Shown here in pieces: positions 1 through 32,000 of a stretch of DNA of 32,000 nt. The stretch is from Tannockella kyphosi (GTDB taxonomy: Bacteria > Bacillota_I > Bacilli_A > Erysipelotrichales > Coprobacillaceae). Every line of letters starts with the position of its first letter. Position 1 is the stretch's first letter. The notes below the pieces were generated by a model, which was given only the letters and a program-made list of their open reading frames with translations, had not been told where the DNA came from and made no database searches. The stretch spans positions 210,001 through 242,000 of the forward strand of contig NZ_CP088239.1 of the NCBI RefSeq assembly GCF_021054785.1. Reading direction: 5' to 3'. Both the position numbers and the translations under genes were made by a program.

Positions 1-255
1 GGAGCATTACAGGTTATGAAGAAAAGACCAGATGCACTTACTATCTTTTTAGTACCACCTTCAATGGAAGAATTAGAAAGAAGAATTCGTGGTAGACGTA
101 CGGAAGAAGATACAATTGTCCAAGAACGTTTAGGAAAAGCACGTGCTGAAATAGCAACAAAAGATCAATATAAACATGTTGTAGTAAACGATAATGTTTT
201 CAAAGCAAAAAATAGTATTGCACTCATTATAAAAGAACATCAAGAGCACGCCTAA
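1..255 (+). CDS. gmk: guanylate kinase, 3' fragment (5' end upstream of window)
   Basis: The frame is open from base 1. The C-terminal sequence ...TIFLVPPSMEELERRIRGRRTEEDTIVQERLGKARAEI... is typical of the guanylate kinase lid/C-terminus. Its position upstream of priA matches Bacillus. Confidence 0.85.
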   Translation, partial: GALQVMKKRPDALTIFLVPPSMEELERRIRGRRTEEDTIVQERLGKARAEIATKDQYKHVVVNDNVFKAKNSIALIIKEHQEHA

Positions 256-318
256 GTGCTCTTGTTTGTTTTATAAATAGTTTAATTGTGGTAAAATAGA
301 ACGAAAGGTGGTGGAAAC

Positions 319-2505
319 ATGTATATTATATCAGTTTTAATCGAACATCCAGTTCAATCATTAGATATGACTTTTGATTACTTATCTGATTATGTTATCG
401 GGTTACATCATCGTGTTTCTATTATGTTTCATCATCAAAAGATTATTGGTTATGTGATGGATGTCCAGTATACAAATAAAACAAGAGAAGAACTAGAACT
501 TGAAAATGGTTTTCATTATCAAATGATTTTAGATGTATTAGATGATATGCCAGTGCTAAATGAAGAACTACGTAGTTTATCTATTACCTTATCAAAACTA
601 TCATTAGCCACTAGAATGGCATGTATTCAGGCGATGTTACCAAGTCAATTAAAACCTAAAAAAGGGAAACATACTGGAATTCAATATGAACGTATTGTTA
701 TTGGAAATCTAGGTTTTGCTTTAAAAACAACAAAACAACAAGAAGCATATCAATATATCCTAGATCATCCAAGTAGTCTAATAAAAAATATTCCGTATAG
801 TAAAGCATTATTAGATAATATGGTAAAACAAGGAGCTATTGAATATCATCAAATAGAAAAATATCGCATACCACAAAATACAGCATTTATAAAAAAAGTT
901 CATACTTTGTCTAAAGAACAACAGTATATTGTAGAAGATATAAGTAAAAAAGATACTTATGGTGTTAATCTTTTACATGGAGTAACAGGTGCTGGTAAGA
1001 GTGAAGTATATGTTCAAATAGCTAAAAATATTGTAAAAAAAGGAAAAACAGTGATTGTATTAGTGCCAGAAATAGCACTAACACCGATGATGATTGCTTT
1101 ATTTAAGAGTCATTTTGATCAAAATGTTGCAATATTACACTCTAAATTATCTAGTGGAGAAAGGTATGATGAATATCGTCGTATTCAAAACAAAGAAGTA
1201 TCGATTGTAGTAGGGGCTAGAAGTGCTATTTTTGCTCCTTTAGAAAATATTGGACTTATTGTAATGGATGAAGAGCATGATAGCAGTTATAAACAAACAA
1301 CGACTCCTCGTTATCACTGTTTAGAAATAGCAAAAATACGTGCCAAGACACATCAATGTCCTATCTTACTAGCAAGTGCCACACCATCCTTAGAATCTTA
1401 TTATCGAGCATTGGAAGGATTTTATGATTTATACACATTAGAAAACAGAATCAACCAACAACCTCTACCACCAATAGAATTTGTTTCCATGGAAAAAGAA
1501 ATGCGAGATGGCAATTATAGTTTACTATCTAGAAAATTAGTTAACCAATTACAAGCTTGCATTGATTCAGGGAATCAAGCAATCTTATTATTAAACCAGA
1601 GAGGTTACGCAAATCATATTCGTTGCTTAGATTGCAATACAGTTGTAAAGTGTCCACATTGTGATATTAGCTTAACCTATCATCACGATACCAAACAATT
1701 ACATTGTCATTATTGTGACTATCGTCAACCTTATACAAACACTTGTCCAACTTGTCAATCTAGCAATATGAAGTTAGTTGGAACGGGAACTCAAAAAATG
1801 GAAGAAATACTAGCACAAGAATTAGAAAATGCAACAATTATTCGTTATGACTATGATTCTACAAGAAACAAACAAGGACATCAAAAATTATTAGATCGAT
1901 TTAAAAACAAAGAAGCAAATATTTTATTAGGGACACAAATGATTGCCAAAGGATTAGATTTTCCAGATGTAACACTAGTAGGTGTTATTAATGCGGATAT
2001 TAGTTTGCATATTCCTGATTTTCGTAGCAATGAAAGAACATTCCAATTACTATCACAAGTTGCTGGACGAACTGGAAGAGCAGATAAACCAGGAACAGTA
2101 ACGATTCAAACCTATAACGAAAAACATCCTGTCTTAGTGAATGTAAAAAATCATAATTATATTCGATTTTATCAAGAAGAAATGAAGTATCGTAAACTAG
2201 CAATGTATCCACCATATCGTTATTTACTAAGTATTCTAATTGAAGGAAAACAAGAAGAACAAGTAGAATTATATGGTCAATATATAAAAAAATACTTAGT
2301 AAAAGAATTACCAAATCAAGTTATTTTAGGTCCTACTAGTGGGACTATCTCAAAGATAAATAATTATTATCGTCGTCGTATTCTTATTAAATATCGTTCT
2401 TTAAAAGAAATATATGAAGTGATTCGTACTATGCATCGATATTATAATAAAAAAGAAACAAAGATTCGTGTTATATGTGACTTTGATCCATATAATCAAT
2501 TATAA
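319..2505 (+). CDS. priA: primosomal protein N' (replication restart helicase PriA)
   Basis: Carries Walker A GVTGAGKSEVY, a DEEH box (VMDEEHD) and the Cys-rich zinc insert CLDCNTVVKCPHCDISLTYH..LHCHYCDY..CPTC. Length is 728 aa. Confidence 0.95.
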   Translation: MYIISVLIEHPVQSLDMTFDYLSDYVIGLHHRVSIMFHHQKIIGYVMDVQYTNKTREELELENGFHYQMILDVLDDMPVLNEELRSLSITLSKLSLATRMACIQAMLPSQLKPKKGKHTGIQYERIVIGNLGFALKTTKQQEAYQYILDHPSSLIKNIPYSKALLDNMVKQGAIEYHQIEKYRIPQNTAFIKKVHTLSKEQQYIVEDISKKDTYGVNLLHGVTGAGKSEVYVQIAKNIVKKGKTVIVLVPEIALTPMMIALFKSHFDQNVAILHSKLSSGERYDEYRRIQNKEVSIVVGARSAIFAPLENIGLIVMDEEHDSSYKQTTTPRYHCLEIAKIRAKTHQCPILLASATPSLESYYRALEGFYDLYTLENRINQQPLPPIEFVSMEKEMRDGNYSLLSRKLVNQLQACIDSGNQAILLLNQRGYANHIRCLDCNTVVKCPHCDISLTYHHDTKQLHCHYCDYRQPYTNTCPTCQSSNMKLVGTGTQKMEEILAQELENATIIRYDYDSTRNKQGHQKLLDRFKNKEANILLGTQMIAKGLDFPDVTLVGVINADISLHIPDFRSNERTFQLLSQVAGRTGRADKPGTVTIQTYNEKHPVLVNVKNHNYIRFYQEEMKYRKLAMYPPYRYLLSILIEGKQEEQVELYGQYIKKYLVKELPNQVILGPTSGTISKINNYYRRRILIKYRSLKEIYEVIRTMHRYYNKKETKIRVICDFDPYNQL

Positions 2506-2516
2506 AAGGAGAACCT

Positions 2517-3767
2517 ATGGCTAGAAAATTAGCGTTAGAAATATTATTAAAATATCAAAATGAACAAAGTTATATTAACATCACTTTAAATCATGCTCTT
2601 ATCAATAGTGAATTATCAAGAAAAGACAAAGATTTAGTAACCCAAATAGTATATGGAACAGTTCAAAATAAACTATATCTAGAATACTTATTAGCCCCTG
2701 CTATTGAGGGTAAAAAAGTACATCGTGACACAAAAATGATCTTATTAATGACACTTTACCAATATTACTTCCTAGATAAAATACCAACCTATGCATTATG
2801 CAATGAAGCAGTATCACTAGCAAGCAGGAAAGAAAGAAATCAAGGTCGCTTTGTAAATGCAATATTACACCAAATCATTGATAACCCCAAACGTACGTTA
2901 GATGGTTTAGATGATGATCAAAGACTAAGTATTGAAACTAGTCATCCATTATGGATGGTAAAGATGTTTTCTAAACAATATGGTCAAGATATTACAACCA
3001 AAATATGTCAACATAACAATGCTACACCAAATCGGATAGCTAGAGTAAATACGTTAAAAACAAAGAAAGAAAGCTTATTAGAAAACCCAATATATCAAAC
3101 ATGTGCATTATCAACAGATGCTATTAGCTATCGTTCAGGAAATATTGCCAGTACTCCAGAATATTTAGAAGGACTTGTTACAATTCAAGATGAATCAAGT
3201 CAGCTAGTAGCACCATTCTTAAACCCTCAAAAAGAGGAACGTATTTTAGACATGTGTTGTGCTCCAGGGAGCAAAACTACGCATTTAAGTGCATTGATGG
3301 AAAATACTGGAGAAATAGTAGCATGTGATTTATTTGAACATAAAATGGAACTCGTACAAAAGAATGCAAACCGTTTAGGAGCTACTAATATTACATTTAA
3401 AGTAGTAGATTCTACTACTTTATCTACACTTTATCAAGAGGCATCTTTTGATCGTATTTTATTAGATGCACCTTGTAGTGGTTTAGGTGTTTTAATGAGA
3501 AAACCAGAAATTAAGTATCATGATTCAAGTGCCTTGGATTCAATTGTACTTATACAAGAAAAATTATTAGAAAATGCTTATGTTTTATTAAAAAATGGTG
3601 GTAAAATGGTTTATAGTACATGTACTATAAATAAAAAAGAAAATCAAAAAATGATAGAACAATTTATTAAAAAGCATCCAGATATGATCGTATTAGAAGA
3701 AAGACAAATATTGCCCTATGAATACAATAGTGATGGATTCTATATGGTAAAACTAAAAAAGGAATAA
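2517..3767 (+). CDS. rsmB: 16S rRNA (cytosine967-C5)-methyltransferase RsmB/Sun
   Basis: Has a NusB-like N-terminus plus SAM-MTase motifs DMCCAPGSKT and LLDAPCSGLG, and the catalytic YSTCT. An SD (AAGGAGA) lies upstream. Confidence 0.9.
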   Translation: MARKLALEILLKYQNEQSYINITLNHALINSELSRKDKDLVTQIVYGTVQNKLYLEYLLAPAIEGKKVHRDTKMILLMTLYQYYFLDKIPTYALCNEAVSLASRKERNQGRFVNAILHQIIDNPKRTLDGLDDDQRLSIETSHPLWMVKMFSKQYGQDITTKICQHNNATPNRIARVNTLKTKKESLLENPIYQTCALSTDAISYRSGNIASTPEYLEGLVTIQDESSQLVAPFLNPQKEERILDMCCAPGSKTTHLSALMENTGEIVACDLFEHKMELVQKNANRLGATNITFKVVDSTTLSTLYQEASFDRILLDAPCSGLGVLMRKPEIKYHDSSALDSIVLIQEKLLENAYVLLKNGGKMVYSTCTINKKENQKMIEQFIKKHPDMIVLEERQILPYEYNSDGFYMVKLKKE

Positions 3768-3771
3768 ATGA

Positions 3772-4800
3772 ATGAAAACATTATATAATTATACATTAGA
3801 AAATATGACGGAACTGTTTTTAACAATGAAACAAAAACCATTTCGTGCAAAACAAGTATTTACATGGTTGTATCAAAAAGAAGTAAGTTCTTTAGAACAA
3901 ATGACAGATTTATCAAAAGATTTCCGTCAACAATTACAAAATGATTTTACTATTGATCAACTTACTATCGCAGAAAAACAAGTATCCAAAGATGGTACCA
4001 TTAAATACTTATTTGAATTAGCGGATGGGCATTTAATAGAGAGTGTTTTAATGGTTCATGATTATGGTCGTTCTTTGTGTGTGACTAGCCAAGTTGGTTG
4101 TAATATGAAATGTGATTTTTGTGCAAGTGGACTATTAAGGAAACAAAGAAACTTAACTGCTGGTGAAATGGTGAATCAGGTAATGAAGGTGCAATTAGAT
4201 ACAGCAGAGCGTATTAGTCATGTTGTTGTCATGGGAACAGGGGAACCTTTTGATAATTATGATCATGTGATGGAGTTTGTACGTATTATCAATCATCCTC
4301 ATGGATTAGCGATAGGAGCTCGTCATATTACGATTTCTACATGTGGATTAGTAGATAAAATAGAGCAGTATGCTTTAGAAGGGTTACAAACAAATTTAGC
4401 TATTTCTTTGCATGCACCAAATGATGAAATAAGAGAGAAATTAATGCCTATAAATAAGAAATATCCAATGGATGTTTTAAGACAAGGGATTGCTACTTAT
4501 ATTCAAAAAACAAATCGTCGTATTACTTTTGAATATATCATGTTAAAAGATATGAATGACAGTATTGTATGTGCTAGACAACTAGCACATTATGTAAAAG
4601 GATTAAATGCTTATGTTAATTTAATTCCATATAATGCAGTAGATGAACATGGGTATTTACCAAGTGATGATGAAGTAGTAGAAAAGTTCAAAACTGAGTT
4701 ATTACGATTTGGTATTAATGTAACAAAACGTAAAGAACATGGTAGAGATATAGATGGAGCATGTGGTCAATTAAGAGCAAAACGAAATGAGGGGATGTAA
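3772..4800 (+). CDS. rlmN: 23S rRNA/tRNA (adenine-C2)-methyltransferase RlmN (radical SAM)
   Basis: Contains the CxxxCxxC cluster GCNMKCDFCASG, plus GTGEPFDN, SLHAPND and the C-terminal DGACGQL. Confidence 0.93.
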   Translation: MKTLYNYTLENMTELFLTMKQKPFRAKQVFTWLYQKEVSSLEQMTDLSKDFRQQLQNDFTIDQLTIAEKQVSKDGTIKYLFELADGHLIESVLMVHDYGRSLCVTSQVGCNMKCDFCASGLLRKQRNLTAGEMVNQVMKVQLDTAERISHVVVMGTGEPFDNYDHVMEFVRIINHPHGLAIGARHITISTCGLVDKIEQYALEGLQTNLAISLHAPNDEIREKLMPINKKYPMDVLRQGIATYIQKTNRRITFEYIMLKDMNDSIVCARQLAHYVKGLNAYVNLIPYNAVDEHGYLPSDDEVVEKFKTELLRFGINVTKRKEHGRDIDGACGQLRAKRNEGM

Positions 4801-5537
4801 TGGAGTATTTTGCAAAAAGTGATATTGGAAAAATTCGTAACAAAAATCAAGATCAAGTAGCTGTCAATGTCAATGGGGCTGATCAACTCCTAGCAATTGT
4901 TTGTGATGGAATGGGTGGTCATAAAGCAGGAGAGGTAGCATCTCGTGCAATGATTAACTACATGACAGGATGTTTTCAAGGACACCCTGGATTTGAAAAT
5001 GGCAAAGAAATCCAAAAATGGATGGAAGAGACAATTCAAAATGGTCATACATTTGTTAAGAAATTAGCCAGTACAACAGAAGAACAAGAAGGTATGGGAA
5101 CAACGATTGTAGCCGCAATGTGTTGTGAGAATACAATCTATTTAGCACATGTTGGAGACAGCAGAGCTTATTATTATCAAGAAGAGTTATTGTTATTAAC
5201 GAAGGATCATACATTATTAAATTTATTATTAGATCAAGGGAGTATTACACCAGAACAAGCAGAAGATTTTGAACAAAAAAATGTATTAACACAAGCAATT
5301 GGAGCAACTCAAGGTATAGAGATTGCACAGCAAGTAATGGAAGTAGAAAATGGATATTTGTTATTATGTTCTGATGGTTTATTTAATATGGTATCCAAAG
5401 AAGAAATAAAAGGAACTATTCAACAAAATAATTTAATCGAAGATATTGGAAATATACTTATTGATAAGGCAAATGATTATGGGGGCCGTGATAATATTTC
5501 AGTTGTATTAGTTAAACTAACAGGAGGGATAGAGTAA
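4800..5537 (+). CDS. prpC: PP2C-family Ser/Thr protein phosphatase (Stp/PrpC)
   Basis: Shows PP2C motifs VCDGMGGH, GMGTT, LLCSDGL and GGRDNISVV. The start overlaps the rlmN stop (ATGTAATGG). Confidence 0.92.
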   Translation: MEYFAKSDIGKIRNKNQDQVAVNVNGADQLLAIVCDGMGGHKAGEVASRAMINYMTGCFQGHPGFENGKEIQKWMEETIQNGHTFVKKLASTTEEQEGMGTTIVAAMCCENTIYLAHVGDSRAYYYQEELLLLTKDHTLLNLLLDQGSITPEQAEDFEQKNVLTQAIGATQGIEIAQQVMEVENGYLLLCSDGLFNMVSKEEIKGTIQQNNLIEDIGNILIDKANDYGGRDNISVVLVKLTGGIE

Positions 5538-7465
5538 TGAAAAAGATATATTCAGATCGTTATGAAATAATTGAATTAATAGGTCAAGGTGGAATGGCAG
5601 ATGTTTATTTAGCAAAAGATCTTATTTTAAATAGAGTGATTGCTTTAAAAACATTAAGAACTTCGCTTGCAAAGGATCCACTTTATGTTACTCGTTTTCA
5701 AAGAGAAGCAAATGCTGCAGCATCTTTAAATCATAAAAATATAGTAGCAATTTATGATGTTGGACAAGATGGGGATGATTATTATATTGTAATGGAATAT
5801 GTTCCAGGAGTTACTTTAAAAGAGTTAATTAACCGACGTGGAGCTTTGCATGTCGTAGAAGCAATGGATATCATGAAACAAATTGCAAGTGGGGTTGCAA
5901 AAGCACACCAATTAGGAATTATTCATCGTGATTTAAAACCACAAAATGTATTAGTAACAGAAAGTGGTGTTGCTAAAATAGCAGACTTTGGTATTGCATC
6001 GATGCAAAACTTAGCACAAGTTACACAAAATGATGTCATTATGGGATCATTACATTACTTGGCACCGGAATTAGCTCGTGGAGAAAAAGCAACTGCACAA
6101 AGTGATATTTATGGATTAGGAATTGTTTTATACGAATTATTACGTGGGGAAGTTCCTTTTCATGGGGAATCACCTGTTAATATCGCACTAAAACATATGC
6201 AAGAAGAGACACCTTCTATCCGTGATTTTAATCCTACTATTTTACAATCAGTAGAAAATTGTATTTTAAAAGCTACTGCTAAAAACAGTAAAGATCGTTA
6301 TCATAATGCAATGGAGTTTTATGAAGATTTACTTACTTGTTTGGATCGTGAAAATGAAGAGAAAATTGTCTTTGCCTATGATCCAAATACTGATCCAACC
6401 ATTGTAGTGCAAACAAAACGAAGCACAACACAAGAAATTCCTGTTACACCTAAAGAAGAGGAAAAAAAGTCTTTTATAGATAAAATAAAAGCATTGCCTC
6501 CTATTAAGAAATTTGGTCTTTTATTAATACCAATAGCTCTAGTAACTGGAATTGTCATGTTCTTCTTATTTGGTGGAGAATCTACGAAAGTATATTCGAT
6601 GCCAGATGTTAGTGGAATGACGATAGAAGAAGCTAGTGCTTTATTAGAAGATAATTATGGCTTAGTAATTGATGAAGAGTATGTGGACCAATTATCTAAT
6701 GATTATGATGCAGGATTAGTTATTTCAACAGATCCAGCAGCAACGAAATCAGTGAAACAAGGAGAAACGGTTGTCTTTACTGTAAGTAAAGGAGCTTATT
6801 TAGTAATGAGTTCTTATATTGGAAAAGATAGTGATACGGCAGTCGAAGAATTAGAAACTTTAGGTTTTGAAGTATCAATTGTTTTAGTAGATGAATCTGG
6901 GACACCAGGAACTATTTATAGTCAAAGTATTGAAGCAGGTCAAGAAGTAGAATTAGGAGAAGAAGCTATTGAAATAGAGTTATCAGTGATTAAACCTGAA
7001 GAAATTACAGTTGGTGATTATACAGGGATGACTTTTGAAAAAGCAGAATCTGTTTTGATTGATTTAGGTTTTATTGTAAATTATGAAGAAGCTACTTCTG
7101 ATGAGTTAATTGGAGTAGTAGTAGAACAAGATATTGCGAGTGATACTGTCATTGAAATAAATGATGATACTGTTTTAGAAATAACATTAACTGTTTCGAT
7201 TGGTTTAGAAATAGAAGTACCAAATGTAGTAGGATTATCTTATGAAGCTGCACTAGTGAAATTAGAAAGTGAGGGCTTTGTAGTCAAGGAAATAGATTTG
7301 GGTGCAACTAGTAATAGTGAAGATGTATTAAAGATCCAATCACAAACACCAGATGCATTTAGTATTGTTACAAGTGAAGGAACAACAGTTACTATTTCAT
7401 ATTACAGTTCAATAACAGAAACTGAAAGTGATTTAGATGTGGAAGACACAACAGAACAGGAGTAA
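5537..7465 (+). CDS. prkC: Ser/Thr protein kinase with four extracellular PASTA-like repeats (PrkC/Stk)
   Basis: Kinase motifs GQGGMADVY, HRDLKPQN, DFG and APE are present. There is one TM segment (LLLIPIALVTGIVMFFLF). Four ~65-70-aa PASTA-like repeats and an acidic tail follow. Confidence 0.93.
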   Translation: MKKIYSDRYEIIELIGQGGMADVYLAKDLILNRVIALKTLRTSLAKDPLYVTRFQREANAAASLNHKNIVAIYDVGQDGDDYYIVMEYVPGVTLKELINRRGALHVVEAMDIMKQIASGVAKAHQLGIIHRDLKPQNVLVTESGVAKIADFGIASMQNLAQVTQNDVIMGSLHYLAPELARGEKATAQSDIYGLGIVLYELLRGEVPFHGESPVNIALKHMQEETPSIRDFNPTILQSVENCILKATAKNSKDRYHNAMEFYEDLLTCLDRENEEKIVFAYDPNTDPTIVVQTKRSTTQEIPVTPKEEEKKSFIDKIKALPPIKKFGLLLIPIALVTGIVMFFLFGGESTKVYSMPDVSGMTIEEASALLEDNYGLVIDEEYVDQLSNDYDAGLVISTDPAATKSVKQGETVVFTVSKGAYLVMSSYIGKDSDTAVEELETLGFEVSIVLVDESGTPGTIYSQSIEAGQEVELGEEAIEIELSVIKPEEITVGDYTGMTFEKAESVLIDLGFIVNYEEATSDELIGVVVEQDIASDTVIEINDDTVLEITLTVSIGLEIEVPNVVGLSYEAALVKLESEGFVVKEIDLGATSNSEDVLKIQSQTPDAFSIVTSEGTTVTISYYSSITETESDLDVEDTTEQE

Positions 7466-7467
7466 AA

Positions 7468-8343
7468 ATGCCTAAAGGACAAATTATAAAAGTATTAGCT
7501 GGATTTTATTATGTAAAAGACCAAAATCAAATCATTCAATGTCGTGCCAGAGGTAGATTTCGTAATGACGAAATCAAACCTCTAGCAGGAGATTATTGTG
7601 AATATGAGTTACGTGAAAATAATGATGGATATTTAATGGAATTATTACCAAGAACAAATAGTTTAATAAGACCACCAATATGTAATATTGATCAAGCATT
7701 ACTTGTTTTTTCACGCAAAGATCCTGATTTTTCAACGTTATTATTAGATAAGTTTTTACTTATTTATGAACATCTACAAATAGAGCCAATTATATGTATT
7801 TCTAAAATGGATATAGAGAGTGATGATCATATTGAACAATATATTCAAGAATATCGTCAAGCTGGTTATACTGTAATCCCTATTTCAAGTAAGAAAAAGG
7901 AAGGGATAGAACAAATAAAAGATGTTTTTAAGGATAAGATATCGGTTATTACAGGACAAAGTGGAGTTGGTAAATCGAGTCTTATTAATGCTTTGGATGT
8001 GAAATTAAATTTAGAAACAAATGAAATATCAAAAGCATTAGGAAGAGGAAAACATACTACGAGACATGTGGAATTAATTGAGATGTTTAGTGGTTATGTA
8101 GCTGATACGCCAGGTTTTTCTTCTTTAGAAATAGATATGGAATTAGTAGAAGCAGCAAAAGCTTATCGTGATTTTCATAAACTAAGTGAAGGTTGTAAAT
8201 TCCGTGGTTGTTTACATGTTAGTGAACCTGATTGTAAAGTTAAACAGGCGGTAGAAGATGGGATTATATCAAAGGAAAGATATGATCATTATTTACAATA
8301 TATACAATTAATTAAAAAAAATAAGGAGAGACAATATGGTTAA
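7468..8343 (+). CDS. rsgA: ribosome small-subunit-dependent GTPase A
   Basis: Shows circularly permuted GTPase motifs (SKMD, then GQSGVGKSSL, then DTPGF) and the C-terminal zinc motif CKFRGCLHVSEPDC. Confidence 0.93.
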   Translation: MPKGQIIKVLAGFYYVKDQNQIIQCRARGRFRNDEIKPLAGDYCEYELRENNDGYLMELLPRTNSLIRPPICNIDQALLVFSRKDPDFSTLLLDKFLLIYEHLQIEPIICISKMDIESDDHIEQYIQEYRQAGYTVIPISSKKKEGIEQIKDVFKDKISVITGQSGVGKSSLINALDVKLNLETNEISKALGRGKHTTRHVELIEMFSGYVADTPGFSSLEIDMELVEAAKAYRDFHKLSEGCKFRGCLHVSEPDCKVKQAVEDGIISKERYDHYLQYIQLIKKNKERQYG

Positions 8344-8989
8344 AGTTGCCCCTTCGCTATTAGCGGCGAATTTTATGGATTTAAAAAATGAAGTGAAGAG
8401 AATTGAAGAAGGTGGAGCATCATGGATTCATTATGATGTAATGGATGGTCATTTTGTACCAAATATTTCTTTTGGATATAGTATTTTAAAAGATATATCG
8501 AAATGTACCAATATGTATTTAGATGTCCATTTAATGATTAGTGATCCTAAAAAATATTATCCTGAGTTCGTGAAAGCAGGAGCCAATTTAATTGTTTTTC
8601 ATATAGAAGCAGTAGAATCTATTGCACAAGCCAAAGAATTATTATTAGAAATAAAACAACAAGGTGTTGATGTTGGAATTTCTATTAAACCACAAACACC
8701 AGTTAGTACCATAGAAACATTATTAGAAATAGTAGATGTTGTTTTAGTAATGTCGGTAGAACCTGGCTTTGGAGGACAAGTGTTCCATCATGAAGCATTA
8801 GATAAAATAGCAGAACTTGCAAACTTACGAGAAAAGCATTGCTATCATTATTTAATTGAAGTAGATGGTGGTATTAATGAAGAAACTGGAAAGTTATGTA
8901 TTGAAAAGAAAGTAGATGTATTAGTGGCAGGTAGTTATATTTTCCAAAGCGATGATTATCAAACAAAGATAGAAGCGTTATGCATATAG
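8336..8989 (+). CDS. rpe: ribulose-phosphate 3-epimerase
   Basis: Motifs APSLLAANF, HYDVMDGHFVPN, DVHLM, MSVEPGFGGQ and EVDGGIN are present. It overlaps rsgA by 8 nt. Confidence 0.93.
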   Translation: MVKVAPSLLAANFMDLKNEVKRIEEGGASWIHYDVMDGHFVPNISFGYSILKDISKCTNMYLDVHLMISDPKKYYPEFVKAGANLIVFHIEAVESIAQAKELLLEIKQQGVDVGISIKPQTPVSTIETLLEIVDVVLVMSVEPGFGGQVFHHEALDKIAELANLREKHCYHYLIEVDGGINEETGKLCIEKKVDVLVAGSYIFQSDDYQTKIEALCI

Positions 8990-9582
8990 GAATTTGTGGT
9001 GCTAGTTATGATGGTGTTATCTTTGATAACACCATTGACTATATTGGAGTAGATGGTGGTGTTCAATGCTTGTTAGAGCATGGGATTACACCGGTTGTTG
9101 CAATTGGTGATTTTGATTCTTTGGAAAAGAAAGAAATGTTATCTAATATCAAAGCGATATCACTAAATCCAGTCAAAGATTGTAGTGATAGTCATTATGC
9201 AATAGAATACGCTATTCAAAAGGGATATCAACGTATTTCTTTATATGGAGTAACAGGACATAGATTGGACCATTATATGGCAATCATTGCCCTAGTACAA
9301 CGTTATCCTAGTAAGGATATTCATATTATTGATTTATGGAATGATATTACTATTTTAAATAGTGGAATACATCGTTTTAAAACAGAATATACTTATTTTT
9401 CATTATTTGCTTTTGAAAATACACAAATCTCTATCCAAAATGCAAAATATGAACTGGTTCATTATTTACTCACAAAACAAGATCCACTTTGTTTATCAAA
9501 TGAATGTTTAGATAAAGAAGTGCTAATAGAAAATGATTGTCCTATTTTGTTGATACAATCCAATGAAAATAAGATAGGGTAA
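8980..9582 (+). CDS. thiN: thiamine pyrophosphokinase
   Basis: Carries GDFDS, KDCSDSHYA and GVTGHRLDH motifs. Its position after rpe matches B. subtilis yloS. Confidence 0.8.
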   Translation: MHIGICGASYDGVIFDNTIDYIGVDGGVQCLLEHGITPVVAIGDFDSLEKKEMLSNIKAISLNPVKDCSDSHYAIEYAIQKGYQRISLYGVTGHRLDHYMAIIALVQRYPSKDIHIIDLWNDITILNSGIHRFKTEYTYFSLFAFENTQISIQNAKYELVHYLLTKQDPLCLSNECLDKEVLIENDCPILLIQSNENKIG

Positions 9583-9597
9583 TAGAAAGGGGATAGT

Positions 9598-10329
9598 ATG
9601 CAAAGATATTTTATTCAAGAAAAAAAAGAGAATAACATTTATTTACAACCAGAAGATATTCATCATATAAAAAAAGTGATGAGAAACAAAGTTGGTGATT
9701 CTGTTCATTGCATTGACCCTTTTGGAAAACATTATTTATGTAGTATTCAAGATGTTGAAACTGGTTGTTTAAAGATAGACAAAGAAATAGAAGAATGGAA
9801 TGAACTAGATATTGAAGTAACACTTATTTATGCGATGCCTAAAGGTGATAAGTTTGAATTTGTATTGCAAAAAGCTACAGAATTAGGGGTTCATCGTATT
9901 GTACCATTACAATCAAGACGTTGTGTTGTTAAACTAGACAAACAAAAGTTTGAAAAGAAATTAGAAAGATATCAAAAAATAGTAAAAGAAGCAGCAGAAC
10001 AATCTTATCGTAGTATTCTACCTAAAATAGAATCAATTCAAACAATTGCTAGCTTATCTCCTTATCTTACTAACTATGCATTAGTAGCATATGAAGAAAG
10101 TGCAAAAGTAGGAGAACATCACAATTTTAAAAAAGTAATGCAAGAAATAAAAACAAAACAGTCCTTAACTATTATTGTTGGTAGTGAAGGTGGTTTTGAT
10201 GAAGATGAAATTGAAGCACTAGAGAAGATGGGCGTATTACGTTGTTCTTTAGGTAAAAGAATATTACGTAGTGAAACAGCACCATTGTATATGTTAAGTG
10301 TCATTGGATATCATAGGGAGATGGAATAA
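9598..10329 (+). CDS. rsmE: 16S rRNA (uracil1498-N3)-methyltransferase RsmE
   Basis: Opens with MQRYFI, has a PUA-like N-terminus, and carries VGSEGGF and LRSETAPLY SPOUT-knot motifs. It lies upstream of mtaB as in Bacillus yqeU-yqeV. Confidence 0.88.
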   Translation: MQRYFIQEKKENNIYLQPEDIHHIKKVMRNKVGDSVHCIDPFGKHYLCSIQDVETGCLKIDKEIEEWNELDIEVTLIYAMPKGDKFEFVLQKATELGVHRIVPLQSRRCVVKLDKQKFEKKLERYQKIVKEAAEQSYRSILPKIESIQTIASLSPYLTNYALVAYEESAKVGEHHNFKKVMQEIKTKQSLTIIVGSEGGFDEDEIEALEKMGVLRCSLGKRILRSETAPLYMLSVIGYHREME

Positions 10330-11084
10330 TGGAAAGAGTGGCAAGATTATTTTCTTTTTCAAAAAAAGTCTCTTATAAAAAGTCAGAGATCTATAAAGAA
10401 ATAGAAAAACAACAAAGTATTTTAGTAGCAGAAGGATTTAAATTTGATCCAGAAAGCTATTTTGATATTTATTGTTATCAAATTATAATCGAAGGTATTA
10501 AAAATAAAATAAATATAGCGAAAGCATATGATGCTTTTATTTCTAATAACTTTGATTTATTAGAACATTGTAATTATGAACAACGTAGAAAAATGATTCA
10601 GGTAGATATTGATAAAGTTTTAGAAAAGAGTGCTTCTTTTCAATATCAGGATACTACTATTTATATCCCTTATTTAGAAGAATTTATGAATCAAAGGTAT
10701 TGTAATGATCATGCTATGGTTTTGTTGAAACAACATATTCAACATTTGAATAATTACCCAAAATCAATTGATCAAATGCTTGATTTATATCAAGAAAAAG
10801 TATTGTTATCTGATTTTTGTTCTTTAGAATATATTGGAAAATATTTTAATAATGATTGTTTTTATAGTAAAGAAGGTATTTTCATTAGTTATCAAGCGGA
10901 ACATAAAAAGTATAGTGAGTTTTTTGTTGTTGATAAGTATAATAAAGAGCTTCCTAGTAGTAATGATGTAAAAGAATTGTTAGAATTGGTAGAGTCTAAC
11001 AGGGATGATGTGATTGATTTTATGATTGAAAAAGAATTCATTCATCCAAAGTATAAAAAGAAGTTAGAAAAGAAAAGAAGTTAG
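10329..11084 (+). CDS. hypothetical protein (no recognisable domain)
   Basis: This 251-aa ORF has an ATG overlapping the rsmE stop (TAATG) and ends 8 nt before the mtaB start. It shows no motif I can assign and has a Lys-rich C-terminal tail. Confidence 0.6.
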   Translation: MERVARLFSFSKKVSYKKSEIYKEIEKQQSILVAEGFKFDPESYFDIYCYQIIIEGIKNKINIAKAYDAFISNNFDLLEHCNYEQRRKMIQVDIDKVLEKSASFQYQDTTIYIPYLEEFMNQRYCNDHAMVLLKQHIQHLNNYPKSIDQMLDLYQEKVLLSDFCSLEYIGKYFNNDCFYSKEGIFISYQAEHKKYSEFFVVDKYNKELPSSNDVKELLELVESNRDDVIDFMIEKEFIHPKYKKKLEKKRS

Positions 11085-11092
11085 GAGAATTT

Positions 11093-12382
11093 ATGAGCAC
11101 AGTTGCTATTCATACATTAGGTTGTAAAGTAAATAGTTATGAATCTCAAGCGATGTTAAAAGAGTTTGTAGAACATGGTTATAATGAAGTTGATTTTAAA
11201 AGTGAGGCAGATGTATATGTTATTAACACATGTACTGTTACAAATACCGGAGATAGTAAATCTAGACAAATGATTCGTAAAGCGATTCGTAACAATCCAA
11301 ATGCGATTGTTTGTGTAGTTGGGTGTTATAGTCAAATAGCACCAGATGAAATAGAAGCGATTGAAGGAGTTAGTGTTGTTTTAGGGACGCAGTATCGTAA
11401 TCAAATTATGCAGTTTGTGGAACAATATCAAGAGACAAAGGAAACAATTATAAAGGTTGATAATGTAATGAATCTTCAAAAGTTTGAAGATTTAAATATT
11501 GATCGTTTTAAAAATACAAGAGCTTATATAAAAATACAAGATGGTTGTAATAATTTTTGTACATACTGTATTATCCCTTACGCTAGAGGACGAGTGCGTT
11601 CTAGAATAAAAGAAAGTGTTTTAGAACAAATTGCTACTCTTGTAAAAAAAGGATATGTTGAAATAGTGTTAACAGGTATTCATACGGCAGGATATGGAGA
11701 AGATTTTGAGGATTATAATTTTTATTGTTTATTAAAAGACATTGTTCAAATAGAAGGATTGAAAAGATTACGTATCTCTTCTATTGAAATAAGCCAATTA
11801 ACAAAAGAAATCATGGAATTAATTGAAGATAGTCATATTATTGTGGATCATTTGCATGTACCACTACAATCTGGACATGATGCAACCTTAAAGCGTATGA
11901 ACCGTAAATACAATACAGAGCAATATCTTGCAAAAATAAAAGAAATAAAAGAACATATCCCAACTGTAAAATTCACTACAGATGTTATTGTTGGTTTTCC
12001 AGGAGAAACAGTAGAAGAATTTGAAGGGACTTATGCATTTATTCAAAAAGTAGGATTCTCTATGTTACACGTATTCCCATATTCAATTCGTAAAAACACG
12101 CCTGCTTCAAAAATGAAAGATCAGGTAAATGATCAAATAAAACATGAAAGAACAACAAGATTAGTACAATTATCAAATCAATTATTAGAAGAAACTTCTA
12201 AACAAGCAATTGGAGAAACTTATGAAGTATTATTTGAAAAGAAAGTTGGTGATGGCTATATCGGTCATGCAACTAACTATTTACAAGTAGTAGTAGAAAG
12301 TGACAAAAATATAATAGGTACAATTCAAAAAGTAGTTGTCGAAAGTTATGATGAAAAATTAAAGGGACGAGTGGTGGAATAA
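11093..12382 (+). CDS. mtaB: tRNA (N6-threonylcarbamoyladenosine) 2-methylthiotransferase MtaB
   Basis: Has the UPF0004 N-domain Cys triad (GCKVNSYE..NTCTV..GC), the radical SAM motif GCNNFCTYCIIPYARG and a C-terminal TRAM-like domain. Confidence 0.9.
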   Translation: MSTVAIHTLGCKVNSYESQAMLKEFVEHGYNEVDFKSEADVYVINTCTVTNTGDSKSRQMIRKAIRNNPNAIVCVVGCYSQIAPDEIEAIEGVSVVLGTQYRNQIMQFVEQYQETKETIIKVDNVMNLQKFEDLNIDRFKNTRAYIKIQDGCNNFCTYCIIPYARGRVRSRIKESVLEQIATLVKKGYVEIVLTGIHTAGYGEDFEDYNFYCLLKDIVQIEGLKRLRISSIEISQLTKEIMELIEDSHIIVDHLHVPLQSGHDATLKRMNRKYNTEQYLAKIKEIKEHIPTVKFTTDVIVGFPGETVEEFEGTYAFIQKVGFSMLHVFPYSIRKNTPASKMKDQVNDQIKHERTTRLVQLSNQLLEETSKQAIGETYEVLFEKKVGDGYIGHATNYLQVVVESDKNIIGTIQKVVVESYDEKLKGRVVE

Positions 12383-13851
12383 TGAAAAAACTAAACGAAT
12401 TATTTACAACTGAAAATGAAATGGCTGTTTATTCAATACATAGCGATTCTCGCTATGTATTACCACATTCTATTTTCTTTTGCATTGAAGGATTAACAGT
12501 AGATGGGCATCAGTATGTAGAAGATGCTATTTTTCAAGGTGCAAAATGTATTGTACATAGTCGTGAGTTAGATAATTATCATCCTAAGATTCAATATATA
12601 AAGGTTAGTAACACATTAAATGAATTAAATCGTGTTGCTGATTTATTTTATGATTCTCCTAGTTCGAAAATGAAAGTAATAGGAGTTACTGGAACTAGTG
12701 GTAAAACGGTAGTAGCTTCCTTTATTCATCAAGTATTAAATGAGTATTGTAAAGCTGGTTATATTGGGACATTATCTTTGATGTATAACAATGCTCAAAT
12801 AGAAACACCTTATACTACTCCAGAAACTGTATTTTTACAAAAACATTTGTTTCAAATGGCAAAAAGTGACGTAAAAGTAGTTGCTTTGGAAGCATCAAGT
12901 TATGGACTTGCATTAGGAAGAATTGATGGAGTTGATTTTGATATTGCAGTAGTTACTAATATTGGAGATGAACATTTAGAGTTTCATGGAACAAAAGAAC
13001 AATATGTAGCATGCAAACAAAAGTTATTTGAAAAAGTAGGGCCTAATCAGTATGCCGTAATTAATAATGATGATCATTTTGCTAGAAAGATGAAAGAAGT
13101 AACGAAAGCAAAATGTATTAGTTATGGTATGAATGAAAAGTCAGATATTATGGCTACGGATGTTTTGTTATCCTTGGAAGAAACAATATTTAATTTATAT
13201 ATCGGTGATCAAATAAATAGAATTAGAACACCATTATTAGGTATTCATAATGTTTATAATTTATTAGCAGTAGCAGCAACTTTAAAAGCAGTAGGTAGTG
13301 ATAATGAAATGATTTGTCAGTCTTTACAAAAAAACTTTCAAGTACAAGGTAGATATGAACCTTATACTAGTTATTATGGTGCAAAAGTAATTGTGGACTA
13401 TTGTCATACATTACAAAACTATAAAGATATATTCCAATTTGTAGACAAAACAAAAAACCCTAGTGCAAGAGTATTTGTTGTTCTTGGTTTGCCTAGTAAA
13501 AGAGAAATTCGTAATCGTGAAAAAATTGGAGAATTAGCAAACTATTATGTAGACCATGTTATTATCACTAGAAGTGATGAACGTGGAGAATCATTGCAAG
13601 CAATTGGGGCTATGATACAAAAACCAATAGTAGATATTCCTAGTATTATTATTGAAGATCGTCAAATAGCTATTGAACAAGCCTTACAATTAGCAAGTAA
13701 AGATGATATAGTAATGGTATTAGGAAAAGGACATGAAGATTTTATGGCCTTAGAAACGGGGAAAGTCGCTTATTTAGGGGATGGGACTATCGTTGAAAAT
13801 ATAATAAAATATGAAGGAGAATTAGAAAATGAATTACAGTGGAATGATTGA
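12382..13851 (+). CDS. Mur-ligase family protein, MurE-like (UDP-MurNAc-L-Ala-D-Glu:amino acid ligase) with atypical C-terminal motifs
   Basis: MurE-type motifs [35 protein letters not shown] and GKGHEDF are present. The usual GCGGDRD and DNPR motifs are replaced (see findings). TGA stop. Confidence 0.8.
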
Positions 13852-14491
13852 TCATACGGCATTAAAACCAGATACTACAAAGGAACAAATTACACAATTA
13901 TGTAAAGAAGCAAAAGAATTTCATTTTGCATCAGTTTGTGTAAACCCAACATGGATTCAATATTGTGCTACTTTATTAGAAGCTACAGAAGTAAAAGTAT
14001 GTACTGTTATTGGATTCCCATTAGGAGCTAACACAAGTGCTACAAAAGCATTTGAAACAACAAATGCAATTGAAAATGGAGCAAATGAAATAGATATGGT
14101 TATCAATATTGGTGCCTTAAAAGATGGGAATACAGCACTAGTAAAAGCTGATATCGAAGCAGTAGTAGAAGCAGCAAAAGGAACATGTGTAAAAGTAATT
14201 ATTGAAACATGCTTACTTACAAAAGAAGAAATAGTAACTGTTTGTACACTAGCAAAAGAAGCAAAAGCTACTTTTGTAAAAACATCAACAGGATTTAGTA
14301 CCGGTGGTGCTACAGTAGAAGATGTTGCTTTAATGAAACAAACAGTTGGTGAAGATTTAGAAGTAAAGGCATCTGGTGGTGTTCGTACATTTGAAGATAT
14401 GGAAAATGTCGTAAAAGCAGGTGCATCTCGTATTGGAACAAGTTCTGGATGTAAATTAGTAAATAAAGAAGTAAGTACAAGCGAATATTAA
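13829..14491 (+). CDS. deoC: deoxyribose-phosphate aldolase
   Basis: Motifs [31 protein letters not shown] (Schiff-base Lys) and KASGGVR are present. It overlaps the preceding gene by 23 nt. Confidence 0.92.
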
Positions 14492-14498
14492 TAGAATG

Positions 14499-14528
14499 CT
14501 GAATAGCCCTCGGGTTGTTCAGTTTTTT
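14499..14528 (+). terminator. rho-independent terminator after deoC
   Basis: A 10-bp stem (ctgaatagcc / ggttgttcag, two G-U pairs) with a 4-nt loop is followed by TTTTTT. Confidence 0.7.
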
Positions 14529-14669
14529 AATAACTTATTAAATAAAAATATAAGTTAGAAAAGAATAAATGATGAATTAGTGTATAATTTAATTAAATAA
14601 GTGAGCTATTAACCATATTTTAACCTTTACAAGTTATGATAGGGTTATAAAAGAAAGGAGGACCTATCA

Positions 14670-15359
14670 ATGAGGATACTAGTTTGTGAAGATGAAGAGA
14701 ACTTAAACAGATTAATAAGTAAAAAATTAAAATTAGAAGGATATGCTGTAGATAGTTGTTTTAACGGAGAAGAGGGACTTTATTATGTAGAGCAAACAAT
14801 CTATGATTTAGTTATTTTAGATGTGATGATGCCTATTATGGATGGACATCAATTATTAGATGCAATGCGTAAAGCAGGAATAGAATATCCGGTATTGTTT
14901 CTAACAGCAAAAGATTCGAATGAAGATATTGTGGAAGGCTTGGATTTGGGTGCAAATGACTATGTAATAAAACCTTTTACTTTTGATGTTCTACTTGCAA
15001 GAGTGAGAATGTTACTTAGAACAAGACCAAGAGGAAGTGCTACTATTTTATCTATTTATGACATGAAAATAGATATCTCAAAAAGAGAAGTGAGAAGAAA
15101 TAATGAAATTATTGTTTTAAGTGCAAAGGAATATGCGATTGTAGAATATTTGGCATATAATAAGGATGTTGTGGTAACAAAGGAACAAATAGAAGAGAAC
15201 ATATGGGACTACGATAGTGAAATAGGAACTGGATTAGTGAAAGTATATATTAGTTATTTACGTAAAAAACTTGATGATCCTTATGAAAGGAAGTTAATAC
15301 ATACAGTTAGAGGAATAGGATATGTATTACGCAGTGAAAACAATGAGTCTAAAGATTAA
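14670..15359 (+). CDS. OmpR-family response regulator
   Basis: Receiver motifs DLVILDVMMPIMDG, LTAKD and KPF are present. The winged-helix C-terminus ends ...TVRGIGYVL. A strong SD (AAAGGAGG) lies upstream. Confidence 0.92.
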   Translation: MRILVCEDEENLNRLISKKLKLEGYAVDSCFNGEEGLYYVEQTIYDLVILDVMMPIMDGHQLLDAMRKAGIEYPVLFLTAKDSNEDIVEGLDLGANDYVIKPFTFDVLLARVRMLLRTRPRGSATILSIYDMKIDISKREVRRNNEIIVLSAKEYAIVEYLAYNKDVVVTKEQIEENIWDYDSEIGTGLVKVYISYLRKKLDDPYERKLIHTVRGIGYVLRSENNESKD

Positions 15360-16653
15360 ATTATCTATCTATAATGCACTACTAATGTCTATGATGGTTG
15401 TTATTGTAATAGCGTTCTTAATTATGATTAGTGGAAATGTTGTAGTAAGTAGTTCCCAAAATACATTAACAGAAGCAGTGGAAGAAGTAGCAGATGAAGT
15501 AGAATATGAAAAAGGTAAAATTGAAATAGATGATGATGTTTATTATAGTGATCAAGTTTCTATTTTGATATATAGTAGTCAAGGTGTCTTGTTAGAAGGA
15601 GTAAATAATCATAATATTGATGAATCACTAAGCAATGGACAAATTGGAACAATAACAATAGATGGTAATGAGTATATGTATTATGATGTCTTTGTTGGTG
15701 ATGAAAATTTATTTGTTCGTGGGATTGTTTCTACAAGTGCTATTACGGGAGTGCTAGATGAAGTATTTCGAATAGCGATTATTATGTTACCTACATTTAT
15801 TGCTATTTCATTTGCCGGAAGTTATTTCTTATGTAAAAGATCATTTAAACCTTTGGATAATGTGATTGAAACAGCAGAAAAAATAAGCAAAGAAGATGAT
15901 TTAACATTAAGGATTCATCCTGAAAACAAAAAAGATGAAATAACAAGACTTGCTATTACATTTGATAAAATGATGGAAAAGTTAGAGAACATGATGAAAG
16001 TAGAAAAACAATTTACATCCGATGTATCCCATGAATTGAGAACACCTGTCTCTATTATTCTTGCAGAATGTGAAATAGCAAAGAATGGCACACAAGAAGA
16101 ATTAAATCAATCTGTGCAAGGAATAGAAAAACAAACTATCAAGATTAAAAATTTAATTAATCAATTATTAAATCTTGTAAGATTAGAAAATGGCATTCAT
16201 AAACTAGAACTTGAAACAGTAGATCTAAGTGAATTAATAGAATTAATATGTAATGAACAAAGAAAAGTATTACCATCATCAATCACCATAGAAGATGATA
16301 TTCAAGAAGGTATTACTTATTTATTAGACTATACGATGATTTCTAGAGTAATCGTAAATCTAATTAATAATAGTATAAAATATATTGGACAAGGCAGTAC
16401 AATAAAAGTGAGTCTTGCCCAAACACAAGAAACAATTCATATTACGGTAGCAGATGATGGGATAGGGATTCCTGCTTCTGGAATAGAAAATATATTTACT
16501 AGATTTTATCAAGTAGATAAAGCAAGAAATGGTGATAGCATGGGATTAGGTTTATCGATGGTGAAACAGTTAGTAGAATTACATGGTGGCCAAATTGGTG
16601 TAACAAGTGAGTTAGACAAAGGAAGCACATTTGTAATCACATTAAAAAAATAG
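15322..16653 (+). CDS. sensor histidine kinase (two TM segments, HAMP-like linker, HisKA + HATPase_c)
   Basis: Has the H-box SHELRTP, N-box NLINNSIKY, G1 DDGIGI and G2 GLGLSMV. The start at 15322 has a GAGGA SD 7 nt upstream, and an alternative ATG lies at 15343. Either start overlaps the response regulator gene. Confidence 0.9.
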   Translation: MYYAVKTMSLKIKLSIYNALLMSMMVVIVIAFLIMISGNVVVSSSQNTLTEAVEEVADEVEYEKGKIEIDDDVYYSDQVSILIYSSQGVLLEGVNNHNIDESLSNGQIGTITIDGNEYMYYDVFVGDENLFVRGIVSTSAITGVLDEVFRIAIIMLPTFIAISFAGSYFLCKRSFKPLDNVIETAEKISKEDDLTLRIHPENKKDEITRLAITFDKMMEKLENMMKVEKQFTSDVSHELRTPVSIILAECEIAKNGTQEELNQSVQGIEKQTIKIKNLINQLLNLVRLENGIHKLELETVDLSELIELICNEQRKVLPSSITIEDDIQEGITYLLDYTMISRVIVNLINNSIKYIGQGSTIKVSLAQTQETIHITVADDGIGIPASGIENIFTRFYQVDKARNGDSMGLGLSMVKQLVELHGGQIGVTSELDKGSTFVITLKK

Positions 16654-16663
16654 GAGAGAAAAA

Positions 16664-17743
16664 ATGAAAAAGAAAATAGTAGTAGCATTAGTAATGCTAG
16701 CAGTAGTAATAGTGGGACGAACGATTAGTTATGCATTAGAAGTATCAAAAACGAATAATGATGTTGTAGAAATAGTAGAAGATACAGTAATTGCAACAAA
16801 TGATTCTTATATTGGAGAAGATGCAGCAAGCACAGTAGCATTTGAGCATGCAGGTGTTGAAGAAAGTGCAGTAACAAATTTAGTAGTTACTTTTGATTTC
16901 GATGATGGAGTAGCAGAATATGAAGTAGATTTCAATGTTGATACAACAGAATATGATTATGAAATTAATGCACTAACAGGAGCTGTTATTGGATATGATA
17001 AAGATGTTGAAAAAACACAAAGCACTACTTCTAGTAGTACATCAACAAGTTATATTGGAGAAACAAAAGCAAAAGCTGCTGCTTTCACTCATGCAAATAT
17101 AAATGAAAGTGATGCCTCTAATGTAGTAGTTACTTTTGATTTCGATGATGGAGTAGCAGAATATGAAGTAGATTTCAATGTCGCTACAACAGAATATGAT
17201 TATGAAATTAATGCACTAACAGGAGCTGTTATTGGATATGATAAAGATGTTGAAAAAACACAAAGCACTACTTCTAGTAGTACATCAACAAGTTATATTG
17301 GAGAAACAAAAGCAAAAGCTGCTGCTTTCACTCATGCAAATATAAATGAAAGTGATGCCTCTAATGTAGTAGTTACTTTTGATTTCGATGATGGAGTAGC
17401 AGAATATGAAGTAGATTTCAATGTCGATACAACAGAATATGATTATGAAATTAATGCACTAACAGGAGCTGTTATTGGATATGATAAAGATGTTGAAAAA
17501 ACACAAAGCACTACTTCTAGTAGTACATCAACAAGTTATATTGGAGAAACAAAAGCAAAAGCTGCCGCTTTCACTCATGCAAATATAAATGAAAGTGATG
17601 CCTCTAATGTAGTAGTTACTTTTGATTTCGATGATGGAGTAGCAGAATATGAAGTAGATTTCAATGTCGATACAACAGAATATGATTATGAAATTAATGC
17701 ACTAACAGGAGCTATTTATGAATTTAGTGTGGAAAGAGATTAA
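16664..17743 (+). CDS. secreted/membrane-anchored protein with four tandem PepSY-like modules
   Basis: An N-terminal hydrophobic signal/anchor (KKKIVVALVMLAVVIVG) is followed by four repeats of an ~81-aa unit. The unit reads ...A.AFTHA.I.ESD..NVVVTFDFDDGVAEYEVDFNV.TTEYDYEINALTGAV... and units are joined by Ser/Thr-rich linkers. Confidence 0.85.
   Translation: MKKKIVVALVMLAVVIVGRTISYALEVSKTNNDVVEIVEDTVIATNDSYIGEDAASTVAFEHAGVEESAVTNLVVTFDFDDGVAEYEVDFNVDTTEYDYEINALTGAVIGYDKDVEKTQSTTSSSTSTSYIGETKAKAAAFTHANINESDASNVVVTFDFDDGVAEYEVDFNVATTEYDYEINALTGAVIGYDKDVEKTQSTTSSSTSTSYIGETKAKAAAFTHANINESDASNVVVTFDFDDGVAEYEVDFNVDTTEYDYEINALTGAVIGYDKDVEKTQSTTSSSTSTSYIGETKAKAAAFTHANINESDASNVVVTFDFDDGVAEYEVDFNVDTTEYDYEINALTGAIYEFSVERD
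16805..17740 (+). repeat. 243-bp tandem repeat, ~3.9 copies, within the PepSY gene
   Basis: Unit starts lie at 16805, 17048, 17291 and 17534, an exact 243-nt period. Units 2-4 differ only by isolated substitutions (e.g. gtcgctaca vs gtcgataca, gctgctgct vs gctgccgct). Unit 1 diverges in its first ~75 nt. Confidence 0.95.
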
Positions 17744-17763
17744 AAGTAGGGACTGTATTTAAA

Positions 17764-17800
17764 AGAAAGGATAGACACTTGGGGTCTATCCTTTCTTGTT
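17764..17800 (+). terminator. probable terminator after the PepSY gene
   Basis: A 13-bp perfect stem (agaaaggatagac / gtctatcctttct) is present, but the downstream T-tract is interrupted (ttgttcatttc). Confidence 0.6.
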
Positions 17801-17821
17801 CATTTCTAAGATCATATTGAA

Positions 17822-17865
17822 TAAAAAAAGATATACATGTGAAGTTTTACTTTACATGTATATCT
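17822..17865 (-). terminator. rho-independent terminator of the minus-strand PRD gene
   Basis: A 12-bp perfect stem (agatatacatgt / acatgtatatct) lies 2 nt after the stop codon. On the minus strand it is followed by a run of seven or more T. Confidence 0.75.
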
Positions 17866-17867
17866 AG

Positions 17868-18560
17868 TTAAACTAAAGGATTGTTTTTTTGTTGATTCAT
17901 TGCAACAATGAAGTGAAGTGTTAAATAAGCAATTTCATCATCACTAAATACAGTATCATATTTTTCTTTAACAATAGGATTTAATAATGCAGCATATTTA
18001 AATTCTTCTGGATGACGTTCTTTGATTTTTTCAACTAATGGATTATCTAATTGTTGATTGTTTTTTAAACGATAAATAGCTTGTTGTAAATGTAATCCTA
18101 CAGTAGTTACAATTTTATCGCTAGATTCAATTTTAAAACCATAAGTTTTATCAATGTCTTCTAAAACCTTTAATAAGATATTCACTACTTCATCTTCTAA
18201 AAAGTCAAAGCTAGGAATCATATCTACATCTAATAAATTATTATTTGAAAAATACATAGTAATTAAATCAATTTCATTTTCAGGAAAACTAACTCCATAT
18301 ACTTCTTCTATTTTATGACAAATAGTAGCAGCTAAATTATGAAATTCATTGTTTTTAAAAACACTTAATTGACTACTGCTTAGTTCAATATAATTTTTAG
18401 CTTGTAATCTTATAATTGCAATTGATAAGTGTGTAGCAATATTTTGAATATTAGAGTCTAATAAGTCTATATGTAATGCGTTGATTTCTGTTTTAATTAA
18501 ATTTAAAATATCATCTCTTGTTTGTGCAAATGATTCATTTGTTAGTTGTATGCTCATCAT
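17868..18560 (-). CDS. stand-alone PRD-domain protein (two PRDs, BglG/LicT-like, no CAT RNA-binding domain)
   Basis: PRD1 reads IATHLSIAIIRL ... VSFPENEIDLITMYF. PRD2 reads VGLHLQQAIYRL ... DDEIAYLTLHFIVAM. The track start at 18578 is TTG. The tandem ATGs at 18560/18557 sit just after GGGGGAGG, so one of them is the likelier start. Confidence 0.8.
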   Translation of the reverse strand: MMSIQLTNESFAQTRDDILNLIKTEINALHIDLLDSNIQNIATHLSIAIIRLQAKNYIELSSSQLSVFKNNEFHNLAATICHKIEEVYGVSFPENEIDLITMYFSNNNLLDVDMIPSFDFLEDEVVNILLKVLEDIDKTYGFKIESSDKIVTTVGLHLQQAIYRLKNNQQLDNPLVEKIKERHPEEFKYAALLNPIVKEKYDTVFSDDEIAYLTLHFIVAMNQQKNNPLV

Positions 18561-18645
18561 TTCCTCCCCCGTTTTCAATTATTTTTTAAGTCATGTAATA
18601 TAATATATTATATGCCCAAAAAAAGCTATAAAAATTTAATTAATT

Positions 18646-18674
18646 TTGATAAAGCATATAGGTGGAAATATAAA
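18646..18674 (+). promoter_or_regulatory. candidate sigma-A promoter (distal) upstream of pflB
   Basis: TTGATA, a 17-nt spacer, then TATAAA. Confidence 0.35.
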
Positions 18675-18738
18675 AAAGAAATTGGTATATTATTAGGGTG
18701 TTATAGCAAAAAAACTTTGAAATTTAAGTATAATTCCA

Positions 18739-18767
18739 TTGTTTGCTAAGATAGTAAGTGCTATAAT
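18739..18767 (+). promoter_or_regulatory. candidate sigma-A promoter (proximal, extended -10) upstream of pflB
   Basis: TTGTTT, a 17-nt spacer, then TATAAT preceded by TGC (TGn extended -10). It lies ~37 nt upstream of the pflB ATG. Confidence 0.5.
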
Positions 18768-18803
18768 GATTGAGGAATTTAAATAAAACAGGAGGATCGT
18801 AAC

Positions 18804-20855
18804 ATGAATTTAGAAAAAGAATGGAACGGCTTTGTTGAAGGTAAATGGGTAAAAGAAATTAATTTAAGAGAATTTATCCAATTAAACTATACTCCATACA
18901 ATGGAGATGACACTTTCTTAGCTGGACCAACAAAAGCAACTCTTGATCTTTGGGATCAAGTAATGGATTTAACAAAGAAAGAAATTGAAGCTGGTGGCGT
19001 ATTAGATATGGACACTAAAGTAGTTTCTTCATTAACATCACATGCTGCAGGGTATTTAAACAAAGAAATTGAAACAATTGTAGGTTTCCAAACAGATAAG
19101 CCTTTCAAAAGATCATTACAACCAAACGGTGGTATCCGTATGGCTGAAAAAGCTTGTGCTGATAATGGATATACTGTAGATCCTGAAATCGTGGAAATTT
19201 TCACGAAATATAGAAAAACTCACAATGCAGGAGTATTTGATGCTTATACACCAGATATGCGTGCTTGTCGTTCATCTCACATTATTACTGGATTACCAGA
19301 TGCTTATGGGCGTGGACGTATTATCGGAGACTATCGTCGTGTAGCTTTATACGGGGTAGATTTCTTAATCAAAGATAAAAAACATCAATTAGATACATCT
19401 CATGTACGTATGAATGCAGAAAATATTCGTACTAGAGAAGAATTATCTGAACAAATTCGTGCTTTAGGTGAATTAAAACAAATGGGTGCAATTTATGGTT
19501 TTGATATTTCTAGACCTGCAAAAGATGTAAAAGAAGCAATCCAATGGACATACTTCGGTTACTTAGCTGCAGTTAAAGAACAAAATGGTGCTGCAATGTC
19601 TTTAGGTAGAACTTCTACATTTATCGACATCTTCGCACAAAGAGATATCGCTAATGGTGTATATACAGAACAAGAAGTACAAGAAATGGTTGACCATTTC
19701 ATTATGAAATTACGTTTAGTAAAATTCGCTCGTACTCCAGAATACAACGAATTATTCTCAGGAGATCCAACTTGGGTAACTGAAACAATCGGTGGTGTTG
19801 GTGTAGATGGACGTCATTTAGTTACTAAAACTAGTTTCAGATATTTACATACATTAACAAACTTAGGAACTGCTCCTGAGCCAAATATGACAGTATTATG
19901 GTCTACTAACTTACCAGCAGAATTCAAAAGATATTGTGCAAAAATGTCAATTCAAACTTCATCAATTCAATATGAAAATGATGATTTAATGCGTGTAACT
20001 CATGGTGATGATTATGCAATCGCATGTTGTGTATCTTCAATGAGAATTGGTAAAGAAATGCAATTCTTTGGAGCTCGTGCTAACTTAGCAAAATGTTTAT
20101 TATACGCTATCAATGGTGGTATAGATGAAAAATCTGGAAAACAAGTAGGACCTAGATTCAGAGCTGTTGAAGATGGTGTATTAGATTATGAAGATGTAAA
20201 ACAAAAATTCGTAGATATGATGTCATGGTTAGCTGGTGTTTATGTAAACTCATTAAACATTATCCATTATATGCATGATAAATATTGTTATGAAAGAATC
20301 CAAATGGCTTTACATGATCGTGAAGTAAAACGTTATTTCGCAACAGGTATTGCTGGTTTATCAGTAGTAGCAGATTCACTGTCAGCTATTAAATATGCAC
20401 AAGTAACTCCAGTAAGAAATGAAGCTGGTATTGTTGTGGATTACAATATTGAAGGAGATTTCCCTAAATATGGTAATGATGATGATAGAGTAGATGAAAT
20501 TGCTAACTGGTTAGTTTCAACTTTCATGGATTTAGTTCGTTCTCATCATACTTATAGAGATGGTGTACCAACTACTTCAATCTTAACAATTACTTCTAAT
20601 GTAGTTTATGGTAAAGCAACTGGTAATACTCCTGATGGACGTAAATCTGGTCAACCATTTGCACCAGGTGCAAACCCATTACATGGTAGAGATACAAACG
20701 GTGCTGTTGCTTCATTAGCATCTGTAGCAAAATTACCTTTCTCTGATGCCCAAGATGGTATCTCAAATACATTCTCAATCATTCCTGGAGCTTTAGGAAA
20801 AGATGATCAAGTATTTGCAGGTGATTTAGAAGTTGAATTAGATTTAAATAAATAA
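18804..20855 (+). CDS. pflB: pyruvate formate-lyase catalytic body lacking the C-terminal glycyl-radical domain
   Basis: PFL-like from the N-terminus ([36 protein letters not shown]) through the Cys-Cys site IACCVS to [12 protein letters not shown]. It then ends in an acidic tail [15 protein letters not shown] and TAA. It has no RVSGY motif. An SD (AGGAGG) lies upstream. Confidence 0.9.
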
Positions 20856-20857
20856 AG

Positions 20858-21064
20858 ATGGAAACTTCAGATAAAGATATTGACGCTCTAATAGCAATGT
20901 TAGATGGTCAAATGAAAAAAGGATCAAAACATGTAAATATTGCTGTAGAAGATCCTACAAATATGAATGCTTCTATCACTCAAGTTAAAGCTGGTATAGA
21001 TTGTGACAGTGGTGACACTGCATGTAAAATACCTAACTTAATGACGGGTTTAGATCAAGAATAA
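20858..21064 (+). CDS. 68-aa degenerate paralogue of the glycyl-radical domain (function unknown, could be a decaying duplicate)
   Basis: The ATG lies 2 nt after the pflB stop and has no SD. The N-terminal half ([22 protein letters not shown]) parallels the next ORF ([22 protein letters not shown]), including a 16-nt identical DNA stretch. The C-terminal half is diverged. Confidence 0.5.
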
Positions 21065-21077
21065 AGGAGATAATTCT

Positions 21078-21320
21078 ATGAGTTCAAATAGACAACAAGA
21101 AGAAAATCTAGTAGCAATGTTAGATGGATATGTAGAAAAAGGTGGACATCACTTAAATGTTAATGTTTTTACAAAAGAAACATTAATAGATGCGCAAGCT
21201 CACCCAGAAAACTATCCACAATTAACTGTACGTGTATCTGGATATGCTGTTAACTTTGTTAAATTAACAAAAGAACAACAAGATGACGTAATTTCTAGAA
21301 CTTTCCACAGTCAAATGTAA
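21078..21320 (+). CDS. autonomous glycyl-radical domain protein (GrcA/YfiD-like, equivalent to the PFL C-terminus)
   Basis: Contains ...GGHHLNVNV...[39 protein letters not shown], the canonical PFL C-terminus with the RVSGY radical signature. It has its own SD (AAGGAGA, 21064-21070) 7 nt before the ATG, and a terminator follows. Confidence 0.88.
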
Positions 21321-21325
21321 TAATG

Positions 21326-21352
21326 AAAAACGGATGAAAATCCGTTTTTTTT
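21326..21352 (+). terminator. rho-independent terminator after the glycyl-radical minigene
   Basis: Stem aaaaacgga / tccgttttt with loop tgaaaa, followed by a T-run. Confidence 0.8.
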
Positions 21353-21367
21353 ATTTTCTTTTTCTTG

Positions 21368-21396
21368 TTGATTGTTTTCGTGAAGAGGCGTATCAT
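21368..21396 (+). promoter_or_regulatory. candidate promoter of the ABC transporter pair
   Basis: TTGATT, a 17-nt spacer, then TATCAT. An SD (AAGGGAG) lies 7-8 nt before the ATG at 21418. Confidence 0.4.
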
Positions 21397-21417
21397 TGAT
21401 GGTAAGGGAGTGATTGG

Positions 21418-22740
21418 ATGTTTCATTTTATTTATCAATGTATGTTAGGACAAAAGAAATTATATATCATTATGCTTGTTGTTTTGACATTACTTGCAAC
21501 AATTGAATTGTATTTTGCAGGGATATATACTGCTTTTATGGGATTAAGTGGATCAAGTGCCTATATTATCCGAACACTTGCTACTTTTATATCTTTTTTA
21601 TCCTGTTTTTTAACTTTGTTTATTAATCAGTTTTTCTTAGAAGGAAAAACGGAAGAATTATCTATTTTTATGATTACTGGTGGATCTGCTAAAAAAAGTT
21701 TATCTTATATTATTATTCAGTTTGGTATATTTTATGTAGTTGCTACTTTATTAGCGATACCATTAGGTGCTCTTGCATTATCTATGACAATTAATTTAGT
21801 TGCAATACAATTAGATACGATTATTCATATTTCATTATTATCTTTATTATCTATCTTTGGTAGTTTTGTTATTATGAAGTTAATATTTGTTTTATTATTA
21901 AATGTTAGTTTTTTAAATCGTGTAGCGATTTCAATTTATAAATATATGACTAGTACAGGTAAACCATCCGAACAGTCAAATGATTTCTTTTCTCAGTTAC
22001 CAAGAACAGGAAAGGCAAAGTTTCCAGTAGGATCATTTTTTATTGTAGCAATGACTATTGTTTTGTTTTTTGTAGGAATAAAAGGATTAGTTTCTTTTGA
22101 AGAAGATATGAGTTCTTTGTTATTTTCGATTGTAGTATTACTGGTATCTTTTTTATTAGTCATTAATACTTGGATTCCATTATCTTTTAATCTATTTCAT
22201 GATCGTTATTTAATGAAAAAGCCTTTTTTGTTATTTAGCCTTTGTTATATTAAACAAACTATGAAAACGATGAGTGCAATGATTAATATGAATGCGATAT
22301 TTATACCAATGACATTATGTTTATTTGTACTACCAGTATTTGATGGGAGTTATACTATCTTTTTAATGATTTGTTACATTGCTTTAATGTTGATGTTGTT
22401 TTTAGGATTTTTTATCCGTTTTCATGTTTATTTACCTACAAAATCAAGAGATATTGCAACAATGAGAGCATTAGGATATAAAGATATATTTATTATTCGT
22501 ATTCAAAAAGTAGAAGTATTTACTTTTGTGTTTTTAACTTTTATATTACCTTTTCTATGTTTTAGTTATGTATTAGGGCAAGGTTATTTACAAGGATTTA
22601 TATCTTTGGGGGTTATCGGAGTAGTTTTAATAATTTATGTTTTCTTTTATGGAATGTTTAGTATCTATATTTATTGGTGTTATCAAAAACAAGCAAAGGA
22701 GGTATTAGGTGATGTCAGATATCTTAATCGAAGTGAGTAA
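21418..22740 (+). CDS. ABC transporter permease with two FtsX-type modules (about 10 predicted TM segments, no large extracellular domain)
   Basis: Highly hydrophobic. Two FtsX-like cytoplasmic loop signatures are present: EGKTEELSIFMITGGSAKKSLSYII and KSRDIATMRALGYKDIFIIRIQ. Confidence 0.8.
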   Translation: MFHFIYQCMLGQKKLYIIMLVVLTLLATIELYFAGIYTAFMGLSGSSAYIIRTLATFISFLSCFLTLFINQFFLEGKTEELSIFMITGGSAKKSLSYIIIQFGIFYVVATLLAIPLGALALSMTINLVAIQLDTIIHISLLSLLSIFGSFVIMKLIFVLLLNVSFLNRVAISIYKYMTSTGKPSEQSNDFFSQLPRTGKAKFPVGSFFIVAMTIVLFFVGIKGLVSFEEDMSSLLFSIVVLLVSFLLVINTWIPLSFNLFHDRYLMKKPFLLFSLCYIKQTMKTMSAMINMNAIFIPMTLCLFVLPVFDGSYTIFLMICYIALMLMLFLGFFIRFHVYLPTKSRDIATMRALGYKDIFIIRIQKVEVFTFVFLTFILPFLCFSYVLGQGYLQGFISLGVIGVVLIIYVFFYGMFSIYIYWCYQKQAKEVLGDVRYLNRSE

Positions 22741-23977
22741 TGTTTCTAAAATATATGATCAGGATATTCTCTTGAAGAGAGGAACTAATTTTTATGCTTT
22801 AAATAATGTAAATTTTGTTTTAGAAAGAGGAGATTTTATAGCAATTATGGGACCAAGTGGTTCTGGTAAATCAACATTATTGAACTGTATGTCTTCTTTG
22901 GATGCAATTACGAAAGGTACTATTGAATTAAAAGGAAAGAATTTAGGAGCTTATAGTAACCAAGAATTAAGTGATTTTAGATATCACGATTTAGGTTTTA
23001 TTTTTCAAAACCATAATTTAATATCAACACTTAGTATTTTTGATAATATTGCTTCCACACTATATTTAGGTGGACAAGATTCAAAAGATATTTATAAAAG
23101 AGTATTAGAAATAGCAGAGCAATTAGATATTATGGAAATTCTAAAAAAGAAACCAAATGAATGCTCTGGTGGACAACGTCAAAGAGCTGCTATTGCAAGA
23201 GGGTTAATTAATAATCCAGATATATTAATATGTGATGAACCAACAGGAAATTTAGATTCTAAAAATTCTCATGAATTTTTAAAACTATTAACTGATTTAA
23301 ATGAAAAAGGAACTTCTATTGTTTTAGTAACTCATGATAGTATGATTGCTAGTTATGCTAAGAAGTTAGTTTATTTAAGAGATGGGCAAGTTCATCATAT
23401 TGTAGAGAGAAAAGATAGTAGTCAAGATGTATTCTTTCAACAAATAAACTCAATTACAAATAAAGATAGTTTGGTTCATCTTTTTGGTAAAAGCGAAGAA
23501 GTAGAATTGAGATCAGATTTAGTAACGGATGTTTCTGTACATGGAGAAGGTAGTCGTTATGATGTTTATGCTATTTTTAATGAAAATCCAGAAGAGTTAG
23601 AGAAAATGAAGTTTCAACCATGTTTACAATGTAATCATGAGGTTTTTGAATATGTTCGTACAGGAGAAAAGATATATGTAAAAGATATCAAAAAAGTAGA
23701 ACTATTTATGATTAGTAAATTGGTAATGATGATGATTGCAGAATATCATTTCTATGTTTTAGTAAAAATACATACAGAGAGTACGGTATATGATTATCGT
23801 TTCTTAAATGAAAATAATTTAACAGAATTTTTCCAAATATTATTAGATAATAATATTGAAATAGATGATCCAATGGAATTGATTGATTTATTTAAAAAGA
23901 ATAGTGGAGATTTTAGGAGACTTCGTTATTTACAATCTAAAAGAAAAGTGTTTGTAGATACATATGGAATGAAATAG
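22709..23977 (+). CDS. ABC transporter ATP-binding protein (MacB/LolD/BceA-type) with a ~190-aa C-terminal extension of unknown function
   Basis: Has Walker A GPSGSGKST, the Q-loop, signature SGGQRQR, Walker B ILICDEPT and the H-loop VTHD. A GTG at 22709 or ATG at 22712 follows AGGAGG. It overlaps the permease gene by ~30 nt. Confidence 0.88.
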   Translation: MMSDILIEVSNVSKIYDQDILLKRGTNFYALNNVNFVLERGDFIAIMGPSGSGKSTLLNCMSSLDAITKGTIELKGKNLGAYSNQELSDFRYHDLGFIFQNHNLISTLSIFDNIASTLYLGGQDSKDIYKRVLEIAEQLDIMEILKKKPNECSGGQRQRAAIARGLINNPDILICDEPTGNLDSKNSHEFLKLLTDLNEKGTSIVLVTHDSMIASYAKKLVYLRDGQVHHIVERKDSSQDVFFQQINSITNKDSLVHLFGKSEEVELRSDLVTDVSVHGEGSRYDVYAIFNENPEELEKMKFQPCLQCNHEVFEYVRTGEKIYVKDIKKVELFMISKLVMMMIAEYHFYVLVKIHTESTVYDYRFLNENNLTEFFQILLDNNIEIDDPMELIDLFKKNSGDFRRLRYLQSKRKVFVDTYGMK

Positions 23978-24047
23978 TCTATTATGCAATTTGCTTTCTA
24001 AAATATCTACTTTATAGTATAATGGTTGATGGAAAGAAGGAATTGTT

Positions 24048-24782
24048 ATGGAAGGATATATTCATTCATTAGAGTCATGTGGAACAGTAGATGGACCAGG
24101 GTTGCGTTTTGTGGTTTTTTTACAAGGATGTCCATTGCGTTGTAAATATTGTCATAATCCAGATACATGGAAACCAAATGTTGGTAACAAAATGAGTGTT
24201 AGTGATATTTTAAAGAAATATAATAAAAAGAGTAGTTTTTATAAAAATGGAGGAATTACTGTTACTGGTGGTGAACCATTGATGCAAATGGAATTTGTTA
24301 CGGAGTTATTTAAAGCTTGTAAAAATGAAGGAATTCATACTTGTTTAGATACTTCAGGTGTAACTTTTACTCCGGGTAAAACAGAAAAGTTTGATTTATT
24401 AATGATGTATACTGATTTAGTGATGCTAGATATTAAACATATTGATAATGTAGAACATAAGGAATTAACAGGATTGGATAATGGGAATATTTTATCATTT
24501 GCTAAATATTTAGATAAAAAGAATATTTCTGTTTGGATTCGTCATGTTGTTGTACCAACGATTACACAAAATGATAAGTATTTAAAACAATTAGGTAATT
24601 TTATAGGAACATTACATAATATCAAAGCATTAGATGTGTTACCTTATCATGTGATGGGAAGATCGAAATATCAAGAAATGGGGCTAACCTATCCTTTAGA
24701 AGGAATTGAACCCTTAGATAAAGAAGATGCAATTAAAGCAAGAACTATCATTCTTGAAGGAATGAGAGAAGTAAGAAAATAA
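24048..24782 (+). CDS. pflA: pyruvate formate-lyase activating enzyme (radical SAM)
   Basis: Starts with GYIHS.ES.GTVDGPG and carries the cluster motif CPLRCKYCHNPD and GGITVTGGEP. Length is 244 aa. Confidence 0.93.
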   Translation: MEGYIHSLESCGTVDGPGLRFVVFLQGCPLRCKYCHNPDTWKPNVGNKMSVSDILKKYNKKSSFYKNGGITVTGGEPLMQMEFVTELFKACKNEGIHTCLDTSGVTFTPGKTEKFDLLMMYTDLVMLDIKHIDNVEHKELTGLDNGNILSFAKYLDKKNISVWIRHVVVPTITQNDKYLKQLGNFIGTLHNIKALDVLPYHVMGRSKYQEMGLTYPLEGIEPLDKEDAIKARTIILEGMREVRK

Positions 24783-24808
24783 CTTATCCAATAGGGTAAG
24801 TTTTTTTT
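24781..24808 (+). terminator. rho-independent terminator after pflA
   Basis: Stem cttatcc / gggtaag with loop aata, followed by TTTTTTTT. Confidence 0.75.
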
Positions 24809-24818
24809 AATGCATATT

Positions 24819-24849
24819 CTTTGTTTAAAAAAACAAAGTATGTTAGTAT
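24819..24849 (+). promoter_or_regulatory. candidate ahpC promoter overlapped by a 20-bp perfect palindrome (possible operator)
   Basis: The palindrome CTTTGTTTAAAAAAACAAAG spans 24819-24838. TTGTTT (24821-24826), a 17-nt spacer, then TAGTAT (24844-24849). Confidence 0.4.
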
Positions 24850-24914
24850 ATAAATGTCAAGTTAGCTCATACTAACTAAGAACAAAAAAATAGAAAACAG
24901 GAGGAATATATAGT

Positions 24915-25478
24915 ATGTCACTTATTCAAAAAGAAGTAGTAGATTTTAAAGTACAAGCGTTTGTAAATAACGAGTTTCAAGAGGTAACAAAAGCAGATAC
25001 ATTAGGGAAATGGGCTGTTTATTTCTTTTATCCAGCGGATTTTACATTTGTTTGTCCAACTGAATTAGAAGATTTAGCAAATAAATATGAAGAGTTTACA
25101 GCAATTGATTGCGAGGTTTATAGCGTTTCTTGCGATAGTCATTTTGTGCATAAAGCATGGCATGATGCATCGAAAACAATTAAAAAAATCAAATATCCAA
25201 TGTTAGCAGACCCAACAGGTGTTTTAGCTAGAGGATTTGATGTAATGATCGAATCAGATGGTATGGCAGAAAGAGGAAGCTTTATCGTTAACCCTGAAGG
25301 GAAAATCGTAGCTTATGAAGTATTAGCAGGAAATGTAGGACGTAATGCCGATGAATTATTCAGACGTGTACAAGCGTTACAATTTGTAGCAGAACATGGT
25401 GATGAAGTATGTCCTGCAAAATGGAAACCAGGGGAAGAAACTTTAAAACCTAGTTTAGATTTAGTGGGATTACTTTAA
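24915..25478 (+). CDS. ahpC: alkyl hydroperoxide reductase subunit C (typical 2-Cys peroxiredoxin)
   Basis: The peroxidatic Cys lies in FTFVCPTE and the resolving Cys in EVCPAKW. Length is 187 aa, with a strong SD. Confidence 0.95.
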   Translation: MSLIQKEVVDFKVQAFVNNEFQEVTKADTLGKWAVYFFYPADFTFVCPTELEDLANKYEEFTAIDCEVYSVSCDSHFVHKAWHDASKTIKKIKYPMLADPTGVLARGFDVMIESDGMAERGSFIVNPEGKIVAYEVLAGNVGRNADELFRRVQALQFVAEHGDEVCPAKWKPGEETLKPSLDLVGLL

Positions 25479-25480
25479 TA

Positions 25481-25524
25481 AAACAAGACTCTTATCAAAA
25501 TATTCTGATAAGAGTTTGTTTTTT
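25481..25524 (+). terminator. rho-independent terminator (or attenuating hairpin) after ahpC
   Basis: A long stem (caagactcttatca / tgataagagtttg, one bulge) is followed by TTTTTT. Confidence 0.8.
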
Positions 25525-25545
25525 AAAAGAAAGAAGGAGAAAAAT

Positions 25546-25986
25546 ATGAACGAACAATTACATAATGATTTAAATAAGTACTTAGCAGATACAGCAGTAT
25601 TATATATAAAATTCCATAATTTACATTGGAATGTTGTAGGGAAACAATTTAAAAATATTCATGAATACTTAGAAACTATTTATGATGGATTTGCAGATGT
25701 GTTGGATGAAGTAGCTGAAAACATTAAAATGAATGGGCAAACTCCACTAGCATCAATGAAAGATTATTTAGCGGTAAGCACAGTAAAAGAATTAGATAAT
25801 ATTGAAATTTCGGCTTCTGAAACATTAAATATTGCCAAACAAGATATTGCTTCTATTAAAGCTTTTGGGGAAGCAATTCGTAAAACTGCAGGTAATGAAG
25901 ATTGCTATGATGTGGTTAGTATGATGGAAGGGCATTTAACTAATTATAATAAGACTTTATGGTTCTTAGAGGCAATGACAAAATAA
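25546..25986 (+). CDS. dps: Dps-family DNA-protection/ferritin-like protein
   Basis: Ferroxidase-site residues occur in FHNLHWNVVG...IHEYLE...DEVAE. The start is set at the ATG at 25546, 6 nt after AAGGAGA. The track's TTG at 25516 lies inside the ahpC terminator. Confidence 0.9.
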   Translation: MNEQLHNDLNKYLADTAVLYIKFHNLHWNVVGKQFKNIHEYLETIYDGFADVLDEVAENIKMNGQTPLASMKDYLAVSTVKELDNIEISASETLNIAKQDIASIKAFGEAIRKTAGNEDCYDVVSMMEGHLTNYNKTLWFLEAMTK

Positions 25987-27564
25987 ATGGAAAAGATATA
26001 TGATATGATTATTATTGGAGCGGGACCAGCAGGTCTTTCAGCTGCAATATATGGTGCAAGAGCTAAATATAAGGTATTAGTTTTAGAAAAAGAAAAAATT
26101 GGTGGTCAAATTACGATTACTCATGAAGTCGTAAACTATCCAGGTATTATGGAAACTAGTGGTGAAGAATTAACACAAGGTATGTTAAAACAAGCACAAA
26201 GATTTGGTGCAGAATTTAAGATTAGTGAAGTGGTAGATATTATTGATGAAGGTGACTTCAAAATACTAAAAACAACTACTGGTGACTATAAAACACTAGG
26301 TGTTATTCTAGCACCAGGGGCAAATCCTAGAGTACTAGGATTTGAAGGAGAAAAGAAATTCCAAGGTAGAGGAGTAGCTTATTGTGCTACTTGTGATGGA
26401 GAATTCTTTAAGGATAAAGAAGTTTATGTAGTAGGTGGTGGTTTTGCGGCAGTAGAAGAAGGGATTTTCCTTACTAAATATGCATCAAAAGTACATATGA
26501 TAGTTCGTGAAGAAAACTTTACATGTGCAAAAACAGTTTATGAAAAAGTAGCTTTAGAGCCTAAAATTGAAACTTATTTCCAAACAGAAGTTCAATCAGT
26601 AAATGGGGAACAAACTTTGGAAAGTATTACTTTAACAAGCGAAGGAAAACAATGGACAGTTGAACATCCAGATGGTTTTGGTGTCTTTGTGTTTGCAGGA
26701 TATGTTCCTAATACAAGTTGGTTACCAAAAAGTATTGAATTAGATAAGGGTTATATTGTTACTGATATTAATAGAAAAACAAATGTGGATGGTATTTATG
26801 GTGCTGGAGATGTTTGTATTAAGAATTTAAGACAGGTAGTAACAGCTGTTAGTGATGGAGCTTTAGCTGCTACTTCTTTAGAAAAGGTAGTCCATGATTT
26901 ACATAGTAAATTAGATTTACCTGAGTTTGTTCAAGAAGTAGTAGAACAAAAAGAAGAAGTGAAGGCTACTAGCTCAGATGCTTTTATTAGTGATCAAATA
27001 AAAACACAGTTAGCACCAATATTTGGTAAGTTTGAAAAGAAAGTTCTGATTAAAGGATATTTATCTAATGATAAATTATCTATGGAATTAGAAGGCTTTT
27101 TAGCAGAATTTGCAACGATTAGTGATAAAGTAATGATTCAAAAAGAAACATCATCTACTGGATATCTAGAGTTATGTTATGAAGATGGAAGCAGTAGTGG
27201 GATATCTTTCTATGCTGTTCCTGGAGGACATGAGTTTAATTCATTTATTGTGGCTCTTTATAATGTTGCTGGGCCAGGGAAAGATATTTCTAATGAAGAT
27301 TTAGATAAAATAGCAGCTATTCAAAAAGACACTAAAATACAAGTATTTATTTCATTGTCTTGTACGATGTGTCCAGAAGTAGTAATGGCAACAGGTACGA
27401 TTGCAGCAAAAAATCAATATGTTCAAACACAAGCTATTGATATTGCTCATTTTCCAGAATTAAAAGAAAAATACAAAATCATGTCTGTACCATGTATGGT
27501 AATTAATGAAGAAGTAGTTCATTTTGGAAAGAAAAACATATCACAAATATTAGATTTATTATAA
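25987..27564 (+). CDS. AhpF-like NAD(P)H:peroxiredoxin reductase with reversed domain order (TrxR-like module N-terminal, AhpF-NTD-like thioredoxin folds C-terminal)
   Basis: The N-terminus has GAGPAGLSAA (FAD), the redox motif CATCDG, GGGFAAVEEG (NAD(P)H) and GAGDV. The C-terminus reads ISLSCTMCPEVV...MSVPCMVIN, resembling the AhpF N-terminal domain SLSCHNCPDVV...GVPAVF. Confidence 0.85.
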   Translation: MEKIYDMIIIGAGPAGLSAAIYGARAKYKVLVLEKEKIGGQITITHEVVNYPGIMETSGEELTQGMLKQAQRFGAEFKISEVVDIIDEGDFKILKTTTGDYKTLGVILAPGANPRVLGFEGEKKFQGRGVAYCATCDGEFFKDKEVYVVGGGFAAVEEGIFLTKYASKVHMIVREENFTCAKTVYEKVALEPKIETYFQTEVQSVNGEQTLESITLTSEGKQWTVEHPDGFGVFVFAGYVPNTSWLPKSIELDKGYIVTDINRKTNVDGIYGAGDVCIKNLRQVVTAVSDGALAATSLEKVVHDLHSKLDLPEFVQEVVEQKEEVKATSSDAFISDQIKTQLAPIFGKFEKKVLIKGYLSNDKLSMELEGFLAEFATISDKVMIQKETSSTGYLELCYEDGSSSGISFYAVPGGHEFNSFIVALYNVAGPGKDISNEDLDKIAAIQKDTKIQVFISLSCTMCPEVVMATGTIAAKNQYVQTQAIDIAHFPELKEKYKIMSVPCMVINEEVVHFGKKNISQILDLL

Positions 27565-27567
27565 GCA

Positions 27568-27599
27568 AAAGCACTTTCATATTCTGAAAGTGTTTTTTT
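27568..27599 (+). terminator. rho-independent terminator after the AhpF-like gene
   Basis: Stem aaagcactttca / tgaaagtgcttt-like with loop tattc, followed by TTTTTTT. Confidence 0.8.
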
Positions 27600-27639
27600 C
27601 TACTTTTAATGTATAATTAGTGGAAAGGGAGGATTTTAT

Positions 27640-28512
27640 ATGAATTTAGGTGCAATAGAAGCAGGAGGAACAAAGTTTGTTCTTTGTGTTGGAGATGAAG
27701 CAGGAAATGTGTTAGAAAGAGTATCGATTCCAACATTATCTCCAGAAGAAACAATGAAAGGTATTTTTGAGTTTTTTGATAATAAGGAAATAGAAGCATT
27801 AGGTGTAGGTTGTTTTGGACCAATTGATCCTGATTTAAGTAGTCCTACTTATGGATATATTACTACAACACCAAAACCAGGATGGGGAAACTATAATATA
27901 ATGGGTGCTTTAAAAGAAAGATATAATATCCCAATGGCATTTGATACAGATGTAAATGGAGCAGCATTAGGAGAGGCATATTTTGGTGCAGCAAAAGGAT
28001 TAGATAGTGCTTTGTATTTAACCATTGGAACTGGTATCGGGGGCGGAGCTATTGTAGAAGGGAAGTTAGTTCATGGCTTATTACATCCAGAAATGGGGCA
28101 TATGCATTTAACACCAAGAAGTGATGATCACTATGCAGGAAAATGTCCATTCCATGGCACTTGTTTTGAAGGGTTAGCAGCAGGTCCAGCGATTGAAGAA
28201 CGTTGGGGTATGAAGGCAACTCAATTAGCACCAGATCATATTGCTTGGGATATGGAAGCAGACTATATTGCACAAGCGTTGTGTATTTATATTTTAACTT
28301 TATCACCAAAGAAAATTATTTTAGGTGGAGGTGTAATGCATCAAAAACACTTATTTCCAATGATCCATCATTATGTTCAAGAAAAGTTAGCTGGATATGT
28401 TCAAAAAGATGAAATTATAACAGATGCAATTAAAGATTATATTGTTTATCCTGGATTAGGGGATAATGCAGGAGTATGTGGAGCTCTTGCACTTGCAAAA
28501 TCCGCATTATAA
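27640..28512 (+). CDS. ROK-family sugar kinase, fructokinase-like
   Basis: Has the N-terminal ATP motif IEAGGTKF, DTDVNGAALGE, and the ROK zinc motif H..H...CPFHGTCFEG. Its 290-aa length resembles B. subtilis GmuE/YdhR and E. coli Mak. Confidence 0.85.
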   Translation: MNLGAIEAGGTKFVLCVGDEAGNVLERVSIPTLSPEETMKGIFEFFDNKEIEALGVGCFGPIDPDLSSPTYGYITTTPKPGWGNYNIMGALKERYNIPMAFDTDVNGAALGEAYFGAAKGLDSALYLTIGTGIGGGAIVEGKLVHGLLHPEMGHMHLTPRSDDHYAGKCPFHGTCFEGLAAGPAIEERWGMKATQLAPDHIAWDMEADYIAQALCIYILTLSPKKIILGGGVMHQKHLFPMIHHYVQEKLAGYVQKDEIITDAIKDYIVYPGLGDNAGVCGALALAKSAL

Positions 28513-28534
28513 AAAGATGGCTAGACCATCTTTT
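28512..28534. terminator. bidirectional hairpin between convergent genes
   Basis: A 9-bp stem aaaagatgg / ccatctttt is flanked by A-run and T-run. The minus-strand gene's stop codon lies in the loop. Confidence 0.55.
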
Positions 28535-29642
28535 CTTTATTTCTAATATATATTTTTGATAACTTATAAACACTAGCAACAGTAGGAATCCCGAAAAACA
28601 TTCCCGGAATACCTGCAAGGCTACCAAATATCATTACCGTAGCTAACACATAAATACCAGGGAGACCAACTGAATTACCAACAACTCTAGGATAAATGAC
28701 GTTACTTTCAAATTGTTGTAAAACAATTAAATAGAATACAAATAGAATAGCAGTTGTTGGACTTACTGTAAAAACCATAAAGGCTCCTATTGTTCCACCA
28801 ATATAGGCTCCAATAATAGGAATAATATTAATGGTACCAACTAATGTTCCAATCATAATAGCATAAGGCATCCTTAGAATCGTCATTCCCAAAGCACATA
28901 AACTTCCTAAAATAACTGCTTCAATACATTGACCACTAATAAAAGAACCAAAAGTATCATTTGTTATCGTATATATCATACGAATACGATGATAATTACG
29001 AGCAGATACATATAACTTTAAAATTCTTTTTATCGTATTTAATAAACGTTTTTTTTCTAATACCAAATAAATAGAAAAAACAGCAACGAGAATACTATTG
29101 AAAATAGTACCTACTAAAGAAATAGTAATAGAAATAGTGGTATCTAATAAATCAGTAAATCCAGAACTCATAAAATTCATCATATTATCTAATAAAGTTT
29201 TCCAATCTACTTCAATACTTTCTAATGCAGTTGCAATATTAGGAGCATCCTGGAATAAGGATACTAATTTATCAAATATGGTTTGACCATGATTAGGAAC
29301 TAATTCTAATAATAAAGTGATAGAGTTTACTAGTTCAGGTATAACAAGCATACATAAAGAATAGATAATCAAAATGATAGTTGTAATAGCAAGTAGTAAA
29401 CTAATTACTATTTTATGTTTTTTTATTAATTTACTATTTATTTGATCTAATAATTTTTGAAAACGAACCATAACAAGATTTAAAACAAAAGCAACTAGAA
29501 ATGAAAGTAAGATTAAATAAGTTGCTTGGAAAATCTTATTTAGTAATAAAAAGACAGTACTTGTATTAAATAAAATAAAACCAAAAACCATTAGTAACAA
29601 AAGATATTTTTTAATTAATTTATCGATTTCTTTATAATTCAT
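28521..29642 (-). CDS. AI-2E family transporter (PerM/UPF0118 permease)
   Basis: A polytopic membrane protein with the family-typical C-terminal region ...GTINIIPIIGAYIGG...ESNVIYPRVVG..VGLPG. The start is set at the ATG at 29642, 6 nt after AGGAGGTGG. The track's upstream ATG at 29675 lacks an SD. Confidence 0.82.
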   Translation of the reverse strand: MNYKEIDKLIKKYLLLLMVFGFILFNTSTVFLLLNKIFQATYLILLSFLVAFVLNLVMVRFQKLLDQINSKLIKKHKIVISLLLAITTIILIIYSLCMLVIPELVNSITLLLELVPNHGQTIFDKLVSLFQDAPNIATALESIEVDWKTLLDNMMNFMSSGFTDLLDTTISITISLVGTIFNSILVAVFSIYLVLEKKRLLNTIKRILKLYVSARNYHRIRMIYTITNDTFGSFISGQCIEAVILGSLCALGMTILRMPYAIMIGTLVGTINIIPIIGAYIGGTIGAFMVFTVSPTTAILFVFYLIVLQQFESNVIYPRVVGNSVGLPGIYVLATVMIFGSLAGIPGMFFGIPTVASVYKLSKIYIRNKEKMV

Positions 29643-29789
29643 AAGCCACCTCCTAATAATAAAGCATACTAACATATATCTTATAAAAAAGATATCTACT
29701 TACAAAGTATATCCTATTTTTGGGTTTTATAAAAGATGTTTCTTTTTATTGGAATATGGTATATTTAAATAATAAGGGGGATATAATCT

Positions 29790-30494
29790 ATGTCTAAAAT
29801 TAATATCTTAGGGGATGTACATTGTCATACATTAGCATCTGTACATGCTTTTAGCACTATTAGAGAAAATATTGATGGAGCTAATCGCAAAGGATTGAAA
29901 CTATTAGCAATTACTGATCATGGGATAGGGGCAAATGATGCACCACCATTATCTTATTTTCGTAATTTAAAATCTTTGCCAAAATATGTAGATGGACTGC
30001 GTTTATTAAAAGGAGTTGAAGCCAATATTATGGATTTAGAAGGGAATTTAGATTTACCGGATTCTATTTTAAAAACATTGGATATAGTAGTGGTGTCTTT
30101 TCATGCTAGTTGTGTGAAACATGGGACTAAAGAAGACCATACAAGAGCTTATTTAGTGTTGGCTAAAAACCCATATGTTCATATTATGGGTCATAGTGGA
30201 ACACCAGAGTTTGAATATGATCTAGATGTAGTAATACCTGCTTGGCGTGATGCAGGGAAGTATATTGAAATAAATGCACATACGTTTGTGACTAGAAAGA
30301 AATCAATAGAAAATTGCAAAACAATTGCGCTAGCATGTAAAAAGTATCAAGCACCAATTGTTGTTAATTCAGATAGTCATCATGAGTTTGAAATAGGAGA
30401 TGTTTCAAAAGCATTGGAGTTATTAGAAGAGATAGATTTTCCTAAAGAGTTAATTAAGAATGCATCATTAGATTGGATAAAATCATTTGATTAA
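29790..30494 (+). CDS. PHP-domain phosphatase (YcdX-like)
   Basis: Metal-binding His/Asp motifs of the PHP fold are present: DVHCHT, ITDHG, EANI, SFHA, GHSG and NSDSHH. Confidence 0.8.
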   Translation: MSKINILGDVHCHTLASVHAFSTIRENIDGANRKGLKLLAITDHGIGANDAPPLSYFRNLKSLPKYVDGLRLLKGVEANIMDLEGNLDLPDSILKTLDIVVVSFHASCVKHGTKEDHTRAYLVLAKNPYVHIMGHSGTPEFEYDLDVVIPAWRDAGKYIEINAHTFVTRKKSIENCKTIALACKKYQAPIVVNSDSHHEFEIGDVSKALELLEEIDFPKELIKNASLDWIKSFD

Positions 30495-30551
30495 AATACT
30501 TGAGTAGGACCATAAATAATGCTACTATGTTTAAGTAAAAAGGAGATTTAA

Positions 30552-31112
30552 ATGAAATTAATTATTGGACTAGGGAATCCTGGTAAAGAATATGAAAATA
30601 CAAGACATAATTGTGGATTTATGGTAATCGATGAATTATGCAAAAACTGGTCATGTAGTACAAACCTAGTAAAATTCAAAGGGGAATATTGTAAAATAAA
30701 ATACAAAGGAGAAGATGTTATCCTTTTAAAACCAACTACTTATATGAATTTATCAGGTGAATCCGTACAACAATTTATGAAGTTTTATAAAATAGAAAAA
30801 GAAGATATTTTAGTAATATATGATGATTTAGATATGCCAGTAGGGAAACTACGTTTACGTACTAGTGGAAGTGCGGGTGGACATAATGGTATTAAGAGTA
30901 TGATTAGTCATGTTGGGGGACAAGATTTTCAACGTATTCGTGTCGGGATTGATCGTCATCCATATATAAAGGTAGTAGACTATGTACTGGGTAAATTCAC
31001 AAAAGATGAACAACCTTTCATAGAAGAAGGAGTAAAGCAAGCAGCAAAAGCAGTTGAAATGTTTTTAGAAAAAGATTTTGTAGCTGCCATGAATGCTTTT
31101 AATAAGGGGTAA
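30552..31112 (+). CDS. pth: peptidyl-tRNA hydrolase
   Basis: Contains LIIGLGNPGKEYENTRHNCGF, and GGHNGIKS. Its position directly upstream of mfd matches Bacillus. Confidence 0.95.
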   Translation: MKLIIGLGNPGKEYENTRHNCGFMVIDELCKNWSCSTNLVKFKGEYCKIKYKGEDVILLKPTTYMNLSGESVQQFMKFYKIEKEDILVIYDDLDMPVGKLRLRTSGSAGGHNGIKSMISHVGGQDFQRIRVGIDRHPYIKVVDYVLGKFTKDEQPFIEEGVKQAAKAVEMFLEKDFVAAMNAFNKG

Positions 31113-31113
31113 A

Positions 31114-32000
31114 ATGAGAAAGATTGTAGAACAATTACACAATAATAAAGCTTATCAAGCTTTATTAGAAGGAACAAATGATGTTGTTATTAACCATATT
31201 AATGAAGAAGCACTACTTATTGCAAGTGCTTTTTTAAGCTATCCAAAAGATACAGTAATTATTAAAGAAAACCAATATCAAGCTAATTTATTATATCAAC
31301 AATTAGCTACTTTATTAGGAAATGATGTCCTATACTTTCCAGTAGATGAGTCTTATCGTGTTGAAGCATTAGCTGCTTCACCAGAACTTTTAACAGAAAG
31401 AATTGATACAATGTATCAATTAACTAATAACAAAGCTCACCTATTAATATGTCATGTTCATTCTTTGATTCGTTACGTACCAACAAAAGAAGTATTTTTA
31501 CAACATATTTTAGAATATAAAATAGGGGATACGATTGATATTTTTGATATGCAACGAAAATTACATCAATTAGGTTATCGTCATGAAAATAAAGTATTGG
31601 AACAATTTACTTATAGTAAAAGAGGAGGGGTTATTGATATTTATACGATTTCTTCTTCTTATCCGGTTAGAATTGAATTCTTTGATGATGAAATAGAATC
31701 AATGAGATATTTTGATACAACAAATCAAAGAACTTTTGAAACAGTAAATCAAATAACCATTATTCCAGCAAGTGATATTTTATATCTAGAAGAACAAAAG
31801 GATATTGTTTGTGGAAAGATTCATGGTTTGTCTGTGGAACAAGAAGTAGATGATCAACATGTGGATGAATTTGAACAAATGATAGCTTTAGATAAAGAGA
31901 ATATTCATAATCATGTTAATGATATTACTATTTATCCATATTTTGGATTATTTAAACAAACTACGTCTATTTTATCTTATTTAAATCAACCTAAAGTTAT
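31114..32000 (+). CDS. mfd: transcription-repair coupling factor, 5' fragment (continues past window end)
   Basis: My own translation from the ATG at 31114 is open to base 32000. It contains UvrB-homology-module motifs ...LYFPVDE..., RGGVIDIYTISSSYPVRIEFFDDEIESMRYFDTTNQRT. It is absent from the ORF track because no stop is reached. Confidence 0.9.
   Translation, partial: MRKIVEQLHNNKAYQALLEGTNDVVINHINEEALLIASAFLSYPKDTVIIKENQYQANLLYQQLATLLGNDVLYFPVDESYRVEALAASPELLTERIDTMYQLTNNKAHLLICHVHSLIRYVPTKEVFLQHILEYKIGDTIDIFDMQRKLHQLGYRHENKVLEQFTYSKRGGVIDIYTISSSYPVRIEFFDDEIESMRYFDTTNQRTFETVNQITIIPASDILYLEEQKDIVCGKIHGLSVEQEVDDQHVDEFEQMIALDKENIHNHVNDITIYPYFGLFKQTTSILSYLNQPKV

Follow-up and report, generated by a model that had tools for sequence, protein, structure and literature searches.

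A pyruvate formate-lyase of Tannockella kyphosi encoded in pieces: a probable multi-subunit enzyme with a free-standing glycyl-radical module and a conserved middle protein

Pyruvate formate-lyase (PFL), the founding glycyl radical enzyme, is central to anaerobic carbon metabolism and is described in textbooks and reviews as a single chain. In Tannockella kyphosi, the reading frame that encodes the catalytic body of PFL stops before the radical loop, which is encoded downstream as a protein of its own. Is this locus a broken pflB gene, a gene accompanied by a repair factor, or the normal form of an enzyme made of separate subunits? The window, that is the whole stretch of 32,000 nucleotides of contig NZ_CP088239.1 that was analysed, contains the genes listed in Table 1. 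The gene structure of the locus, its homologies and synteny, its conservation and the selection acting on it lead us to the view that it probably encodes a natively multi-subunit PFL, in which the body, a middle subunit and the radical module GrcA3 are specified by one operon.

Table 1. Features of the split PFL locus and of the neighbouring activase gene, in positions of the window
Feature	Position	Strand	Basis
Shine-Dalgarno (SD) sequence of the PFL body, AGGAGG	18790..18795	+	sequence reading, SD scan
PFL catalytic body, 683 aa, without glycyl-radical loop	18804..20855	+	RefSeq WP_249029706.1 'formate C-acetyltransferase'
Active-site Cys408-Cys409 codons of the body (IACCVS)	20025..20030	+	alignment to PFL chains
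Acidic tail of the body, 15 residues, replacing the link to the radical domain	20808..20852	+	conserved motif
ORF2, putative middle subunit, 68 aa	20858..21064	+	RefSeq WP_249029707.1 'hypothetical protein'
ORF2 residues 2-34, putative copy of helix 1 and strand beta10 of the radical domain	20861..20959	+	hhalign, NCBIfam, AF2
ORF2 Cys motif C49-x6-A-C56-x-x-P59-N60	21002..21037	+	family alignment A1
SD sequence of grcA3, AAAGGAGA	21063..21070	+	ends 7 nt 5' of the grcA3 ATG
GrcA3, 80 aa, free-standing glycyl-radical module	21078..21320	+	RefSeq WP_283162784.1
GrcA3 Gly55 codon (RVSGY)	21240-21242	+	sequence
Intrinsic-terminator-like hairpin, then T run	21325..21350	+	sequence
ABC transporter pair between grcA3 and pflA	21418-23977		
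PflA, PFL-activating radical-SAM enzyme	24048..24782	+	TIGR02493, Pfam Radical_SAM and Fer4_12

The hairpin that follows grcA3 is the sole terminator-like structure on the plus strand across the three genes, and an Rfam scan of positions 18400-21500 found no RNA element. The downstream PflA scores 305.8 bits against the TIGR02493 cut-off of 231.75. A preliminary description had assigned to the locus a 683-residue body with IACCVS and without RVSGY, and a radical module encoded as an ORF of 80 codons with its own SD sequence, start codon and terminator; our reading agrees on each of these points. Its analysis of the frames was likewise correct: the body and the 80-residue ORF share a frame that is closed by TAA at 20889-20891, and the frame of ORF2 is closed by TAA at 20849-20851. 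The 222-nt spacer that it placed between body and module has the length given but is not empty, since it holds ORF2, which had been overlooked as a gene in the interpretation.

The body matches the Pfam PFL-like domain with an E-value of 1.7e-218, and its score with the PFL equivalog model TIGR01255 exceeds the cut-off (1111.8 bits against 994.2). Its Cys408-Cys409 pair aligns with the active-site cysteines of PFL chains, which are C418/C419 in the E. coli enzyme. The AF2 model of the body (pLDDT 86.7) superimposes on PDB 2pfl with a TM score of 0.96 by query length and 0.87 by target length, and the latter value indicates that one domain is absent from the body. A search of the 683 residues for RVSGY found no such motif; it is located on the 80-residue protein. 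Body and GrcA3 together tile the 744 positions of TIGR01255 (2-668 and 664-744), and the 106 positions of Pfam Gly_radical are divided between them in the same way (1-51 and 50-106). GrcA3 aligns to residues 681-758 of E. coli PFL and corresponds to its region of about 681-759, which consists of helix 1, strand beta10, the RVSGY loop and the C-terminal helix. Canonical PflB (E. coli, 2PFL/1H16) resembles the body in fold, in the Cys-Cys site, in the PflA activase and in sequence (62% identity), but carries the radical glycine, Gly734, on its own chain. In the split family, the position of the canonical 'GKDDEVRKTNLAGLMDGY' is occupied by an acidic tail and a Cys motif, together with a stop codon and a new start.

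Related loci were surveyed to learn whether T. kyphosi is a single case. Among the 83 non-redundant loci, some of which were fetched separately, 40 are two-piece, 30 three-piece, 6 have an unlinked module, 6 are cut by a contig end and 1 is fused. The split loci are distributed over Lachnospiraceae, Ruminococcus, Faecalimonas, Oscillospiraceae, Erysipelotrichales and Gastranaerophilales. In 70 loci grcA3 lies directly 3' of a body that lacks the radical domain, with a spacing that in two-piece loci is usually 3-40 nt, and pflA, which usually belongs to the operon, often comes next; it adjoins the split PFL genes in many relatives. SD-like sequences precede 81 of 82 grcA3 genes and 18 of 21 middle genes. 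In the phylogeny the split bodies group together in a single clade, separate from the canonical fused PFLs. For alignment and outgroups a search with the body among 50%-identity representatives was used, which yielded mostly fragments in which split and fused forms are not separable. The acidic tail of the T. kyphosi body, which the preliminary description had called non-homologous, turned out to be conserved: every one of the 70 split bodies under study, 40 of them two-piece and 30 three-piece, has its motif F-x-G-D/E-L/I-acidic. The native two-subunit enzyme proposed there survives in its first half, as the split is native according to the related loci, the SD sequences and the purifying selection given below, but not in its number of pieces, which is three here.

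The third piece is ORF2, which 30 loci retain as an ORF of its own. A search with the single sequence gave 3 homologs, which suggested a lineage-specific insertion; this was rejected when a profile search with the family alignment A1, carried out after direct reading of 80 loci, revealed at least 522 database homologs, all of them unnamed and devoid of Pfam domains. ORF2 itself has no Pfam match, and the best hit in a PDB sequence search had an E-value of 0.15; here BMP2 ('ACCVPTE') weakly matched the Cys motif, which was taken as chance. A1 shows no variation at C56 and P59 and hardly any at A55; C56 is the only invariant cysteine and a second is usual. The Cys motif is found in 39 of 40 two-piece body tails, in all 30 three-piece middle proteins and in none of the 30 three-piece body tails. 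The GGHH of GrcA3 was considered as a split-specific partner of this motif and was rejected, as canonical fused PFLs have 'GAHHLNVNV'. Alignment of A1 with GrcA3 by hhalign placed residues 2-34 onto 2-34 (probability 95.4%, E 2e-8), the NCBIfam GrcA3 model matches ORF2 at positions 2-29 (E 1.3e-4), and AF2 predicts a helix at residues 5-20 and a strand at 26-30. By homology, the N-terminus of ORF2 is thus a diverged copy of helix 1 and beta10 of the radical domain.

Such a partial copy could be the relic of a duplicated 5' end of grcA3, no longer translated or needed in T. kyphosi. ORF2 has no SD sequence, the model of ORF2 alone is of low confidence (pLDDT 60.7), and the protein is only about 50% identical to its orthologs in the related loci L004, L007 and L134, in which the neighbouring genes are 85-94% identical. 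Its dN/dS relative to these three loci is 0.37-0.45, and over the full range (0.24-0.45) its values exceed those of body and GrcA3. We nevertheless consider a non-functional remnant unlikely. The reading frame is open in every relative, the family counts at least 522 members, comparison with the closest relative gives a dN/dS of 0.24 and comparison of the middle genes of L004 and L007 one of 0.07, and ORF2 of T. kyphosi retains D16, G22, H25, N27, C56 and P59, all of the invariant family residues. Moreover, its ATG follows the stop codon of the body by 2 nt, and this junction is preserved in locus L137, which suggests translational coupling.

The role of GrcA3 has to be considered next. The protein exceeds the cut-off of NCBIfam NF038360 (161.4 bits against 158), whose curated name, 'autonomous glycyl radical cofactor GrcA3', denotes a spare cofactor and is applied by RefSeq to the 80-residue protein. 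It scores below the cut-offs of GrcA (TIGR04365, 94.4 against 170) and GrcA2 (NF008341, 108.1 against 145). If the name is taken literally, GrcA3 would be a spare part only: it would repair a full-length PFL that is encoded at another place and has been cleaved by oxygen, and the truncated body would not be its normal partner. A second, unlinked GrcA3 gene (WP_283162785.1) is present in the T. kyphosi genome, one relative also has an unlinked copy, and stand-alone copies occur on viral contigs. Some unlinked copies adjoin genes of Crp/Fnr-type regulators, and E. coli yfiD is FNR-controlled. Our view is that of the locus, and a full-length pflB may lie elsewhere in the genome. The known spare parts, E. 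coli GrcA/YfiD and phage T4 Y06I, resemble GrcA3 in being small free RVSGY homologs of the C-terminal radical domain of PFL. YfiD is activated by PflA, functions in trans and rescues oxygen-cleaved PFL (PMC8683613; reviewed in PMC13450708), and in a 2026 review YfiD/GrcA figures as the sole spare-part protein (PMC13450708).

A mere repair function is improbable. The partner adjacent to GrcA3 natively lacks a radical domain, in T. kyphosi as in the 70 related loci with this gene order. Although the body has no radical glycine, it is under strong purifying selection (dN/dS 0.13-0.14) and passes the PFL equivalog cut-off, which argues against GrcA3 as a spare part only. A body that never had its own radical domain would require GrcA3 as an obligatory component and not as a repair part. 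YfiD residues 1-60 form a disordered N-terminus that recognises cleaved PFL (PMC8683613) and has no counterpart in GrcA3, in which only about 6 residues precede the helix-1 equivalent. GrcA3 starts at PFL residue 681 or thereabouts and includes helix 1; its alignment with YfiD covers YfiD residues 68-125. In addition, the T. kyphosi module is accompanied by ORF2 as a third, Cys-motif protein. In a literature search, no paper was found that uses the name GrcA3 or describes the truncated partner, the middle subunit or the split architecture. The preliminary description knew of no PFL of this kind, but the 80-residue protein had already been named by NCBI.

The two remaining explanations are very improbable. 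Two stop codons and a change of frame break up what is a single chain in E. coli, as would be expected if an ordinary fused pflB were decaying into a pseudogene or had been misrepresented by an assembly or indel error. Against this, other species have the same three-gene layout in independent assemblies (L004, L007, L134 and L137), with 683, 64/65 and 79 residues in the close relatives L004 and L007; of the 80 best related loci, all from other species, 79 have a free module of about 80 residues, and this sample consists of the genome loci most similar to GrcA3 and is not a measure of the frequency of split versus fused PFL; dN/dS is well below 1 in the body, in ORF2 and in GrcA3 (0.10-0.16); and RefSeq annotates all three ORFs as genes and none as a pseudogene. 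The preliminary description had asked whether the split is conserved and under purifying selection in relatives, which the gene structures and the dN/dS values affirm, and had named as the mark of a pseudogene that close relatives all carry an intact fused pflB while this locus decays further; the 83 loci include one fused example. Programmed recoding by frameshift, bypass or read-through into one polypeptide could be read into the frame common to body and grcA3 and into the A/T-rich stretch at the junction of body and ORF2, but is hardly credible given 12 stop codons in that frame between body and grcA3, body-to-middle gaps of -17 to +152 nt in all three frame offsets (21 automatically parsed three-piece loci), the use of TAA, TAG and TGA as body stop codons, and the SD sequence and ATG that most downstream genes have of their own.

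The body is most similar to PDB 38LA_A (687 aa) and 38LB_A (739 aa), both entitled 'Formate acetyltransferase', with 1130 and 1125 bits, whereas E. coli PFL scores 985. Both chains are bodies that lack the radical domain. The end of 38LA is SLGKED, which may be a natural or an engineered truncation, and 38LB continues with ALGKSGNVMFGECDMCEMKELDDVS, a Cys-bearing tail. Both entries must be very recent because they are absent from the fold library of releases up to 2026-04-08. A PDB sequence search found no GrcA3-like or ORF2-like chain, and a literature search found no paper on either entry. Small Cys-containing accessory subunits that accompany a large catalytic subunit are also present in the multi-subunit glycyl radical enzymes benzylsuccinate synthase (alpha-beta-gamma) and 4-hydroxyphenylacetate decarboxylase, for which PDB 4pkf and 2y8n occur among the fold matches of the body. 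In these enzymes the large subunit keeps the radical glycine, and each small subunit uses four cysteines to bind an Fe-S cluster. ORF2, by contrast, has 2-3 conserved cysteines only, no four-Cys motif and no detectable homology to the beta/gamma subunits of the former or the gamma subunit of the latter, and in T. kyphosi it is the radical domain itself that is the detached subunit.

From these data we infer how the pieces assemble, are activated in trans and are exchanged. A single transcript would encode body, middle subunit and GrcA3 and end at the terminator. The body would form the ten-stranded barrel with Cys408-Cys409 but without a radical glycine. PflA would convert Gly55 of GrcA3 into the glycyl radical, and GrcA3, seated non-covalently in the vacant slot of the body, would complete the active site. 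E. coli PFL cut at residue 695 displays wild-type activity with YfiD once activated (PMC8683613). However, truncated E. coli PFL binds YfiD weakly (PMC8683613), so that a tight association of body and GrcA3 is an assumption. Damage by oxygen would be confined to the replaceable 9-kDa GrcA3. The rationale of a cheap, replaceable cartridge, already put forward in the preliminary description, may apply, and the second, unlinked grcA3 copy, in T. kyphosi as in a relative, lends it some support. The middle subunit would be an accessory that anchors the Cys motif at the junction of body and GrcA3, where it might act as a clamp or placeholder. Possible, though doubtful, is a more specific role of the Cys-motif module, which T. 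kyphosi has as a free 68-residue protein and two-piece relatives have as the tail of the body: as a dedicated third component that its copy of helix 1 and beta10 places in or beside the empty slot of the radical domain, it might control the loading, holding or swapping of activated GrcA3 through a Cys pair that responds to redox or metal. In that case, many Firmicutes and Melainabacteria of gut and rumen would have as their main PFL a regulated heteromer whose radical cofactor is located on a free 9-kDa protein.

In a large clade that includes many anaerobes of gut and rumen, separate encoding of the radical domain is the normal state of PFL, and the split loci often add a third, wholly unannotated protein. 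Access of the activase to the buried glycine loop, the handling of oxygen damage by subunit exchange and the role of the Cys motif at the junction now become testable. Such organisms may be misjudged where automated annotation or a metabolic model demands a full-length PflB or takes GrcA3 for no more than a repair factor.

The window was traced to Tannockella kyphosi by exact look-up, and the ORF list and sequence bear out the pyruvate formate-lyase (PFL) body, the ORF for a separate radical module with AAAGGAGA upstream and the terminator-like hairpin of the preliminary description. A domain search divided the Pfam Gly_radical model (106 positions) between the two ORFs, with 1-51 on the body and 50-106 on the 80-aa ORF. 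The TIGR01255 PFL equivalog model (744 positions) matched the body at 2-668 with 1111.8 bits (cut-off 994.2 bits) and the 80-aa ORF at 664-744. These matches show that body and 80-aa ORF are complementary pieces of a single enzyme. The aligned counterpart of the 80-aa ORF is residues 681-758 of E. coli PFL. An AF2 model of the body (pLDDT 86.7) gave TM-scores versus 2pfl of 0.96 (query length) and 0.87 (target length); the predicted structure shows the PFL fold with the catalytic cysteines, minus one domain, and the absent domain is shown to be exactly GrcA3.

Features of the split PFL locus and its surroundings, in window coordinates
Feature	Position	Strand	Remarks
Two-component system	14670-16653		just before the 359-aa protein gene
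359-aa secreted-looking protein	16664-17743		four near-identical tandem repeats of ~87 residues
236-aa protein, two PRD domains	17868-18578	-	divergent, upstream of PFL body
PFL body, 683 aa	18804-20855	+	ORF list, sequence; RefSeq 'formate C-acetyltransferase'
ORF2, 68 aa	20858-21064	+	ORF list, sequence; RefSeq 'hypothetical protein'
GrcA3, 80 aa	21078-21320	+	AAAGGAGA upstream; RefSeq 'autonomous glycyl radical cofactor GrcA3'
Terminator-like hairpin	21325-21350	+	3' of 80-aa ORF
ABC pair	21418-23977		between grcA3 and pflA
pflA, then oxidative-stress genes	24048-27564	same as pflA
ahpC	24915-25478	same as pflA
Ferritin/Dps-like gene	25516-25986	same as pflA
ahpF-like flavoprotein with thioredoxin domain	25987-27564	same as pflA

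A GrcA3 scan of one genome per species yielded at least 600 matching stretches, at least 591 of them encoding relatives. In the best 80 of these, a sample biased towards GrcA3-like loci, the RVSGY module is a free ORF of ~80 aa in 79. [Clostridium] hylemonae has a 704-aa body, a 20-nt gap, an 80-aa GrcA3 and then the activase PflA, and an oral Erysipelotrichaceae bacterium has the order 701 aa, 80 aa, PflA. The one fused locus of the 80, L080 from a Treponemataceae MAG, has a 794-codon single open frame (L080:2853-5237) in which a Cys-containing insert (...GNCMSCDTATIM...) joins body to radical domain. In a rough neighbour-joining tree all split bodies form one clade, separate from the canonical fused PFLs; because L080 is nested inside this clade, it may be a secondary re-fusion.

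Body and GrcA3 alone are found in 40 two-piece loci, where the body tail after ALGK (median 32 residues) carries a Cys motif. In 30 three-piece loci a tail of median 17.5 residues precedes a middle ORF of its own (median 69 aa) and then GrcA3; such loci come from Ruminococcus, Lachnoclostridium, Erysipelotrichales (Beduini and the window) and other Clostridia, interleaved with two-piece loci in the body tree. Six grcA3 genes are unlinked, with no body within 5 kb, and six loci, cut by a contig end, are unclassifiable. A split locus in an Ornithomonoglobus MAG (L073) has neither Cys tail nor middle gene (body tail ...GELDLDALKNS, 65-nt gap), and another (L072) has a frameshift within the body.

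Products of recoding were rejected: among the 21 automatically parsed three-piece loci the body-to-middle gap varies between -17 and +152 nt, each of the three frame offsets is represented, and 18 middle genes have a Shine-Dalgarno sequence (SD), so that body and middle gene are separate cistrons. A pseudogene or an assembly error is ruled out by the recurrence of the split, the single clade, the SD-like sequences 5' of 81 of 82 grcA3 genes and the low dN/dS of the window relative to loci L004 and L007 (body 0.13-0.14, grcA3 0.10-0.15). Body stop codons across the loci include TAA, TAG and TGA. The native split proposed in the preliminary description is thus upheld by the relatives' loci, SDs, body tree and dN/dS. 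Its two-piece enzyme holds in that the radical module is split off, but here there are three pieces, since the spacer between body and grcA3 is a third gene, ORF2.

The C-terminus of ORF2 matches the ends of two-piece bodies (e.g. ...EDCKDLACNIPNIEDSIDNE). The Cys motif is present in 39 of 40 two-piece tails, in none of 30 three-piece tails and in all 30 middle proteins; its placement in body tail or middle protein is mutually exclusive. In an alignment of 28 middle proteins C56 and P59 are invariant and D16, G22, H25, N27 and A55 near-invariant. The profile built from them retrieves at least 522 proteins, all unnamed or 'hypothetical', with no Pfam domain on any. Profile-profile comparison identified residues 2-34 of the ORF2 family as homologous to residues 2-34 of GrcA3 (probability 95.4%, E 2e-8), the stretch that makes up helix 1 and strand beta10 in the radical domain; ORF2 is also hit by the NCBIfam GrcA3 model, at positions 2-29. 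The dN/dS of ORF2 is 0.24 between the window and L137, the closest relative found, 0.37-0.45 between the window and L004, L007 and L134, and 0.07 between L004 and L007; ORF2 is under purifying selection, weaker in the window's lineage. In both the window and L137 the ORF2 ATG lies 2 nt past the body stop codon without an SD, which suggests translational coupling to the body. Modelled alone (pLDDT 60.7), ORF2 shows a helix at 5-20, one strand at 26-30, another at 38-42, and disorder in the Cys tail, an indication that partners are needed for its folding. The Cys motif might serve as a clamp, a placeholder, or a redox or metal switch. Some Gastranaerophilales GrcA3 proteins (L021, L023, L039, L050, L053) have an extra Cys-rich C-terminal extension (...GNSCGC, ...SCGC, ...GCC), and body tails of that order (L031, L038, L039, L061) have DCGCCEGTC instead of C...AC..P(T/N); the cysteines of GrcA3 and body might meet there.

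T. kyphosi encodes a second GrcA3 outside the window (WP_283162785.1), 89% identical to the window copy. A single sample of a relative contains a three-piece locus (L134, grcA3 at 1871-2113) and an unlinked grcA3 (L135:1344-1592, flanked by sbcCD and a gene for shikimate kinase) whose proteins are almost identical. The six unlinked loci are from Gastranaerophilales/Melainabacteria (L023, L056, L066, L074, L081, L085; grcA3 at ~5000); in 4 of 4 tested, grcA3 is divergent to a Crp/Fnr-family regulator gene (cNMP_binding and HTH_Crp_2). On IMG/VR contigs classed as viral (L087-L101, 10-333 kb) there are GrcA3-like genes that stand alone, with up to 87% identity to the window copy, and one contig has a 685-aa body directly 5' of such a gene (L094:1923-4231). 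A separate group (L107-L133) has YfiD-like 127-aa genes.

With ahpC, the ferritin/Dps-like gene and the ahpF-like gene 3' of pflA, the activase is clustered with oxidative-stress genes. The ABC pair consists of a 440-aa membrane protein, without a match in Pfam or NCBIfam, and an ATPase with a C-terminal extension of ~200 residues. Relatives carry other genes in this position (Mur-ligase-like in L004 and L134); L137 has a DDE transposase gene (L137:908-2425, minus strand) immediately 3' of grcA3 in place of the ABC transporter, and in many other loci pflA follows grcA3 directly. No RNA-binding domain was recognised in the PRD protein; L004 has a similar gene in the same position relative to the body.

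A literature search turned up no account of the middle protein or of a PFL that is naturally split, and a 2026 review of glycyl radical enzymes covers spare parts of the YfiD type only (PMC13450708). PDB sequences include two 'formate acetyltransferase' chains of very recent date that lack the radical domain, 38LA and 38LB, the latter with a Cys in its tail; neither is in the fold library, which covers releases up to 2026-04-08. The family may therefore be the subject of current structural work, and the novelty is tempered accordingly. The locus is a PFL with a GrcA-type module; annotation recognises its radical-bearing subunit in part and its accessory subunit not at all, and an obligate heteromeric PFL with a separate radical subunit is apparently undescribed.

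PflA, encoded at the locus, would generate the radical on Gly55 of GrcA3, which would dock into the body and complete barrel and active site. This scheme fits the second GrcA3, the relative's unlinked copy and the data on E. coli, where PFL(1-695) with YfiD reaches wild-type-level activity after activation although binding is weak, and YfiD binding requires PFL residues 696-733, including beta10 (PMC8683613). By analogy, the set of a body, a free piece made of helix 1 and beta10, and a full radical module resembles the E. coli repair complex of cleaved PFL and YfiD. The 80-aa protein belongs to the curated NCBI GrcA3 family, not to GrcA or GrcA2 proper, and lacks the disordered N-terminus of YfiD. 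Since its adjacent partner, unlike that of GrcA, is no damaged full-length PFL, GrcA3 probably works like GrcA but as an obligatory subunit, and oxygen would ruin just the 9-kDa piece.

Follow-up and report, generated by a model that had tools for sequence, protein, structure and literature searches.

A conserved small gene between a truncated pyruvate formate-lyase and its separately encoded glycyl-radical domain in Tannockella kyphosi and related bacteria

We report that ORF2, a small open reading frame lying between the truncated pyruvate formate-lyase (PFL) gene of Tannockella kyphosi and its separately encoded glycyl-radical domain, is a real gene, held under purifying selection in a fixed operon position, and that its product is very probably a functional protein of the PFL system. 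PFL has a central place in anaerobic metabolism, and none of the other glycyl radical enzymes (GREs) is as widespread; the layout described here suggests a three-piece form of PFL, consisting of a catalytic body, the presumably translated ORF2 protein and a detachable radical module, GrcA3. By its profile matches ORF2 is a mosaic, in which the first helix and the strand beta10 of a radical domain (residues 1-36) are joined to a module found at the tails of PFL bodies (residues 36-68). It is this cysteine-containing tail, and not a degenerate glycine loop, that is by the same comparisons the key and most conserved feature of the protein.

The DNA analysed, here called the window, is a stretch of 32,000 nt (assembly GCF_021054785.1, contig NZ_CP088239.1, positions 210,001-242,000 of the forward strand), and all of the features described below lie on its + strand. 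Three open reading frames follow one another: the PFL body (18804-20855), ORF2 (20858-21064, 68 aa, with an ATG start) and ORF3 (21078-21320). The body is a truncated pflB of 683 aa, recognised by a Pfam PFL-like domain, by TIGR01255 (formate C-acetyltransferase PflB; 1111.8 bits against a cut-off of 994.2) and by alignment to E. coli PflB, for which the sequence from a RefSeq genome served as the reference. Despite a score above the cut-off, the TIGR01255 match covers positions 2-668 of 744 and is not a full-length match that includes the radical domain; similarly, the body reaches only positions 1-51 of the 106-position Pfam Gly_radical profile. In the alignment it ends at about residue 690 of E. 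coli PflB, and the glycyl-radical domain is absent from there on. The C-terminal tail of the body (20808-20852), delimited by this alignment and by comparison with the tails of other split bodies, appears to be what is left, in degenerate form, of the first radical-domain helix, and a 'GD-h-D/E-h-D/E' element is conserved at the C-terminal end of most of the split PFL bodies that we saw. Among MAG records labelled Lachnospiraceae there are bodies with the same kind of ending as that of the window, entered as 'partial', and some truncated bodies in MAG records carry the label 'formate acetyltransferase, partial'.

ORF3, of 80 aa, is a free-standing glycyl-radical domain. It matches positions 50-106 of the Gly_radical profile, aligns with residues 684-759 of E. 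coli PflB and passes, at 161.4 bits, the cut-off of 158 set for the NCBIfam model NF038360, 'autonomous glycyl radical cofactor GrcA3', of which it covers positions 2-78 of 78. The score, the length of about 78 aa and the RVSGYAV motif that define GrcA3 are all found in ORF3 and not in ORF2. A strong Shine-Dalgarno (SD) sequence, AGGAG (21065-21069; duplex energy -9.1 kcal/mol), precedes ORF3, and the median duplex energy at this site in relatives is -11.8 kcal/mol. The PFL-activating radical SAM enzyme is encoded by pflA (24048-24782), identified from Pfam and from TIGR02493 (305.8 bits against a cut-off of 231.75), and Radical_SAM and Fer4_12 are its only Pfam domains. Two ABC-transporter genes lie between ORF3 and pflA in the window; in most relatives pflA is adjacent. 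Downstream of the window pflA are ahpC, dps and an ahpF-like gene, a neighbourhood not found in those relatives whose flanks were inspected.

No terminator-like site was found between the body, ORF2 and ORF3; the only one lies 3' of ORF3, where a terminator-like hairpin (21325-21350) marks a predicted intrinsic terminator that would close the operon of the three. A search of Rfam with positions 17700-21600 gave nothing at E ≤ 1, so that no known riboswitch, leader or intron accounts for the gap between the body and ORF3. We considered an intron- or intein-like insert and rejected it, since the body and ORF3, 222 nt apart, share a reading frame in the window and do not do so in a related locus (L001); that ORF2 is protein-coding and under selection also speaks against such an insert. 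The preliminary description of this DNA, made from the sequence of the window, had placed the ATG of ORF2 2 nt past the stop codon of the body and had seen no SD sequence before it, and this is borne out: the duplex energy is -0.4 kcal/mol, where the background has a median of -2.4 kcal/mol. The close spacing, which recurs in locus L002, suggests translational coupling of ORF2 to the body. Most relatives carry a purine-rich, SD-like tract before ORF2 (median -6.7 kcal/mol; AAGGAG in L001).

The preliminary description had further proposed that the region be compared across related genomes and that dN/dS be estimated for ORF2, and both analyses find the gene to be constrained. A direct protein search with ORF2 gave three homologues, of 67-68 aa, and the two that were traced both lie between a PFL body and a radical domain of 79-80 aa. 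A scan of one genome per species gave 17 loci, each with an undisrupted ORF of 66-69 aa at the corresponding place, and all of Erysipelotrichaceae type (Coprobacillus, Massilimicrobiota, Stoquefichus, Fimiplasma and Erysipelatoclostridium); the Massilimicrobiota loci include that of the complete genome of M. timonensis, at 688264-700446 of NZ_AP031415.1. Divergent members, with identities down to about 25-30%, were traced to their contigs, and all of them sit between a body of 679-690 aa and a radical domain of 77-82 aa. The order of body, small ORF and radical domain of 77-82 aa, usually with pflA next, is thereby kept in 25 of the 25 loci examined, with ORF2 intact in every one and over the whole range of divergence. 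Pairwise dN/dS for ORF2 lies between 0.06 and 0.46 (14 pairs), a range that exceeds the values of ORF3 and the body yet stays far below 1. Residues 48-60 are invariant in 20 loci, apart from a single D50E, and are written with two to four synonymous codons per position.

A profile built on these proteins found 104 proteins in a word-indexed database, and when 1.84 billion representatives were searched exhaustively with the profile, 245 clusters (at 50% identity) reached E ≤ 1e-3, nearly all of them free-standing proteins of 60-85 aa. In a set of 128 members, C56 and P59 alone never vary, and conservation reaches at least 90% at D16, H25, C49 and A55. The family motif reads I-D-x-[LI]-[VI]-x-M-L-D ... 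G-x-G-H-x-N, followed by C-x(n)-A-C-x-[IV]-P-[NT]-L and an acidic end; ORF2 of the window contains every one of these elements and falls within the length class of 60-85 aa. No Pfam or NCBIfam model covers the family. ORF2 itself has no Pfam match at E ≤ 1, PF01228 touches just 3 of the 128 members (best E 0.002), and the few members that are named in the source databases appear there as 'hypothetical protein'. In the literature that we searched there was no paper on a naturally split PFL, on GrcA2 or GrcA3, or on the ORF2 protein.

The N-terminal half of ORF2 (residues 1-36; 20858-20965) is, by BLASTP, hhalign and AF2 modelling, a copy of two radical-domain elements, the first helix and strand beta10. 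The kinship of the ORF2 and ORF3 N-termini, first recognised in the preliminary description, is firm: 12 of 30 residues are identical and 21 of 30 similar (BLASTP E 1e-7), and at the level of the families residues 1-36 match the N-terminus of GrcA3 with an hhalign probability of 96.7% and an E of 3.6e-10. Residues 1-30 align with about 681-709 of E. coli PflB, which comprise the helix and beta10, and D16, G22, H25 and N27 are retained as the equivalents of E. coli D690, G702, H704 and N706. The helix and the beta10 strand (GGxHLNVNV) of a glycyl radical domain are therefore present in ORF2; its RVxG[FWY] finger loop with the radical glycine and its C-terminal helix are absent, and the protein ends instead in an acidic tail. 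Against NF038360 it gives a weak match over residues 4-31 (22 bits against the cut-off of 158, E 1.3e-4), and it stays below the family cut-offs of PF01228, GrcA, GrcA2 and GrcA3. By these measures ORF2 falls outside the Gly_radical/GrcA family.

The relationship is also visible in the DNA. The 16-mer TAGCAATGTTAGATGG occurs exactly at 20892 and 21112; it has no other occurrence, even with one mismatch allowed, and was found in none of 100 shuffles. The offset of 220 nt and the surrounding similarity of about 60 nt, both as originally described, correspond to a direct repeat of 60 nt with 72% identity, the upstream copy of which (20887-20946) lies in ORF2 and the downstream copy (21107-21166) within ORF3. 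In relatives, 29-43 of 66 nt are identical in the same region, with exact runs of 5-12 nt, and the 16-nt identity of the window is the upper end of what is seen. On this comparison the 16-mer is no recent copy but reflects an old duplication that shared residues and codon bias have kept similar, and with the relatives at such values recent gene conversion is unneeded as its source.

Past residue 36, profile-profile comparison by hhalign found no homology of ORF2 to the radical domain. The equivalence that had been drawn between TQVKAGIDC in ORF2 and the signature TVRVSGYAV in ORF3 consequently fails, and the glycine on which it was centred, G46, is Lys in most relatives. At the position of G52, P0090 and P0086 have E or P, and the wider family has lost this glycine as well. 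With neither residue conserved in the family, both G46 and G52 were rejected as candidates for a degenerate radical glycine. The original view of ORF2 as a degenerate copy of the radical domain that retains its Gly is thus half right: the part with the helix and beta10 is derived from such a domain, but the Gly is not conserved among relatives and the remainder is a separate Cys motif. The C-terminus had also been described as lacking a counterpart, which is correct for ORF3; a clear counterpart does exist, however, in the tails of split PFL bodies.

One weak match, P0104, is a C-terminal fragment of a PFL that runs directly into the Cys tail, and a search with it gave many split bodies whose C-terminus runs from GD-h-D-h-D through a short linker to C-x3-4-C-x-[IV]P[NT][LI] and closes with an acidic stretch. 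These 'type B' bodies (for example P0105-P0112, and the bodies of loci L022, L023 and L025) carry tails to which residues 36-68 of ORF2 (20963-21061) are homologous, with an hhalign value of 93.7% and an E of 1.8e-7. The core motif of the module in ORF2, residues 48-61 (20999-21040), holds the invariant and most conserved positions C49, A55, C56 and P59, and the spacing between C49 and C56 varies in the family from roughly x2 to x6. In type B the tail is covalently fused to the body, with no copy of the helix and beta10, and a radical domain of about 80 aa follows the body directly; pflA comes next in L022, L023 and L025. We found no description of such bodies in the literature searched. ORF2 and the type B bodies share the Cys motif and the acidic end, and in both cases the radical-domain gene follows.

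As these alignments have it, the tail is interchangeable between the body and ORF2, and this freedom of attachment argues that it acts at the radical-domain site of the body. A third type of split PFL has Lys-rich tails, no Cys module and a radical minigene right behind the body (locus L030; P0208, P0209 and P0217), and from it we conclude that the module is widespread and not universally required among split PFLs. Gene calls on the contig of L030 are fragmented, and a different genetic code is probably in use there. As to the origin of ORF2, a tandem duplication across the junction of body tail and grcA3, in which the first copy of the tail was then shortened, would likely have left a body with a truncated tail and a new ORF that joins the start of GrcA3 to the tail.

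Modelled on its own with AF2, ORF2 reached a pLDDT of 60 with 30 sequences and of 70 with 128. The latter model has a helix at residues 5-21 and a hairpin at 26-32 and 35-42, both of moderate confidence, and a Cys tail of low confidence, a combination that would fit a segment which folds upon binding. Foldseek, run with this moderate-confidence model against the PDB, gave nothing at E ≤ 0.001, and a search of PDB sequences with the family profile gave chance matches alone (best E 1.2).

The closest known parallel is the repair of oxygen-damaged PFL in E. coli, in which the body is likewise truncated, the radical domain separate and beta10 present twice. With E. coli PFL cut at residue 695, binding of YfiD could not be detected and activation was 32-fold lower, and the enzyme cleaved at 734, which keeps beta10 and residues 696-733, supports full activation (PMC8683613). 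According to Andorfer et al. 2021, the 696-733 stub is a recognition element and the two copies of beta10 must rearrange (PMC8683613). Transferred to the present system, the body would correspond to tPFL, ORF2 to the stub with its beta10 and GrcA3 to the incoming radical domain. There are clear differences. The E. coli stub results from O2 damage and is covalently attached, whereas ORF2 is a separate gene; ORF2 has neither the region of helix 711-720 nor the half glycine loop of the stub, so that the likeness extends to the beta10 part only; and its acidic Cys-x(n)-Cys-x-[IV]P[NT]L tail is not found in E. coli PFL. Moreover, GrcA3 is here the sole radical domain in the operon, whereas YfiD in E. 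coli is a spare. Compared with GrcA/YfiD, GrcA2 and GrcA3 themselves (TIGR04365, NF008341 and NF038360), ORF2 is of similar size, shares the operon and is homologous over the N-terminal 30 or so residues, but it has neither the RVSGY loop nor the C-terminal helix.

The preliminary description had offered a scaffold for assembly and a plug or regulator as functional alternatives for ORF2. Both are viable, and the evidence, taken as a comparison of genes and profiles, leans to an adaptor or scaffold. The reading that we favour, and which we hold to be plausible rather than probable, is that ORF2 is an adaptor or gate subunit for the docking of GrcA3 and its PflA-dependent activation. By analogy with the E. 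coli system, ORF2 would dock onto the body through its beta10-like half and present its flexible Cys tail as a recognition or clamping element, and in this way would promote or gate the binding of GrcA3 and the PflA-dependent activation that follows. ORF2 would then do as a gene product what the 696-733 stub does in E. coli PFL after cleavage by O2, and the outcome would be an enzyme whose O2-sensitive radical cartridge, of 80 aa, is cheaply exchangeable. Since beta10 is present on both ORF2 and ORF3 and the barrel has one slot for it, simple co-binding of the two needs a rearrangement; the same two-beta10 puzzle stands for cPFL:YfiD (PMC8683613). A pure docking model also leaves the role of the two conserved Cys residues unexplained, and that ORF2 of the window has no SD sequence of its own counts against the adaptor view.

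The same docking elements could serve to keep the radical domain out. Where a body lacks GrcA3, as one monomer of the dimer might or as O2 damage could bring about, the beta10-like half of ORF2 might fill the slot of the radical domain and shield the open active site, or ORF2 might hold activity down until activated GrcA3 displaces it. The protein keeps exactly the helix and beta10 that are needed for docking, together with residues that are invariant in PFL, it is without the glycine loop and the C-terminal helix, and it stands ahead of ORF3 on the same predicted mRNA, all of which would suit a cap or competitor. We nevertheless regard this role as rather unlikely. The Cys tail is more conserved than the docking half, and in type B the tail is fused to the body with no beta10 copy, so that the function of the tail cannot be competition for the beta10 slot.

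In a primarily chemical role, the Cys pair on the flexible acidic tail would be a redox or metal element. It might be a thiol shuttle or quencher by which the glycyl or thiyl site is reduced or protected, for which class Ia RNR offers a work-alike in its C-terminal Cys pair; it might also be an O2-sensing disulfide switch or contribute one half of a shared metal site. The invariance of C56 and the conservation of C49 in at least 90% of the 128 members, with a variable spacing between them, speak for such a role, as do the predicted flexibility of the tail and the presence of ahpC, dps and the ahpF-like gene behind pflA in the window. The small subunits of other GREs (BSS beta/gamma, HPAD gamma and MASS beta/gamma/delta) are, like ORF2, small, Cys-containing and encoded beside the catalytic subunit. 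They are Cys-rich metal binders whose role is unclear (PMC13450708), and they are described as modulating radical installation, thiyl formation or stability (PMC13450708; PMC12590467). A 2026 review includes small subunits for HPAD, BSS and MASS only, with PFL not among them, and treats YfiD/GrcA as an occasional spare part (PMC13450708).

The comparison with these subunits goes only so far. They are HiPIP- or rubredoxin-like, with Fe-S or Fe sites of four ligands, whereas ORF2 has a predicted helix-hairpin-tail fold in which C49 and C56 are the only conserved Cys residues, which falls short of four Cys/His ligands and makes no complete metal site alone. P59 is, furthermore, as invariant as the Cys, and the strong conservation of [IV]P[NT]L suggests a binding motif; nor was the ahpCF neighbourhood seen in the relatives with inspected flanks. 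A chemical role is accordingly, in our estimation, doubtful as the explanation of ORF2, although a redox or metal function could coexist with that of an adaptor.

It has also to be asked whether ORF2 is a substrate, of PflA or of another enzyme, a peptide that would be modified or would carry a non-glycyl radical on its conserved A-C-x-x-P loop, with the N-terminus that resembles a glycyl-radical domain acting as the recognition element for the activase. Cys-rich precursor peptides modified by radical SAM enzymes, such as those of the SCIFF type, have multiple Cys residues in their core and a dedicated maturase of SPASM type. ORF2 formally recalls such precursors in its radical-domain-like leader and conserved Cys core, and in most loci a radical SAM activase belongs to its operon; GREs with a radical on a residue other than glycine have also been reported (PMC11528403). 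The likeness does not go deeper, however: ORF2 has only two conserved Cys, and the neighbouring radical SAM enzyme is a standard PFL activase, above the TIGR02493 cut-off and with no extra domain found. The RVxG[FWY] recognition context of activases is absent from ORF2, G52 gives way to E or P in some members, and the same tail is found fused to a body of 690 aa. We consider a substrate role very improbable. That ORF2 is a dead, decaying remnant of the duplication that split pflB, as the preliminary description had allowed, is rejected on the comparative data: the N-terminal similarity and the DNA repeat do show an origin by duplication, ORF2 evolves faster than ORF3 and the body and it has no SD sequence in the window, but the ORF is intact at all 25 loci, its dN/dS is well below 1, its motif at residues 48-60 is invariant in the face of synonymous variation, relatives carry SD-like tracts before it and the family extends to 245 clusters.

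The free radical domain had already been noticed by annotators, as the GrcA3 model of NCBI shows. What is new is a large clade in which the radical domain is separately encoded as a rule, together with a conserved third component. We put forward, tentatively, the possibility that the PFL of Erysipelotrichales, and apparently of Lachnospiraceae and other Firmicutes, is a modular machine of three parts, in which GrcA3 is an obligate, exchangeable cartridge and a Cys-pair module, present either as a free protein of 68 aa with a beta10 anchor or as a tail fused to the body, controls loading, activation or redox protection. If this is true, ORF2 would be the first accessory subunit of any pyruvate formate-lyase, and the system a natural, evolved form of the spare-part repair of E. 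coli. With pieces that are naturally separate and purifiable, the questions of why YfiD needs residues 696-733 and of how two beta10 strands are fitted become testable, and the arrangement hints at how radical enzymes might be engineered so that their O2-sensitive part can be replaced.

In the window, the truncated pflB body (683 aa, 18804-20855, + strand) and ORF3, the 80-aa free-standing glycyl-radical domain encoded by grcA3 (21078-21320, +), share a reading frame, with 222 nt, or 74 codons, between the two genes, and the intervening ORF2 (68 aa, 20858-21064, +) is read in a frame different from that of both. The common frame of body and ORF3 looks coincidental, because the frames of the two genes differ in L001, a relative with an ORF2-type locus.

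The tail motif of ORF2, C-K-I-P-N-L (21026-21040), was paired by MAFFT with the segment K/N-Y-P-Q-L of ORF3 (21207-21221) and of E. coli PflB, which lies just before the glycine loop in both proteins. If this pairing is real, the tail motif would also be derived from the radical domain, though hhalign gave no support for the pairing of tail motif and radical domain seen by MAFFT. Two database proteins, P0285 and P0286, carry an ORF2-like C-terminal half (recognised by a 14-residue stretch, not reproduced here) joined to unrelated N-termini; such chimeras may stem from errors in gene calling or assembly, or may represent another context for the C-terminal module of ORF2.

In addition to loci with a free ORF2 (type A), two further kinds of split PFL were found. 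In type B (L022 5001-5312, L023 1850-2242 and L025 69-431; proteins P0105-P0112), an acidic tail with the motif Cys-x3-4-Cys-x-IPN[LI] is fused to the C-terminus of the body, and the gene order is body, 80-aa radical domain and pflA. In type C (L030 4001-4634; proteins P0152, P0154, P0157, P0208, P0209 and P0217), the Cys module is absent and the C-terminal tail of the body is rich in Lys; in L030 a 79-aa radical domain lies directly 3' of the body. Some type C proteins bear the source labels Mycoplasmoidaceae or Bacilli, and the fragmented gene calls of L030 suggest the use of genetic code 4 there. Seven proteins from Lachnospiraceae MAGs that GenBank calls 'formate acetyltransferase, partial' (P0118, P0137, P0139, P0140, P0147, P0153 and P0188) are probably complete split bodies rather than partial genes; the two whose sequences were fetched, P0137 and P0188, have the C-terminal end ...GDIELDLNK, as in the window body. 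One fragment among the 'partial' entries bears the source label Klebsiella oxytoca, probably as a result of contamination.

Upstream of pfl, a MiaB-like radical SAM (UPF0004) gene and a Mur-ligase gene form a pair (11093-13851) that is also present in L020, a distant relative with an ORF2-type locus, at 1-2005. The window differs from L020 in the extra insertion, between this pair and pfl, of a two-component system and a gene for a secreted PepSY protein of 359 aa (16664-17743, +), which consists of four PepSY domains and shows near-identical tandem repeats of ~80-85 aa. The two-component system (14670-16653) is immediately upstream of the PepSY gene. Nearer to pflB, and in the opposite orientation, lies a gene for a 236-aa protein with a TTG start and two PRD stretches (17868-18578, -); L020 has a PRD-domain gene in the same arrangement (2031-2705, -), and the protein may provide a link between PTS sugar status and pfl expression. 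The 225-nt pflB leader had no match in Rfam (E<=1, search of 17700-21600).

Downstream, pflA directly follows grcA3 in most relatives, whereas two overlapping genes (21418-23977, +) intervene in the window, one encoding a multi-pass membrane protein of 440 aa without a Pfam match and the other an ABC ATPase that carries an unassigned C-terminal extension of 200 aa. Two distant split-PFL loci have, on the 3' side of pflA, a gene for a small 2x[4Fe-4S] ferredoxin (L023 3358-3528; L027 7753-7923), possibly the protein that supplies electrons to the activase. In the window, pflA is directly followed by ahpC, a Dps/ferritin-like gene and a gene for an AhpF-like disulfide reductase that includes a thioredoxin domain (24915-27564, +), a cluster not seen in any relative whose flanks were inspected. 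These genes constitute an oxidative-stress cluster adjoining an O2-sensitive enzyme system.
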